From: a virus
Lineage: Duplodnaviria > Caudoviricetes
Virus record (IMG/VR): IMGVR_UViG_3300005076_000002
Span: 32,001 to 96,000 of that record
Reading direction: 5' to 3' (one strand)
DNA: 64,000 bases
How positions within the stretch are numbered: position 1 is the stretch's first letter; every line of letters begins with the position of its first letter. Shown here piece after piece: positions 1 through 64,000 of this stretch. The notes beneath the pieces were generated by a model. It saw nothing but the letters and a program-made list of their open reading frames with translations. It searched no databases and had not been told where the DNA came from. Position numbers and translations under genes: made by a program.

Positions 1-1853
1 TTCACGTTGAAGGTTACATCGATCGCCATTGGCTTACCATCGGCACGCCAACCGTAGTTACCTACACCACGAGTAATCGTCATGGAGTCGATAATGCCCA
101 GTCGAGTAGTTTGCTTACCGCGACTGAAGATCTCACAGAGGAACGGAGATACGAACGATTGCTTACCTGTGGACAGGGGCAGTGCGCCAGCCAGCAGGAA
201 ACACAACGGTACGATCAGGTTCTGGAACAGTGAGAAGTCATTACCATACGGCGAGCGGAGCTGGATGGTGTAGGACTGAGACCCTACGTTGGCCTGACTG
301 TCGTCCCACACTTCAGGGAAGTCGACAATGGAACCACCCGCCACAGCGAGTAGGCCGGACAGCTGTAAGCTATCCAGTGCACCAGCCATGAAGTCCCTAA
401 CGCCCGTAGTTACCGTGTCCACTGTATCAAAGCCAGTATTACCACCAGACATGGAGAAGTCAATCGTCCTAGCTTTTGCTGAGATCGAGTTAACTGTAGA
501 GGCAATCTCAGGCGTTTTCGTACTGTTGGTAATTGAGTCAGTGACGGTCTCTTTGGGATCCACACGGAATGAAACCCACTGAGCGCCATCCTTTACTTCA
601 GATGAAAGACCTTCAGTTACGTTACCGAAGAAATCGGCCAGACCTGCCCAGAACGAGTTACCGTCTTGGTTAGGGTCAACCGTTTGACCTTCGCTATCCC
701 CACCTACTGCCTCACCGGTAGTCGGGTCAGTGGGAGGTGGCTTACTACCCTCTTCTTGCTCCGACAGTACACCTTCGGCACTTACCCCATCGACACTACC
801 GAGTTTAGTTTGAGCTTTGTTCCAATACGCCGCTTCCGCTTCATCGGTTGCTTCATCTTGCTGATAAAGCTGGTTGTTCGAATAAGCAAACGCAAGCGTC
901 TCTAACGAACTGTCACCTGCTTGGTCGGCATACCCCTGCTGGTCACGGCCGGAAGCCTTACTGCGCGCTATATACTCTTTTAGGGCCTGGTTAACCGAAA
1001 CGCCAGTCTTCGTCGCGTTGTCGTAAATCTCCTCCATCTTGGCGGATTGGTAGTTAGCCAAAACCTGATAGCGGTTCATCATCTTGAACACGTCGAACTT
1101 ACCGTTGGATTTCCAGATATCCGGCAGGGCTTTGTATATCTCATCCATCGATGGTTTGAGTTTGTTATCTTCACGTGTTGCGTCAAGATAGGCATTCGAA
1201 CCAAAGATGTCCCAAAGAGGAACCATCTTCCAATGGACGAGCTGAGTATCTACCATTGCCTGCACCGCTTGCAGATAGAGGTGCATTGTTGGCTTAAGAT
1301 AGTAATACTTGGAGGGTTTCTTGTTCAGGACGAATTTCAACGTCTGTGACGTGATCATCAGCGGGAACAGTACAGCCCACGGCACGATGTAAAACATCGC
1401 TGCCAAGCCAGCTATCTGACCACCACGGAACATCAGGGTGTACTCACCATGCTTTGCGAGCCGGTAAGCGTTACGGTCAAACATGTTGGCAAAGAACGCA
1501 ATCGCACCGGTATATTTAGCAACACCGAAGCGCATGTGTATTTGCTGGTTGTTCTCTTCAAACAGTTCGTTATAAACACGACCAAGTTGGTAGCTACCAC
1601 GGTTCCCCTCATTCTGTAACCAACGGTTGCCATCTTCATGGTTGTTCGTGGCAAACAAACCAGTTGAACGGATGTCGGCAAAACGAGTAAACTGTGGTGG
1701 TGGGTTGATTACGGCGTTACCGCCGAGTGTAGTATCTGCAAACTTGAAATCGCCCGACGTAGGCTGTCGGGTCGACAGGTTGCGACTATCGTGCGATGAC
1801 GGACTAAGACCGAACATACCACGCACCCAGCGTCTGTTCTCTCTTCCGATCAT
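1..1853 (-). CDS. Tail tip/baseplate-hub protein, phiKZ gp182-like (3' end runs off the window)
   Basis: Not in the ORF track because it has no stop in the window. ATG at 1853 follows a GGAG SD; reads MIGRENRRWVRGMF...FKFADTTLGGNAVINPPPQFTRFADIR, a motif I recognise from the gp182 family; lies directly downstream of the gp181-like gene. Confidence 0.75.
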   Translation of the reverse strand, partial: MIGRENRRWVRGMFGLSPSSHDSRNLSTRQPTSGDFKFADTTLGGNAVINPPPQFTRFADIRSTGLFATNNHEDGNRWLQNEGNRGSYQLGRVYNELFEENNQQIHMRFGVAKYTGAIAFFANMFDRNAYRLAKHGEYTLMFRGGQIAGLAAMFYIVPWAVLFPLMITSQTLKFVLNKKPSKYYYLKPTMHLYLQAVQAMVDTQLVHWKMVPLWDIFGSNAYLDATREDNKLKPSMDEIYKALPDIWKSNGKFDVFKMMNRYQVLANYQSAKMEEIYDNATKTGVSVNQALKEYIARSKASGRDQQGYADQAGDSSLETLAFAYSNNQLYQQDEATDEAEAAYWNKAQTKLGSVDGVSAEGVLSEQEEGSKPPPTDPTTGEAVGGDSEGQTVDPNQDGNSFWAGLADFFGNVTEGLSSEVKDGAQWVSFRVDPKETVTDSITNSTKTPEIASTVNSISAKARTIDFSMSGGNTGFDTVDTVTTGVRDFMAGALDSLQLSGLLAVAGGSIVDFPEVWDDSQANVGSQSYTIQLRSPYGNDFSLFQNLIVPLCFLLAGALPLSTGKQSFVSPFLCEIFSRGKQTTRLGIIDSMTITRGVGNYGWRADGKPMAIDVTFNV

Positions 1854-1863
1854 AGACAACTCC

Positions 1864-1889
1864 AAAAATAAGGGGCCGGAGCCCCTTTA
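1864..1889 (-). terminator. Intrinsic terminator after the gp181-like gene
   Basis: Minus strand reads AAGGGGC-TCCG-GCCCCTT-ATTTTT. Confidence 0.6.
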
Positions 1890-4800
1890 ACCTCTACCCA
1901 TGCTGATAGGTGCATCAGCGTGTACGATTGATGGCGCAGCCTGCTGCCTTGATGTAGTCTGCTGTACCGGCTTCAAAGGCGTGGCTTGTTGGCCACTAAA
2001 GCCACCGCCGCCCCCCACCTTTTTCTCGATGTTAAGCAACGTCCCAGAGATCTTCCGCAGTTCTTTGAGCTGCTCTCTCATGAGTACGGCCATATTCTCG
2101 CCGCGTTCTGCATTATTCTCAGATACGGCACTCGCTGCATTATTAGAACGTACGGTCTGGCGATGTTTCTCCAGATCGATGTCCGCAATGATGCGAGCAC
2201 CGCTATCTTTGATGTCTGCAACTTCGGCACCGGCGTCAGCATTCTTTTTTGCCATCGCTTTAGCTGCGTCGCTTACTTCCTTCTCAGAAACGGGCTTATC
2301 AGCCCCACCGATTGGGAGCGGAACGTCAGCATTAGCGAAGCGGACAGACTTGGCTGCATCAGCACCAGCCTTGGCCACGGAGGCCGTCTTAGCGGCTTCA
2401 GGAGAGGCCACTTCTGGCCCACCCTTGTCTCCAGCTTGGGCAGCAAGAGCTGGCGGTACTGATACCTTGGTATCCGATCCAGGCAGATCTACTTTAGCAT
2501 CGGGAACCTTTTCAGCGATCCCGAGATAACGCTTCACATGCATCTGGTTGGTTCTGGCGCGATCAATGAACGACTGGTAGACCTGCGCGAATGTGCGGTA
2601 TCTACCTTGGCCGTCTTTGAACACACCTGGGTTTGCGGAGGCTGCTGATTGCAGTACCTTAGCCGCGATAGCATTAGGATTCTTTGTGAGATTGGACAGG
2701 AACTTCGGTCCATCCCCAGAACCCATCATGTGCATCACGTACATATCAGCAGGGTTGGCTTTACGTCCCAGCGCACGAGCGGCTTGTTTGGCACCCTCTT
2801 TGAGGAACTCACCACCAAGCAGCGCGTTAGCCGCAGGGTCAAATGCGGAAGCCTGTGAAGGAATACCGTACTTGTTACCCCACTTACGTTTAACCTCTCC
2901 CCACGTATCCCACTTCCCACCTACCAAGAACTGGAACAAACCCTTAGCACTGGAAGTTTTCGCACCAGCGCCTGGGTCGAGTGACGATTCCATCATCGCG
3001 ACGGTAAGCATCTCTCCCGGATCCATCCCGGTGAGTCGAGCAGCGTGGGCTACCAACTTAGCCATGGTGGCTCGGTCTTTGCCCTTATACTGTTTCAGGT
3101 CGGCATAACCGCCAGAACCTTCCTCTACACCGTTGTATAGTCCAGTATCGATATCAAAGCCGCTAGTATCGATGTTAGCAGGGACATTACTGCCGCCGCC
3201 TTCCATCATCCCAGAGATATCAGCGTTGGCCATCGCGGCTTCCCGTTGGGAAGCGACAGACGGCTTATTCTTATCCTGGTTAACACGCCAGTCGATAGCG
3301 CGATTACCGCCACGTACTGGAGCTGCTTGAGCTTTGATACCCTTATCCTTGGCCTTGGTTTGCTCACGGAGCAACATTTCCTTACGACGTTCCTCGAGGA
3401 AGCGTAGGTTGTCGTTCACGGCATTACCGATAGCTACCGGATCATAATCGTTCTTGACTCGCCACGGGGACAAGTCGAGTTCCCACACACTGACTTTCTT
3501 ACCGCCAAATTGTACTTTGGCTCCCACCAGCCCTACACCGATATCGTAGAGTTCTGCCGTCTTACTGGTATTGTATAGATCGAACGGATTACCGTTCGGA
3601 ATATACTGCTTAACCAGATTGAAGTATTGCAGGTAAATAGGCAGGAAGCGCAGGGTGAACCATTGCTTGGCTTTCGCCACCGCCGTTTTATCTCGGAAGT
3701 AAACGCCGAGTATCGACACGACCTCTTCAGTTATACCATCCAAGTTACCCTTAAATACCCAACGACCGGACTCTTTGATCATGCCAGGGGTTAGCAAGTC
3801 TTCTATCTTGTACAGCATTGCGATACGAGAGATATCAAACTTATACAGACCATAGGCACGCAGACGGATTGCAGTCAATGCATCGATGTCTTTACTGATG
3901 GGTCGTCCATTGACGATAGTTGATACGCCATAGACTGCGACGTTGCCCTTACGCATGGATTCGTCCATACGACGGTTCTTATCTTCTTCAGCGGCAGTGG
4001 CAGCTACCTTCCAGTCAACTTTCTTCTCTTCACGATTATTGGCATCACCGGAAGTGATGGCCTTACCGGAAAGATCCTTTTGATCTGGAGCACCGTTGAG
4101 TTTCTTACGATCCTCTGGCATGGTAGGTGTGAATTTAACCATAGTGCCGATTTCATCGCGGACATCGTTACCAATTTCCACGACCTCAGCGCCAGTCAAC
4201 ATCGTCGGATCATCGAACGGACCTTGGTCCACTCTGAAGATCGGATGCTTGTCATTCAACACGCAGCTATCAAAGATTTTCTTTTGGAGTATCGGATGGG
4301 TCTTGTTCTTATCACCGATGTCCTTCAGCCCGACGGCTGGGGCATGTTGACGAGCACGTGAAACCCAGATCAGGTAGGCAGGGATGAAACGACCAAACAG
4401 CCAGTTGTTCCAGCGCTTCTGCTGATCTTTATCCTCGGGGTTAATACCAAACCCTTCGGCGATACGATGAGTTACCGCTTCATTCATACCGCGAATGGAT
4501 GCAACGCCCTCCTTGTTAAAGGAAGTGTAGCGAAGGAATGAGTCTTCCAGATAACGCAGCTTAGGAATATCTTCCTTATCCTCTCGCTCGTATTCCTGAA
4601 CCCCGTATTGTGCAAAGCGATACATGTCCAGCGGAGCCGCCACTTTACGAGTGGCGAGCTTGTAGGCCACATACCCGACAGTTGCGGCTATTGCCAGGGG
4701 AGAGGAGATAGCGCCTATGGCTAGCGTACCAGCCCAACGCAACCCGCCCATGATAGTTGCACGACCCAACCACTTCAGAACACCACCGGTCGCACGAAGA

Positions 4801-7800
4801 ACACTACCACCTTTTGTAGCGGCAGCACCTGCTGCGGTAGCGATCTTGGTCTTAGCACCACCAAGTACAGCGCCGACTTTAGACAGAATCCCAGAAGTGG
4901 CAATCTTTGCAGCTACCGCTTCCCAGGCGCCTAGGAACAGGCTCTTGATCCCACCGCCCAACGTAGCTAGAGCGGCTTTACCAAATACTTTCCCCATGCT
5001 GAGGAAAGAACCTATCCCACCGAACACCTTGCCTAGCCAGCTATCGCCATCTTTCTTGCCACCTGAGGCAGCGGCATTCTTTTCCTTATCGGCCTTGCGC
5101 TTCTCAGCGGCTTCCTCACGACGTTTCTTCCAAGCAGCCTTTATGGCCTGCCAGGAGTTATCACGAATACCATCACCGTCGGTGTCTGTGATATTGGCGA
5201 CTTCTGGTTTTGGAGTAGGTGGTTTGTTACCATCACCCTTCTTACCAGTTCCACCCGGCATACGTTCATCAAGCAATTGGTAGATTCGCTCCAAGATGTC
5301 TTGTGACTCCTTAGAGTTAATACCGCCAAACATGGGGAACTTACCTTTCAGCCAATCTTTACCAACGCCCAAGACATCGCCAATGAAGTCGATACCACGT
5401 TTACCCCACTCGAATGGCTTCTTAGCCATCTTCCAGGCAAATGCTCCGGCCGCAGTGAGTTTATCGCCGGCTTTCTGCCACTTACCTTTGAGCTCATTAC
5501 CTTCACGGTCGATCAGCTTAAAGTTGGGGTCAGCCAACTCACTGCTACTAATGATAACCTGATTGTGCTTGGTTATCACTTCGCCGGTGATATCATCAAT
5601 ACCGCGAATAGGCTTGCCGGTAGACGCATCAACATAGAACCCCTTAACCATTAGGTGATGGCGCAGACGCGGCTCACGTGGCTCTGGGTCGGTAGATGCG
5701 TAGATGTCTACAGAGGTGGTGGCTTCGCGCCAGATGTTCTTGATGCCGCCAAAGACATTGTTACGCACCCACTTGTGGGCGGAATGCGCGGCAGTTGCAG
5801 CAGAACGAATTTTCCCACCCAGCCAACCGGGCAAATCAACAGACAGTTTCTTCCAGCCCGACTCGCTCAAGTAACGCAGCTGACCAATACGCTTGGTCAT
5901 CTCCTCTTCAGAGATGATTACGTTTTGGTTCTCATCGTAAATACCGCCAACGATATCTTTGATGGATTTAATCTGCTTACCGTCTTTGGTGTAATACTTG
6001 CCAAGACGGATACCTGCTGCGCTAAGGACTACATTACCCTCCTCATCAACGATATCTCGTCTACCGAGGATTCCATCCTTGAACGCGCCAATGGCGGTCG
6101 TGGTTGCATTGAATGCATCCTTCACCCGTTTGATCGGGCTAAGGGCATCCAACTTACGTTTGCCCCAACGCCAAAGAACCTTAGCACGACGCCTATGGTT
6201 CTTAGAACGCTCCATAATGTTGTTCTTGAGCTTGCTGAGCATTCCCTTAGCGCTACGCGCGGAACGCGTTATAACGCCCTCGGGTGCGTCCTGATGGATG
6301 TTGATGTTAATGGCGTCAATGGCTTCAAGAATCTCATCGATTCGAGGCGCCACATTACTCTCTATGAGCGTTTCGTGAATGGCCTTGATCAGCGGCATAA
6401 GGTCTTCACGCTTTTCGTTCTCGGGACGATTACTTGTAGTGATCGACCTTACGATAGACTCGAGCGTTTCGTTATCCTTAAAGCCAAGACCAGTCCTGAT
6501 CCCCTGGGCAAAGATATCCGGGTTCAGACTTCCGAAGTTCTGTCCACGCTGAGAGCGAGGAGGTGCGGCACGGGCACCAAAGGCGGATATCCCTGACTCA
6601 ATCCCTGCGAGGCGACTTTTTGGCACATCATCGCCAAAAGCATAATCAGAGTCATCAAAATCACTAAAAGTTTCAAAGAGTTTTTCATTAGCCACCAACC
6701 TTCCATTAATATCTTTAAAGATACCAGCACGGTGAAGTGCTGCCCCACCATAGCGTTGTTCCAACGCGCTAACCTTCGCCTGCGTTTCGCCAAAGGCACC
6801 ACGCATACGCTTAAGCTTGTCAGACACTTGCAGGTTCAATGTTTCGGCTTTAGATTTCTCATCGGCCAACTCAGAGAACAAATCCTGGAGGTCATAGATA
6901 TCGGAGCTAGACTCCGAACCGTAGGCATCCATGGAATTAGCCAAGTCGAAGATGTCGAACTTGGTTGCATTACGTGCCTTGTCATCAATGACGCGTCTGA
7001 GAATCTCACGATCCTTTTCAGCGATTTCTTTATTGCCAAACAGATCTTTGATGATTTCATTGGAGTAACGTTCGACCGTCTCTTTGGTATACTGGTCGTC
7101 CATGGCACTGCGAACTATACGAGCGACATCACGCGTATTCACAAACTTACGTGTGGAAAAGTCGTACTGTTCTAATGCGGCGTTATCGCTATAGATGCCA
7201 CGGATGGACTGGTCGATTTTGGCCAGCTGGGCCGGGATGAGTTCTTCGATGGTCAGTACAAAGCGATTGGTGATCTTACCGCCTTGCCCCAACATCTCGA
7301 TCGAACGCTCATCGATACGTGCAGTCTCACCATTGAATTGTGGGCCATGCTCACCGAGGAAACGGAAAAGGCTGCCAAGGATTCCTTTCTCACGGCCTTC
7401 GTAGAAAGAGTTCTGGCCGTAAGTGTTGGCAATCTCGCCCAGGTTGCCGAGATAGTAGGCCGCGTTCTTACCGAAGCTGGACACCCCCTCATGGTTCTCG
7501 CCCCACTCGCGTGCTCTGGCTTGTAGCTTCCTCACTTGTGGGGTGATGAAACGATCAGCAAACATCGCGCCCGCACGGCTAGCGCCGGACTTCATGGTGT
7601 TATAGCGAGCGGCGGCAGGATCCCCCTCTTGTCCGTCATCCTCCTGCATGCTGTTCATCATGCCAGCCATACCACCTACTTCCGAGACGACGTCATTGAC
7701 ACCGCCTAAGAATTCGGAAATACGTGACTTAACAGAAGCGCCCAGCAATCGAGTATAGTTACGACTGAACTGGTTGGCGGACATCCCATCGATAATCTTA

Positions 7801-8618
7801 CGTTTAATCAGAGCAGCGGTAATTTCCCCGAACTCTTCTTTGGCGTAATCCGGCAATGCGGTGTTCTTAACGATGGCTTCCAATGCCGGGATAATTTTTT
7901 CGCTGGATTCAGTGGACAGCTTGAGCTGATCTTGCAATGCAAAGAGCTGGCGGAAGTTGAGCTCCAGCATTTTGCGCTTATATTCAGTGCCCGGACCGTT
8001 TTGATAAGAAACGATATTGCGAACGTCTACGCCGGTCTCTTTGAGAATACCGAGCATTGACTCTGTACGAATATCGCGAGCAGCTTCTTTTACTTCATTC
8101 TCAGCGCGGTCAGTGATCGAGTCTTCGGCTGACTGACGATCGTTGGCATTGGCTGATTTGAAGATAGAGTTCATTGCAGAGTCGATTTGCGACTGCTGCT
8201 GATCGAACTCATTACTGTAGCTTGGTTCTGCGGCGGTTGCCTTTTTCAGGCGTTCGTGCAGGGATTTCGGCATAAAGGGCTTAAGAAGCGGGAGTGCTTC
8301 TCGAGTAGCACGCTTTACTTCCTGTTTGGTTTTACGGAGACCCTCTTTGGCCTCGTAGTAAACGTCCCGCCCTTCGGAATAAAGACTATCATATGACTCG
8401 GCTGCGACCCGGTATTCTTCTGGGAGCGCCCCCAATATCAATTTACGCCGTTGTTCCGAACCCAAAATTTGATTTACCGCACCACCCCCAGCCGACATTG
8501 CAATATCCAGAGGCTGTCTGGATTTGGCCGGAATAGCGGGGGCGGCAGCGGGACCATCAAAGTCTAAATCCAGATCATCGTCCAAGTCGAAATCGTCGAG
8601 ATCTATATCTTTGGCCAT
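1887..8618 (-). CDS. Giant tail-associated lytic transglycosylase / tape-measure-like protein (phiKZ gp181-like)
   Basis: About 2243 aa. C-terminal SLT motifs (AMMESSLDPGA, AKGLFQF, AFDPAANA, MYVMHMMG); hydrophobic Gly/Ala-rich middle segment; ATG 8618 follows a GAGGTGG SD; syntenic with the vRNAP genes. Confidence 0.9.
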   Translation of the reverse strand: MAKDIDLDDFDLDDDLDLDFDGPAAAPAIPAKSRQPLDIAMSAGGGAVNQILGSEQRRKLILGALPEEYRVAAESYDSLYSEGRDVYYEAKEGLRKTKQEVKRATREALPLLKPFMPKSLHERLKKATAAEPSYSNEFDQQQSQIDSAMNSIFKSANANDRQSAEDSITDRAENEVKEAARDIRTESMLGILKETGVDVRNIVSYQNGPGTEYKRKMLELNFRQLFALQDQLKLSTESSEKIIPALEAIVKNTALPDYAKEEFGEITAALIKRKIIDGMSANQFSRNYTRLLGASVKSRISEFLGGVNDVVSEVGGMAGMMNSMQEDDGQEGDPAAARYNTMKSGASRAGAMFADRFITPQVRKLQARAREWGENHEGVSSFGKNAAYYLGNLGEIANTYGQNSFYEGREKGILGSLFRFLGEHGPQFNGETARIDERSIEMLGQGGKITNRFVLTIEELIPAQLAKIDQSIRGIYSDNAALEQYDFSTRKFVNTRDVARIVRSAMDDQYTKETVERYSNEIIKDLFGNKEIAEKDREILRRVIDDKARNATKFDIFDLANSMDAYGSESSSDIYDLQDLFSELADEKSKAETLNLQVSDKLKRMRGAFGETQAKVSALEQRYGGAALHRAGIFKDINGRLVANEKLFETFSDFDDSDYAFGDDVPKSRLAGIESGISAFGARAAPPRSQRGQNFGSLNPDIFAQGIRTGLGFKDNETLESIVRSITTSNRPENEKREDLMPLIKAIHETLIESNVAPRIDEILEAIDAININIHQDAPEGVITRSARSAKGMLSKLKNNIMERSKNHRRRAKVLWRWGKRKLDALSPIKRVKDAFNATTTAIGAFKDGILGRRDIVDEEGNVVLSAAGIRLGKYYTKDGKQIKSIKDIVGGIYDENQNVIISEEEMTKRIGQLRYLSESGWKKLSVDLPGWLGGKIRSAATAAHSAHKWVRNNVFGGIKNIWREATTSVDIYASTDPEPREPRLRHHLMVKGFYVDASTGKPIRGIDDITGEVITKHNQVIISSSELADPNFKLIDREGNELKGKWQKAGDKLTAAGAFAWKMAKKPFEWGKRGIDFIGDVLGVGKDWLKGKFPMFGGINSKESQDILERIYQLLDERMPGGTGKKGDGNKPPTPKPEVANITDTDGDGIRDNSWQAIKAAWKKRREEAAEKRKADKEKNAAASGGKKDGDSWLGKVFGGIGSFLSMGKVFGKAALATLGGGIKSLFLGAWEAVAAKIATSGILSKVGAVLGGAKTKIATAAGAAATKGGSVLRATGGVLKWLGRATIMGGLRWAGTLAIGAISSPLAIAATVGYVAYKLATRKVAAPLDMYRFAQYGVQEYEREDKEDIPKLRYLEDSFLRYTSFNKEGVASIRGMNEAVTHRIAEGFGINPEDKDQQKRWNNWLFGRFIPAYLIWVSRARQHAPAVGLKDIGDKNKTHPILQKKIFDSCVLNDKHPIFRVDQGPFDDPTMLTGAEVVEIGNDVRDEIGTMVKFTPTMPEDRKKLNGAPDQKDLSGKAITSGDANNREEKKVDWKVAATAAEEDKNRRMDESMRKGNVAVYGVSTIVNGRPISKDIDALTAIRLRAYGLYKFDISRIAMLYKIEDLLTPGMIKESGRWVFKGNLDGITEEVVSILGVYFRDKTAVAKAKQWFTLRFLPIYLQYFNLVKQYIPNGNPFDLYNTSKTAELYDIGVGLVGAKVQFGGKKVSVWELDLSPWRVKNDYDPVAIGNAVNDNLRFLEERRKEMLLREQTKAKDKGIKAQAAPVRGGNRAIDWRVNQDKNKPSVASQREAAMANADISGMMEGGGSNVPANIDTSGFDIDTGLYNGVEEGSGGYADLKQYKGKDRATMAKLVAHAARLTGMDPGEMLTVAMMESSLDPGAGAKTSSAKGLFQFLVGGKWDTWGEVKRKWGNKYGIPSQASAFDPAANALLGGEFLKEGAKQAARALGRKANPADMYVMHMMGSGDGPKFLSNLTKNPNAIAAKVLQSAASANPGVFKDGQGRYRTFAQVYQSFIDRARTNQMHVKRYLGIAEKVPDAKVDLPGSDTKVSVPPALAAQAGDKGGPEVASPEAAKTASVAKAGADAAKSVRFANADVPLPIGGADKPVSEKEVSDAAKAMAKKNADAGAEVADIKDSGARIIADIDLEKHRQTVRSNNAASAVSENNAERGENMAVLMREQLKELRKISGTLLNIEKKVGGGGGFSGQQATPLKPVQQTTSRQQAAPSIVHADAPISMGRG

Positions 8619-8636
8619 AACCACCTCGGAAGCATT

Positions 8637-10253
8637 ATGAGCTATCTATCGTTTTATCTGCTAAACGTGGACAAGCGTGCGGTGTCGACACTCCGACCTA
8701 CCACCGCCTTGGATACGTACCAAGGCGCTACCAAAGATTTCCATGAAGACGGACTCTATTCCGTACTTACATTTGGCCCCATTGGTAGTGAACGCCGTGA
8801 CTTAACTTTCTCCTACATTGATGTAGGTATCGAAATCATTTCGCCTGCAATTGCGTTGACGTTGTTTGAGCTCAAGCACCTTTATAAGGATATCTTGGCC
8901 GGTAAACGTTATGCAATTTGGGATGAGAAAGAAAAAGATTTCTTCCCCGCCTCGCCAACCGATAGTGGTGCTTCGACGGGTTACTCTTTCTTTATTTCCA
9001 AATACAAGGATTTGAAACCGAAAGAAAACAAGTCTCTTATCCGTCAGCAGAATATCGATCTCTTTAACAAGTTCCGCGACATCGCAATGAGTCGTTATGT
9101 CCTTGTCCAACCTGCCGGTCTTCGTGACATGGAGGTGACTCCAGACGGACAGACAGAACGCGAGATGGATATCAACAAGTATTATCGGAAACTGCTCTCG
9201 ACCGCAAGTATCGTACCGACGTTGGGCAATACCAATACATCGGCGCTCGATACCACCCGTTGGTCTCTTCAAAACACCTTCAATGAAATCTACAAATACT
9301 TCTTCGACTTCGCTGACGGGAAGAAAGGTTTCATTCGCGGGAAGTGGGCTGCTCGCCGTTTGACTAACGGTACTCGAAACGTATTGTCCAGTATGGATAC
9401 TTCATCAGTGGTCATTGACCGTCCCGATGAGATGCGTCCTACCGATACGCTCGTGGGTCTGTTCCAGGGTTTGAAGAGTTTGGCGCCGGTGGCCATTCAT
9501 GCCATCCGTACCAAATACCTTCCTGACACATTCGGCCCCGACGGGACGATGTACCTGGTTAACAAGAAAACCCTCAAACGTGAAGTGGTGTTTGTGACCA
9601 CGGAAGACTACGATAAGTTCTCAACCGATGAAGGGATTGAGAAACTCATCAACCAGTTCCGTGACAACACCATTCGCCACAAAGAGATCATGGTTCAAGG
9701 CCACTACCTTGCCCTCATCTATAATGACGGCAAGGAGTTTAAGGTCTTCTACGACATCGGAGATTTGCCCGAAGGTCGTGATAAGAAGTTTGTCAAAGGC
9801 ATTACCTATGCGGAACTTCTCTATCTCAGTGGCCATGAGATCTGGAATGACTACTTCACAATCGTCACTCGCTACCCAGTAGCGGGTCAAGGCAGTACCT
9901 ATTCAAGCACTATAAGATTGACGACGACGACTTCTGTCTCAATGGTGTGGGAATTGAACGGGGACTGGGTTGGAAGACGAGAGAAGCCGGCAATTGATTT
10001 TCCTAACCGTGCTATTTCCGAATTCGTTTCTTCGATGGCGCCGCACAGTAGCCGACTGGCTGGACTCGTGGCTGACTTCGATGGCGATACCGGCAGTGGC
10101 GATTCTGTCTACACGGATGAAGCGTTAGAAGAAAACCGCAATATGATGAAGAAAGCAACCTATTGGGTTGAGGGCGGTCGTCTAACGATCGACATCTCAG
10201 GCTCAGGGCTGGTAGACCGAGTCATGCATAATCTTCTCGCAGATCCTCTCTAA
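8637..10253 (+). CDS. Virion RNA polymerase beta' N-terminal subunit (phiKZ gp180 / SPN3US gp240-like)
   Basis: FHEDGLYS..TFG, GKKGFIRG, TRYPV and catalytic ADFDGD motifs. Confidence 0.92.
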   Translation: MSYLSFYLLNVDKRAVSTLRPTTALDTYQGATKDFHEDGLYSVLTFGPIGSERRDLTFSYIDVGIEIISPAIALTLFELKHLYKDILAGKRYAIWDEKEKDFFPASPTDSGASTGYSFFISKYKDLKPKENKSLIRQQNIDLFNKFRDIAMSRYVLVQPAGLRDMEVTPDGQTEREMDINKYYRKLLSTASIVPTLGNTNTSALDTTRWSLQNTFNEIYKYFFDFADGKKGFIRGKWAARRLTNGTRNVLSSMDTSSVVIDRPDEMRPTDTLVGLFQGLKSLAPVAIHAIRTKYLPDTFGPDGTMYLVNKKTLKREVVFVTTEDYDKFSTDEGIEKLINQFRDNTIRHKEIMVQGHYLALIYNDGKEFKVFYDIGDLPEGRDKKFVKGITYAELLYLSGHEIWNDYFTIVTRYPVAGQGSTYSSTIRLTTTTSVSMVWELNGDWVGRREKPAIDFPNRAISEFVSSMAPHSSRLAGLVADFDGDTGSGDSVYTDEALEENRNMMKKATYWVEGGRLTIDISGSGLVDRVMHNLLADPL

Positions 10254-10265
10254 TACGGTGTAATA

Positions 10266-13200
10266 ATGGCTATCCTATTACGTAATTTTAACCGTAACTA
10301 TACGGTTATTCGTCTACCGCAGTTTGGCGCTCCGCGCGTTGCCAGTTTGGAACTGCTGGAATTGCCGCGTGGGAGTATTTTCCATTACCTGCCTGGTGAT
10401 GTTACTGAGATTGGACCCCCTCAGACATTGCAAGTTTTGGAGCGGGCTGAAAAGCTCGTTCAGGTAAGACACGTCCGTGAGTTGGCTACCGACAACATTC
10501 ACGGGCGTCCTATCCTTATTCCCACCCCGTTGGACCGTAAAATTTTACAGTACCACCGGTTAAACAAAAAACTGCGGATGATGCGTGACGATAGTCTTAT
10601 CACCCGTGACGAACGTACACTGCTGGTAGAGAACTATGCGTTGCTGCCGCAGCGCTATCGCTACCGTGAAACTCTGATGAGTTGGTATGATCGTTGGCAC
10701 AACCTCTACGTGACTATCTTCAACCAAATGAAGGAAGACACGAAGAAGTACGATCGTCAGAACTACATGTTCTTGCAGATGCCGGACGTTCTGCCTTCCA
10801 TCGCTCAACTGCGTCGTGCAGAGAAGAGTAAAGACCAAGCCTCTCTTCGCACTATCCGTACCGACCAAGCTCTGTTCTTCCTGGACCTGTGGACGTGGCT
10901 CGGTACTGAGCGTCGTCGTAGTCTGCTGTCCGTTCTGGATGAGCATGAACTGCGTCGCGTTAACATCGTGCTGGTTTACAAGGACAAGTTTGTCAACTTG
11001 AACTTGGGTGAGCTGGATTTCTGGCGTCGTAAAGAAAACAACATCGGTCTGGTTAAGCCTGAGCAAATGCAGCGTCGTCTTTACGCCACTGCGATGCGTC
11101 TGGCTACCGAGGCTGAAAGCCAGGCCAGCAAACTGGTAGTCGAAGACAACCAGGAAGAAATCGTTGAAGAAGAGAACCTCGAGCAAAATGCCGAGAATCC
11201 GAAGTTGGAAGATACCTTGGATGCGGATGAAGGTGATGACGGTGAAGATGAAGATGAGGCAGCTGTTAAGGTAGCGCCGGTCGAAATTGACACTGCTCTG
11301 GATCCTGACCCCAATGCTGAAGGTCAGTTCAACGAGGATGATGAAGGGGCGATCGAGGCAGAGTTGGCTAAGTATGACGATGTTGAGAAGCTGGGCATTG
11401 ATGAAGATGCCGAGTTTGAGATCGTCAAACAGCCGACCGATGAACAGCGAGAAGATGAAGTAATTGACATCTATCAGGTGCCGACCTTTGAGTCCGGTAT
11501 TGAGAAAGAGTGTCAGCGCTTTATCGATGCAGGGGCTCTGACTACTCGTGAATACGAGCGGGTTAAGAACCAGGCAGTTCTCTATAAGTCCATCCCCAAT
11601 CCGAACGGCGAGGGTCTGCTGGCTGAGCACATCACCGCTAAGCCGGAAGAGTTGAAGTTGGTGCGCAAGCAGATTCTTTCTGACGACCCTACCATCTTTG
11701 ATAAGACCGCTGCGGTTAGCGTCGGCAACAGCACCACTAAACAGTATATCCAAAAGGTTCTGCCTAAAGATATCAATGCATCCGTACTGAGCCTTCAAAA
11801 GGCTGGCTACATCGTGACCGACTATAACGTCGAGAAGATCGTAGATGCGGCTAACCGGGTAGAGCTCCACACTGTCCGGGTGAGCACTGTTAAGGGTGAG
11901 CAGTCCACACTGCGCTTTACCATCCCGACGTTCGATGATCATGGTTACTGGACTTCCAACGACATCACCTACACCCTGCGTAAGCAGCGTGTTGATTTGC
12001 CGATTCGTAAGACAGCTCCTGACACCGTGGCCTTGACCACGTTCTACGGTAAGAACTTTGTTCGCCGTAACGAGAAGAACGTCCACAATGCTACCCTGTG
12101 GCTCACTAACCAAATTGTGGCTCGGGGTATTGATCATAACGATCAGTCCATCACTAACGTTCGCTTCTCTAACGTGTTTGACCCGACAGTCAGACTGCCC
12201 AAAGACTATACCTCTATTGCAACTCGTTTGGCAGGGTTTGAATCCAATGGGATTACCTACCACTTCGACCATCGCAATATCGAGAAGAACTTTGGCGGGG
12301 AACTGGTTAAAGAGCTCAAGGATAAATCGCTGGTACCGATCGCTAAGAAAGGTGAGGCAGTCTATGCGATGGATCCGACCAGTATGGTCTACAAGCAAAC
12401 TGCGAAGGGCGTGGAGGAAGTTGGTACGATTACCGACATTCTCAACATCGATTCTGGTAAGCGACCGTATGAGTTTGCAGAACTGTCGTTGATGGGTAAG
12501 GCCATCCCGCTGGCAATCATCTTCTCCTATTACCTCGGTATCGAGCGAATGCTCAAGCTTTACAAGATCCCTTACCGGATTACCGAGAGTACGGAACGGG
12601 GTAACGCTGCAACCGACGACCTCGTGATGAAGATGAGCGACTGTAAGCTGGTGATTATGCCGGAGAACTCTGAGCAGCGAATGTTGCTCAACGGTTTGAG
12701 GCCATATCTCAAATTGACGTCTGCGTATACCCTGCGCGATTTCAACCAGCCTGACGTTTATCTGAACCTGATTCAGAAAGACGGCCTGTCAGTTCGCTAT
12801 CTCAACGAACTGACGCTGATGGATGACCTGTTCATTGACCCGATCGCTGATCGGATGTTGCAGAAGATGGGTGAACCTCGGACGTTCCAAGGTCTGCTCA
12901 AACGCGCTAACGAAATGCTGGTCTTTGATGATGCACCGCATGAAACTGATGCGGAACACATGCACATCTTTAGCCACCAGCGTATTGCCGGTGCCGTCTA
13001 TACCGAGATGGTTCGCTCGGTTCGTGAGTATCGTAACAAGCCTGGTTCTCGTAAGAAACTCGAGATGCATAACCAGGCAGTCTGGCAACGGATCACGCAA
13101 GACCCGGCAGCTGCACCTTCCTCGGATGCAAACCCACTACATTCGGTTAAAGAGGCTGACGTAGTTACCTTTGGTGGTAACGGTGGTCGTAGTCGTCGAA

Positions 13201-14561
13201 GTATGGTGAAACACACCCGTGCCTATACCAAGAGTGATCTTGGGATTGTGTCCGGCGACACCGTGGATAACGGTGACGTAGGTATGACAGCCTATCTGTG
13301 TGCCGACCCGCTCTTTGATGACGTTGACGGGATTCTCAGAAAAGACATCGACCGTGATAACCTCACGATCAGTCAGCTCATGAGTAACTGCACGTCCATT
13401 GCCCCTGGGGCGGTTTTCGATGACGATAAACGGAACAACTTCGTAGGTATCCAACACGGCTCTGGTATTGCTGCTGAGGGGTATGAAGTTACTGGTCTGC
13501 GTACTGGAGCTGAGAAGCTCATCGCTCACCGCACTGGCCCTACCCAGGCTAACGCGGCAGAGGCTGACGGTAAAGTGGTGGCGCTCGAGCCCACCTACAT
13601 TACTATCCAGTATGGTAGTGGGAAAGACACGTATTCCAAGTCTTACAAATTGGGACGCCATTTTGGACGACATGAGGGTAGTACGTTCCCCCACACGCTG
13701 GTAACTAATTTGAAGTTGGGTCAGAAGGTGGGTGTCTCTGACATCGTTACGTATAACGAGAACTTCTTTGAGCCTGACCTGTTCAACCCAAAACAGGTGA
13801 ACTGGAAAGCGGGTGTAATGGCTACCGTGGTATTGCTAGAAGGTACTGACACGCTCGAAGACTCGAGTGCGGTTAGTAAACGTCTGGCAGAGAAACTGCG
13901 GGCACCGTTGACTAAGACCAAATACGTTACTGTCCGTTTTGATCAGGCAGTGCATGGACTCGTTAAGGAAGGCGATGAGGTAACGCCGGAAACTATTTTA
14001 TGTACCATTGAAGACTCCCTCACAGCAAACAATGAAGTGTTTGACGATGAGAGTCTTGAGACCCTACGGTCTATTTCGGCTCAAGTGCCTAAGGCTAAAG
14101 CAGGCGGTGTAATCGACAAGATCGAAGTCTTCTATAATGGCGACAAGGATGAAATGTCCGAAACGATTCGGGCAATCGCTAATATGGGAGACCGGGCACG
14201 GAAAAAGGAGGCTGCTCAGTCTCCTGATACGATGGCCGAGACGGGTCGAGTCGACAGCAGCTTGCGACTGGACGGTAAGCCTGTGGAATTGGATACATTG
14301 GTAATTCGTATCTATATTACTCAGCGCGTTCCGGCCGTTGGCGGTGATAAGGCTGTATTTGCTAACCAGATGAAGTCTACCTTCCGTCGTATTCTGGCGG
14401 GTAAGAACCGTACCGTGAGTGGACTTGAACTCGATGCAATCTTTGGTAAGGAATCCATCGATGCGCGGGTGGTATTGTCCGTTTACAAAATCGGGACTAC
14501 TAATACACTCTGTCGCCTAATATCTGAACACTGCCGTGCCATCCTTGCGAAACACGGTTAA
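10266..14561 (+). CDS. Virion RNA polymerase beta subunit (phiKZ gp178 / SPN3US gp241-like)
   Basis: 1431 aa with beta-like motifs (GGNGGRS, TVDNGDVG, DDDKRNNF, TLEDSSAVS, GDKAVFANQMKS) and an acidic linker at about aa 285-400. Confidence 0.92.
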   Translation: MAILLRNFNRNYTVIRLPQFGAPRVASLELLELPRGSIFHYLPGDVTEIGPPQTLQVLERAEKLVQVRHVRELATDNIHGRPILIPTPLDRKILQYHRLNKKLRMMRDDSLITRDERTLLVENYALLPQRYRYRETLMSWYDRWHNLYVTIFNQMKEDTKKYDRQNYMFLQMPDVLPSIAQLRRAEKSKDQASLRTIRTDQALFFLDLWTWLGTERRRSLLSVLDEHELRRVNIVLVYKDKFVNLNLGELDFWRRKENNIGLVKPEQMQRRLYATAMRLATEAESQASKLVVEDNQEEIVEEENLEQNAENPKLEDTLDADEGDDGEDEDEAAVKVAPVEIDTALDPDPNAEGQFNEDDEGAIEAELAKYDDVEKLGIDEDAEFEIVKQPTDEQREDEVIDIYQVPTFESGIEKECQRFIDAGALTTREYERVKNQAVLYKSIPNPNGEGLLAEHITAKPEELKLVRKQILSDDPTIFDKTAAVSVGNSTTKQYIQKVLPKDINASVLSLQKAGYIVTDYNVEKIVDAANRVELHTVRVSTVKGEQSTLRFTIPTFDDHGYWTSNDITYTLRKQRVDLPIRKTAPDTVALTTFYGKNFVRRNEKNVHNATLWLTNQIVARGIDHNDQSITNVRFSNVFDPTVRLPKDYTSIATRLAGFESNGITYHFDHRNIEKNFGGELVKELKDKSLVPIAKKGEAVYAMDPTSMVYKQTAKGVEEVGTITDILNIDSGKRPYEFAELSLMGKAIPLAIIFSYYLGIERMLKLYKIPYRITESTERGNAATDDLVMKMSDCKLVIMPENSEQRMLLNGLRPYLKLTSAYTLRDFNQPDVYLNLIQKDGLSVRYLNELTLMDDLFIDPIADRMLQKMGEPRTFQGLLKRANEMLVFDDAPHETDAEHMHIFSHQRIAGAVYTEMVRSVREYRNKPGSRKKLEMHNQAVWQRITQDPAAAPSSDANPLHSVKEADVVTFGGNGGRSRRSMVKHTRAYTKSDLGIVSGDTVDNGDVGMTAYLCADPLFDDVDGILRKDIDRDNLTISQLMSNCTSIAPGAVFDDDKRNNFVGIQHGSGIAAEGYEVTGLRTGAEKLIAHRTGPTQANAAEADGKVVALEPTYITIQYGSGKDTYSKSYKLGRHFGRHEGSTFPHTLVTNLKLGQKVGVSDIVTYNENFFEPDLFNPKQVNWKAGVMATVVLLEGTDTLEDSSAVSKRLAEKLRAPLTKTKYVTVRFDQAVHGLVKEGDEVTPETILCTIEDSLTANNEVFDDESLETLRSISAQVPKAKAGGVIDKIEVFYNGDKDEMSETIRAIANMGDRARKKEAAQSPDTMAETGRVDSSLRLDGKPVELDTLVIRIYITQRVPAVGGDKAVFANQMKSTFRRILAGKNRTVSGLELDAIFGKESIDARVVLSVYKIGTTNTLCRLISEHCRAILAKHG

Positions 14562-14604
14562 ATCCCAATGGGGGCGGTAACGCCCCCTCACTTCGGAGAG
14601 TAAT

Positions 14605-14802
14605 ATGCACGTTACCCTTGAACGTCAGAATCTGGTGGTTCTGTCGAACCTGATCGAACTGACCGTCAAATCCACTATGAAGGTTCTCGGCAATGATACG
14701 TCGAAGACCATGTCTGGTGTGAAGCTGACTCGTCAAATGGTTGCTGATGCGGCAACCGCCCATCTCAACTCTCACATCAGCGTACGCATCGGGAGCAAAT
14801 AA
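14605..14802 (+). CDS. Small hypothetical protein (position of SPN3US gp242)
   Basis: GGAGAG SD, phage-typical codon usage, stop abuts the next start. Confidence 0.7.
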   Translation: MHVTLERQNLVVLSNLIELTVKSTMKVLGNDTSKTMSGVKLTRQMVADAATAHLNSHISVRIGSK

Positions 14803-16254
14803 ATGATCAACGAATCTACCCTGGTCGCAATTGATCCGTTGTTGACCAAGCTCAACGCTGCGAACGTTTCGGTCGTTGCAAGCAACCAGACACTGCTGGG
14901 TGCCCTGGTACAGGCCAGTAACTCCCCGATCGTTTGTGGCTATCAAGGCGAGTCTGGCTTTACTGAGGCCTGGCTGAAGTCCCTGGATGTCGACATGGTA
15001 TTCGGCGTTGCCGGCCGTCAGGTCATCCCTAACGAGAACGGCGAGATGACTACGCTGTTCGGTAATAGCCTGCACAGCGAGTCCATGGAAGAGGCGGCTA
15101 CTATCGTCTCTACTGCGGTGACTACTGCGCTCGGCTTTACCCGTAACGTCGTTAAGCCGATCTGTGCCACTGTCATCGACGGTATCACCGCCATGATGGA
15201 CGAAGCACAAACCGTCGTCGAGGCTTATGAAATCGTCGATGTGGCACCGCTGGGTGTTTGGGACAGCCCCTTCATCGTAGGTATGCTGGAAAAGTTTGAA
15301 AGCTTCAAAGCTGTCCAGCCGATCAAGCGTGAAGACATCCCTCAGCTGATCGCTCCGGCTAATCTCGAAGAACTGCTCCAGTCCGGTAACAGCCAACTGG
15401 ATAGCGCGGTAGAGCAGATACTGAAAGAAACCGGTCTGACCCCAGTCGATCTGTTCAACAGCGTGTTCAATAGCCTGACTCCGGTCGGTCAACTGCCCCG
15501 TCAGTATTGGATAGAACGTAATCTGATGCTGGCTCAGCTGGTAATGGTTTCGCTGCTGGCCGACAATCCGTGGCCGAACATGGGTATCAGTGGCACTCGC
15601 TGGTCTTCTATCACCAGTCGGATGGAAGTATCTCTGGGCATCGCGTGCAATCTGATGCGCAAGATGCAGATCGAAGACACTACTAATGGTGTGGTAGTTC
15701 TTGGCGGTGACGAGAAAGAAGGTCGCATCTACGTTAACGGCCCGTGCTATGAAAACTATCTGGCAGGTACCGGCACCCCGGAGGTGATCATCGGCGGCTG
15801 GATCAAAACCAAGAGTCCGTATCAGATGACTCCGGCCAAACTGGAAAGCGAGCGCGATGCGTTCCTCCAGGCTTGGACCAGCTACCACAACGCTCGTCAG
15901 TACAGCCAGAATGCCGGCCGTGTGGCTAAGCTGCGTACTGCTATCAATAACCAGCTGATGGTTGCGATCGATAACCTCGATCCGAAGACCCTGAAGCCGG
16001 GCGATACCAAGGTCATTCTGGTTGAGCGTGTTAAGGCTCGCCTGAACGAACTGAAACCGCACCAGATGGGTGATGTCGGTCTGACCGTCATTCACGTTGT
16101 CTGTGATTGCTTCTTCCCCCACACACCGAGTAAGACCCTGCTGCTGCGGATCAACGATCTGTGTAAAGAAGGGGCCGAAGGTGAAGAGGCTGCCACTCAA
16201 GCCGCTATCGAATACGTAGTGGACTGGTTGGCATCCATGGTGATTTACTCCTAA
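14803..16254 (+). CDS. Virion/head structural protein (phiKZ gp177-like)
   Basis: 483 aa, strong codon bias, synteny between vRNAP beta and the protease. Confidence 0.65.
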   Translation: MINESTLVAIDPLLTKLNAANVSVVASNQTLLGALVQASNSPIVCGYQGESGFTEAWLKSLDVDMVFGVAGRQVIPNENGEMTTLFGNSLHSESMEEAATIVSTAVTTALGFTRNVVKPICATVIDGITAMMDEAQTVVEAYEIVDVAPLGVWDSPFIVGMLEKFESFKAVQPIKREDIPQLIAPANLEELLQSGNSQLDSAVEQILKETGLTPVDLFNSVFNSLTPVGQLPRQYWIERNLMLAQLVMVSLLADNPWPNMGISGTRWSSITSRMEVSLGIACNLMRKMQIEDTTNGVVVLGGDEKEGRIYVNGPCYENYLAGTGTPEVIIGGWIKTKSPYQMTPAKLESERDAFLQAWTSYHNARQYSQNAGRVAKLRTAINNQLMVAIDNLDPKTLKPGDTKVILVERVKARLNELKPHQMGDVGLTVIHVVCDCFFPHTPSKTLLLRINDLCKEGAEGEEAATQAAIEYVVDWLASMVIYS

Positions 16255-16266
16255 CCGAGGTACTAG

Positions 16267-16998
16267 ATGGACATCTCTAATTTGAAGCGGGAACCTCAGA
16301 AGGTTCGTGAAACGTTCATTGAGAACAAAAACAATGAACTGATTACAAAGACTGGCTGTACGATTTATGTGCCTGCCAACTATACCGAAAAGGGTCTCGG
16401 TTTCATCGCAGAAGAGGTGTCCATCTTAGGCATCTTCATGGTTGTTATCAAAGGCGGCTACTATGCCGTCTCTGATAAGGCCACTTCGATGGTTACGTTG
16501 GGACAGTGCATTATCGATACTGTCAAGATGGGGCCGGACGAAGAGGAGTATCTCAAGTTTGAGTTTGAACCTGGTGCGGTAGTTCTCAAAACTACGCTGC
16601 TGGTTAAAGACAAAAAGCTTACCAACGCCATCCTCGACTACTTTGTTGACTTTGGTCATGCTCCGTGGTTCTTCAACTACTTGGACTTGGCTGAACTGCT
16701 TCGTGAAACTCCGTACTTCAATGACATTAAGTTGGGGGGTGGTCAACCTGTTTACGACATGATCGTTGCGCCATTGGCGAGAACGCAGAAAGACATAACT
16801 AAATACTACCGGCATTTCATTAAGGTAGATGGCGACGTTTATGGTCGCCCGCTGTTCGTACCTACGCGAGACATTGCTTTGACCACCACGTCGAACCTTG
16901 CATCGCTTAACGGTTCCGAATTACAACGCGGTATTAAGGCAGCCCTGACTCGTGTCGTAGATCGTTCAGAGCCACTGGAAGAACTCTTCATCAAGTAA
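16267..16998 (+). CDS. Virion RNAP beta' C-terminal subunit (phiKZ gp176 / SPN3US gp244-like)
   Basis: C-terminus (TTSNLASLNGSELQRGIKAAL..SEPLEEL) resembles the beta' C-terminal region; size and synteny fit. Confidence 0.7.
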   Translation: MDISNLKREPQKVRETFIENKNNELITKTGCTIYVPANYTEKGLGFIAEEVSILGIFMVVIKGGYYAVSDKATSMVTLGQCIIDTVKMGPDEEEYLKFEFEPGAVVLKTTLLVKDKKLTNAILDYFVDFGHAPWFFNYLDLAELLRETPYFNDIKLGGGQPVYDMIVAPLARTQKDITKYYRHFIKVDGDVYGRPLFVPTRDIALTTTSNLASLNGSELQRGIKAALTRVVDRSEPLEELFIK

Positions 16999-17008
16999 CG
17001 GGTGACGT

Positions 17009-17797
17009 ATGACATTGAAATATGCATGTACCGCTCTAGTCGGTACGAACAAATCTGGCGTTGTTAAACCCGACGCCAACGGATACTACCGGATGCTGTT
17101 GGGCGCTTTGAACTTCCCCAACAACAACAAGATCATCTACGACTATGAATCGTCTAAACACGTATTCGAGTCGTCCAACACGTTCATGCGACGCATGACT
17201 GCTGGTAACCTCTACGGTGAGTATGAGCATCCCGACTGGGTAGATGGCTGGTCTTTGGAACAGTTCATGTCACGGGTTCGTTTCATCGACGGCACTAACG
17301 TCTCCCACCACATCCGTGATATCGAGATTGTGAAGGGTCCGATGGAGCAGGGTCGTCAGGTCTATCTGATCTACGGGTCTGTTAAACCTGATCGCATTCA
17401 CGGCCATCTGCTCAAGGCGGCTCTGGAGAACCCGGATCAGAACGTATGTTTCAGCATCCGTTCTATCATCACTGATCGTATCTGGATGGGTCAGCGACTG
17501 CGCACTGTAGACGAACTTATCACCTTCGACTGGGTTACTGAGCCGGGTATTAAGCTTGCTTGCAAGTGGAATGCCCCTGGCTTGGAATCTTACGGTTGTG
17601 AGTTCCTCGGTCAGGAGGACGCCGCTGAAGTGGCTATTCCTTATGACGTTATTGAAAACCTGTACCAGAAAGGTAAAGCATCGGGTGCTCATGTAGGTAT
17701 GGAATCCGAGCAATTTGCCGGGTTGGAAGCCTTGCGTGAGCGACTGGCTAAGAACGGGCACGGAATCGGGAAACCTATCGCGCTCCTGGCTTGGTAA
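17009..17797 (+). CDS. Prohead (head maturation) serine protease, phiKZ gp175-like
   Basis: LYGEYEHP, VSHHI, CFSIRS and TFDWVTEPG motifs; C-terminal GLE/GME self-cleavage-like sites. Confidence 0.9.
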   Translation: MTLKYACTALVGTNKSGVVKPDANGYYRMLLGALNFPNNNKIIYDYESSKHVFESSNTFMRRMTAGNLYGEYEHPDWVDGWSLEQFMSRVRFIDGTNVSHHIRDIEIVKGPMEQGRQVYLIYGSVKPDRIHGHLLKAALENPDQNVCFSIRSIITDRIWMGQRLRTVDELITFDWVTEPGIKLACKWNAPGLESYGCEFLGQEDAAEVAIPYDVIENLYQKGKASGAHVGMESEQFAGLEALRERLAKNGHGIGKPIALLAW

Positions 17798-17812
17798 ATA
17801 TGGACGGGCAAC

Positions 17813-18499
17813 ATGGCTAAGATCGATACTTGGCTTAACAACCAACTGCCCGATATTAAGCGCAATCTGACGGTGGAGAAGGGTTTGGATTTTCTTCATA
17901 TCTCCACCAATGCAACAATAAAGAAGATGCGCCCGCGTATCGGTGACAGGCAAATGAAAGAAGAGGATAGAACCATTCCTCGGATTTGTGGATGCGAAAC
18001 ACTTGTCGGCTGTATCTATGGTCATAGCGGAATTCACCGCCAGACCATGGATGCGGCATTTGGGGAGTTCGAATGGGATGGGATAATCACGGTTTACAAG
18101 TTGGAAATTGACAACTTCGTTAGGCCGAATGATAAGCTCGTCCCGGATGCCGGACGAACCAAGGAATTGTGGATTGTGCCGTACTCTCCTGAAGCCTACG
18201 AGGTGAAAACCCGTAAGGTCGGACGGATGGTGGTGGCACATGCTACTGAGGAGGCTGACGCTGGGGAGGTAGTCCAGAAAAACCTTTTCTATCTGGAAGT
18301 GGGGGAGCCATTTAAGGTTGAAGATGAAGTGTTCGATATCGGACTCTACAGCTTCCGCTTAGACGGTGGTCTGTTCCTTACTTCCGATAAGAAATCGAAG
18401 CCAGAATCCATCTATGACATTCGTACGATCACTCCCGGTCTATGGAATGAGACTATCGCCAAAATGAAGAAGATCCATGCGATGCGCAAAAGCGCTTAA
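17813..18499 (+). CDS. Hypothetical protein, possible ADP-ribosyltransferase-like fold
   Basis: FLHIS...PRI...EDRTIPRICG...VPDA..TKELW pattern. Confidence 0.5.
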   Translation: MAKIDTWLNNQLPDIKRNLTVEKGLDFLHISTNATIKKMRPRIGDRQMKEEDRTIPRICGCETLVGCIYGHSGIHRQTMDAAFGEFEWDGIITVYKLEIDNFVRPNDKLVPDAGRTKELWIVPYSPEAYEVKTRKVGRMVVAHATEEADAGEVVQKNLFYLEVGEPFKVEDEVFDIGLYSFRLDGGLFLTSDKKSKPESIYDIRTITPGLWNETIAKMKKIHAMRKSA

Positions 18500-18528
18500 C
18501 TTGGTGAAAAAGAAATAAGGCGGTAATC

Positions 18529-18840
18529 ATGGCCACAACAAGTATAAACCTGCCAATTCCCGAGTCGGTGTTTCGGCTTGGTGAAAACGTTGTCGAAAAT
18601 CTGGTGGTGGCGGGCATCACCAAAGATGTAACCATTGACGACATTGAAACAGTTCTGACTAACCACTGTAAAAAAGATAAGCGTCATGTCAAAGCGCTTA
18701 TCCGTATCGTTGACTCGGAGTCGCTGGTCAACCTGAACCGCGAGCTGAAAGGTTTGCGCGAACAGGTGTTGCCGGAAGATAAGATGAAGATCCGTGCATC
18801 GTACTCTCGTGGATTGTGTCAGGTTTTACATTACAAATAG
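18529..18840 (+). CDS. Hypothetical protein
   Basis: AAGGCGG SD-like site; operon context. Confidence 0.7.
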   Translation: MATTSINLPIPESVFRLGENVVENLVVAGITKDVTIDDIETVLTNHCKKDKRHVKALIRIVDSESLVNLNRELKGLREQVLPEDKMKIRASYSRGLCQVLHYK

Positions 18841-18846
18841 TGGAGG

Positions 18847-19374
18847 ATGGTTGTGCGACTGCCGATAGCATATGTAGACTTGGATGGCGTAGGGGCGGAT
18901 TTCATTGCTGGGGTTCTTTCGGCTCTGAACCATTCGATGACTGAAGCTGAGTTTCAGGCCAGACGTGATAGCGACGCAATATTGAAGAAGATATTTGAAC
19001 AAGATGTTCACTTCTTTGCCAAGCTCCCGCCGATTCCTGAATTTCATAAACTGATTGCAGGGTTAGATAAGCTTCCACTGGAGTGGAAGATTCTGACGGC
19101 AACAGGCCAAAACCACCCAAGCTACAAAATCGCTCGAGAGGATAAAATATATTGGTTAGGGAAAACCTTTAACATCCCAAGGAGCAAGGTCATCGTGGTA
19201 GAGCGTTCTGCTGATAAAGCGGTCTACGCTAATCCGCAGGCTGTACTGATCGATGATATGCAGTATAACTGTGATAACTTCACTAAGCGCGGTGGCCACG
19301 CTGTTTTGGTGAAGGATATAGACTATCGTGCAGAAGACATAATCGAATCCATTGTAAAAACAGGAATCGTGTAA
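18847..19374 (+). CDS. HAD-family 5'(3')-deoxyribonucleotidase
   Basis: Motif I VDLDGV, motif II ILTAT, conserved K, motif IV LIDD; GGAGG SD. Confidence 0.85.
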   Translation: MVVRLPIAYVDLDGVGADFIAGVLSALNHSMTEAEFQARRDSDAILKKIFEQDVHFFAKLPPIPEFHKLIAGLDKLPLEWKILTATGQNHPSYKIAREDKIYWLGKTFNIPRSKVIVVERSADKAVYANPQAVLIDDMQYNCDNFTKRGGHAVLVKDIDYRAEDIIESIVKTGIV

Positions 19375-19385
19375 CCACACGATAC

Positions 19386-19413
19386 GCTTAGGTGGGGGAA
19401 ACCCCACCTAAGC
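19386..19413 (+). terminator. Stem-loop ending the vRNAP/protease operon
   Basis: GCTTAGGTGGGG-GAAA-CCCCACCTAAGC perfect 12-bp stem; no clear U tract. Confidence 0.55.
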
Positions 19414-19508
19414 TCCTATATGCGCTTATGCGCCACTTTAAAATAAAAGACAATAAACCATAGCAGTCTAGTTCTATAATTAAGCATGGAGCGATACAGG
19501 CCCATTCT

Positions 19509-19538
19509 AAAAAAGAATGGATATATATTATCATAGTG
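19509..19538 (+). promoter_or_regulatory. Early (vRNAP) promoter
   Basis: A-tract, then TATATTATC (19524-19532), N3, GTG; matches the phiKZ early TATATTAC consensus. Confidence 0.65.
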
Positions 19539-19612
19539 CAAGTAATGCTAAAAAATTACTGGCACCACAATATTGTGAACAAAACCCTTACCAAGTAATC
19601 TGGAGAAAACAA

Positions 19613-20026
19613 ATGGATCGTATCGCCAAACTCGAAGCTGCTCTGTCCGCTGCCCTGACCAAGACCGAAGCCGGTGTTCCCACCTTCAGCGCCGAGGCCG
19701 AATCCAAGGTGCGCGAGTTCTGCCCCATCAGCCAAGAGCAAGAAACCGAGTACGGTAAATACGTACAGGATCTCAACGTGGCCGTAAGCCGCGTTGGTGG
19801 CAAAGCCATCATCGAGTACGCCAAGGAAAACGCCGACGTTGGTCACACCGAAATCCGTCTGAAGTCCGGCTTCACCACCCACGGTGTCAGCTTCGCTCGC
19901 CCGACCGTCAAAGACGGTGAGAAAGCCACCAAAGAACAAGTCCGCGACGGCCTGGGTATCCACCTGACCGTAAGTCTGTCTGACAACCTGAAATCTGTTG
20001 CGGACGACCTGGCCGGTCTGTTCTAA
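19613..20026 (+). CDS. Early hypothetical protein with highly biased codons
   Basis: ATG 19613 follows GGAG (the track start at 19517 lies inside the promoter); own terminator at 20041-20068. Confidence 0.8.
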   Translation: MDRIAKLEAALSAALTKTEAGVPTFSAEAESKVREFCPISQEQETEYGKYVQDLNVAVSRVGGKAIIEYAKENADVGHTEIRLKSGFTTHGVSFARPTVKDGEKATKEQVRDGLGIHLTVSLSDNLKSVADDLAGLF

Positions 20027-20040
20027 CAGATCATCTAATT

Positions 20041-20068
20041 AGCCTGGCTTCGGCCAGGCTTTTTATTT
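20041..20068 (+). terminator. Intrinsic terminator
   Basis: AGCCTGGC-TTCG-GCCAGGCT followed by a T-rich tract. Confidence 0.8.
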
Positions 20069-20085
20069 GTCACTGGGGGTAGTCA

Positions 20086-20466
20086 ATGGATTGTACTTTA
20101 TTTAAGGAGTATTTGACAAAAGTAGCGGGTGCATACGTGCCCGTATTTATTAATCCATTTCATCTAGCGGAAGCATTCAATTTTGATCCGCTGGTATGGA
20201 CACTGCTTAGTCCTAAACAAGTCCATGACGTAACGTGTGAACTTGATGCCATAGACGTCTATGCCTACGGTGGTCCGTCGCCATCTACAGATCTTCAAGA
20301 TAAGATCATGGCCTATGCACATTGGTGCGGCATCCAAGCTGCCATAGTTAATAACTTGGCTAGTTATGGTCCTATTTGGACAGCACTCTATGTAGCGCAA
20401 AAAGAAGATGGTGATTTGGCCTACTGGGTTATTAAACCACTCAATGTATTCAAGGGAAAGAAATGA
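20086..20466 (+). CDS. Hypothetical protein (paralogue 1 of 3)
   Basis: ORF with SD; motif shared with the next two ORFs. Confidence 0.7.
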   Translation: MDCTLFKEYLTKVAGAYVPVFINPFHLAEAFNFDPLVWTLLSPKQVHDVTCELDAIDVYAYGGPSPSTDLQDKIMAYAHWCGIQAAIVNNLASYGPIWTALYVAQKEDGDLAYWVIKPLNVFKGKK

Positions 20467-20870
20467 ATCGTGAAATGTTAGATCTTTTGAAAGCTCGCAC
20501 TGCTGAGGAAGGACTGCCTATCTTCATCAATCACAGTGCGGTGATTAGAGCATTGGGAACCACTGAGAATATCACGCTGGTTCCGATGACTCTGGAACAA
20601 GTGGGTGAGCTCATGGTCACTGAAGGTGGTCTGAGCATCGACTGTACTGATGCGGAAACACGCGACATCATGTATGGCTATTGCCAACATATGGCCAAGA
20701 AACACGGCGTGCGGTTTGAGCGCTGCAACTTCAGTAATCCGCTGTCCGGTGCAAAGTTGCACAGTGGTGTTTACGTCACTATCCTTGACGACGAGTTGGA
20801 GCTCAATGCAAAATTCGACCCGGTGGTTAGTTTCTGGTACGTGACTACCAAAACAGATTTGATTCGTTAA
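20463..20870 (+). CDS. Hypothetical protein (paralogue 2 of 3)
   Basis: ATGA overlap with the previous gene. Confidence 0.7.
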   Translation: MNREMLDLLKARTAEEGLPIFINHSAVIRALGTTENITLVPMTLEQVGELMVTEGGLSIDCTDAETRDIMYGYCQHMAKKHGVRFERCNFSNPLSGAKLHSGVYVTILDDELELNAKFDPVVSFWYVTTKTDLIR

Positions 20871-20882
20871 TAGGGGGCAGTA

Positions 20883-21278
20883 ATGAATGAAGAACGTGTA
20901 ACGGATTTGGCTGATATGTTGGATGGTTGTGCTGCACCATTCTACTTCTCCATGTCTGACATTGCCGTAGCCTTTGGCGATAACAATAACTACATACTGG
21001 AGGCAATGACCGCTAACCAGCTGGCAGAGGTGGGTGAGCGACTCAACTACGCAATGCTTCATTGCACCGAGCAGCAATATCACGGACCTCTGGCTACTGA
21101 ACTGCGCAAGCTCATGCCGGATGTAGAATTCTCCAACGAGGTCTGGGGTGCTGGGGCCGAAGGTGAAGATCGTGTGCCACCCACCGGTTTCCTCGTCACT
21201 GCAAAACGCGACCAACTCGACGATGACAGAGCAGCGCTGAATATCTGGTTAGTGCATACTACCGAGATTATCGACTAG
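20883..21278 (+). CDS. Hypothetical protein (paralogue 3 of 3)
   Basis: AGGGGG SD; shared motif. Confidence 0.7.
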   Translation: MNEERVTDLADMLDGCAAPFYFSMSDIAVAFGDNNNYILEAMTANQLAEVGERLNYAMLHCTEQQYHGPLATELRKLMPDVEFSNEVWGAGAEGEDRVPPTGFLVTAKRDQLDDDRAALNIWLVHTTEIID

Positions 21279-21314
21279 CCCATTCTCTATGTAGCCCAAA
21301 CCAAGGAGGCTCAC

Positions 21315-21443
21315 ATGAGTACGGGTCAACGTTTTAAAGCACTGCTCAATCTTCTCCTGCGCTTTTTGCGCTGGATCGGTAGTTTCAATAAACCGAAGAA
21401 CCGTTCGCGTCGTAGCAATAAATGGTTGGATATAACTAAGTAA
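21315..21443 (+). CDS. 42-aa cationic amphipathic peptide
   Basis: AAGGAGG SD; MSTGQRFKALLNLLLRFLRWIGSFNKPKNRSRRSNKWLDITK; followed directly by a terminator; too short to appear in the ORF track. Confidence 0.7.
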   Translation: MSTGQRFKALLNLLLRFLRWIGSFNKPKNRSRRSNKWLDITK

Positions 21444-21444
21444 T

Positions 21445-21476
21445 AGCTAGGGGCTAATGCCCCTAGTTCTTTTTTT
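21445..21476 (+). terminator. Intrinsic terminator
   Basis: CTAGGGGC-TAAT-GCCCCTAG-TTCTTTTTTT. Confidence 0.8.
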
Positions 21477-21483
21477 GCCATGA

Positions 21484-21540
21484 TTTGAATAAAAAAGTTT
21501 TCAGACATATATTACCAGAGTGAGATTAGATACTAATCTC
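21484..21540 (+). promoter_or_regulatory. Early promoter plus 5' hairpin, copy 1 of a 57-bp repeat
   Basis: TATATTAC at 21508-21515; hairpin GAGATTAG-ATA-CTAATCTC at 21522-21540; 52/57 identical to 36169-36225. Confidence 0.8.
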
Positions 21541-21592
21541 TTCCTTCCTAAAGCTATAAGCTTTGGGCTTCTTATCTACTGGAGTAAACATT

Positions 21593-22021
21593 ATGGATAA
21601 ATTCCATTTTACTACCGTCAATGACGGTAGCTTCGTCAGCATCGCTATGATGCTGAAAGAGTTGTCAGATGCCAAAGTGCGCCTGGCAGTGGTCGCCAAC
21701 GGCCTGACTGAGTTTCGCGAATGGGCATACTTTGGCCCTGGCGAACACTTCGTCAATACCGATGGTTCGGTCATCATGTATGACGTCGATCCGACAATCT
21801 TCCAGCCAGTGCTGGAAATGTTGGGTGTAGAGAAGCTGCCAAACAAGCGTGGTTTCTTCACAGACGAGATGTTCGTGATTGCAGTCCGTCGCGATAAGAT
21901 TGACAATGCGGTCGCTAATGGCGAAGTGCTGTCTATCGAAGATGGCGTCGCCCGTCACTGCTTCCCGCTGGAAGATATGCAGTGGGCTGCTGAACGCCAC
22001 GCGGCATTCCTGGACAAATAA
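21593..22021 (+). CDS. Early hypothetical protein
   Basis: ATG 21593 follows GGAG, downstream of the early promoter. Confidence 0.75.
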   Translation: MDKFHFTTVNDGSFVSIAMMLKELSDAKVRLAVVANGLTEFREWAYFGPGEHFVNTDGSVIMYDVDPTIFQPVLEMLGVEKLPNKRGFFTDEMFVIAVRRDKIDNAVANGEVLSIEDGVARHCFPLEDMQWAAERHAAFLDK

Positions 22022-22072
22022 ACAATCCTGGGATGGCTATAAGCCATCCCTATTTTAATTCTGGAGTTAGTT

Positions 22073-22438
22073 ATGAAAATCATCATCAATGCAGTGCAAG
22101 CATTCATCAACTCTATCCGAGTTGATGTCGAGTTGAACAATCTGACTAAAGAAATGGAGCGGAAGGGACTGTGCTTAACCGACCCCAACCGTATCCACTT
22201 CGTATATGGCATGGATGCCATCGAATGTTACGCCATCACTAAGGGCGGCGTGCGTCGCATTCGCAGTGTGGGATTCAATCCCAAAATCACTGACGGCGCC
22301 AATCACCGAGCTGCTATTAAGGCTGTCCTGCTCCGACACGAGTATAGCCTCGAAAAAGTATATGTCCTGCCAAAAGACGGAGTGGCTGGTAAATGTATTA
22401 AGATGTTTACTACAGCGCCCCGTACCATGGGTGAGTAA
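22073..22438 (+). CDS. Early hypothetical protein
   Basis: GGAG SD. Confidence 0.7.
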   Translation: MKIIINAVQAFINSIRVDVELNNLTKEMERKGLCLTDPNRIHFVYGMDAIECYAITKGGVRRIRSVGFNPKITDGANHRAAIKAVLLRHEYSLEKVYVLPKDGVAGKCIKMFTTAPRTMGE

Positions 22439-22482
22439 TGTATAGGGGTGGTTCGCCACCCCGTTATTTTTTTGGAGAAACT

Positions 22483-22899
22483 ATGAAACGTATGCATGTT
22501 GTTGAATACACCCTTCCCTTTGCAATCGCCAATGTCAGCAAGGACATTCCGGTCAAGCAGGACGAGGTTCTTTACGGCTGGGGTGACGATCGATACCTTC
22601 ATCTGGTAGAAATCCACAACGCACACTTCTGGCATTGTTCTGACCATGTCGGACTTACTTTAGTCGATGGCAATTTTGTTGTGGTATCCATGGCATGCCA
22701 CCCACTTCTTCGCCAGTCGGTAGTAGTCAAAGAACTTAAAGAGCCGATCTATGAGTCGTGGGTGGAGTCGGCCATCTGTTATGATAACGATCACCACGCC
22801 ATCGGCACACGCATTATTTGTCGCGCCTCCTACGCGGGGAAGGCTGATCGTGAAATCATTTTCGATGTATTGGTTTCGTTTGGTGAGAAGTTCGACTGA
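22483..22899 (+). CDS. Hypothetical protein
   Basis: ATG 22483 follows GGAG (the track start overlaps a hairpin at 22444-22473). Confidence 0.7.
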   Translation: MKRMHVVEYTLPFAIANVSKDIPVKQDEVLYGWGDDRYLHLVEIHNAHFWHCSDHVGLTLVDGNFVVVSMACHPLLRQSVVVKELKEPIYESWVESAICYDNDHHAIGTRIICRASYAGKADREIIFDVLVSFGEKFD

Positions 22900-22945
22900 C
22901 AAATAAAAAGCAGGGGCCCGAAGGCCCCTGTTCTTTTTTTTTTGC
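22899..22945. terminator. Bidirectional terminator, repeat copy 1
   Basis: A-tract, CAGGGGCC-CGAA-GGCCCCTG, T-tract, between convergent genes; 31 bp identical to 37573-37603. Confidence 0.85.
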
Positions 22946-22947
22946 CT

Positions 22948-23808
22948 TTAGGCGACTTGTTTCTTAGCAGCGTCAGCTGCACGCTCAAAGAAACCACCGG
23001 CAGTTGCTGCAACGTCAGCATCGATCTTCTCGACGAAGGCACGACGAGTCATGACGTTCAGGCCGCCACGGTTCATCTTGTCCAACTCGTCTTGAGCGAA
23101 CTGCATTACGCCCAGAGAAGTGTCTTGCAGACCAGTCATCGGGATGGACAGCTCGAGAGCTTGACCAGCCGATTGCAGGTCACGACGTGCTTCATCTTGA
23201 CCGTTGTTGCGGGGACCCACGTTGGTCATCAGCCAGGCTTTCTGTACAGAGCGCTGACGGATGTCCGGCTCCAGATACAGAACGTCAGCAGACCACATGT
23301 CCGGCAGGTGATCGCCGATGTCATCACGCAGAGTGTGAATCAACGGGATCATGGCTTCCGGGTCGATCATGCCATAACGGATCCAGATGGTCATCAGGTT
23401 CTGGAACGGCAGGCCGTACTTGTCCATCATCGAGTGAGTCACTTCGGACTGTTGGATGGTGGACTTGTTCACGTCGAACTGACGGTGACCGGCCGGGCCG
23501 ATTTCCTGTTCAACGAAGTCTACGGTGATACCCTTCTGAAGACCGTCGATCTTGGTCTGGATCTCGAAAAAGTTCTTGATCGCGATACGGAAGGTTTCGG
23601 GGTTCGGCATGTAGTCAACCCAACGAGGGAAGCTGACCACTTTACAGATAACGTTACGACTTACGTACGCGGCGTTATTGATGTATTTACCGATGTTCAG
23701 AACGGGGCCGTTTTGGCCCCCGATGAATGCATCGACTACGGGAGTCAGACGAGTGTCTTTAACGAACCCGTTGGCCGTGTCGAGCAAGCGATCACGTACT
23801 CCAGCCAT
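22948..23808 (-). CDS. Tail tube protein (phiKZ gp30-like)
   Basis: 286 aa; NAAYVSRN, DKYGLPFQ, W...GMIDP and EPD motifs; immediately downstream of the sheath gene. Confidence 0.82.
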   Translation of the reverse strand: MAGVRDRLLDTANGFVKDTRLTPVVDAFIGGQNGPVLNIGKYINNAAYVSRNVICKVVSFPRWVDYMPNPETFRIAIKNFFEIQTKIDGLQKGITVDFVEQEIGPAGHRQFDVNKSTIQQSEVTHSMMDKYGLPFQNLMTIWIRYGMIDPEAMIPLIHTLRDDIGDHLPDMWSADVLYLEPDIRQRSVQKAWLMTNVGPRNNGQDEARRDLQSAGQALELSIPMTGLQDTSLGVMQFAQDELDKMNRGGLNVMTRRAFVEKIDADVAATAGGFFERAADAAKKQVA

Positions 23809-25853
23809 TATTCAGCTCCCTTGCGAGTTGCTACGATGGTGTACTTGTTGATGGTGTGGGTCGTGCTTGCAGGCACGGTCACCTCAACAGAGATGGAATT
23901 ACCACCAGCCCGGTCTTCCTCGGTATGGAAAGCGCGCGGCACCGGATTGGCGACGTTGTCGTACTTGCCGAGGATCTTCGTGTTGATCTTGTCGGTGATC
24001 AACTTCTCCAGCTGGCCTTCAGTCAGGGACTGGGAGCCAGTGGTTTCTGCCCAGACGTCATCGCAGACGCGTTCCAGGTCACCGATAACGGTAGCCGGCA
24101 GCAGACCAACCAGGACAGACGCGCTGTGCGGGTAGATGGTACGTGCTGCGGAGAACATGTAGCGATACTGGTCAAAGGTACGGATGTTGATGAGACCTGC
24201 GTCCCAGTCACCTTCGTAGGCTTCGCCGGTCTTGTACGGCAGGTTGAAGTCGTAACCGTCATCAACGATAGCCAGCTCGCCCCGGTCGAAGCGGAACTCG
24301 GAACGGAACTTGCCGATCTGAGCACCCGCGTAACGGGACATGAACTTGGCCAGCGAGTAGGTGAGCGGAACGCGTTCACCCCAGCTGTCATCGTTGAGCA
24401 ACATGCTGTGACCTACAACCGCGCCACGCATGGCAGAGGTGCCATAACGGACGGATTCCGGGAAAGCACGCAGCATGGAAGCCAGCGCCACTTTCATGGA
24501 GTCTTCGGTAGCTTGGTTGTTGGCACCCTCGTTATAAACGTGGGTAGACAGGATGGTGATGGTGTCGGGACGACGACCCATGAAGTTACAGAGCGCTTCC
24601 TTGGTGTCGGTGGTATAACCGGCATCCCAGATGAAAGAGCACGGATACTTGCGCATGTCCAGGTAGTTAACCTTACCCTTACCGAACGCCAGCATCTCAC
24701 GCTGCACCAGCTCGTCGAACACTTCGGCGTTCATGGTACCGTCAGAACCACCCATCAGGTAATGGGTATGACCTTCGGTAAACAGCTCGCCACCGTTGGC
24801 ACCGCTATCGATGACGAGACCATTATATGGATTGCCGTAGACATCGAGGCCAGAGAAAATATCGACCATGTACGGATTCGCAACGTACTCGGGACCGGCC
24901 GCTTTGGCGGCTGCCGTCAGCACGGTTTCGAAGTTGGCTTCGTACAGATGGATATCCTTGATCGGGCCCAGTTCGGGTACCAGGCCGGGGGCCGGGTTCA
25001 TGTTGCGGTAGGAACGGACCAGCACACGGCGGAAGTCGTAATGCTGACGCATCGGCTCGTAGTACGCGCCTTTCTTGAACGCAACCGGTACGAAGGTAGA
25101 ACCGCCACGGGTCTGCACTGGAGTGCCAGAATCGTTTTCGGTCAAACGCTCGTTGAACTGGATGTGGTAAACACGGGCACCCATGGTTTCGGAAACGCTC
25201 GGGTCTACGCGAACGGAGGATTTCACGTTCGGGCAGCTGAGCTGGAAACCGAAGTCGGAGCCGCCCTGGCCGATGAAGCTGGCCGGCAGATCGAGGATCG
25301 GGTAGATGGTGGACTTGGAACCATCCAGGTTGGACTTGGACCCTGCGTAGGGTTTGCCGTTCTTGAACGGTGCATCCGCAGCAAAGGGAGAGACGCGCCA
25401 GATGATGTTCACGCCGTCAACATCGCCGGTCTTGATTTTTTTGCCTTGGCTGTCGTACTTGTACTCGCCACTGGCGAGGCGCTCGTAGACAGGAACCTTG
25501 GCGGTATAGACCTCGGCGTAGATACGCAGAGAAGCCCAGGCCGCATCGTCTGGTACCAGACGCTGAACCATTTGCGGGTTGGCCAGTTCATTGAACAGCT
25601 TCATGAACGGGGTATTGATGGTCGCGTACTTCGAGTCGTAATCAAGCACGTCACGACCATACATGGAGAACAGGTTATCACCCGCAACCATGTAAGCGTT
25701 TTCGTGGTCACCACGGCCAGAGAAAGTAAACGACAGCGGCAAATGAATCGACTTCGTGATCGGCGTCAACACCAACGGCGGAATACTACGGTCATCGGTA
25801 CCGTAGAACACTGCCATTGGCGAACCGTTACGGGGGACGGTATTGTATGCCAT
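23808..25853 (-). CDS. Contractile tail sheath protein (phiKZ gp29-like)
   Basis: 681 aa; NGSP..VFYGTDD, HLPL, VQRLVPDDA, YLMGGSDG, WDAGY, PESVRYGT motifs; strong codon bias. Confidence 0.9.
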   Translation of the reverse strand: MAYNTVPRNGSPMAVFYGTDDRSIPPLVLTPITKSIHLPLSFTFSGRGDHENAYMVAGDNLFSMYGRDVLDYDSKYATINTPFMKLFNELANPQMVQRLVPDDAAWASLRIYAEVYTAKVPVYERLASGEYKYDSQGKKIKTGDVDGVNIIWRVSPFAADAPFKNGKPYAGSKSNLDGSKSTIYPILDLPASFIGQGGSDFGFQLSCPNVKSSVRVDPSVSETMGARVYHIQFNERLTENDSGTPVQTRGGSTFVPVAFKKGAYYEPMRQHYDFRRVLVRSYRNMNPAPGLVPELGPIKDIHLYEANFETVLTAAAKAAGPEYVANPYMVDIFSGLDVYGNPYNGLVIDSGANGGELFTEGHTHYLMGGSDGTMNAEVFDELVQREMLAFGKGKVNYLDMRKYPCSFIWDAGYTTDTKEALCNFMGRRPDTITILSTHVYNEGANNQATEDSMKVALASMLRAFPESVRYGTSAMRGAVVGHSMLLNDDSWGERVPLTYSLAKFMSRYAGAQIGKFRSEFRFDRGELAIVDDGYDFNLPYKTGEAYEGDWDAGLINIRTFDQYRYMFSAARTIYPHSASVLVGLLPATVIGDLERVCDDVWAETTGSQSLTEGQLEKLITDKINTKILGKYDNVANPVPRAFHTEEDRAGGNSISVEVTVPASTTHTINKYTIVATRKGAE

Positions 25854-25999
25854 TGTTGTGGACTCCTAGCAGTTACCGCCGTACAGGCGGAGTTTATCAG
25901 TAACCGTACGCGGGTAAAAAATTACAGTTACCCATATACAGTATCGACATATCGTCATAGGTATTAACCTACATTAATCAGTATTTGGAGTGAGCGAAG

Positions 26000-28048
26000 A
26001 TGGCAATCAGAGCGTCCTACGACTCGAAAGTCAACAAAACGATGAATATCAAACCTATCGTTTTGGAAATAGAAAAAGCAATGCTGCACAACGATACTCA
26101 TCGTTTCTCTGACGAGATCCTTTTCGTCAGTGACGAGTTCACGGACGTGCCGCCTTTCATCCACCCTATCTACTCCCCTGAAAAGGACGTAGTTTTTATC
26201 GATGTCCGTGGTTTCTCCTCGGTAGGTCGTGACGGCAATCTGGCACTTAAGGGCGACGTTGACAGTGAGTTGACTCTCCTGCGTGCTAAGCTGGAACTGG
26301 TGTGGCAACGTGCTCCGCGTGCTGATGTTTTCACCGCACTCCATTTCTCCAATGGTATCTTTGTACGCTGGCTGACCGATACCATCTGCCATAAACACGG
26401 TCTGCAACTTGGTCAGAAGTCCAAGGTTCTTGCCGTGACCGGCCTGTACAACATTGGTCAGTATTACAACAACATTACTGACGAACACCAAATCAACAAA
26501 TTTGCCGAGATGGTATCTCGGGATTTTTATATCCCACTCGAAGAAGTTTTCAGTGCTATTGACACCCTCGATAATCCGTTCCCTCGCGATATCGATGAGT
26601 ACGTAGAAGCGCTCAAGAAGCTTCAGATTTCTCCGCGCTTGGCCAACCTCAATACGCTGGCACTGTACAGCATGTTGGGCGGTAGCTGGTTCATGACCGC
26701 AAACGCACTTCAGCTGGTCGGACTGGCGGTTGAATACCCGCCGTGCTTTGCTGCGATGGTCTCTATGGCTACCCGCCATAAGATCTTCAAGAAGACCCAG
26801 ATCGGTGAGCGTGTGGAACGGTCTAATAAAGGCGGTGCCTTTGATCAGTTTGCACGGTCTCTGAATGCCGTTATCAATAACAACCTTGGTAACATCAATC
26901 CCAATCGTCAACGTGCTGGGATGGAGAGCATTCCGTACAACGCAATGTTGTTGGAAGATGGCGAGTTCATCGAACAGCATTTCGGTATGGAAGGCTACGG
27001 TAAGGCCGCTGGCGTAGCACTCGGTGCTGGGCTGTTGACCGCATTCATCACCTGGTTGATGATTAAATTCACCGGGGGTGGTTCTGGCGGTGGTGGTGGC
27101 GGTTCTAGCGGCGGTACCGGTATCATTGAAAAGACCGAGACCAAAGTCAAGGCTACCGTAGAAGCCAAGGGCGAACTTGTAAAGCATAAGGACGAGGCTA
27201 AAAAGATCGCCAACGAGATTCGCCACGACACCCCTTCCCATACCGAGGCCATGAACGAAACCCTCGTGGCTGATGTAGAAAAGGTTGTTGATAAGGGTGC
27301 CGACAAACGCATCACTACTATCGTGAACACCAGCCGTAACCCGGTGGCTATTCCGGTTATCAATCTGGCTGTTAAATACGAACCGTCTCAAGAAGCGACC
27401 AACCACTGGGCCAACATGGACGCATTGGTTAAGTCCATCGAACGGATCGACGATCCTACTCAGCTGGCGGCTATCTTCGAAGTCTACAAGCGTGCTCTGC
27501 GTGGCGGTGGTCAGAACATCAAGGGTGTAATTAGCGACTTCATTAAGCATCCGCTGTTTAAAGAAGATGTGGCTGTTCTTGGTGGTCTGTTCTGTGCCGG
27601 GCGCTTCTACCATGTACCTAATGACACAGCTACCGAGTTTGCCCATCAGGCGCTGTCTGTTTACAACAGTGCTACGCTCGATGCGCACATCTCCATGCAG
27701 GATCTGCTGGTAGACATCCGAGATAGCGTTGACGGCGGTATGTCTGGGACTGATCTCGATGTCAAATACGGTCGCTACATCAACGAGATCTACATGGGTC
27801 TGTTGAACTCTCCGGCAAAGGTTATACTGGAGAATAAGACCGGCATCGACACGCTCATGGAGAATGCACGTCAGCGGTTTGCTGTCTGGCCCGCCACCTC
27901 GTTCGATACCTTCGAGCACTTCGACGGCTCGACGGGTTATGTCAAACATCTGCTGGAGTCTATCTATGAGTTCAGCAGCGAGGAAGTCGGACCGTACATC
28001 GAGTGGCTGAAAGGTCTCGAGGTCGTCAGAGCTGATCAAGGGCTTTGA
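26000..28048 (+). CDS. phiKZ gp28-like virion protein with a ~370-aa C-terminal extension
   Basis: The first ~300 aa (VPPFIHPI..VFIDVR, GGSWF...AVEYPP.F) are gp28-like by recall and position; then GME sites, a hydrophobic helix and a poly-Gly linker. Confidence 0.7.
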   Translation: MAIRASYDSKVNKTMNIKPIVLEIEKAMLHNDTHRFSDEILFVSDEFTDVPPFIHPIYSPEKDVVFIDVRGFSSVGRDGNLALKGDVDSELTLLRAKLELVWQRAPRADVFTALHFSNGIFVRWLTDTICHKHGLQLGQKSKVLAVTGLYNIGQYYNNITDEHQINKFAEMVSRDFYIPLEEVFSAIDTLDNPFPRDIDEYVEALKKLQISPRLANLNTLALYSMLGGSWFMTANALQLVGLAVEYPPCFAAMVSMATRHKIFKKTQIGERVERSNKGGAFDQFARSLNAVINNNLGNINPNRQRAGMESIPYNAMLLEDGEFIEQHFGMEGYGKAAGVALGAGLLTAFITWLMIKFTGGGSGGGGGGSSGGTGIIEKTETKVKATVEAKGELVKHKDEAKKIANEIRHDTPSHTEAMNETLVADVEKVVDKGADKRITTIVNTSRNPVAIPVINLAVKYEPSQEATNHWANMDALVKSIERIDDPTQLAAIFEVYKRALRGGGQNIKGVISDFIKHPLFKEDVAVLGGLFCAGRFYHVPNDTATEFAHQALSVYNSATLDAHISMQDLLVDIRDSVDGGMSGTDLDVKYGRYINEIYMGLLNSPAKVILENKTGIDTLMENARQRFAVWPATSFDTFEHFDGSTGYVKHLLESIYEFSSEEVGPYIEWLKGLEVVRADQGL

Positions 28049-28064
28049 TGCTGAAAACCGTGAA

Positions 28065-29534
28065 ATGCTGGAAGCGATCAATATCTGTGGTCGCATTAAC
28101 ACCTTCGGCATTTCTAAGACAATGATGATGCATAACGAGATCGTCAACGGCATGCAGCACATTGTTGAGTCTACCAAGAAGTTCCAGGGCTTCATCAACG
28201 ATAACCTGAAAGCCATGCAGCGTGAGATGGATCGTGCTGCCAAGAAAGCCGGTATGGAATCCCATCAGGAACTCGAGGGTGAATTCCTGCCTGCCGAAGG
28301 TAAGGGCGTCGGGATGGAAGTCAACGCCTGGTCGGATGCCTTGGCGCGTGTTGGTATCGCGGTAGTCGTTGGTCTGTTCATCGAATGGCTGGTACGTAAG
28401 CTGACCGGGTCTAGCGGCGGCGGCGGTGGCGGCGGTAGCCCGCGTATGTCTGTCTCGTTCCGCGTAGAGACAGCAGCTGAGACGGTCGCTCGCGTCGGTG
28501 AGAAACTGAACAAGACCAAGTCTGAGTTCCTGGAATTCAACTCTGAGCTGAACCGTCGTAAGCTCAAAGACGAAGACCTGATGGGCCTGGTTGCATCCGA
28601 CGCCGATCGAAGCGTGCTGCGCAAGTTCCTGACTGCTATTCCTGGCGATGACCATCTGCTGCGTTGCTTTGCAGTTTTGTTGGTTAATGCCGGTAGCGGC
28701 AAGAATGACAGTCAATTCACGTTCCTCGGGGTCTCTGCTACTGACCAAGATTGGGACAAGTGGGTTCTGGCCGCGTTTGGTAACTTCCGTAAGGTGAGCA
28801 TGCCCAACGACATGGAGTTTGAAAAATACCTCCTGTTCTGCGGTCTGAGCATCCCCGGTACGTTCATGATTGCTGACGTCATTGAAAGCATCGACGTTGC
28901 CAAAGCACTGGAACACATCGACGTCGAAGCCGAGATTGTTGAGGAAATCTTCAAACTCGGTGATTCGTTCACCGACGCCGGTGCTAAGCGCATCGCTGAT
29001 GAAATCCGTAAGGGTGCAAGTGGCCCTGCCTCCGACAGTAAAGAAGTGGCAATTCCCGGTGCTCAGGGTAAGACCTACAAAGAAATCTTTACTGAAGCCA
29101 GCTACACTCGCTTCACTATCTGGCCGGGCGCTATCTACCGCAACGGTCTGAAAGAAGATGAGAAGTTGGCCGAGATCAAGGCAGACCAGTGGCGTAGCCT
29201 ACTCGACACCAAACGTCTGAGCTCCAAGCTGGAGAAGGATAAAAATACTCTGGCGCGGATGGAGAACAAAGCGACAGCGATGAAGCAGCGTCTCGACACC
29301 GCTGCACGCAACGCCAAGATCGATGGGCGTTTCAGTAGCAACCCAGAAGACCATCAAGTCATCAGTGACTTCCTGAGCAAGAAATCGAATGCGATGGCTG
29401 AAATCCAGGCCTATCTGCAAGCGGTCAATGCTTATACCCGCGGTGTAGACCATCAGGCCAATGCCATGAACATGGCCTGCCGGACTATGGAAGCACGGAT
29501 TGGCAACGTTAAAACCCTTTTGAAGAAGGTGTAA
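28065..29534 (+). CDS. Putative inner-head/ejection protein, paralogue of the 26000-28048 extension
   Basis: AGMES..GEF..GME, hydrophobic helix, FIEWLVRKLTG-poly-Gly. Confidence 0.65.
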   Translation: MLEAINICGRINTFGISKTMMMHNEIVNGMQHIVESTKKFQGFINDNLKAMQREMDRAAKKAGMESHQELEGEFLPAEGKGVGMEVNAWSDALARVGIAVVVGLFIEWLVRKLTGSSGGGGGGGSPRMSVSFRVETAAETVARVGEKLNKTKSEFLEFNSELNRRKLKDEDLMGLVASDADRSVLRKFLTAIPGDDHLLRCFAVLLVNAGSGKNDSQFTFLGVSATDQDWDKWVLAAFGNFRKVSMPNDMEFEKYLLFCGLSIPGTFMIADVIESIDVAKALEHIDVEAEIVEEIFKLGDSFTDAGAKRIADEIRKGASGPASDSKEVAIPGAQGKTYKEIFTEASYTRFTIWPGAIYRNGLKEDEKLAEIKADQWRSLLDTKRLSSKLEKDKNTLARMENKATAMKQRLDTAARNAKIDGRFSSNPEDHQVISDFLSKKSNAMAEIQAYLQAVNAYTRGVDHQANAMNMACRTMEARIGNVKTLLKKV

Positions 29535-29537
29535 TAA

Positions 29538-32072
29538 ATGGAACAATGGCTGAAGAAGCATGCGGCTGCCAACGTATGGTGCCGCCCTGCTGCTGACGCC
29601 AGATTGATCGTTGAGCCCAGAAGACTGACTCCTAAAGAAGGGGACATCTACGGGCTCAACGTTTCCGAACACAGCATCAGAATGCCTAAGCCGGATACGT
29701 GGTATCATGTTTTCCAAATAGGGAAGCTCGATCCTGCGTATCTTGGCTTTAGCGCACCATGGGCTGGATGGAAACGTGTAGATCAACTGGTCAATGAAAC
29801 CAACGTGGCCGTTCTTGTATACAACAAGAAGGGCCGGACGTACCCGTTGTCGATGACATGGTTACGTGTGTTGAGCAATGGTAACTTCATCGTTGCTACC
29901 GAGGCCTATGACCAGCTGGTCGACTTCGGTGTCGATGAGCTCTACATTCGTTTCTATAACGGCGCGTTCAATCGTTCCCCGCAATGGAACTCCAACTATC
30001 GCACATTTACTAACAGCAAGATCGTTAGAAGTGGCGATGATATCGTTAACTTTATTACGGAATATAACGAGTCGACTAAGAAACCCGGATACACGTTCGC
30101 TTATGTAAACGGATACCGCGTTAAAACACTTACGCTCGACAACGTAAAGGTTTGGGACTACGTGGAATACTTCCACGACGGTCTGGTTCGGGAAGTGGTG
30201 GAATTCAATGCACATCAACTCCCGTCGTTTACTTCCATCCTGGACAAGAAGAAGAAATATATTCTTCACCCGCCCAAAAAGCGTGAAACCCAGGACTTCA
30301 TCAACGATGTGGAAATCTACGCCTTCCACCAGGCTGGCCAAGGTCGTTATTTCCATGTCAATCAGGCCGATGCACTGCGCCAGCTGACGCACCGTGACTT
30401 CTCTATCGACTCATCCAAGATCGTTAAAATGATTACGGATGAAGGGTGGAGAAATATCAACGAGGTTAAGGTCCGGCTTTATATACGTCGTAGCGGTATC
30501 GATAAGCCTTTAATTTTTGAGGCTAATCGTATCCACGAGCTGTATAAGCTTAAGGACGCTGAGATACTGGCGGCGATGACCGGCACCAATGCGGTGGTTA
30601 AGAACTGGCGGGCTGACGAACTGGAGAAGTGCGCCTATAGCCGACTGATGGCAGCAATGCCTATCAACCTCACCAAAGAGCTGGCAACGGCAGCCTATGG
30701 CTATAACTCCATCAGTTCACTGGCAGCGATGACGCCGCAGGATGTAATCGAGAGTCCTGCCGGCAACTACGTTATCCTCCCACCATTGTTGGCTCGAAAT
30801 GCCACGGTGTACGAGTACGATGCGAATGGTCTGCTGCTCGGCTTCTATCATCATCTGGAGCCTCTGGTAGACCAATACAAGTGTCGCCATGCTGCGGCCG
30901 TGCGGATAGAGGCGATCGAAGGTCGCGGTTCCAACCAGCTCGATATAGACTGGAATGCGGCGGACTACGTCGTAGAGCCTGGGTACAACTACCGCTTCTA
31001 TGTCGAGAAATTGCTCTCTGGCAATGGGACTATGGAATTCGAGGACGTCACTGACACCGATGCTTATCGCATCGACCTCGAAGGTAAGGTAATCTGGAAT
31101 GTTGATCATACCAGACGTCGTCCGGTCATCTGGAAGGACTCACGCTTTACCGCGTACGAGTTCACTGAGGATGCGTACGACGGCACCTACAAGTTCTCCA
31201 TGCAAACCTACAACCCGGTATTGAAGGCGAACGTTCCGCTCAGGTTCTGCCATGAGACATTGGAAGTGTGGCTGAATGGTAAGTCACTGATTGCTGGATT
31301 GGACTTTGTTGTCAATTGGCCGCAGGTAGTGATTTGTAACAAGGAGTATCTGCATGATATCTCCGAGTACCACAAGCCGAAGATCGTTGTGCGTGGTCGC
31401 AATATGGCCAAGGAATACACCCCACCGAAGTTTGGTTATGTCATCAATGGCATGCTGAGCAACAATACCCGTTTCGACGTTCGTGACGATAAAGTTGTTC
31501 GTATCAGTGTTGCCGGCGCTATGAAAGCGCGCAGTGACGTTATCTTCCGTGAGGATACTGCGATTACGCTCAAAGGCGTGGTCAACGGCCAGCCGTACGT
31601 TATTGATGATCCACTCATCCCACTGCGTACAATTCCATCCAGGGACACCTACCCGATGCGGGTAGAGGCGAAAGCCATCGATGTGAAAGTCGAGGACTAT
31701 CTGTCGGTGAAAATCCCTCAACCGCCTGGACTGGTTCATAACCCGATTCCTAAGAAGCATCAGCTCATTAGCCCACTGCTCAATAAGCTGGTACATGATC
31801 TCATCAACGAGATCCTGATTCCGACGGAAGACCCTGACCGTGATTTCATCTCTGCTGAAGAGATGGACGCACTGATGGAAAACTACAAGTACCTGATCGA
31901 ATACGACCCTGTAATTCAGGGAGTCGATACCCGTTATGTGGAGATTCATCCGCACGATGGGGAAACGTTGGTTCTGTTGCGCCCATTGCACTACTCGATC
32001 ATCGAGCGGGCTAACAAGACCTACCTGAACGAACAGGTCGTCATCAACAAGCTCATCAACGTACAGGTGTAA
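29538..32072 (+). CDS. Virion structural protein (phiKZ gp27-like)
   Basis: NVWC.P..D, LRQLTHRDFS, EANRIHELYKL, AYGYN motifs; synteny. Confidence 0.75.
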   Translation: MEQWLKKHAAANVWCRPAADARLIVEPRRLTPKEGDIYGLNVSEHSIRMPKPDTWYHVFQIGKLDPAYLGFSAPWAGWKRVDQLVNETNVAVLVYNKKGRTYPLSMTWLRVLSNGNFIVATEAYDQLVDFGVDELYIRFYNGAFNRSPQWNSNYRTFTNSKIVRSGDDIVNFITEYNESTKKPGYTFAYVNGYRVKTLTLDNVKVWDYVEYFHDGLVREVVEFNAHQLPSFTSILDKKKKYILHPPKKRETQDFINDVEIYAFHQAGQGRYFHVNQADALRQLTHRDFSIDSSKIVKMITDEGWRNINEVKVRLYIRRSGIDKPLIFEANRIHELYKLKDAEILAAMTGTNAVVKNWRADELEKCAYSRLMAAMPINLTKELATAAYGYNSISSLAAMTPQDVIESPAGNYVILPPLLARNATVYEYDANGLLLGFYHHLEPLVDQYKCRHAAAVRIEAIEGRGSNQLDIDWNAADYVVEPGYNYRFYVEKLLSGNGTMEFEDVTDTDAYRIDLEGKVIWNVDHTRRRPVIWKDSRFTAYEFTEDAYDGTYKFSMQTYNPVLKANVPLRFCHETLEVWLNGKSLIAGLDFVVNWPQVVICNKEYLHDISEYHKPKIVVRGRNMAKEYTPPKFGYVINGMLSNNTRFDVRDDKVVRISVAGAMKARSDVIFREDTAITLKGVVNGQPYVIDDPLIPLRTIPSRDTYPMRVEAKAIDVKVEDYLSVKIPQPPGLVHNPIPKKHQLISPLLNKLVHDLINEILIPTEDPDRDFISAEEMDALMENYKYLIEYDPVIQGVDTRYVEIHPHDGETLVLLRPLHYSIIERANKTYLNEQVVINKLINVQV

Positions 32073-32073
32073 T

Positions 32074-33747
32074 ATGAGTAATAATGAACATACGCATCCT
32101 GGCGGAGTAGGTGTGCCGGTCTATGAGCCGGCACGTCCGTGGCGTTGGATCCATGAGAGCGATCTCTACACTGGCCCTACCGGTAAGGGCCAGATCTTTC
32201 CAAACGTTCGCGACTACATCGCCTACGACAGCGGTTACGTAAAACGCTGTATTGAAGCCGACGGGACCAACTTTACTTACAAGCTGGTCGATTGGGTTCC
32301 GATTACCGTGGGTAACAAGAATCCTATCATCGGCGGATGTGCGCCGAGTAAGTCCGAAACCTTCCGTGTTTTGATCGACCCCACCAAACACCCCTATACA
32401 CTTCGTGTAGACCCGAGACTGGCCTGGGGTGGTGTTGACCTGGACTCGCTCGCGGTATTCCGTGGTAGTGATTACAGCGACAGCGGTGAGCGTATCTCGG
32501 CAGTTTATGAAAACGGCCAGGTCACGAGCGACAACATTCCACTCGTACTTCGTGAAGTCGATAACGTGGATAACATCTGTACCTACGTTGCCGGTAAAGG
32601 CATTGCTAAATCACTGCCTAAAAACGGCGAACGCGGTATCGTTGTTGTTTATGATGACACGCATGAAGTTGCATCCTATTGCGAGATTATCTTCGTCCTG
32701 ACCAATGTGATCATGGCCGCTGAGAATCCGTCCAAGCAGGTGCTCGACCTCAAGCTGAAATCTCCGTTCATTTCGCCCGCCGATGAGAACGTGCTGATGC
32801 TCCCCATCAACATTCCGCTGGATGACATCCCGTTGTCTGTCGAAGTGGTTTACAACGATGGTCGTCGCATTATGCCGGTGGATGGTAACCGTGTGCGGCT
32901 GACCGGCCTTCGTAACTCCGGTGCTCACGATACCTTCTTCATCAGTACCCAGCTCGGCCAGACGCTACCTCTTCAGCTGGCCTACACGCTCGCTAAAGGC
33001 GAGTCGTACGTGGGCGCTGATTTGATTGACGGTGTCATCTGTCGCGATTACGAGGCAGTTACCGAGGCAGTTAAGGGTGCATACAGCCTCAAGCTGTTTG
33101 TGGTACCTCGTTGGCTCGACGCTGGTCGCGGTTATCGTCTCGAGTATTATCTGCTGAACCTGGATCGTGGTACCGCCATTCTGGCGACCAACTACGTGAA
33201 GCCGGCAGTCAATGCACCAATCTTTGACCCGACGCTGTACGGTACTCGTCAGCGCTTGCAAGTCAATATCGATGCAAGTAAGGCCAGCTCCATCTATGTC
33301 CCGCACATCCACAGTCAATCGTTCGCGATTACACTGCTGGCACCGGGCACGGATAAGCGCGATAACTTCCTGATTGAATACCATCAGAACCAGCCTGAAT
33401 TTGGCGCGGGCTGCTTTGCCAAGTTCCGCTTTGACAACGTCACCTTCTGGATGCTCGACATCCGTTGCGGTGCGACCAGCAAAGCAGAGTGGCTGGAGAA
33501 GCTCTATCGTAAAGTCTATCCGCTGTTTGACCAACGTACCGAAGATAAAGCGCCTGACCCGACCCATATGGAAATCGTGACAGGTACTAAGTCGTACATC
33601 ATGTCCGTTGATCAATGGGTGGCCCCGTTCCACATTGACTTCCAAGTCAATGAAGGGGAGACCATTCAGATCAAGTGGATCAAACGTACGCCGACGGATG
33701 ACCTCATTCTCGGTATTACGCCGCTGGTCTGCCATCAGATGGCATAA
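32074..33747 (+). CDS. Virion structural protein (phiKZ gp26-like)
   Basis: W.W...E..YTGP.G....PNV.D, SPF, AYSLKLF..P.W...GYRL motifs; synteny with terminase. Confidence 0.75.
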   Translation: MSNNEHTHPGGVGVPVYEPARPWRWIHESDLYTGPTGKGQIFPNVRDYIAYDSGYVKRCIEADGTNFTYKLVDWVPITVGNKNPIIGGCAPSKSETFRVLIDPTKHPYTLRVDPRLAWGGVDLDSLAVFRGSDYSDSGERISAVYENGQVTSDNIPLVLREVDNVDNICTYVAGKGIAKSLPKNGERGIVVVYDDTHEVASYCEIIFVLTNVIMAAENPSKQVLDLKLKSPFISPADENVLMLPINIPLDDIPLSVEVVYNDGRRIMPVDGNRVRLTGLRNSGAHDTFFISTQLGQTLPLQLAYTLAKGESYVGADLIDGVICRDYEAVTEAVKGAYSLKLFVVPRWLDAGRGYRLEYYLLNLDRGTAILATNYVKPAVNAPIFDPTLYGTRQRLQVNIDASKASSIYVPHIHSQSFAITLLAPGTDKRDNFLIEYHQNQPEFGAGCFAKFRFDNVTFWMLDIRCGATSKAEWLEKLYRKVYPLFDQRTEDKAPDPTHMEIVTGTKSYIMSVDQWVAPFHIDFQVNEGETIQIKWIKRTPTDDLILGITPLVCHQMA

Positions 33748-33798
33748 GCTAAGGGGCCTCGTGCCCCTTACGCTTTTTATATAGGAGTAGAAAAAACT

Positions 33799-35910
33799 AT
33801 GATCCTAAGACGATCAGACTGGGCTTTCTACCCCGACGCAGTCTATGACCTCAATACCAACAATGAAAGCTTTCTAAAGCTTGCATTTATCCATAGAGAG
33901 CTCGGGGTTAAAGAATGGTATTTGTGTCTTGCATTGACACTCCCCGAACTTTCTGGGGTTAATCCGCACAGTTCCGGTTTGGACTTTGAAACCAAGACCA
34001 AGATCTCCTATGAGATGATTGACAACTTCTGGTATTACTTCCGTGAGGTAGCCAGAGTTCCGCAAGACGGTGGCGACCCAACACCATTTGGCATACATCG
34101 TGGTTCGTTTGCTCTTTACTGGGCATTCTTCAACAACATCGACGTGGCGCTACTTCTTATCCGTCAGCAAGGTAAGACAGTGGCCGTTGCTGAGCTGTTA
34201 GTTTATCTAAAACGAACCCTACGCGGTGCGCGTACGATTCTTATGACACGTGGTTCGGATCTGCGTATTGAAACCATTTCGAAGATGAAACAGATACGGG
34301 ATGAGCTCCCTCAATATCTGTGGAAACATTCAAGAGATGATGCCGACAATACGGAGTCATTTACCTATGTAGCACGCGACACTAAACTGATCACGTGTAT
34401 TGCGCAGAACAGTGCTGAAGCGGCATTGTCTGCTGGCCGGGGACTAACCACTCCCAGACTCTTTAGTGATGAAACGGCCTTTACTAAATTCATTCGTATC
34501 ATGCTGCCAGCGGCATTGGGTGCGGGTACTACTGCACGCCGTAATGCCGAATCTGCCGGTATTCCATATGGGAACGTGTTCACTACAACGCCTGGTAAAC
34601 GGGATGAGCCTGACGGCAAATTTGTTTATGACATGTTCCACGGAGGCTACTTCTGGGACGAGAAGCTTATTGACATACCAACGCGTCAGGAGCTGATCGA
34701 TTACATCAACCGAAACTCTACGGGTGACCGTACACTTCTTCATGCGCCGTTTACGCACCGTCAATTAGGCATGACTGACCATGAGCTGTATAAGGCCATG
34801 GCTAACGCCGGTGGTACTTATGAAGAAAAGCTCCGTGACTACGGTCTTCAATGGACTGCTGGTAGTCTGATGTCTCCTCTCACCGTAGAGGAAGCAGAGA
34901 CTATTCGTAAGAGTCTTGAGGTGCCGAAGTACCTGGAGATTTGCAAGGGTAACTATATCATCAAATGGTATTACCCTGAACACGAAATTGCAGAAAGGCT
35001 TAAGGTAAAACATATCATCGGTCTGGATACATCAGATGCAGTAGGCCGCGATGCTATCTCGTTTGTCATGATCAACTCTGAAACGTTGGAAACAGCGGCG
35101 ACGTGTGTGGTGAACGAGAGTAACCTCGTGGTCTATGCTAACTGGTTAGCCGACGTGATGATTCGTTATACGGATACAATCTTGGTTATCGAACGTAAGT
35201 CGAGTGCCCCTACCATGATTGACACCTTACTGCTGAAGCTTCCGGCTAAGGGTATTGACCCATGCCGTAGGCTTTACAATGCCATTGTACAGAAACGTGA
35301 CGATGGTGATGGCGACCTCATTACTTGGCAACGCATGCGCAAGCCCGGTAATGATAGTTTTTACGATATCTATCGTAAACACTTCGGCTTTGTCACTACT
35401 GGGGCTTTACGTGACAATCTTTACTCAGACACCCTAAAGAACGCGGTGAAAATCGCGGGCAAGAATCTGCGGGACAAAACGCTGGGTAATGAACTGCTGG
35501 CGCTCGTCATTAAGAATGACCGTATTGACCACAAGGCCAGCGGCCACGATGACTGTGTTATCGCATGGCTAATGGCGTGTTGGTTCATGTTTTACGGGAG
35601 GCGCTTGGACTTTTACGGCGTGTCAAATAAGATCCTCATGAAGAGGCAGTGGATTCATGCTGAAGGTGGGGATTTTGACGAAGCCGAACTTCTCAGGGAA
35701 GAGGAAGAACAGAGGGAGATCGCATCTGAAATCGACGTGCTCTGTACTGCGATTGCTGGAACACGATCACCTTATCTTAAAACAACTTTGGAGCGACAGT
35801 TACGTGTTAAACTCAGCCAGCTCCGGCTTGATACCAGTCAAGCCTCGACTATCGCTGAGTTACAGGAACTGATACGTAACGAGAAGATCAAAACGAGGTA
35901 TCTCTCATGA
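33799..35910 (+). CDS. terL: Terminase large subunit (phiKZ gp25-like)
   Basis: Walker A IRQQGKT, GRGLT, Walker B LFSDE, TTTPG, nuclease GLDTS and GHDD motifs. Confidence 0.93.
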   Translation: MILRRSDWAFYPDAVYDLNTNNESFLKLAFIHRELGVKEWYLCLALTLPELSGVNPHSSGLDFETKTKISYEMIDNFWYYFREVARVPQDGGDPTPFGIHRGSFALYWAFFNNIDVALLLIRQQGKTVAVAELLVYLKRTLRGARTILMTRGSDLRIETISKMKQIRDELPQYLWKHSRDDADNTESFTYVARDTKLITCIAQNSAEAALSAGRGLTTPRLFSDETAFTKFIRIMLPAALGAGTTARRNAESAGIPYGNVFTTTPGKRDEPDGKFVYDMFHGGYFWDEKLIDIPTRQELIDYINRNSTGDRTLLHAPFTHRQLGMTDHELYKAMANAGGTYEEKLRDYGLQWTAGSLMSPLTVEEAETIRKSLEVPKYLEICKGNYIIKWYYPEHEIAERLKVKHIIGLDTSDAVGRDAISFVMINSETLETAATCVVNESNLVVYANWLADVMIRYTDTILVIERKSSAPTMIDTLLLKLPAKGIDPCRRLYNAIVQKRDDGDGDLITWQRMRKPGNDSFYDIYRKHFGFVTTGALRDNLYSDTLKNAVKIAGKNLRDKTLGNELLALVIKNDRIDHKASGHDDCVIAWLMACWFMFYGRRLDFYGVSNKILMKRQWIHAEGGDFDEAELLREEEEQREIASEIDVLCTAIAGTRSPYLKTTLERQLRVKLSQLRLDTSQASTIAELQELIRNEKIKTRYLS

Positions 35911-36119
35911 GTACACAGCTTGTAGTTATGATTGCAATAGTCATAAATGCACTGTTGTTGTTACTGTGTGTACACTCAACTATGGGTGTTCGCAAAATGG
36001 TGATTGCGCATTTCGGACAGGTAAGTCGCTATATTACACCAAGTCTGTCTGTAGGTTTCGTGCTCATCGCAGGTTTCATCAACAGCTACATTCACAGTGT
36101 GTACGCTATTCTCCAATAA
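35907..36119 (+). CDS. Small membrane protein with two hydrophobic segments
   Basis: ATGA overlap with terminase; two hydrophobic stretches. Confidence 0.6.
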   Translation: MSTQLVVMIAIVINALLLLLCVHSTMGVRKMVIAHFGQVSRYITPSLSVGFVLIAGFINSYIHSVYAILQ

Positions 36120-36130
36120 TAGCCCCAAGA

Positions 36131-36160
36131 GCTAGTAGGCGAAAGCCTACTAGCCTTTTT
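36131..36160 (+). terminator. Intrinsic terminator
   Basis: GCTAGTAGGC-GAAA-GCCTACTAGC-CTTTTT. Confidence 0.8.
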
Positions 36161-36168
36161 GCTCCAAC

Positions 36169-36225
36169 TTTGAATAAAAAAGATTTCAGACATATATTAC
36201 CTTGGTGAGATTAGATACTAATCTT
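36169..36225 (+). promoter_or_regulatory. Early promoter plus 5' hairpin, copy 2 of the 57-bp repeat
   Basis: TATATTAC at 36193-36200; hairpin at 36207-36225. Confidence 0.8.
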
Positions 36226-36257
36226 AGTACCTTCTAACGATCGCTAAGGAGATAGCT

Positions 36258-36536
36258 ATGATCCCGTCCTATGATAAAGCAATTGAATGCGGCATCAAAG
36301 ACCAATCTGTTCGCATTCCTGGACTGGGTGTAGTACCGTCCTATAAGGGCAGTGCCTACATCCACATTGATGGTCGTGTATACCACGCCATCGGTTTTCC
36401 TGCCGTAGTAGTCGGCAACAAACTGGTATCGAATGGTTATATCGATATCCAACGTATCAAACATCCCGCCGCTGCCACGGCTAAGAAGGAGACCTCCGGC
36501 TTTAGCCTGGGCAGGTTTCTTGGGTTTGCATTCTAA
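36258..36536 (+). CDS. Early hypothetical protein
   Basis: TAAGGAG SD. Confidence 0.7.
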   Translation: MIPSYDKAIECGIKDQSVRIPGLGVVPSYKGSAYIHIDGRVYHAIGFPAVVVGNKLVSNGYIDIQRIKHPAAATAKKETSGFSLGRFLGFAF

Positions 36537-36553
36537 CAATGAGGAAGAGTAAT

Positions 36554-36676
36554 ATGTCTAATCGTGAACTGCTCAAACGAGTTAAGTCTGATCTCTCAAA
36601 TCAGTCCCAGGGAGCTGCTAACTGGAAACTTCAGCAGCAAAGAGAACGCACTAAGAGTAAGCCTAAGCTGCCATGA
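36554..36676 (+). CDS. 40-aa basic early peptide
   Basis: GAGGAAG SD; MSNRELLKRVKSDLSNQSQGAANWKLQQQRERTKSKPKLP. Confidence 0.5.
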   Translation: MSNRELLKRVKSDLSNQSQGAANWKLQQQRERTKSKPKLP

Positions 36677-36767
36677 TGGCTTATGGCTTCCTAAGTATAC
36701 CCTTAAGTGCGTTTAGGAAGTGTTAATCCCGTGGCCGTAATGGCTTAATCTAGTGATGGAGTAAATA

Positions 36768-37571
36768 ATGATTACAATCGATTTGAATTCCTACAATGTG
36801 GATGGATTCGTGCCCGGTGAACTGGCCCTGCAAATGCATGGCGATGGCGGATACCTTAACGTAAAGTTAGTCAAGGGTATGTTCGTGGGAAGTTGTCGGA
36901 TCTACTTCCCTGGCGAAGATAATCCTATCGCCATAGTAGTCCCCACCGCCGGCGTTTTCACGCAGGCAGACTTGCACATTCCGATATACAACGCCCTGAA
37001 CTGGATGCTGAGCGCGTTGTCTGTAAAGATCAGCTACGCCACTAACGTGGTAGGTACCTACCTCCTCCAGCGCTTCAAAGACGAAACCGGCATCGATTTT
37101 GAAAACGCACTGATCATGGAGGAGCTCACACGACTGCGTGAAGAACTCCTCCTGGCCGAGCCCATCGCTCACCGACTGCCGGAGGCTGGGACCGCCATCT
37201 CCCTGCCCGGTCTCGTTATCAAGTATAACGACATGCGCTTCCTCGTAAACGAGCGCTGGGGTGTGATCGGGGATTTGGGTGCCATCGGTAGCCATCGGGG
37301 TGGACGGACGATCGGTACGTTCTTCCGACCGAACGTAGTGCTGACTCTGAAATCGCTGGCATACGACGTGGACTTGTCGGCAATCGCACCGTACGACTTG
37401 ATCGGACTGATCGACAACTACGCCGAAATGGCTCGTAGCATCGAAAACGACGTCCTCGGTGACCGTCGTGGCAGACGCGAGCGCAGTCGCGAACGCGAGC
37501 GTGGCTCACGTAGTCTCAGTGACGATCGTGATGACCATGAGCGTCCTGGTCGCGGTACTCGCGGCCGGTAA
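36768..37571 (+). CDS. Early hypothetical protein with an Arg/Glu/Asp/Ser-rich tail
   Basis: GGAG SD; C-terminus DRRGRRERSRERERGSRS...RGR. Confidence 0.75.
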   Translation: MITIDLNSYNVDGFVPGELALQMHGDGGYLNVKLVKGMFVGSCRIYFPGEDNPIAIVVPTAGVFTQADLHIPIYNALNWMLSALSVKISYATNVVGTYLLQRFKDETGIDFENALIMEELTRLREELLLAEPIAHRLPEAGTAISLPGLVIKYNDMRFLVNERWGVIGDLGAIGSHRGGRTIGTFFRPNVVLTLKSLAYDVDLSAIAPYDLIGLIDNYAEMARSIENDVLGDRRGRRERSRERERGSRSLSDDRDDHERPGRGTRGR

Positions 37572-37572
37572 A

Positions 37573-37614
37573 ACAAATAAAAAGCAGGGGCCCGAAGGCC
37601 CCTCTTTTTTTTGC
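37573..37614. terminator. Bidirectional terminator, repeat copy 2
   Basis: Same hairpin as 22899-22945. Confidence 0.85.
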
Positions 37615-37616
37615 CT

Positions 37617-38933
37617 TTATTTGTACTGGTTTGATGCCAAAGCCCGCAGGAGGAAATAAAGCATCAGGGAACTTCTCGCAGAAGCCAATGCGGCAGATGA
37701 ACGCAGGTGGCTATTCTTTTTAACGAACTTCTCAATGCGTGAACGCAATTCCAAAAGCAGTGGGTCGGATGTTTTAGACGACATATACAGCGCTTTCATC
37801 TTGATGAGGATAGCACCGACGTCGTTAAAACGCACGCGGTTCTTGGCGATATAATCGAATGCATGCAGGAGGGTATTCTCCATCATCCACTCAATCTCCC
37901 GCCGTTCTTTACCTTCCGGCGCCCGAGCGATGGTTTGCAGCAAACTGATAAACGCGTTCTCGGATACCGACGTCATCAGTTTAAGCACAACATCAATCAG
38001 ATCGCGTTTGATGAAACTGGCTTCGTTACCGGAAACATCAAACAAGTAATAGCGGGCTGTGTTGTAAGCACTCACCTGATCTTTGATGATCTTATCCCCA
38101 TCCATCGACAACATGGTTGATGAAGTGGACTGGATACGCAGGTTACCTCGACGGACGTTATCGAGCACACCGTACATATCAATGATCGTACCTTTGGAAC
38201 GTGTCTGAAGGTCGGTGATAATACGAGTTACTGCCATGTCGTCGGCGAACTGTTTGAGCGGTTTATAGCGAATGCTGTCAGGCGCAATCAAACGCTCTCC
38301 ACGGTCGCGCATCAGTGCGCCCCAGCTACCTAGTTGCTTAAGAGCAAACTTAAGCGTAAGGGCCGCATAGGTGGCTTCTGCGGCATCTTGGTCTACAGGC
38401 TTAGCAAAGAAGTTGTACCAGATAGAGGTGTAGAACTTGAACTGGAGTACCACAGCTGCTTCGATCATTGCCTCTTGTGCCAGCTTGTCATTGGCGATAG
38501 ACGATACGAGCAGGCGATGGATTACCCAGATACAACTCAAGTTGAAGGGATCCGAGGCTACTTTCCAGTCCGTGTTCAGATAGTTGGTAGAGTGAACACA
38601 CTCGCGGAGATATTCTTCATCAATGCCAAGGACCTCATCAAACCAACGATTCCGATCGGCATCTAAGAACTTGATGCGTTCTACGCCAAGAAGGTTACCG
38701 CCAAAGAAACGGATATGGTCATCGTTTTTGGTGGCGAGGTTCTTGCTGTAGGAAATAACCGCCTTAGCGAGTTTAGCGTTACCTACGACATCCCCTGCGG
38801 CTTCCTCGAAAGCTTCGCGAAGGGTGGCATACTTAACACCAGAAGGTTGGTCTATCGCTTCTAAACCTGGACTCTTGGGACTGAACCCACCAGCAAAGGC
38901 TGAGAATGCGGCTAACGTCTTTTCAAACGGCAT
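37617..38933 (-). CDS. Conserved virion/head protein (phiKZ gp32-like)
   Basis: DHIRFFGGNLLG, V.SDPFNLS, KFALKQ.GSW motifs; ATG 38933 follows GAGGA with a TATG motif just upstream; N-terminal PGLE|A site. Confidence 0.7.
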   Translation of the reverse strand: MPFEKTLAAFSAFAGGFSPKSPGLEAIDQPSGVKYATLREAFEEAAGDVVGNAKLAKAVISYSKNLATKNDDHIRFFGGNLLGVERIKFLDADRNRWFDEVLGIDEEYLRECVHSTNYLNTDWKVASDPFNLSCIWVIHRLLVSSIANDKLAQEAMIEAAVVLQFKFYTSIWYNFFAKPVDQDAAEATYAALTLKFALKQLGSWGALMRDRGERLIAPDSIRYKPLKQFADDMAVTRIITDLQTRSKGTIIDMYGVLDNVRRGNLRIQSTSSTMLSMDGDKIIKDQVSAYNTARYYLFDVSGNEASFIKRDLIDVVLKLMTSVSENAFISLLQTIARAPEGKERREIEWMMENTLLHAFDYIAKNRVRFNDVGAILIKMKALYMSSKTSDPLLLELRSRIEKFVKKNSHLRSSAALASARSSLMLYFLLRALASNQYK

Positions 38934-38951
38934 TGTCAATTCCTCATAGTT

Positions 38952-38982
38952 AAAAACTTTTCAGGCATATGTTATCTGAGTG
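38952..38982 (+). promoter_or_regulatory. Early-type promoter
   Basis: AAAAACTTTTCAGGCA-TATGTTATC-TGA-GTG. Confidence 0.6.
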
Positions 38983-39020
38983 AAGTTAACGTTGTAATTC
39001 AATTAATTGGAGCCCTAACC

Positions 39021-39797
39021 ATGAATTTCATCGCGTCCAACCGTGCTGCTTTTAACCGTGATTTCGAGAACGGTTATATTAGCAACATCAGAGTTATGGT
39101 AAAACCGACCGGAGTCATTTGCTACGTCGACAGTATCAACGGCGTAACAAACCTGCACAACGGATCGACGCATCTAGTAAACGATGCGCTATCATCAGCG
39201 CTGGCGAGAGCCGGGATATATGGTTGGGTACTCGTGCATGCCCGCGACGTACCTCGTGTCACCAGCAAATGGCTGACATACAACCTCAACAAACTCCCGC
39301 TTGAGGAGTGGGCAAGTAGTCTTGTCGTGTATACCTTTGGGCAGGACCTCAGCGATTATGATTTAACGTCATTACCGTTCGAGGTTAAACCACTGGAACT
39401 GGAAAATATAGATGACGGGATATCATCTATCCTTTCAAAGTACAGCCACGACATGGCTTTTGACGGACTGATAATTTCAGCCCTCAATAAAATCAAGGGT
39501 GAGGTCTTCTATAAGATTCTCCCCAATCGGGTAACTCCAGCCAAAATCGTTGCCGTTGGCACCGGACGAGGCGGTAAAATAACAAGTCTGATCGTGGAAA
39601 CAAACCACGACGGTAAAGATTACGTAGTGAACGTGGCGTCGATTCCCAGCTGGATTAAGGAGACCGCTGTCTACCGATATCGAAATAAGTTTATCGGTGG
39701 TGAGGTTGAGCTCTCATATACCTCTTTTAATCCTGGGGATCGAATTAAGAATTTCAGTAGTCCGGCCATCACATCGGTTCCGGCAGTAGACCTCTAA
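39021..39797 (+). CDS. Degenerate ATP-dependent DNA-ligase-like protein
   Basis: VKPTGVICYV (motif I-like), FDGLIIS (IV), YKILP (V), OB-fold-like IVAVGTGRGGK..SLIV...IGGEVELSY. Confidence 0.45.
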   Translation: MNFIASNRAAFNRDFENGYISNIRVMVKPTGVICYVDSINGVTNLHNGSTHLVNDALSSALARAGIYGWVLVHARDVPRVTSKWLTYNLNKLPLEEWASSLVVYTFGQDLSDYDLTSLPFEVKPLELENIDDGISSILSKYSHDMAFDGLIISALNKIKGEVFYKILPNRVTPAKIVAVGTGRGGKITSLIVETNHDGKDYVVNVASIPSWIKETAVYRYRNKFIGGEVELSYTSFNPGDRIKNFSSPAITSVPAVDL

Positions 39798-39806
39798 GGA
39801 GGGAAT

Positions 39807-40178
39807 ATGGATTTACCTGTAGCACGCATTGCCAAAACGAACGTACGTATCGTTGATGGCGCTATTGAACTGGTCGACGGTGTATATGACGACACACTGC
39901 TCGGTCTTCATTCCACCTACGTGTACAGCGGTTGCAACGTAGCCGTAGTACGTGAAAAGAACCGCTTTGCGATTTATCGCGTGGCAAGCAACTATGACTA
40001 CGAAACGATGAATCGTCGGATCGTCATGGTCAAGCTGCGTGAGAAGCTCGCAGATGCTGGTATCGAACTCGTTGACTTCGGCCTGCTCTATCAAAAGGTA
40101 GATGGCTGGTATGTGAACGGTGTACCTATCAGCATGTACATCGAAAACAACAAGCGCTACTGCGCGCTTAAACACTGA
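39807..40178 (+). CDS. Hypothetical protein
   Basis: AAGGAGG SD. Confidence 0.75.
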   Translation: MDLPVARIAKTNVRIVDGAIELVDGVYDDTLLGLHSTYVYSGCNVAVVREKNRFAIYRVASNYDYETMNRRIVMVKLREKLADAGIELVDFGLLYQKVDGWYVNGVPISMYIENNKRYCALKH

Positions 40179-40288
40179 TATATCAGGCCTCGAAAGAGGC
40201 CTGCCTTATTCATGCCATAACGGCATAAAGCCCCTAGGTGCATTTCGCACCTAGGGTTATACGAAGCTATTGGTTTTATGGAGTAACA

Positions 40289-40717
40289 ATGAAAGCTTTG
40301 ATATTCGCTATTTTGACTGTACTGTCTTTTGGGGCCGTAGCCGATAACACTTATACCGAAGTGTTGAAGGTGTGGAACAAGTCCATTATTCAGAATGATC
40401 AGGATAACACATTGTGGTGTAATGAGTGCAATACTCAGCCTGATAAATATACAAAGTTTACCGGTGATGCGCTCACCGGGCCGATTAACCCGTGGTACAT
40501 GGCAGGGCCGACGTTGATAGCCCGTGTAGATACAGGTGTTATGTGCCCGAGCGGAGATTGGTTTGCAATCGATACTTACTCGCATCGAATCGTGCAAATC
40601 AAGCTGGCTAGCTGCAAAGAGATTTCGCCCGTGGTTATTGCGAACCCTCACAGCATTGAATTCAAGTTCTCCCAGGACGGGAAGAACTATCGAGTCGTCT
40701 TCACAGACGAGTCGTAA
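40289..40717 (+). CDS. Exported protein with a Sec signal peptide
   Basis: MKALIFAILTVLSFGAVA|D; four Cys; GGAG SD preceded by TATG. Confidence 0.75.
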   Translation: MKALIFAILTVLSFGAVADNTYTEVLKVWNKSIIQNDQDNTLWCNECNTQPDKYTKFTGDALTGPINPWYMAGPTLIARVDTGVMCPSGDWFAIDTYSHRIVQIKLASCKEISPVVIANPHSIEFKFSQDGKNYRVVFTDES

Positions 40718-40751
40718 AAGCTAGGGGCTCAGGCCCCTAGTTCTTTTTTTT
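40716..40751. terminator. Bidirectional terminator
   Basis: AAAAG-CTAGGGGC-TCAG-GCCCCTAG-TTCTTTTTTTT. Confidence 0.8.
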
Positions 40752-41349
40752 GTGTCCGGTGGTTTGGGATGAGGCCACTACTTTCGCGCTGCGCATCGGC
40801 TGCCGTATTTCGTGACCCCATCCCTCGCCGGATGTAGATTGTGTTTTATGCCCCAAGCCTAGTACCTGTCGTAACTTGCTAGCGTGTCCAATCAGCGGGA
40901 CGGTACCCTTTCCGAGGACCTGATAGCCAGCGAAGAGGCGGCGACGGCCGCTTTGACTTTCCAATGACTTGTTACAGACATGACCACCTGCAACGGTCAG
41001 AACCGGGCGCAAGGTGTTTTACAAGTTACCGTCGGTGCCAATCGGAATCCACCGTCTTGGCTTGTTGTACCCCTCTGGGGCCGATAACCGTGTCCACAAT
41101 CCACAGCACCGCTGAGGCGACTAATCTGCCTGACCGAGGCTACCAATCGCGGGAGGGCGATACGGAGGCTGCCTGAATGTTCCAAGGCTTGCCGAACTGA
41201 TCTATTCCATCCCACCCCTCTAGACCCACTTCACCGTGCGGTTTGAATGCAGGGGAAGACTAGGGGGCATGGCCGACGCTTCCATTCAGCGACTGCCTAC
41301 GGTTCTCGATCTGTGTTCGGTTTGATTTTTGTCGACACAACGTTTCTGC
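40720..41349 (-). ncRNA. Putative ~600-nt structured non-coding RNA (unknown family)
   Basis: No credible ORF; nested helices whose mismatches become G-U pairs only on the minus strand; TATG at 41352-41349 and a terminator at ~40720. Confidence 0.6.
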
Positions 41350-41690
41350 ATAGTATACACACACAAATGTAATTTTTTACATGGTTTGTATTTTATATAG
41401 TTTCTCGATACAGGGTTTTGATACCCTGATCGGTTGTTTCGTGTATTGTTTCAATTAGTGCGTGTGTACGCGTGCGCGTGTTATTATTATTTTTACTATC
41501 CGTAAGGATAAGTAAAAATTAAAGATTAAAAGAAGTAAGGAAATAAATATATAAATATATTTATTATTTTTATACGCGTTGCGTAGGCACGCACGCGGAA
41601 TAGAGAAGGGGATTATTTTTGATCTCCGATAAGATAATTTAAATCTATCGGGAGATTCAAAATTAATCCTTGGATATTCTTCGGATCAGA
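41350..41690. other. AT-rich, palindrome-dense intergenic region (candidate origin or pac site)
   Basis: Inverted repeats at 41489-41519, 41542-41565 and 41610-41669; CGCGTGCG/CGCACGCG pair flanking the AT core. Confidence 0.45.
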
Positions 41691-41694
41691 CAGT

Positions 41695-42273
41695 TTGGAC
41701 AGTACGGAAAATACTAAACCAAAATTTCGTGAGATTAAACCTCACGAAAAATCTTTGATGATAATCCGAACGCGCGAGGGCCGGCCGGTTTTTTTTAACA
41801 TGGGTGGGTTATATTTTGCAAGAACCCACAAGCGAGGATCCGAGATGCGAACACTCACCCCCAGTGCGTTCGTCTTGGAATGCCTTGGTGGCATGGTCTC
41901 AGGACGGAACCTGAAACCGAATTCCAATTTGATTGCCCATGTTATGCGCAAAATATTCACAGCCCCCTCAGCCACTCCGAACGACGAATACGTGGTCGTA
42001 GGCGTGCCGTTTTACAATCTCGATTACGGAATCGATGCGACCGGCATTGCCGTCGAGGAACTGTTCAACGGCGAAGCGGATCTAGTCAACGGTCAGAGCG
42101 CTGAAGCGATCGTCGGTGATATTCTCCAGATGTACTTGCTCCCCATAGCCAGACCTGGGGTTAGTCAAGCACAGATCAGATTGAACACCGCGTTTTGTGA
42201 TACCATGATAAACCACCTGATCTACTTCGGGTACTGGTATCGGATGGATCACTACTCGAACGAGCTCCACTGA
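41695..42273 (+). CDS. Hypothetical protein (start uncertain; TTG 41695 or ATG 41758)
   Basis: Long ORF with protein-like composition, in an operon with the next gene. Confidence 0.65.
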   Translation: MDSTENTKPKFREIKPHEKSLMIIRTREGRPVFFNMGGLYFARTHKRGSEMRTLTPSAFVLECLGGMVSGRNLKPNSNLIAHVMRKIFTAPSATPNDEYVVVGVPFYNLDYGIDATGIAVEELFNGEADLVNGQSAEAIVGDILQMYLLPIARPGVSQAQIRLNTAFCDTMINHLIYFGYWYRMDHYSNELH

Positions 42274-42286
42274 TCGGGGGTGGAAC

Positions 42287-42697
42287 ATGAGACAAATCAA
42301 TTTGGTCGCTATGCTATGTGAAAATCCCAAATCGCTGGCTTCGATGGCTAACCTCGATCCTACGGATCAGAGAACACGCTGTTACAAACGGGCAGTAGCT
42401 ACCCATGTCGCTGTAGAGGAAGCTTGTGGTCGCATAGCAGAGCTCGGCAAGCTTAGCGGCACCGTAGAACTCGATTGGGATACGCCGTATTGTGATCGGC
42501 TCGGTAAACGCCGGGAAGATCGCGTCACTAAGATCATCGAAGAGTCCATCGAGAGCGGTGGAAACGATCCGATCTTTGCAGTGACACATGCCGTAAGACA
42601 CTTCGTAGTCAAAGATGTATCGAAGATGTCCGATGACAAGTCTAATGAATACATTCGGAAGATTGTCAACGGTATTGTAACCAGAACACGCTCGTAG
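42287..42697 (+). CDS. Hypothetical protein
   Basis: GGGGGTGG SD; terminator at about 42738-42770. Confidence 0.7.
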   Translation: MRQINLVAMLCENPKSLASMANLDPTDQRTRCYKRAVATHVAVEEACGRIAELGKLSGTVELDWDTPYCDRLGKRREDRVTKIIEESIESGGNDPIFAVTHAVRHFVVKDVSKMSDDKSNEYIRKIVNGIVTRTRS

Positions 42698-42781
42698 TAC
42701 GCGCTGTGTGCAGATGTCAGTTTACTCTGTTTATTAAGCTCTAGGGGCTTGTCCCCTAGAGCCTTTTTTCTTTTTTTGTTT

Positions 42782-43597
42782 TTATACGCCAGAACGGCCA
42801 GCACGTTTGGTATGGATCATACCACGTTGCGGATCCATGAGGATCAAGATCTTCGACCATTTCTCATTGAGCAGGGTGTTATAGACCTCGAATGCATCGC
42901 GGTATTCATCTACACGTTCACGGTAGCGTCCGAGTTCACGACCGCCATCGAGTTTGAACTGTTCGATCTCCAAATCCAGCTTTCTGAAAATAACGACCTT
43001 AGTGGCCGCCAGAACGAGTTGACAGAAATCCTGGTAGTAGGGTCGAGTAAGTTCGCTAAAGTCGCTAGAATAAGCAACCAGGCACGATAGCGTGGTGTCC
43101 GAGGTGAAGTTCTGGAAGTCACGGATCTTGATCACGTTATCGTTCAAAACTTCGATCTGAGCGTTAGCAATATTAGGCACAGGGCGCCAGCTATTGATAA
43201 CACGTTGACCGGAACGTTCGATAGGCGCTACGAAGTTGGTGTTGTTCGTAAGGCCGGGTTGTCGCTCGGCAAAGTTACTGGTTACGTTCAGCGTAGACTT
43301 AAGAACCTGCACGATCTCACGATTGAATGTAAGGGCGTACGGGATCTTGTAGATACGCTCGTAGTTGGGGCGCATCTCCCACTTAAGGCCTGAGAGATTG
43401 ACGTCTACAAGCACACCACCGATAGTGGCGATATCGGGCATTACTTTCTTTTCAATTACCTCCTCGCGGATAGCTTGTTCGATAGAACGACTTACCCGAC
43501 GCAGTCGATCTGATTTAGGGATGAACGCATCCATGAGGATACGGTCAGGTATATCTTGATTCAGAACGTGTCTGATCGCGAATGAAAAGGCGTCCAT
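42782..43597 (-). CDS. Conserved late/virion protein (phiKZ gp42-like position)
   Basis: ATG 43597 follows AGGAGG with TATG upstream; IP..IL..AF, A.K..IF, LDGG.ELG..R..V..Y.DA motifs. Confidence 0.65.
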   Translation of the reverse strand: MDAFSFAIRHVLNQDIPDRILMDAFIPKSDRLRRVSRSIEQAIREEVIEKKVMPDIATIGGVLVDVNLSGLKWEMRPNYERIYKIPYALTFNREIVQVLKSTLNVTSNFAERQPGLTNNTNFVAPIERSGQRVINSWRPVPNIANAQIEVLNDNVIKIRDFQNFTSDTTLSCLVAYSSDFSELTRPYYQDFCQLVLAATKVVIFRKLDLEIEQFKLDGGRELGRYRERVDEYRDAFEVYNTLLNEKWSKILILMDPQRGMIHTKRAGRSGV

Positions 43598-43694
43598 GGG
43601 ATCCTCCTGTATGGTACATAGAATCGGCCACAAAGCTTCCTATGCGTTAATAATTACATAAATGAAATCATATGTGGAACAGGGGTAGGGGTTT

Positions 43695-43725
43695 AAAAAT
43701 GATTTAGCAATATATTATCTAGATG
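43695..43725 (+). promoter_or_regulatory. Early-type promoter for the small-gene cluster
   Basis: AAAAA, then TATATTATC at 43711-43719. Confidence 0.6.
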
Positions 43726-43750
43726 GTAACCAATCTTAAGAGGCTTTAAC

Positions 43751-44104
43751 GTGGATAGCCAGACATCATTGTTGTCTTTCAATAGCAAAGAATATTCAGT
43801 TCCATTCATGGAATACGTAAAAGAGCATGAGATGGATTTTGAATGTAGTCGACAAGAACTGTTTATGGCTGTCATTATCTTAGCCGTAACCGAATACTGT
43901 AACCTTACCATCTCCGCAAAGCTATACGGTAAGATTTTCTCTGTACGTGACTACAATCGATACCTACTAAGAAAGTGGGTTATTAATTGCTTTCTCCCCG
44001 TCGAATACCATAAGTTAAGAAGAACCTTTTCTAACTGTGATAGTATCGAAGACATTCAGTTTCTAGGAGGATCGCTATATGCGGTCACCTCAACCTTAAG
44101 GTAG
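43751..44104 (+). CDS. Hypothetical protein (small-gene cluster)
   Basis: GTG start after GAGG. Confidence 0.6.
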   Translation: MDSQTSLLSFNSKEYSVPFMEYVKEHEMDFECSRQELFMAVIILAVTEYCNLTISAKLYGKIFSVRDYNRYLLRKWVINCFLPVEYHKLRRTFSNCDSIEDIQFLGGSLYAVTSTLR

Positions 44105-44109
44105 ATCTA

Positions 44110-44820
44110 ATGAGAGTCGCTTTTGACGTCCAGCATATTTACGACCATGTAGTAGCAGATCTCAGAAACTCTAAGTGCTTGTTAAATATACCTTTTATCG
44201 ATAGAGTTATGACTTATCGGGAGTATGAAAACCTCGAATATATAGATGCAGGTAAGGATCTTTCTACTCGCGAGCTGACCGCCACTAAACGTACCATGGA
44301 CCGATTAGTAAAAGAGCTAAGCCGCGAGATCCTGGTCTACTGCTGTTATAGCCACTTCCTTTCAATACCACCTGGGATAGAGCGCATGCTCATCAAGCTA
44401 TTTGATGATCTGTTTATCCCGACCAAGGATAGGCAACGGCGTACTATCGATAACTCACAGGCTTTAGGTTTTTACGCGTTGTCTAATTCTGTTGCCGAGG
44501 GCATGGCCGCTATAGACCAGCACAACTTTGATCGTTGGGCTATTGCCAACTTAGAATTTAAAGGTAATTCTGCTATCCTTACCGTCGGTAGGAATCTTAA
44601 GGATTATCTCTTTGAAGAAGCCCATGGCAAGGGTCGTTGGCGGGGAGTGCAATATTTCCCTACTGGCCGAGCTGAAGTTATTGAAGATGAAGAACGTGTA
44701 GCAGACGATCTTCTGTCATCGCTGAGTAAGGTCACAGACTACGATGCAAGACCTAAAGGAAGACCAGCCACAAAACCATGGCGTATACGTCGCCGCCCCC
44801 GTCGTAAGAATCTACTATGA
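44110..44820 (+). CDS. Hypothetical protein (small-gene cluster)
   Basis: TAAGGT SD. Confidence 0.7.
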   Translation: MRVAFDVQHIYDHVVADLRNSKCLLNIPFIDRVMTYREYENLEYIDAGKDLSTRELTATKRTMDRLVKELSREILVYCCYSHFLSIPPGIERMLIKLFDDLFIPTKDRQRRTIDNSQALGFYALSNSVAEGMAAIDQHNFDRWAIANLEFKGNSAILTVGRNLKDYLFEEAHGKGRWRGVQYFPTGRAEVIEDEERVADDLLSSLSKVTDYDARPKGRPATKPWRIRRRPRRKNLL

Positions 44821-45133
44821 GCCATTAGACATACTCGAACGTTTCAGTAGCGTCGTAGAGTCATTGGGATTCTTTCTAGACAATGAGACGACTATTGAGT
44901 TGTTCATGGTTTTGTTTGAGCTCTACGTTGACTATTTCAACCTAGAGGGGCGTCCCGATATTAATCTGGCGGCTAGATGTTATCTGCCAGATATCGAAGA
45001 TGCGGAGGTGTTAGTTATCTCTGCCTTTGTTCGGGACTTCCTAAATAGAATGATAAGTCGTGAGTCAGTCACGCAGATAATAGACTTTAAATTTACATAT
45101 AGCTGCTTTTCTATTTTAGCACGTGTGGAGTAA
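44744..45133 (+). CDS. Hypothetical protein (overlaps the previous gene by 77 nt)
   Basis: Fills the gap before 45137; protein-like composition; start uncertain. Confidence 0.55.
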   Translation: MQDLKEDQPQNHGVYVAAPVVRIYYEPLDILERFSSVVESLGFFLDNETTIELFMVLFELYVDYFNLEGRPDINLAARCYLPDIEDAEVLVISAFVRDFLNRMISRESVTQIIDFKFTYSCFSILARVE

Positions 45134-45136
45134 ACG

Positions 45137-45589
45137 ATGAAAAATAAACTAATACGGCTGATGTTTGACCGGGAGTATACCGGCGAACTCAGCTTTGACC
45201 TCAATGAGTATGACCTCTATGAGGATTACAAAGTAAACAACTTCGAAGTTATGACTGCCATCATCATGGCTATCTTGCACGACCTCAGCACTGTAGACCA
45301 GCGTCTGCATATCAGTACCTTTAGCCACAACGCCATCCAGTCAGAGCTTATAGATTTGTTTACGAACTCTGTCGGTCCCAAAGACGATGATTGCGAACCG
45401 GATGGTATTCAGCGCCTGGCCAATATCGATTATCGGAAGATTCGCGAGTTGGCCGTAGAGCTTAGCCAGCTACCTTCCATTGAACCGCTCTACATGGCGT
45501 TGAAGCGTGGTACGCGCGGTCTCAGATACCATCCCCATTCGGTCAGATATGTTCATGACAACATAATCGTCTATATCACTGAAAAATAA
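45137..45589 (+). CDS. Hypothetical protein (small-gene cluster)
   Basis: GGAG SD. Confidence 0.7.
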   Translation: MKNKLIRLMFDREYTGELSFDLNEYDLYEDYKVNNFEVMTAIIMAILHDLSTVDQRLHISTFSHNAIQSELIDLFTNSVGPKDDDCEPDGIQRLANIDYRKIRELAVELSQLPSIEPLYMALKRGTRGLRYHPHSVRYVHDNIIVYITEK

Positions 45590-45627
45590 CTAGCAGTGGC
45601 ATTTGCCACTGCTTTTATGGTGTAACT

Positions 45628-46050
45628 ATGCAAACATACATAATCGAAGTCTTTGATGACATGACTTGTCTCATGGAAGAAGTATCTGCAATGTTGAGCG
45701 ACATTTATGATGCAGAAGACATCATACTGTCTAAAGAAGACTGGGACGGCCACGTAGCTTATGCACTGGGCAGCCTTATATTTGCACTAACTCATATTGA
45801 CGGAATGTCGTACCATCAATTTGTAGCCGATATGCTTAAGTTCTATCGAGGTAACGTCAACCTTAAGAACAAACAACCGAAGTATAATCAGGTGACAGAG
45901 TTTGCAGACCTCCTAATACAGTCCCCTCCATCCGTCTCTATCCAACGGCGTCTAACCAAAGCCATCGGTAATTTCCTACAGAACCGGGCATCCATAGAGA
46001 CAGAGATATCAATAACACGACGCCAACTGATCGTGAGGATTTTTGAATGA
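45628..46050 (+). CDS. Hypothetical protein (small-gene cluster)
   Basis: ATGA-coupled to the next gene. Confidence 0.7.
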   Translation: MQTYIIEVFDDMTCLMEEVSAMLSDIYDAEDIILSKEDWDGHVAYALGSLIFALTHIDGMSYHQFVADMLKFYRGNVNLKNKQPKYNQVTEFADLLIQSPPSVSIQRRLTKAIGNFLQNRASIETEISITRRQLIVRIFE

Positions 46051-46529
46051 GGATTTATTTAGACATCCCAAACTTTGATGAGAATTATGAGGATCTAATC
46101 CCTTATATGGTTAATGGCAATCCCTCCGGGTTGATCGCCGCCATTATTGAAGACATCAATATTCTTCGTGACAATGTCTTTGGATTTATCAAAGGCAACT
46201 ATAGCATCGAAGCCCCACGCATGGTGGAATACATTATCCGTGCCTCCACCGATCATAGCTTGCCCAGGCTCGATAGTCGGGCAATAAAAGTAATCTCGAA
46301 CATCTGTTATGAGATATTCAGTACGGTCTTTAATCGGATAAGCCGTAATCAGGATTGGTATAACCACGCCTATTCGATGGAAAGCTTCTCGTATGGTAAT
46401 GTCAGAAGTTATGGGGTGATTTCGCTTTTGTTATGTGGCACCCCTATCTCCTCTCATCAGCCGGAGTTGCAACCAAGAATCAATTTAGTTGCAAAAGACA
46501 TTATGAAGGCCATGTTCGGCAGGTCTTAA
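46047..46529 (+). CDS. Hypothetical protein (small-gene cluster)
   Basis: GAGG SD and ATGA overlap. Confidence 0.7.
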   Translation: MRIYLDIPNFDENYEDLIPYMVNGNPSGLIAAIIEDINILRDNVFGFIKGNYSIEAPRMVEYIIRASTDHSLPRLDSRAIKVISNICYEIFSTVFNRISRNQDWYNHAYSMESFSYGNVRSYGVISLLLCGTPISSHQPELQPRINLVAKDIMKAMFGRS

Positions 46530-46538
46530 GGAAAGACT

Positions 46539-47171
46539 ATGTATGTTTTTGATTATTCCGAATACAATGAACAAATAAATGAAATTCTGACGGCGATTGA
46601 AGGTGACTTTGTTTTTGGAGTAATCGAAGAACTCACGGTGGAGGGACTCTATACCAAGAACACAACACCTTCTGAAATGAACCGGTTCTGTCGTAAGGTG
46701 CTGACGGTTTGCATTGCAACCACTATCGCCTACCAGAGCTGGCGAGAGCGCGAAGAGTATTATTCGAAGATAATGGATACGACGGCCAATGCTATCGAAG
46801 AATACTTGAAGGATATGGTTGAGATGGACGTCCTGTATGAAGAAGATGGTATCGCATACGACTCCTCGTGGGCATCGTTTGTACCAGACAGCATCCCTTT
46901 CAACATCCGGTCGCTAGATGACATCAATGATATCGCCGATATCGTAAGTGGTATTGCCGTAGATAATGTCCATGAAGTACCGCTGCATGAAGACCAGCAA
47001 TATAAATCAATGTTGAGGCGTGTAAAGCGCGCACAGGACAGAACAGTTCCTGACTTGAGCGAGATACCAGACATTGAAGTGGATGTATCTATGCGTACCT
47101 ATACGCTGTATGAAAAGCAACCGCGCAGAATTAATCTTATCGGCGAAATTGAACGAGGCCTTCGGCATTAG
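46539..47171 (+). CDS. Hypothetical acidic protein (small-gene cluster)
   Basis: TAAGGA SD. Confidence 0.7.
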   Translation: MYVFDYSEYNEQINEILTAIEGDFVFGVIEELTVEGLYTKNTTPSEMNRFCRKVLTVCIATTIAYQSWREREEYYSKIMDTTANAIEEYLKDMVEMDVLYEEDGIAYDSSWASFVPDSIPFNIRSLDDINDIADIVSGIAVDNVHEVPLHEDQQYKSMLRRVKRAQDRTVPDLSEIPDIEVDVSMRTYTLYEKQPRRINLIGEIERGLRH

Positions 47172-47179
47172 GAGTAAAC

Positions 47180-47770
47180 ATGAAAATCATGTATGGATTG
47201 CCGGTGTCTCATCGCGACCATGTCCGGCGACTATGGGAGGAAGTAAAGGAAGAGTTCGGCATTTCCTATCTTCCCGAAACCCTCCAGTTAGCATTTAAAA
47301 TGTGCTTTCGGGAATTGCTCAACGATTCTCTTCGAGTGGCGCTATTCGACGGTTCGGTGGCCGTCCATGTAAACAACGCTCTGATTGAAGCCCACGTCAC
47401 TGCCACTGTAGAGAATATGGATGAGGATGCATGCATTGATCTGCTGACAGATGCCAGAAACTATGTGCATATTGCGGAAGAAGCATTTCCCACGCACATT
47501 CTGGTTATTATGTCGGAGGTAGCACGCGAAGGTGAGGACGAGGATGACCCGGCTAACTACCTGGAACCGTGGACAACGATGGTAGAAATGATTGTTACGA
47601 CATTCAGCTACGTTCTCACGGCCATCGTCCCAAGGTTAGACCCGGAGCATACCGTGGCGGAAGAAATAGGTGTAGACCGCCTTAAACGCGCCGTACAGTT
47701 AGTTACTGGCGATACTTCCAATATCACTGTATCCCAGGACTATGGCTTTATTGTAATCGAGGCTGATTAA
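47180..47770 (+). CDS. Hypothetical acidic protein (small-gene cluster)
   Basis: AGGAG SD. Confidence 0.7.
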   Translation: MKIMYGLPVSHRDHVRRLWEEVKEEFGISYLPETLQLAFKMCFRELLNDSLRVALFDGSVAVHVNNALIEAHVTATVENMDEDACIDLLTDARNYVHIAEEAFPTHILVIMSEVAREGEDEDDPANYLEPWTTMVEMIVTTFSYVLTAIVPRLDPEHTVAEEIGVDRLKRAVQLVTGDTSNITVSQDYGFIVIEAD

Positions 47771-47798
47771 CGGCCTCTTTTTTTGTAAGGAGAATATC

Positions 47799-48212
47799 GT
47801 GGCAAATGTTAGTTCTCTTAAGCCTGGGCAGGTTCTGTCGTTTGAACTGCTTACTAACCTCCTCTCCAACGAATACCGTAATGTGGTACTCGAAGGCGTG
47901 GTCGGTTATAAACAGGCCAAACGTATCGAGGATGTTGACGCTACCCATGCCAACATTATCGGTTCCCTTCCCCAAGGTACTCCCAAGAATGCACGGGAGT
48001 ATAACTACCTCCACATCACGATGCCGGACGGCTCTGAACGTGCGGTCGGTATTCCGTGGATCAAAGACCCTATCAACGTGGTCACTAAACAAATCATTGT
48101 CGCCCGCATTAATGGCTCGTCCATTGAAGATGGTGATGTAGTTGCCAAGGCATTGCGTGCCTACGGCTTTACCGATTTCCAGCTGGAGGTTAACGGCGAT
48201 GTCCGAAATTAA
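47799..48212 (+). CDS. Conserved protein, phiKZ gp49-like
   Basis: TAAGGAG SD; G...SF..., HANI...LP.GTP, G.PWI motifs; upstream of the DNA polymerase. Confidence 0.65.
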   Translation: MANVSSLKPGQVLSFELLTNLLSNEYRNVVLEGVVGYKQAKRIEDVDATHANIIGSLPQGTPKNAREYNYLHITMPDGSERAVGIPWIKDPINVVTKQIIVARINGSSIEDGDVVAKALRAYGFTDFQLEVNGDVRN

Positions 48213-48663
48213 TGACGTCATGAAGATTCAGGCAGCCAAGACAGCCCATGAAGTTAACTTGGCCCTGAAGCTTTTCCTCGGCGAAGAAGCCATGCCATGC
48301 TGGGACAAGCTCCCGGCAGAAATTAAGCACCGGAACATCATTGGGGTTAATGCGGTTATCGACAACCCCAACATCACTCCGGCTGAAATCCACCAGACCT
48401 GGGTCGACGTCATGCTTAAAGAAGGCTGGCGTGTAGGTCCCAAGATCGATACCATCAAGAAGGCACATCCTTCCTTGGTACCGTACATGGAGCTGGAGGA
48501 TAACCAGAAGTTGAAAGACGTGCTCTATCTGGCCGCAGTTAAATCTATCCTGCCGCTGGATTACTCTGCCGCGCCTCAGCAACAGAAACAGCCGCAGAAA
48601 CCTATCAACTTCGAAAACCAATCGCCTGTAAACCGCCAAGGTGCATCGTTCGACGAAGAATAA
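48199..48663 (+). CDS. RyR-domain protein
   Basis: ATG 48199 follows GGAGGT; AHEVN..W..L, H..W......GW..G...D..KK.HP.LVPY.EL...K.KD is the RyR repeat signature. Confidence 0.8.
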   Translation: MSEINDVMKIQAAKTAHEVNLALKLFLGEEAMPCWDKLPAEIKHRNIIGVNAVIDNPNITPAEIHQTWVDVMLKEGWRVGPKIDTIKKAHPSLVPYMELEDNQKLKDVLYLAAVKSILPLDYSAAPQQQKQPQKPINFENQSPVNRQGASFDEE

Positions 48664-48742
48664 TCAGGAGTGGGGAAACCCACTCCTCTGTTATTTTTGA
48701 CTCGTGCGGGAATTATTTGTACAAACAGGCCGGTATTACAAA

Positions 48743-50905
48743 ATGTCCAAATTCCTTAGACCTTCTGCCGAATATGTTCGCGAGATAGATGTAATTGGTG
48801 GTTACTTCGAACAGGCCGCCCTTTACCTCCATCGCTCTACAGGCAAGCCAATTGCTGTTGTAGAAGAGTGGCTCAAAGTTCAGTTCGCCAAAGGCGGACG
48901 TTTTGAGTTGATCCCTCCTACAGTCCAGATTACGGTACGCGATCCCGAAACCGGCGATCGACGTGCAAGCTCTACCAACGTAGCCAGACTACTTAAGTTG
49001 GTAGCTGATAAGAAGTTGATCATATCGCCATCAATGACGGTCTATCTGCCACCGTCGGTGAAACGTTCTTTACTTTCCGAATTCATCGATGAGAACATCA
49101 CGAAACGCGGTAAGGTAAAGAAAGAGATGCTGGCGGCTAAAGCAGCCGGTAACCATATCCTGGAACAGAACAAGTCCAACGAGCAGAACTCCCTGAAGAC
49201 ACGTAACAACGGTCTGTCGGGTGCCCACTCCTCACCGTTCACTATTCTGTTCAACAAGTCCACTCACTCTTCTCTCACGTCTACGTGTCGTTCTGCTACC
49301 AGTTACGGGAATGCTAATAATGAGAAGGTGTTGGCGGGGTCACGACACTATTGGGCCCCAGGGATAGTTATTAACAACATGTTGTCTATTTCTACACTAA
49401 CCGACTTTGAAGAGTTTGGTGCGTGCATCCGTGACAACAACATGTATATCCCGACCGTCGATGACGTCATGGATGTAGTTGAATACTCCGCCAAGCTGTT
49501 CTGGCGTAATGGTAAAGCAATGCGACGTATCCGTGAGTTCGCTGAAAAACTCGAGCCTATGGAACGTGCTGCTTTCGTCTACATTGGTGATCTGTACCAC
49601 GTTGCCAAGTATAACGATGGTTTGATGCGCGGCATTATCACTGACTTTATTCAGCTGGTTGATGAGCCTGCTACCGAAGAAGAGATCGGTGAGATTCGCC
49701 AGACGTTGGATGGCGATACCACGGTCGTGCTTTCCCTGCTTTATTCTCATATCGTAGGCTCGCGTAACCTGTATAAGGTTAACGAAGAGAACCCGGAACA
49801 GTACGCAGTTATCATGAAGGGCGCACAGCGCATCTACGCATTGATTGACAAGTACCTGAAGTTCTTCCAGGCTATCCTAGTTACTCGCAATGTGCCAGCA
49901 TCCATCGCCAAAATCCCTGAGACAATCCGTCGGGTATCTCTGGTATCTGATACTGACTCCACTATGGCAACCGCTATGTGGTGGTCGGATTGGTATTGTG
50001 GTGAGAACGCTATCGGTCAAGAGGCCGATGCAGTAGCTGATGTGGTATCGTATCTGGCCGTGCAGAATATCGCACACATGATGGCTAGAATGTCTACCAA
50101 CATCGGCGTAGACGAGATGCATAAGTTCCGCTATGCCATGAAGAACGAGTATAAGTTTGCAAGCTTTGCTCTGACGAACAAGGCGAAGCATTACTTCTCG
50201 CTCATCACATCTCAGGAAGGGACGTTGTCTGAAGAACCGGAACTGGAAGTTAAGGGTGTAGCACTTCGTACCTCAAACATTCCACCGGTTGTAATGAAGG
50301 AGTTCCGTGCCACGATTAAACATCTGAGTACGGAAGTGATGGAGGGTCGTAATATCGAACTATATCCTCTCCTTCGTAAAGTGGCCGCTATCGAGGAAAG
50401 CATTATCCAGTCGGTACGTGATGGTGACTATATGTACCTGAAGACTGGCCAAGTGAAGACCAAAGAAGGTTACAGTAAACCTGAGTCGTCCAACTACCAC
50501 TATTACGAGATGTGGGAGGAGGTATTCGCAGGTAAGTACGGTAACGTAGGGTTGCCGCCTTATGACGTGGTGAAGGTTTCAGTAGACTTGGATAACAAGA
50601 CTCTGATGAGACGTTGGATAGATACGATGGAAGACCGTTCGCTGGCAGCTCGTTTGGCAGCATGGCTTCTGAAGAAAGGTCGTACCTATAACCAGCTGCT
50701 CTTGCCAGAGGCATTGTTGGGCAATGGTATACCGAAAGAAATCCTGGATGTAGTAGACTATCGTCGAATCATCTTTGCATCGGTAGAGCCGTATTACCAC
50801 ATCCTTGAATCACTGGGTGTTTATACCATCGATAAGAACCGAACCAGACTTCTGTCTGACTACTATGGCCAGTCCGTACTGGACAAATACAAGGAAGCTG
50901 CATAA
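48743..50905 (+). CDS. Family B DNA polymerase, polymerase subunit of the split enzyme (phiKZ gp50-like)
   Basis: QNSLK..NNGLSG, HSSLTSTCR, motif C SDTDS, MKNE, KHY, EVKGV motifs. Confidence 0.9.
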   Translation: MSKFLRPSAEYVREIDVIGGYFEQAALYLHRSTGKPIAVVEEWLKVQFAKGGRFELIPPTVQITVRDPETGDRRASSTNVARLLKLVADKKLIISPSMTVYLPPSVKRSLLSEFIDENITKRGKVKKEMLAAKAAGNHILEQNKSNEQNSLKTRNNGLSGAHSSPFTILFNKSTHSSLTSTCRSATSYGNANNEKVLAGSRHYWAPGIVINNMLSISTLTDFEEFGACIRDNNMYIPTVDDVMDVVEYSAKLFWRNGKAMRRIREFAEKLEPMERAAFVYIGDLYHVAKYNDGLMRGIITDFIQLVDEPATEEEIGEIRQTLDGDTTVVLSLLYSHIVGSRNLYKVNEENPEQYAVIMKGAQRIYALIDKYLKFFQAILVTRNVPASIAKIPETIRRVSLVSDTDSTMATAMWWSDWYCGENAIGQEADAVADVVSYLAVQNIAHMMARMSTNIGVDEMHKFRYAMKNEYKFASFALTNKAKHYFSLITSQEGTLSEEPELEVKGVALRTSNIPPVVMKEFRATIKHLSTEVMEGRNIELYPLLRKVAAIEESIIQSVRDGDYMYLKTGQVKTKEGYSKPESSNYHYYEMWEEVFAGKYGNVGLPPYDVVKVSVDLDNKTLMRRWIDTMEDRSLAARLAAWLLKKGRTYNQLLLPEALLGNGIPKEILDVVDYRRIIFASVEPYYHILESLGVYTIDKNRTRLLSDYYGQSVLDKYKEAA

Positions 50906-50925
50906 CAAAAAACTAGAGGAGGCCA

Positions 50926-51987
50926 TCAGGCCTCCTCTATTAGTTGATATATGTTTTCCTCAAATGTGCGGTATATATATGTGGAGAACTGCGTGGGCAG
51001 CTTCTCTAAAACTCGTGTGTCTTTCATCTGTTCATGATGCCGGACCCACGTCGACAACTTACCACTGTCAATTGACGAATCAGTCAACTTGGCAGCCAGC
51101 AGACCTAAGTGGATAAGCGGCAGCTGGAAAATATCCATAGTCCATTGGCACTGTCGAGTTTTGACCAAATCTGGTTCAGTCGTTAACTCGAAGGCGCTAT
51201 CGGCAAATGGCAGTTGTATCTGATAGAGGTATTGTGAGATTGCTCGTGCACCGCTACCCATGCGGTTAATGACATATCCAACATTATCTGCTATCTTGCC
51301 GTCAACATTAGCAAGAGGGAATTCGCGAAATGGTGCGTATTTAATCTCCGGTAATCCCGCCAGCTGGCGGTAGATACGATTGAAGTAACTGATATTCATG
51401 TAGGACTGAATAGCATTGAACATCGCGTACTTTGCTACGAAGTTCAAAGTGTTCTCCGACGATTCGGAACGTCGTACGGCTTTTGCCCACATGATGTACT
51501 GGTACGCCAACATGGGTACGTTAATCGCGATTACCGCAATGGTATCAGTTGACTTATTTCCACCTAGACAAGTGTCCAGGTTTGTTTCACAATGGTATAA
51601 AAACTTGACAGGGGCCAGATGTTCCCACGGACCGGGTTCAAACTCAGTGTTGTGGAATACTATGACTTCCTGTGCTCCGTCGAGCATGACGTTCTTGTGG
51701 GTCGTACCGTAGTTAGTACCAGACGTGACATTCATCGCGTTGGACAATTGGTACATCCGCTCCGTCATTGCATAGTGGAGTTCGTCCAAAGACATGCGTC
51801 GATTAAGTCCAAGGCTCTGTAAAATCCTCACTAAGAAGTGATTAGGTTTAACAAAGTCGGACGAAGCAATTACGCGGGCTCTACGGCGAAACAAGTTTTT
51901 ATTAACAGTATCGCGTATATATTTGAAGGACGGGTCAATCGACCTTCCGCGCTGTACTGCGAGTGGACGATTTAGTAGTACGTTCAT
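50926..51987 (-). CDS. Conserved virion protein (phiKZ gp52-like)
   Basis: H.LVRIL, W..LAPV, IAINVPML..QY..W motifs; divergent from chmA. Confidence 0.7.
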   Translation of the reverse strand: MNVLLNRPLAVQRGRSIDPSFKYIRDTVNKNLFRRRARVIASSDFVKPNHFLVRILQSLGLNRRMSLDELHYAMTERMYQLSNAMNVTSGTNYGTTHKNVMLDGAQEVIVFHNTEFEPGPWEHLAPVKFLYHCETNLDTCLGGNKSTDTIAVIAINVPMLAYQYIMWAKAVRRSESSENTLNFVAKYAMFNAIQSYMNISYFNRIYRQLAGLPEIKYAPFREFPLANVDGKIADNVGYVINRMGSGARAISQYLYQIQLPFADSAFELTTEPDLVKTRQCQWTMDIFQLPLIHLGLLAAKLTDSSIDSGKLSTWVRHHEQMKDTRVLEKLPTQFSTYIYRTFEENIYQLIEEA

Positions 51988-52000
51988 TCTGCCCCCATTC

Positions 52001-52031
52001 CAAAAAAAATCAGATATATTTTATCAGAGTG
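52001..52031 (+). promoter_or_regulatory. Early-type promoter of chmA
   Basis: A-tract, CAGATA-TATTTTATC-AGA-GTG. Confidence 0.6.
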
Positions 52032-52099
52032 CAAGTTAGGAGTAAACACTAATCTCTGCACGCGTGTACAAAAGATGATCTACCTATAAGGAAACGAGT

Positions 52100-53965
52100 A
52101 TGTCCTTCACTACTGGTGAAAACGAAAACAAAACCATCAACGACGTTCAAGCTGCTGACAAGGGCAGTGAGCGTAAGCCGCGCAAACCTCGTGATGAACG
52201 CGATGCACCGATCCGTCAGAATACCGGCCGCATGGCCAGTTTCCGTAACATCGGCGAGTACGGCCGCGCCGAAGAAATGCACAAGACCTACCAAGAGATC
52301 GTCAAGACTCAAGGTGGTATCGCTGGTGAACTGCTGCCGGTAATCGGCGACGTCCGCCGTGAACTTTCCGATGAGTTCGGCTACCTCATCTACCTGACCC
52401 AGCACGCCGGTGAAACCTTCTGGCACCTGCTGGTTCTGGAATCCCAGAAGTGCCCGGTCATCAAGCGTCCGGTGAACGACCGTGGTGCTCGTCGTCGCGA
52501 TGAAGACGTGTACGAGTTCTTCACCACCACCGATGGTATCACCGTCGAGCTCAACGAGCTGATGGAAGACTACATCAAGACCGCCGTCGAAAATGCCGGC
52601 AACCTGGTTGCGACTTCCGTAACCGTTGTTCCCTGCGAAATCGACGTCACTGATCCGCTGGCTATCCGTCCGTTCCTCATGTCTGCTGACGAAGCCAACT
52701 GGACCATCGCCGGTATCGACGATCCGTTCAACGGCGACTACCTGCCCGAAGGCGGTTCCGTACGCGGTAGCCTGAACTTCCAAGTCGGTGCCACTGCAAA
52801 AGACCTGTCCGGTCAGCCGCTGCGTGCCGACTTCGTCGGTTCCATCCGTGAACATCTGGAGCGTACCAACCCGAACCTGCTGATGGCCAACGACAAGGGC
52901 GACACCTTCGTAACCTTCGCCGGTTACGTTGATGCCCGCTACGTCGGTGTGCGTGACGATGGCGATCGTCGTCGTCGTCGTGACGAGGAAGTCGAGACTG
53001 CCTGCTTCGCCCCCGAAGTAGTCATGACCGAAGTCGACCTGTACCACGAAACCAAGAACGGCCCGCTGGCCCGCCTGGCTCTGGCACTGTCCTTCCTGCC
53101 GCAACTGAACACCAACTTCCGTTGGGTTCAGCAGTTCGCTCCTTCCACCGCGAAGAACCAACTGCGCGACATCACCGGTTTCGGCTACGGTTTCGACCCG
53201 GATGGTCCGATCGCCCCCGATCGCATCCTGGCCACTGCCGAAGATCTGCACGATGACAAGACCTTCAACCGCCTGCTCGACAAGATCTTCGACACCGAAG
53301 ATGGCGTCGACTTCGCATACCTGATTCGCGAAGGTGGTGTTGGTTACGCAACCGCCAAGGTTCTGATCGACCTCTACAACGGCTCCGATGCCGCCGAAGA
53401 TGCTCTGATCCAGGCCCTGGATGATCTGACCGACAACGAGTTCTCCCGTCTGTGGAACAAGGTCGAAGACCAGACCATCGTCGCTGATGTGCTGCGTCTG
53501 CCCAACGGCTACTACACCGCCGAAGACGGTATCCGTCCGATCGAAGACATCGACATGCTGGCAGTGCTCAACCGCCTGACCAACAAGAACGATGACTACC
53601 TGGACGACTACCTGGCCTGTACCACTCCTGGTGACGACTGCCCGTACGACTACAACGAGCGTATGACCCGCCTGGTCGCGATCTACGACTACGTTACCGG
53701 TCGTACCTTCGTCCAGAAGGGTGTGTCCACCAAGGTCTGGTTCGGTTCCGACTTCCTCGAGTGCGTCTTCGCAGCCGTGGAGCGTTCCGATCTGGCCCTG
53801 ACCATGGACGTGGATGGCGATTCTTCCTTCGGTCGTCGTTCCCGTGCGGTCTCCCGTCGTCACGGCGTCGCCAACAACCTGGCCCGCCGCGAATCCCGTC
53901 GTCACAACTCCCGGACCCGCTCCGGTGGCTACGTTAACACCAGCTACCGTCGTGGTGCCCGCTAA
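52100..53965 (+). CDS. chmA: Chimallin, phage nuclear shell protein (phiKZ gp54-like)
   Basis: 621 aa; GQPLRADF, GYVD, LPNGYY......RPI.DID.L motifs; extreme codon bias; between the gp52-like and nvRNAP beta' genes, with its own promoter and terminator. Confidence 0.88.
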   Translation: MSFTTGENENKTINDVQAADKGSERKPRKPRDERDAPIRQNTGRMASFRNIGEYGRAEEMHKTYQEIVKTQGGIAGELLPVIGDVRRELSDEFGYLIYLTQHAGETFWHLLVLESQKCPVIKRPVNDRGARRRDEDVYEFFTTTDGITVELNELMEDYIKTAVENAGNLVATSVTVVPCEIDVTDPLAIRPFLMSADEANWTIAGIDDPFNGDYLPEGGSVRGSLNFQVGATAKDLSGQPLRADFVGSIREHLERTNPNLLMANDKGDTFVTFAGYVDARYVGVRDDGDRRRRRDEEVETACFAPEVVMTEVDLYHETKNGPLARLALALSFLPQLNTNFRWVQQFAPSTAKNQLRDITGFGYGFDPDGPIAPDRILATAEDLHDDKTFNRLLDKIFDTEDGVDFAYLIREGGVGYATAKVLIDLYNGSDAAEDALIQALDDLTDNEFSRLWNKVEDQTIVADVLRLPNGYYTAEDGIRPIEDIDMLAVLNRLTNKNDDYLDDYLACTTPGDDCPYDYNERMTRLVAIYDYVTGRTFVQKGVSTKVWFGSDFLECVFAAVERSDLALTMDVDGDSSFGRRSRAVSRRHGVANNLARRESRRHNSRTRSGGYVNTSYRRGAR

Positions 53966-53987
53966 CCTACAAGTTAGCTATTAAACC

Positions 53988-54020
53988 GAAGAGGGCCTCG
54001 CGCCCTCTTCTTTTTTTCTT
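53988..54020 (+). terminator. Intrinsic terminator after chmA
   Basis: GAAGAGGGC-CTCGC-GCCCTCTTC-TTTTTTT. Confidence 0.8.
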
Positions 54021-54041
54021 AGTACGTACTCGGAAAAAATA

Positions 54042-55550
54042 ATGCTGACTAAAAAAAGAAATGGCATAAGTCTCGTACTTAAGAGCCACGAGTTAATCTT
54101 TCGTAAGCTGAAGATCAAACCGATCATCATCAACGACATCGCCACACAGTACAGTAGCATCCAAGCTGCTGAAATGATCAACGAGCTTATTCGTACGCAC
54201 TATGCTGACGATAAACTGAATACCCTGCCGTCCTGCGGCTGTGGTGCGTTGACCGGTGGATTCAATGAAGGTCTGGATTGCGTTCAACCTGATTGTCCGT
54301 CACCTCGTGTGGAGCGGATTATCGACAGGCCACTTGAAGCTCAAATCTGGCTGCGAGTACCTGAAGGCATTCCGGCGTTTGTAAGTCCACGTTTCTGGGC
54401 ATTCTTTAATGCCAACTTCAGCGTTACCAAGCTGGACTTGATGGAATGGTTAACCAACCCGTCATACCAGCCGCCAACGCCGTACTCCGATAACGTACAA
54501 GCGGTCATTGATTGCTTGCAGGATAACGGCATTGAACGAGGTCTCTCGTTCTTCTATTACAACTTCGATAAGATCATGGACGTGGTCTTAAATCCGAATC
54601 CGTTCTTGAAACACAAGACGGGTAAGGAAGGTCGAGCATGGGCTAAGGAGCAGACGTGTATCAAAATGCGTCGCTTTGTGCGGATGTATCGCAATTGCAT
54701 CTTCACGAGACTCCTCCCGTTCCCGTCTAAGTTGGTTATGGTGACCGAGCAATCAGGCAATACGACGTACGTGGATCCGACCATGACGCCGGCATTCGAC
54801 GCAGTCAAAACGCTGTGTTCGATTGAGAATAGCCCGACTCGGTTATCAGCCACAACAGTCAATGGCCGTACGGTGCGCATCATTAAGCAGTTGGTGCAAT
54901 ACTATTCAGGCTTTAAGACTGAGACCTGTGGTGGTAAGAAAGGTATCTTCCGACGTCAGTTGGGATCTACCCGTTCACCATTTACCGGTCGTGCAGTAAT
55001 CGCCCCGCTCTCAATGGATCATGAGTATGATGAAATTCATACGCCGTGGTCGTGGACGGTTTCGCTATTGCGCGTACATATTGCCGGGCAGCTCCTCAAA
55101 GCACCCTACAACATGACTCCGCCGCAAATCCTCAAGAAGATTGACCAAGGGACGGTGGCCTATTGCCCCATCATCCATGAAGTCATCAACAAGATGATTG
55201 CAGATTCACCCGAGGGCGGTATTCCTCTGGCTCTGCTGCGTAATCCGACATTGGAGCGCCTCTCCGACCAACCCTTCCGTATTACGAAGGTACTGACCAA
55301 CACTGCCGTGCATGCAATCCTGATTTCCGTATTGGCCATTAAAGGTTCCAATGCTGACTTTGACGGTGACATGCTCCAAGGTAAGTTGCTCATCGACAAC
55401 CGTGAGAAAGCCCAGTTCAAACGGCTGGCTGCTCATAACGGTTTGATTGATAGCGATAAGGCACGGACTATTAAAGGGGTTATCACGCTCCACCCCGAGG
55501 TCATCTCTATGACCAATAAGTTCTTCGATACTTATCGCGTAGCTGTATAA
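54042..55550 (+). CDS. Non-virion RNAP beta' N-terminal subunit (phiKZ gp55-like)
   Basis: Zn-ribbon Cys residues, GKKGIFRR, RAVI, RNPTL and catalytic NADFDGD. Confidence 0.92.
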   Translation: MLTKKRNGISLVLKSHELIFRKLKIKPIIINDIATQYSSIQAAEMINELIRTHYADDKLNTLPSCGCGALTGGFNEGLDCVQPDCPSPRVERIIDRPLEAQIWLRVPEGIPAFVSPRFWAFFNANFSVTKLDLMEWLTNPSYQPPTPYSDNVQAVIDCLQDNGIERGLSFFYYNFDKIMDVVLNPNPFLKHKTGKEGRAWAKEQTCIKMRRFVRMYRNCIFTRLLPFPSKLVMVTEQSGNTTYVDPTMTPAFDAVKTLCSIENSPTRLSATTVNGRTVRIIKQLVQYYSGFKTETCGGKKGIFRRQLGSTRSPFTGRAVIAPLSMDHEYDEIHTPWSWTVSLLRVHIAGQLLKAPYNMTPPQILKKIDQGTVAYCPIIHEVINKMIADSPEGGIPLALLRNPTLERLSDQPFRITKVLTNTAVHAILISVLAIKGSNADFDGDMLQGKLLIDNREKAQFKRLAAHNGLIDSDKARTIKGVITLHPEVISMTNKFFDTYRVAV

Positions 55551-55559
55551 GGAGAATCC

Positions 55560-56162
55560 ATGGCAACTCGTATAAGCGGATATGACAACAGGTCTGTGCG
55601 TGACCTGATGTACTACCGCCCGGACCGCGAGATAGAAAACTATCACCAGTCTCGAGCTAGCTCTAGACGGGTTTCTGACGCATTTCGTGAGCGGACTAAC
55701 AACCTGATCTCCAAGGTGCGGGAAAGTAACGCATATCGTGCTACACTGGCTTCTGTTCGACGTTTGAAGAACCGTGGCCGTATAGATGTAATCAGCCAAC
55801 TGACCGACATTGGCGCAATGCAAAATGCGACGCCGGTTATGCAGCGGATTATCATGGCCAACCCCAGGGTGCGCAATCGCTACCGTAAACGCATGGTCGA
55901 AGGTTACCACGGTGAATACGTCGAACCTAACAAGTTCGAATATAAGCACAGTGATTACACCTATCGCCAAATCATGCATGGTGTTGCCGAACTGAACGAA
56001 GCCGAAGTAACTGCCACTACCTACCACTTGGACATCGATGAACAAGACATCATGACCGAGTTCGACCGTAGTGAGGCACGTATAACTTGGGCTGCAATCG
56101 AACGTGCGCTGGAGCGCGGAGAAGATGACCCGACTTCTATCTTCAATGCCCGCCTTCGCTAA
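55560..56162 (+). CDS. phiKZ gp59 (Imp3)-like protein
   Basis: MQNA..VMQR.IMANP.VR..Y.....GY, Y.YR..M.G, DDPTS motifs; synteny. Confidence 0.7.
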   Translation: MATRISGYDNRSVRDLMYYRPDREIENYHQSRASSRRVSDAFRERTNNLISKVRESNAYRATLASVRRLKNRGRIDVISQLTDIGAMQNATPVMQRIIMANPRVRNRYRKRMVEGYHGEYVEPNKFEYKHSDYTYRQIMHGVAELNEAEVTATTYHLDIDEQDIMTEFDRSEARITWAAIERALERGEDDPTSIFNARLR

Positions 56163-56427
56163 CTACCTCAAGTTAACCATCAAACGCTACAAAGTGGCTT
56201 GGCCGTTTATCAGAAAGGTGGCTGGCCAGGCCACGATATCCTATGTACATCGAGACAGATTCCAATTGGTATATCTGGACAGACAACCTGATGAGTTGGA
56301 TTCAATTGCCCATGTGATTGGATTCAATAACTTCGGGATGCCTGTAACACTCGACGGGGAGAGTATCGAGTATTTGTATGGTTGGCCAAACGTATTATGG
56401 CTGGCTTGGGCTTTACGCAATATATAA
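56125..56427 (+). CDS. Hypothetical protein (start uncertain)
   Basis: Fills the gap before the terminator at about 56427-56455. Confidence 0.5.
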   Translation: MTRLLSSMPAFANYLKLTIKRYKVAWPFIRKVAGQATISYVHRDRFQLVYLDRQPDELDSIAHVIGFNNFGMPVTLDGESIEYLYGWPNVLWLAWALRNI

Positions 56428-56473
56428 AGGAGGGGCTTCGGCCCTTTCTTTTTTTGCATTTGGGGCAATAGCT

Positions 56474-56887
56474 ATGGCTGAACGAGTGAAGGGTACGTTG
56501 TCCACATTAGGGTGGGCGAGGACGCCTGAGAGTAGAATGGACCGTGTGTTGACAGATTATCTGAGCGCTAACCCGTCACAGACTATCTTCTATCGCGGTA
56601 ATGTCAATTCGCTACAGAGTGACATATTCTCCTGCGGCGGTAATGTTGACCAGCTGATCCAGTACATCAAGCGTAGTCTTGGTTTGGCGTACAGCCGTCA
56701 GTTCCCAGAGAACTCTACGGTGGAAGTTACGTATACGCCAGATACGATACGGCCCGACAAAGTGGACATCCACATTTCGGTTCTGGTGTACGAAAATGGG
56801 GTAGCTTATGACCTCTCGCGAGTGATTAACGCTATCGATTCCGTATTTGTCTCTTCGCAAAATGCGGTAGAGCTAGTTAAAAATTAA
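56474..56887 (+). CDS. Conserved protein (phiKZ gp62-like; possible gp25-type baseplate fold)
   Basis: TLSTLGW, NPSQT..Y.G...SL motifs; ATG 56474. Confidence 0.55.
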   Translation: MAERVKGTLSTLGWARTPESRMDRVLTDYLSANPSQTIFYRGNVNSLQSDIFSCGGNVDQLIQYIKRSLGLAYSRQFPENSTVEVTYTPDTIRPDKVDIHISVLVYENGVAYDLSRVINAIDSVFVSSQNAVELVKN

Positions 56888-56918
56888 TTCCACGGTTATC
56901 GTTTGAAAGGAGAACATC

Positions 56919-57512
56919 ATGGAAAATATCGAGCATATCGAATACGATCCCGACGTCAAAATGGCGCCGATGGAACTGCACGAACTGAACAACGTAGAGG
57001 CAATCCTCAAAACTGTTCAGCTCAACCCCATCAGTAACTACACCTATTCGCAGTTCCGACAAAAGCTCCTGCCTATCATTGCCACGGCATCCACCGGCGA
57101 GTTTAATATCACTGCCTGGCTGGAGGAAGTAGAACACCCGTTCGTAGAAGTACATATCTACGATGGCGACACCCTACGCTACAAAATCCCGCCGTTGCTC
57201 GATCAGCAAGAAACAGTTGTTCCGGCCGACGGCTCCCGCATTGGCGACCACATCCAGGAGCTGCTGTCTATCCGTTCCGGCAGTGTGCAGCAGGCTAACC
57301 GTGTGATGCTCAATGCATTGTCGCGTACTAGCGATGCTTCCTACGATCGCCTGGAGCGGGCCAATGCCGTGCTCAAAGCACTCAATGTAATTCTCACCGA
57401 CCACAACTACCCGCCTGTACCGCTGGGCGAAGTTCGTGCTACTGACCAAATTGACGCTCCTAACGCGGTAAGTGAGGATGTCGTCGTTGTAACCGGATAC
57501 GACCCACTGTGA
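56919..57512 (+). CDS. Conserved hypothetical protein (phiKZ gp64-like position)
   Basis: AAGGAG SD; F....LP, W......PF.EV, IPPL motifs. Confidence 0.65.
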   Translation: MENIEHIEYDPDVKMAPMELHELNNVEAILKTVQLNPISNYTYSQFRQKLLPIIATASTGEFNITAWLEEVEHPFVEVHIYDGDTLRYKIPPLLDQQETVVPADGSRIGDHIQELLSIRSGSVQQANRVMLNALSRTSDASYDRLERANAVLKALNVILTDHNYPPVPLGEVRATDQIDAPNAVSEDVVVVTGYDPL

Positions 57513-58642
57513 AACGTTTGCCTGTAGTGCCGTCAAAACCGAGCGGCGCTTTCCGCTCCCTTACCATCTCTGACCTGCACTGGGGGCATCGTAATACATT
57601 TACTGCACATGCACTGGACAATCTTAGGAACAACGTCATTAATGTGGCGGTACTGTCTTCGGTAGATGTCCTGTTTATCACAGGAGACGTGTTTGATCGT
57701 CTCCTCACTATTCCCCAAGGCGGCGAGATATACTCGTTCGTTGTCGAACTGTTGACCCTTTGCAAGAAAACCAACACGCCGATTCGTTTATTGGAAGGTA
57801 CACCATCCCACGATTGGAAGCAGAGTAAGATCTTTGTTACCATCAACGAATCCAATGGCATTGGTGCTGATCTGCTTTATGTAGATACGCTCGCTATTGT
57901 AAAGGATCCTACGCTGCCTTATGTTATCGGCTACATTCCTGACGAAATCCGGGCTACGCCAGAAATAGCCACACGAGATTTCAAGGAGCTCATGGTTACC
58001 AATGGTTATCAGCAACTAGATTTCATCTTGATGCATGGTCTATTCGAGTTCCAACTGCCGATAGAGTTACCCTCCTATAGTTCCGAAGAGTTCATGCCGC
58101 TGGCCAAGTACATGATCTTTATTGGACACGACCACAATCGAAAGGAGAAAGGTAATATTATTATACCTGGCTCCCATGACCGTAATGCACATGGTGAAGA
58201 AGGTGAGAAAGGTGCGATCATCACCGACATCGTCGATGAGAAGTGCTACAACTACTTTATACCCAACGTCGGCGCTATGCCTTACATTACGCTTTCCTGT
58301 CAGGAAATGACAGACGAGGCGGTAGTAGCGTTGGTAGAAAAAACGGTCAGTGAAATGTCAGGTGGGTATTTGTCCATTAAACTCAATGGCGATACCAATC
58401 TCAAGACACAAGCTAAGCAGTGGGTTAAACGTACCGTACCGACGATCAAAGTGGACTATGTGTCCAATGCGATAACGCGGGAAATTACAACCGAGATGTT
58501 CAAAACACGCCACCTCGGCGTAAATATAAGCAGCGATACTGTATCCCAACTTATCTGTGACGAAGTTTGTGAAAGTGCAACCGATGATGAGTTGGCGCAA
58601 ATTAAACGGACTATCGAACAGATAAAGTCCAAGGTTAAGTAG
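57509..58642 (+). CDS. sbcD: SbcD/Mre11-like metallophosphoesterase nuclease
   Basis: SDLH, GDVFD, LEGTPSHD, MHG, GHDH, GS.DR..HGEE motifs. Confidence 0.88.
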   Translation: MKRLPVVPSKPSGAFRSLTISDLHWGHRNTFTAHALDNLRNNVINVAVLSSVDVLFITGDVFDRLLTIPQGGEIYSFVVELLTLCKKTNTPIRLLEGTPSHDWKQSKIFVTINESNGIGADLLYVDTLAIVKDPTLPYVIGYIPDEIRATPEIATRDFKELMVTNGYQQLDFILMHGLFEFQLPIELPSYSSEEFMPLAKYMIFIGHDHNRKEKGNIIIPGSHDRNAHGEEGEKGAIITDIVDEKCYNYFIPNVGAMPYITLSCQEMTDEAVVALVEKTVSEMSGGYLSIKLNGDTNLKTQAKQWVKRTVPTIKVDYVSNAITREITTEMFKTRHLGVNISSDTVSQLICDEVCESATDDELAQIKRTIEQIKSKVK

Positions 58643-58649
58643 AGGGTTT

Positions 58650-59477
58650 ATGGAATCTTTAGATAGGACGTTAGGCTTCTTCCCGATGTCTATCGGGACG
58701 TCGCTGGCATTCGAAGGGCTGTTTCGTGTAGGCGATCATGCAGATATGCCCGGTAAGGTCAATCATGATTCTTACGAGGCTGTCTACATCAACATGCGCA
58801 CTTTGGTGCGCAATGTCATTCAGGCCTATGAGTCTGATGCTATCAACTACATTAAGAACGAGTCGATCATCGAAGGGGTGGAGCAAGATCAAGGACAGAT
58901 CATCTCCACGATGGCAGAGATGGCACCTAACAAAAAGGTAGTGTTCTATATCTGCACTCATGAAAGTTTGAACCGCAAATACCCTAATGCACGGTTTAAA
59001 GTGGCCGAGACTCCCAAGCAGCTCCTTTTGGAAGCGCTGGAGACTGGGGTGCTTACTTACTTCCATGATCTGATGAAAGAATCCGAACCGGATAATATTT
59101 TCGATTTGGATATTTCCAGCACGCTTCGTACGCTGATACTGACACATCAGCCGTTGGACCTTTTGTCCAACTATAAGTTCCCCGACCTGTACTTGCTGGA
59201 ATCGCATACCGGCAAAATCAAGTCAAAGCGGGACTGGTACACGAAGCTGAATATCAAAAAAGAAATCATGTGCATTCCGTTCACAAAGGCGATGCTGCAA
59301 ATCTTTGGCGATGGCGCTATGTTCCTTGCGCAAGACCTCAAGGTTAGGCGTGAGCTGGTAGTTATCGGCAATAAACGCAAGTGGAACGGTATGACCACCC
59401 ATAGCCGAATGATCGAAGACATTAAGTTGGAGTATGAGCCCCATCTCTATGACTTCGTGGTAAAAATGGGTCGCTAA
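58650..59477 (+). CDS. Conserved protein (phiKZ gp66-like; possible PIN/FEN-like nuclease)
   Basis: SIGTSLAFE, IN.RTL.RN, TH...DLL, LLESHTG, IFGD motifs. Confidence 0.6.
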   Translation: MESLDRTLGFFPMSIGTSLAFEGLFRVGDHADMPGKVNHDSYEAVYINMRTLVRNVIQAYESDAINYIKNESIIEGVEQDQGQIISTMAEMAPNKKVVFYICTHESLNRKYPNARFKVAETPKQLLLEALETGVLTYFHDLMKESEPDNIFDLDISSTLRTLILTHQPLDLLSNYKFPDLYLLESHTGKIKSKRDWYTKLNIKKEIMCIPFTKAMLQIFGDGAMFLAQDLKVRRELVVIGNKRKWNGMTTHSRMIEDIKLEYEPHLYDFVVKMGR

Positions 59478-59532
59478 CTTTAATTTTAACTAGGACGTCT
59501 ATCATTTAGACGTCAACAATGGACATTTTAAA

Positions 59533-60366
59533 ATGAGTGAACAATACAGCGCAGCTAAACCGACTCCGAAACTTCTCGGTGATCGTACCTTCTCCCCGGC
59601 CTCCATCCAAGGTGGTAACGTAAGTCGTGCCCGTGTTTCTATCACCAACAACTGTATCGCCATCGCTGCTGATACCGGCGGCGAGCGTTGGACCAACGCC
59701 TACCTTCCGATCGTAGAGTGGGAAATGTTCGCTATGGCCGTTCAGCAAGCCGTGGTGTCCAAGGAACCCATCCATCTGACCGTAGACATTTCCAAGGGTC
59801 GTCAGGGCCAGGCTGTTCTGGATGCCATCCTGGGCGTAGGTCGTGATGAAGAAGGTATCCTGTTCCTGTCCGTGGCAGCGCCCAATGCCCGTGAGGTTCG
59901 CTTCACCTTCATGCCTAACCACAACTACCGCTGGAAGGCTAATGGTCAGGAGATGACCTCCAACGAGATCTCTCGCCGCAATGCCCAAGCCTGGGTCAAT
60001 GGCGTTAACCGTGTACTGCCTCTGGACTTCCAGGCCCACTTTGCTGCCTATGAAGGTGGTAACGGCCGTCAAGGCGGCGGCGGCAACAACTTCGGCGGCC
60101 AGAAGAAACAATGGGGCGGTCAGAAGAAGCAGTGGGGTGGTAATGGTGGCGGCGGCTATAACGGCGGCGGCAACAACAACTATCCGAAGAAGCAGTACAA
60201 TAACCAGGGTGGTGGCAACAATAACTACAATGGCGGCGGTAACAACGGCTACAATGGCGGTGGTCAGCAGAACTACCAACAGCAAGCTCCGCAGCAACAG
60301 CAGCAATACACTCCGCCGGCCCCGGCCAGTGTTAACTTCGAAGAGTACGTCGGGCAGCTCCCTTAA
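59533..60366 (+). CDS. chmC: Nucleus-associated RNA-binding protein ChmC/Imp6-like (phiKZ gp67-like)
   Basis: Folded N-terminal domain plus a G/N/Y/Q-rich disordered tail; immediately upstream of the gp68- and gp69-like genes. Confidence 0.72.
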   Translation: MSEQYSAAKPTPKLLGDRTFSPASIQGGNVSRARVSITNNCIAIAADTGGERWTNAYLPIVEWEMFAMAVQQAVVSKEPIHLTVDISKGRQGQAVLDAILGVGRDEEGILFLSVAAPNAREVRFTFMPNHNYRWKANGQEMTSNEISRRNAQAWVNGVNRVLPLDFQAHFAAYEGGNGRQGGGGNNFGGQKKQWGGQKKQWGGNGGGGYNGGGNNNYPKKQYNNQGGGNNNYNGGGNNGYNGGGQQNYQQQAPQQQQQYTPPAPASVNFEEYVGQLP

Positions 60367-60410
60367 TCAAATGGCAGGCGAGGAAACTCGCCTGCTTGTA
60401 TGCCTCGCCC

Positions 60411-60441
60411 CAAAACTTTTTGGGCATATATTATCAGTGTG
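60411..60441 (+). promoter_or_regulatory. Early-type promoter of the gp68/picA-like operon
   Basis: AAAAC...GCA-TATATTATC (60427-60435)-AGT-GTG. Confidence 0.65.
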
Positions 60442-60464
60442 ACGTTGTTGACTAAGGAGTTCTA

Positions 60465-62042
60465 ATGAAGCTCGTAGTAGAAATGCCGAAGGACGATGCA
60501 GATCGTAAACGCAAAAAGGATTGCGGTGATCTAAAGGTAGTTCATAATGGCAAAGAGTTGCACTTCGGCGTATTTATTGCGCCAAACGGTTGGGGCCATA
60601 CCCCTACTGAACTGTTTGTAGAAATCAACATGTTCTGGGCAGCGCAATCTGCGGCGCGCCAAGACGAGATCTTCAAATGCTACGAGGAGATTGAGCAGCT
60701 GTTCAGCCGCGAGTCTAACTCCGGCAAAATCTGCATTGCATTGCAGCAGATGGTTATCCCGTTACTGGATGTTTATCATTCTACCGAACTCGTTAGTGCA
60801 TTTGCTAACAAGATCGATATCGAATATCCAACTAACGCGGAAGATGAGTTCAATAGTAATGATGCCCGCAAGCATCGTGAAATGACTTATCTGCGTCATG
60901 AGTATTTTGATCTTGCAGTAATTGCCATTATCCTGCGGACGCTGTTGCCGGTATGGAACATGTTCCGTGAATGTTTGGAAGGCGATGCCAGTAAGAAGGC
61001 CTCTGCCTACATCGATCTGGAAATCCTGCGCACGATCAAGTACACCGAGTTCGGTGCATGCCATCAGATGATGCGCCTGCTCAGTTATACCACGGCCACC
61101 TATAAATGCCAGGACAGTAGCGGTGAGCTGAGCTCCATCGTATCTGGTCTCGGGTCTGTATCTATTCCCGATTACATCTTTGCAAGTGCTCTGTCAAATA
61201 AGTTGATCACGACGCCGCTGTCTGCTAATAAAGCAGGTACGACGCTCATCAGCGCCATCTTCAATAAGGTGAAGCAGGACTGTAACCACCTGGGTGAAAA
61301 GTTCCCGCAGCGCGTTAGACACCGTCTGGATAACCGGATGGGCGATGAAGATGATAAGATCGGTTATCTGGAATCTTACGCAGTGCGTCAAGAAGCCAGT
61401 AACGACGTCTATCTATTGTCCCAGATTTATCTGTACGACTACAGAAAAGCACGTGCCGATCTTGACCCTACCATCCCTCCAAAGTTGGTGGCCGAATGTC
61501 TGAAATCGTTCAGTAGCGTTAATTTTAACAAGCACGTCCCTATTATGGGAGGTAACAACCTGCTCCCAGTCCACCAGACTGTAGTGCAGTGGGTTCTGTC
61601 TCCGATAGTCAGTCCGAGAACGATTCCGTTCATCGACAGACGTGCAATGATTAACGCGATGGCGATTACACAAGCTGCGCTCATCCATTGGGAGCTGCAC
61701 GGTCTGGCCCGTACGCTCTGCTATATGCTGGAGCCGTCCGACGAAGACGACATGATCACGCCAATGCTGCCGGTTGATACGGCGTTGAAGGCAAAGATTG
61801 AAAAGGCTTATCCCTACTGGCGTAAGGAGAAAAATAAGGATACTGCAAAGAACATGTATCCAGCACTTATTTCTATCGAAGAGTATTGTCTGCTGCTCAT
61901 CGGGAGAAAGTGGAATGTTGTTGCAACGGATGAAGTTAAAGAGCTTCTGAAGTTCAAAGATGGCGATCGTGTCATTGATATGCATATCAAGTCAGAGATC
62001 GCGTCCCTGTTTATCATGCATCAATCTAGAAACGATAAATAA
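60465..62042 (+). CDS. nvRNAP promoter-specificity (sigma-like) subunit, phiKZ gp68-like
   Basis: 525 aa; F.EIN.FW, Q..IF..Y, TY...EY..L, LESY motifs; synteny. Confidence 0.75.
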   Translation: MKLVVEMPKDDADRKRKKDCGDLKVVHNGKELHFGVFIAPNGWGHTPTELFVEINMFWAAQSAARQDEIFKCYEEIEQLFSRESNSGKICIALQQMVIPLLDVYHSTELVSAFANKIDIEYPTNAEDEFNSNDARKHREMTYLRHEYFDLAVIAIILRTLLPVWNMFRECLEGDASKKASAYIDLEILRTIKYTEFGACHQMMRLLSYTTATYKCQDSSGELSSIVSGLGSVSIPDYIFASALSNKLITTPLSANKAGTTLISAIFNKVKQDCNHLGEKFPQRVRHRLDNRMGDEDDKIGYLESYAVRQEASNDVYLLSQIYLYDYRKARADLDPTIPPKLVAECLKSFSSVNFNKHVPIMGGNNLLPVHQTVVQWVLSPIVSPRTIPFIDRRAMINAMAITQAALIHWELHGLARTLCYMLEPSDEDDMITPMLPVDTALKAKIEKAYPYWRKEKNKDTAKNMYPALISIEEYCLLLIGRKWNVVATDEVKELLKFKDGDRVIDMHIKSEIASLFIMHQSRNDK

Positions 62043-62060
62043 TAAAGTCCAGGAGTAAAC

Positions 62061-63644
62061 ATGTATATCCAGAAACTGATGATGGTAGAAGTTGCGAACC
62101 TTGAAGAGGTTTATCGCCGTCCGTTCGAACTGACGGTCGATGGCGATATTATTCGCCTTCTCGAAGATGCCATCTCTCGAGATGCGGGGCAGTTTCGTCC
62201 ACAGCTGGTACTCGATGCCGTAGGGCGCGGATTGACCCTTTCGAGTGACCGTGAAAAGGTATCGCTTGGCGCTGGTAAGTTTAGCGACTCGCGCTTCCGC
62301 TTCATACTCGAAGTAGTGGTGGATCAAGTAGATGGTTCCATGCCCGGTTCCCGTCTGATCGTCTGTGGCTACACTGACCGTGTGGATATGTCTCATAACG
62401 ACCGGATGGCGCCCGATATGCGCTTCTACGTTAACAACGTGGTTGGTATTCGCGACATCCCTCGCGTAGTGCGTGGTCGTAAATACATCGACTCCCAAGT
62501 AGTCGATAACTTCCAGATTCTGTTGGGTGAGTACAATTCTCCCAGTAATACCCGCCGTGGTCAGAATGAGTATCTGATGCGTCCACGTGACGTATTCCGT
62601 ACCATTGAAAAGCACACGTCCATGGGTGACCTGGAAGACGATAGCCCCATCATCGACACCCGCACTATGTTCTGTAGTGGTGTGGAAACCAACCGTGGTC
62701 GTAATAACCAGCGCGCACGTTATCTGTCTACCCTGATGGAAGCGGACCGTGCCGGTAAGTCCGAGCAAGCAGTTTACGGCAATGATCTGTTCGAGGCTAC
62801 TCGCGACAGCGCAGCGTCCGATGTAGTAAGCGAACCTCGCATTATTCGTAACCCGTTCCTCCAGATCCTGTCCCAGCGTTCTGCCTTCCAAGACGAAGGT
62901 TGTTTTGAATACCGCGACTTGGTCGAGTTCACGCATCTGCGGAGCATGACTGATCTGGATAAGCTGACTAAGTTCAGCCTGATCCAGGATAACCAGTTTA
63001 ACTTCGAGTCTGAGCGTTGGAACGACAATAGTGCTGAAGTAATCACTGTTGCTACCTTCTGCCAAGAAATCCCGGCATTGATGGTAGACTGCCTGTTCTC
63101 TTACCTGAACTTCAAGGTAAGTAACCTGTCCCTGATCGACGGCCAGCCCGAGTTCGAGTATATCGAGTGGGGTAACTTTGTCGAACTCCACAACAACGAA
63201 CGGATGATGGAAGCATTCAAGAACCGTTTCATCCGTGAAATCTTCAACCTCGTTACCAACGACGACCAGCTCGTTATCGACCTGGAGATCGAGGCCGAGG
63301 TAGGTGGTATGACTGGAATCGAAGTATCGTTTGACGGTGGCCGTTTCGAACGCTACACCTTCCCGTCGTTCTGCGACGGCATTGTAGCGCCGGTAGTGAC
63401 CGATGACGCAAATAAGCTGGAAAACATTGCCCGTAAATACGGCAGCATCCGTAAGGACATTGTAGACCCGCTGATGCTCAACGAGCTCATTCTGCCGGAA
63501 ACCGGTCTCGACCGCCGCCTGCGTGGTGATGACAACCAGTCACGCCGTGATACCGACCGTGGTAATAAGAAGGTAGAAATCTTTACCGGTTCGGACGTAC
63601 CATCTTCCCGCCGCGACAGCAGTCGTGTAATCAAATTGATCTAA
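62061..63644 (+). CDS. picA: Nuclear protein importer PicA/Imp1 (phiKZ gp69-like)
   Basis: YRRPF, RFRFIL, GYTD, D..FYVN, MRP.DV, Y.FPSFCD...PV motifs; synteny. Confidence 0.8.
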   Translation: MYIQKLMMVEVANLEEVYRRPFELTVDGDIIRLLEDAISRDAGQFRPQLVLDAVGRGLTLSSDREKVSLGAGKFSDSRFRFILEVVVDQVDGSMPGSRLIVCGYTDRVDMSHNDRMAPDMRFYVNNVVGIRDIPRVVRGRKYIDSQVVDNFQILLGEYNSPSNTRRGQNEYLMRPRDVFRTIEKHTSMGDLEDDSPIIDTRTMFCSGVETNRGRNNQRARYLSTLMEADRAGKSEQAVYGNDLFEATRDSAASDVVSEPRIIRNPFLQILSQRSAFQDEGCFEYRDLVEFTHLRSMTDLDKLTKFSLIQDNQFNFESERWNDNSAEVITVATFCQEIPALMVDCLFSYLNFKVSNLSLIDGQPEFEYIEWGNFVELHNNERMMEAFKNRFIREIFNLVTNDDQLVIDLEIEAEVGGMTGIEVSFDGGRFERYTFPSFCDGIVAPVVTDDANKLENIARKYGSIRKDIVDPLMLNELILPETGLDRRLRGDDNQSRRDTDRGNKKVEIFTGSDVPSSRRDSSRVIKLI

Positions 63645-63656
63645 TTGGAGAAAACA

Positions 63657-64000
63657 ATGAGTAAGGAATCGTTGGCCACTCCGGTAACGGAGCTTTACAC
63701 CAGCATCATCAAAGCGATGTATCTGGACGTTAACGAGGACGGGGTGGTGATCTCACCCCTTTCCGACAATAAGCCGATGCAAATCGGTGAGAACATCGTA
63801 GTAGTACCGACGACCGAGCGCATCAAAGATGATGACTGGGAAGGATGCCACGCATTCCATCCGCTCTGTGAAGACTCCGTAATGGGTCAGTCTGAAACCA
63901 TCCACTGGCTGGTATCCCGTGCGACCGCTGCGATTACGCTGCGTATCGTAACGCTGATGTCCAACCTACTGGAAGTCGCGTACAAAACTGAACTGCAAGC
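63657..64000 (+). CDS. phiKZ gp70-like protein (partial, runs off the window)
   Basis: GGAG SD; MSKESLATPVTELYTSII...AFHPLCEDSVMGQS. Confidence 0.7.
   Translation, partial: MSKESLATPVTELYTSIIKAMYLDVNEDGVVISPLSDNKPMQIGENIVVVPTTERIKDDDWEGCHAFHPLCEDSVMGQSETIHWLVSRATAAITLRIVTLMSNLLEVAYKTELQ

What the first reader, a model, noticed from the sequence alone, without database searches (positions are those of the whole stretch)
40720..41349. Undescribed ~600-nt structured late non-coding RNA on the minus strand of a nucleus-forming phage
Seen in sequence: a GC-rich 630-nt stretch with no SD-supported ORF, unusual in this gene-dense window. It is bounded on the minus strand by TATG (41352-41349) and the bidirectional hairpin at 40716-40751. 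Helices (plus-strand coordinates): 40766-40778/40812-40824 (13 bp, extended by 40755-59/40828-32); 40834-43/41095-104 (10 bp, closing a ~250-nt domain); nested inside that, 40850-55/41076-81 and 40871-79/41021-29; in the 5' domain, 41173-79/41283-89 and 41215-23/41260-67. Four mismatches in these stems are A-C on the plus strand, which are G-U wobbles on the minus strand. That indicates selection on an RNA and fixes the strand. Established: phiKZ-type late promoters carry TATG at the start site. Inference: a late large ncRNA that I cannot match to tmRNA, RNase P or an intron. Possible roles are a scaffold for nucleus RNA-binding proteins such as ChmC, a packaging or virion RNA, or a protein sponge.
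Basis: partly seen in the sequence, partly recalled or inferred. Interest (0 to 1): 0.9.

Follow-up and report, generated by a model that had tools for sequence, protein, structure and literature searches.

The report
New large RNA in jumbo phage
A giant, nucleus-building bacterial virus from wastewater makes a roughly 600-letter folded RNA that codes for no protein and matches no catalogued RNA family; its relatives keep its shape by compensating mutations, so it does a job, most likely a structural one, that is still to be found.

Summary
Real, and apparently undescribed. Window 41349 to about 40755 (minus strand) is a ~600-nt non-coding RNA gene of a chimallin-encoding jumbo phage. Four phage lineages at ~80% identity keep it. 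Every indel between them breaks frame, 18 base pairs change on both sides, the covariation is specific to the minus strand, and one pseudoknot covaries. Two metatranscriptomes give contigs only over this gap in 9 kb (40782-41331, 40873-41326). Rfam, ARAGORN, INPHARED and the papers searched give no match.

The gene sits beside the genome's most AT-rich, origin-like element. More distant jumbo phages fill the same slot with other structured RNAs that do not align to it; this scan noted the SPN3US-type one before, on other DNA.

Best reading: a stable structural RNA working like ROOL/GOLLD but in neither family. The function is inferred only.

The parts
40752..41349 (-). Large structured non-coding RNA, about 600 nt (about 634 nt if it runs through the hairpin to 40716)
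   Evidence: Alignment A4 of 7 sequences, 4 lineages; pair counts; RNA-library contigs 40782-41331 and 40873-41326
41349..41352 (-). TATG start-site motif; predicted +1 is the G at 41349
   Evidence: Invariant in A2; TATG or TGTG at the same place in all distant relatives; phiKZ late motif (PMC7598289)
41369..41379 (-). AT-rich block at -30 to -20, like the phiKZ middle-promoter motif
   Evidence: Conserved with ~16-nt spacing to TATG in L011-L036; the combined pattern occurs once in the genome
41103..41349 (-). 5' domain, closed by the 5' end pairing with 41103-41126; inner helices 41319-41307/41203-41193 and 41268-41260/41222-41214
   Evidence: Helices 1-13, with 2, 1, 4 and 1 double changes in helices 2, 3, 9 and 12; coordinates
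41173..41289 (-). Pseudoknot PK1: loop 41288-41283 pairs with 41179-41174
   Evidence: U-A becomes C-G in L057 and U-G in L055
40837..41101 (-). Central domain closed by 41101-41095/40843-40837; holds 41087-82/41031-26, 41013-02/40997-87, 40981-66/40859-48 and five long invariant runs
   Evidence: 40981-76/40853-48 has 2 double changes
40766..40824 (-). 3' domain: long stem 40824-40812/40778-40766
41146..41161 (-). Variable hairpin with a C-rich loop
   Evidence: Alignment A4 columns 196-216, one double change; loop sequence varies in L011 and L055
40716..40751 (.). Terminator hairpin of the convergent plus-strand gene; possible 3' boundary of the RNA
   Evidence: Scores as terminator on + only; one of 12 similar hairpins in the genome
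41420..41690 (.). AT-rich, palindrome-rich element flanked by CGCG-rich inverted arms (41458-71/41581-94); origin or packaging-site candidate
   Evidence: Lowest-GC 200-mer of the genome; inverted repeats; present beside the promoter in all relatives
40289..40717 (+). Convergent 142-aa gene of no known family, 3' neighbour
41845..42273 (+). Divergent 142-aa gene of no known family, 5' neighbour

Best explanation
What it is (about 0.93): a stand-alone ~600-nt non-coding RNA of a wastewater clade of nucleus-forming phages. How it works (about 0.45): the phage's own non-virion RNA polymerase fires from a conserved middle/late promoter next to the AT-rich element (inferred from motif). The transcript folds into three domains with at least one pseudoknot (shown by covariation), is stable and accumulates well above neighbouring mRNAs (weak hint from contigs). 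It then acts through its shape, as a self-assembling RNA particle or a scaffold for phage or host proteins, in the manner of ROOL and GOLLD (inferred by analogy). It is probably an accessory function, since phiKZ-like phages and Goslar have no such gap in this interval.
For: Ortholog in 4 lineages at ~80% identity, as conserved as the adjacent gene (0.80 vs 0.78), 394 of 622 columns invariant. All 9-15 indels per relative are non-multiples of 3 and no ORF is shared. 98.8% of cells pair; 18 pairs change on both sides against 9.6+-1.7 in shuffles, 0/500; slid controls give at most 3. RNAalifold covariation term +3.4 on the minus strand, -4.4 on the plus strand, -4.1+-2.2 in column shuffles; two flanking genes give -0.9 to -2.5. 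Metatranscriptomes X7 and X10, two studies, give contigs only inside the gap over 9 kb, ending 18 and 23 nt short of the predicted +1; the probably-DNA run X1 covers the flanks as well. A variant in all four runs (41203) restores a G-C pair that the window breaks. ROOL is 659 nt, pseudoknotted, phage-borne, can be as abundant as 16S rRNA and forms cages (PMC12286853).
Against: Only four independent lineages, and the consensus structure was derived from the alignment it is counted on. Single-sequence folding z is -0.5 to -2.1. Contigs cannot show strand, ends or level. No evidence of multimerisation: the one long loop-loop candidate (41056-42/40915-899) never varies and is not better than shuffles (62/200 and 23/200). 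No tRNA genes in this genome, unlike typical ROOL/GOLLD contexts. No partner identified.
Confidence: 0.45

Rival explanations
1. Origin-coupled RNA: the AT-rich element is the replication origin (or packaging start), the adjacent promoter opens it, and the RNA primes, regulates or gathers replication proteins there, loosely like ColE1 RNA II.
For: Element, promoter and GC-rich non-coding stretch occur together in the same order in L011-L026 and are inverted as one unit in SPN3US-like phages. The promoter is conserved where the RNA sequence is not; several relatives have tandem promoters. Middle-type timing would fit replication.
Against: The RNA is transcribed away from the element, whereas a primer runs into its origin (own knowledge). 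No GC-skew switch at this place. Miami and VB_ZK_P1 keep the element with only ~300 nt of non-coding DNA after it. No 14-nt match of the RNA elsewhere in the genome.
Confidence: 0.2
2. Packaging or virion RNA, like phi29 pRNA: it rings the portal motor through loop-loop pairing or is carried in the head.
For: Terminase gene 4.8 kb away in the same conserved block; TATG late motif; loop-loop pairing PK1 could be intermolecular.
Against: No such gap in the phiKZ-like or Goslar interval although the motor genes are shared; pRNA is known only for phi29-like phages and is ~170 nt (own knowledge); the long kissing candidate is not significant.
Confidence: 0.12
3. Trans-acting regulator or decoy: an RNAIII-like RNA that masks ribosome-binding sites with a C-rich loop, or a sponge for a host RNA-binding or defence protein.
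For: Hairpin 41146-41161 displays a C-rich, anti-Shine-Dalgarno-like loop in 5 of 7 sequences; long invariant unpaired runs; nucleus-forming phages must export RNA to the cytoplasm.
Against: The loop varies in L011 and L055; GGA motifs (12 in 598 nt) are at chance level, so not a Csr/Rsm sponge; no long complement in the phage genome; host unknown.
Confidence: 0.15
4. Not a functional RNA: a small-protein mRNA, a DNA-level element, or read-through junk.
For: ORFs of 70-91 codons exist in the window; folding energy is ordinary.
Against: Frame-breaking indels in every comparison and no shared ORF; strand-specific covariation; RNA-library contigs confined to the gap.
Confidence: 0.05

Closest known systems
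ROOL RNA (Rfam RF03087) and GOLLD RNA (RF01998)
   Same: Size class (ROOL env-120 is 659 nt), many helices with pseudoknots, encoded by phages, no known function, reported high abundance (PMC12286853).
   Different: No Rfam hit even at E 10; different sequence and topology; no tRNA island; found in a lytic nucleus-forming phage under a phage-polymerase promoter next to an origin-like element; cage formation untested.
Structured RNA of SPN3US-like, Erskinevirus and Machinavirus phages in the same slot (unpublished; seen here in A6 and in earlier scan notes)
   Same: Same cassette: AT-rich element, AT-block plus TATG promoter, ~560-nt covarying RNA with a pseudoknot candidate.
   Different: No cross-match by profile HMM or covariance model in either direction; opposite orientation, followed by a same-strand gene and tRNAs.
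phiKZ small ncRNA candidates (5'UTR-p40, PHIKZ297/298, gp182 leader)
   Same: Non-coding RNAs of a nucleus-forming phage (PMC8545117, PMC10914365, PMC11512511).
   Different: Those are 90-250 nt UTR fragments with two hairpins; this one is ~600 nt, stand-alone and multi-domain.
ColE1 RNA II pre-primer and phi29 pRNA (own knowledge)
   Same: Structured RNA next to a replication or packaging function; RNA II is of similar length.
   Different: Transcribed away from the AT-rich element; no sequence or model match; no RNA I-like partner found.

Membership tests
ROOL / GOLLD / OLE / raiA and other Rfam large RNAs | Match to the family covariance model | tested here: not met
   No hit at gathering score in the window; only chance-level miRNA/snoRNA hits at E<=10; none in relatives' loci
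ROOL / GOLLD | Large size with extensive covarying structure and pseudoknots | tested here: met
   ~600 nt, 18 double-change pairs, PK1 covaries
ROOL / GOLLD | Often next to tRNA islands | tested here: not met
   ARAGORN finds no tRNA in the 219.7-kb record, 92% complete
ROOL / GOLLD | Homo-multimeric cage through intermolecular kissing loops | not testable with these tools
   14-bp loop-loop candidate is invariant and not better than shuffles; needs mass photometry or cryo-EM
tmRNA | tRNA-like domain with CCA end plus tag ORF | tested here: not met
   ARAGORN 0; Rfam 0; no conserved ORF
RNase P RNA | Conserved P4 core motifs and model match | tested here: not met
   No Rfam hit; the GGAAAGUC-like word at ~40962 is not kept in relatives
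Group I / group II intron | Catalytic core match and an interrupted exon | tested here: not met
   No Rfam hit; flanking genes point away or converge and are intact; the domain-5-like word in the 3' stem is not conserved
CsrB/RsmY-type sponge | Many GGA motifs in loops | tested here: not met
   12 GGA and 3 ANGGA in 598 nt, at chance level
phi29 pRNA | Bound to prohead and needed for packaging | not testable with these tools
   No Rfam hit; needs virion or prohead RNA analysis
Pre-primer RNA (ColE1 RNA II type) | Transcript runs into the origin and forms a hybrid there | tested here: inconclusive
   Runs away from the AT-rich element; the true origin is not mapped and skew is uninformative
Chimalliviridae (host phage) | Chimallin gene and conserved core block | tested here: met
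   PF25677 44.8 bits, cut-off 27; phiKZ gp32 and gp42 homologs flank the gap

The most novel reading that the evidence does not exclude
A large group of nucleus-forming phages carries one cassette, an origin-like AT-rich element plus a conserved phage-polymerase promoter plus a fast-evolving ~600-nt ornate RNA, and that RNA is a working part of the phage nucleus (a scaffold or cage tied to replication, genome organisation or packaging): a bacterial-virus counterpart of eukaryotic architectural lncRNAs.
Probability: 0.2. Interest if true: 0.9.

Novelty: new variant of a known kind. Interest (0 to 1): 0.66.

Why it matters
Large ornate RNAs of phages are among the few RNA classes with no known job, and those described come mostly from prophages and temperate contexts. 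This is a new family in a lytic phage that builds a nucleus and uses its own polymerase, where only short UTR-derived RNAs were reported in the papers I could read. The same genomic slot holds another structured RNA in cultured phages such as SPN3US, so the function can be tested with existing knock-down tools. The neighbouring AT-rich element is also a lead to the replication origin, for which my search found no paper.

Tried and rejected
blastn of the RNA against INPHARED: no match. Protein-seeded locus searches in viral contigs with single queries: nothing. Exact motif scans: none in viral contigs or GTDB genomes; the 10 hits of the gapped pseudoknot pattern were chance, none scored with the profile. 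Profile HMMs and three covariance models found no homology between this RNA and the slot-mates in L013, L017/L020, L018, L024, L026 or SPN3US-like phages. Column-shuffle z-scores were discarded as a test because coding controls also scored -3 to -5; only the covariation term was used. The 14-bp kissing pair was considered and not upheld (a local hairpin with a G-U/G-C change is an alternative). SRP-like, RNase P-like, intron domain 5-like, tmRNA-like and CRISPR-repeat-like words seen by eye are not conserved across lineages. Cumulative GC skew does not mark an origin here. Contig depth in X2 (97 over the gap, 2-6 on flanks) is noted but its RNA status is a guess and depth cannot rank genes. 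Chimallin was missed by tblastn with Goslar and RAY queries and by PDB search and found by Pfam. Ten paper searches found no description; Ceyssens 2014 was not held. The host could not be determined.

Full report
Setting. The window is bases 32001-96000 of a 219,689-base IMG/VR virus record, 92% complete. It encodes chimallin at 52100-53965 (Pfam PF25677, 44.8 bits, cut-off 27), an RNA polymerase beta-prime fragment, a large terminase at 33799-35910 and homologs of phiKZ gp32 and gp42 on either side of the finding. It is therefore a nucleus-forming jumbo phage. The closest cultured phages, Vibrio phages pVp-JHP1101 and pVa-21, are only 46-54% identical in these proteins. Sequencing runs that hold the stretch are mostly wastewater and bioreactor samples. 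The host is unknown.

Observation check. TATG lies at 41352-41349 and the hairpin at 40719-40742. 40718-41694 is the largest stretch of the genome without a 100-codon ORF. The RNA part is 56% G+C against 49.5% overall. Rfam has no hit at gathering score in the window and only chance hits at E up to 10. ARAGORN finds nothing and blastn finds nothing in INPHARED. Folding energy alone does not separate the sequence from shuffles: z -1.9 and -1.7 with the terminator, -0.5 on both strands without it.

Orthologs. The gp42-like protein led to metagenome contigs of close relatives. Four lineages (window; L011/L012; L037/L038/L057; L055) carry the RNA at about 80% identity, as conserved as the adjacent gene (0.78). 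394 of 622 columns are invariant, including runs of 12-23 nt. Each relative differs from the window by 9-15 indels, none a multiple of three, and no ORF of 30 codons is shared. This excludes a conserved protein.

Structure. The 3' stem 40824-12/40778-66 keeps pairing through three double and four single changes, with two pairs lost in one lineage. 41268-60/41222-14 has four double changes. 41289-83/41179-73 changes U-A to C-G in L057 and to U-G in L055; it crosses other helices and is a pseudoknot. 41101-095/40843-37 is invariant. Two nested helices fail: 40850-55/41076-81 and 40871-79/41021-29 break in relatives and are replaced by 40981-76/40853-48 (two double changes) and 41087-82/41031-26. 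A new long-range helix joins the 5' end to 41103-41126 with three double changes. For the full model, 98.8% of cells pair and 18 pairs change on both sides against 9.6+-1.7 in shuffles (0/500); slid controls give at most 3. This count is partly circular and rests on four lineages. Less circular: the RNAalifold covariation term is +3.4 on the minus strand, -4.4 on the plus strand and -4.1+-2.2 after column shuffling, while two flanking genes give -0.9 to -2.5. A variant present in all four sequencing runs (41203) restores a G-C pair that the window itself breaks. A 14-bp complementarity between two invariant segments (41056-42 and 40915-899) is tempting as a kissing pair, but it never varies, has a local alternative, and is matched by 23-62 of 200 shuffles. 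I do not count it.

Expression. Contigs of four runs were laid on 36501-45500. Metatranscriptome X7 gives a single contig, 40782-41331. X10, another study, gives 40873-41185 and 41158-41326. Neither has anything else in 9 kb. X1, probably DNA, covers the flanks as well. X2 has a depth-97 contig at 40861-41316 against 2-6 on flanks, but its RNA status is a guess. Contigs cannot give strand, ends or level, so this is a hint of a stable, discrete RNA, not a measurement. The 5' stops lie 18 and 23 nt from the predicted +1.

Promoter and end. Upstream of TATG sits an AT-rich block at -30 to -20. In phiKZ the late motif is TATG at -3 to +1 and the middle motif a weak AT-rich block centred at -24 (PMC7598289). 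The combined pattern occurs once in this genome and is conserved in every relative examined, out to SPN3US-like phages. 'Middle/late, non-virion polymerase' is the better label (inference). The hairpin scores as a terminator only for the convergent gene and its minus-strand U-tract erodes in relatives, so the 3' end lies somewhere in 40716-40760.

The cassette. Directly upstream, 41420-41690 is the lowest-GC spot of the genome, flanked by CGCG-rich inverted arms. The order element, promoter, GC-rich non-coding stretch recurs in relatives at 54-62% protein identity, some with tandem promoters. In SPN3US-like, Erskinevirus and Machinavirus phages the whole unit is inverted and carries its own ~560-nt covarying RNA. 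The L017/L020 pair also shows a sense-strand signal, from two sequences only. None of these aligns to the window's RNA by HMM or covariance model, so homology is neither shown nor excluded. Miami and VB_ZK_P1 keep the element with about 300 nt behind it. The phiKZ-like fnug and Goslar have no gap above about 310 nt in this interval. Earlier scan notes had reported the SPN3US-type RNA and element; I found them independently before reading those notes and count them as leads only.

How it most likely works. Shown: gene, strand, three-domain fold with one pseudoknot, absence of coding capacity. Hinted: a stable abundant transcript. Inferred: made in the phage nucleus from mid infection and acting through its shape as a self-assembling particle or protein scaffold, like ROOL and GOLLD, which are phage-borne, pseudoknotted, can be as abundant as rRNA and form cages (PMC12286853). 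I put that at 0.45. Rivals are an origin-coupled RNA (0.2; co-location and joint inversion for, wrong direction and no skew switch against), a regulator or decoy (0.15), a pRNA-like packaging or virion RNA (0.12) and no function (0.05).

Known or new. It fails membership of ROOL, GOLLD, tmRNA, RNase P, introns and Csr sponges. Non-coding RNAs reported for phiKZ and 201phi2-1 are 90-250-nt UTR fragments. Searches pairing jumbo or nucleus-forming phages with large structured RNAs returned no description, though subscription papers are not covered. Verdict: a new family within a known kind, large ornate phage RNAs of unknown function, in a new setting. Interest 0.66.

Noticed in passing
window 41420-41690: AT-rich palindromic element with CGCG-rich arms, the lowest-GC spot of the genome, conserved in all relatives and in SPN3US-like, Miami, VB_ZK_P1, YC1, phiKp_32 and BUCTxx100 phages; origin or packaging-site candidate.
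   Followed up: partly
L036:17495-18068 (-), L062, L063, L064, L065: A different ~560-nt covarying RNA fills the same slot in SPN3US-like, Erskinevirus and Machinavirus phages; no Rfam hit, no cross-match to the window's RNA.
   Followed up: yes
L017:8235-9010, L020:9261-10200, L023:9270-9447: Two TATG-started units in tandem with a highly conserved ~100-nt block; probably a third RNA family in this slot.
   Followed up: partly
L018:3320-6251, L024:8780-9244, L026:2740-3716, L013:9340-9903: Gaps of 0.5-2.9 kb with one to three tandem middle/late promoters behind the AT-rich element; unexamined RNA candidates.
   Followed up: no
L036:15269-16463 and L035:13909-15178: Further 1.2-kb non-coding gaps near tRNA genes in a SPN3US-like phage and in RAY.
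   Followed up: no
L001:5508-6650 and 2016-2717: In Vibrio phage pVp-JHP1101 the slot holds a 380-codon gene between two AT-rich blocks, and an HNH endonuclease lies nearby; several Erwinia phages also have an HNH here.
   Followed up: no
G000 C1:184995-185812, 212189-212741, 167350-167889 (outside the window): Three more ORF-free gaps of 540-820 bases in the genome.
   Followed up: no
window 36768-37571: 267-aa gene ending in an Arg/Ser/Asp-rich low-complexity tail, a possible RNA-binding protein 3 kb from the RNA; no PHROG family.
   Followed up: no
window 52100-53965: Divergent chimallin found only by Pfam; no PhuZ match to the Goslar query and no tRNA gene in the 92%-complete record.
   Followed up: partly
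window 39021-39797: Homolog of SPN3US gp263, annotated elsewhere as a putative DNA ligase, here only 258 aa and followed by a 123-aa ORF.
   Followed up: no
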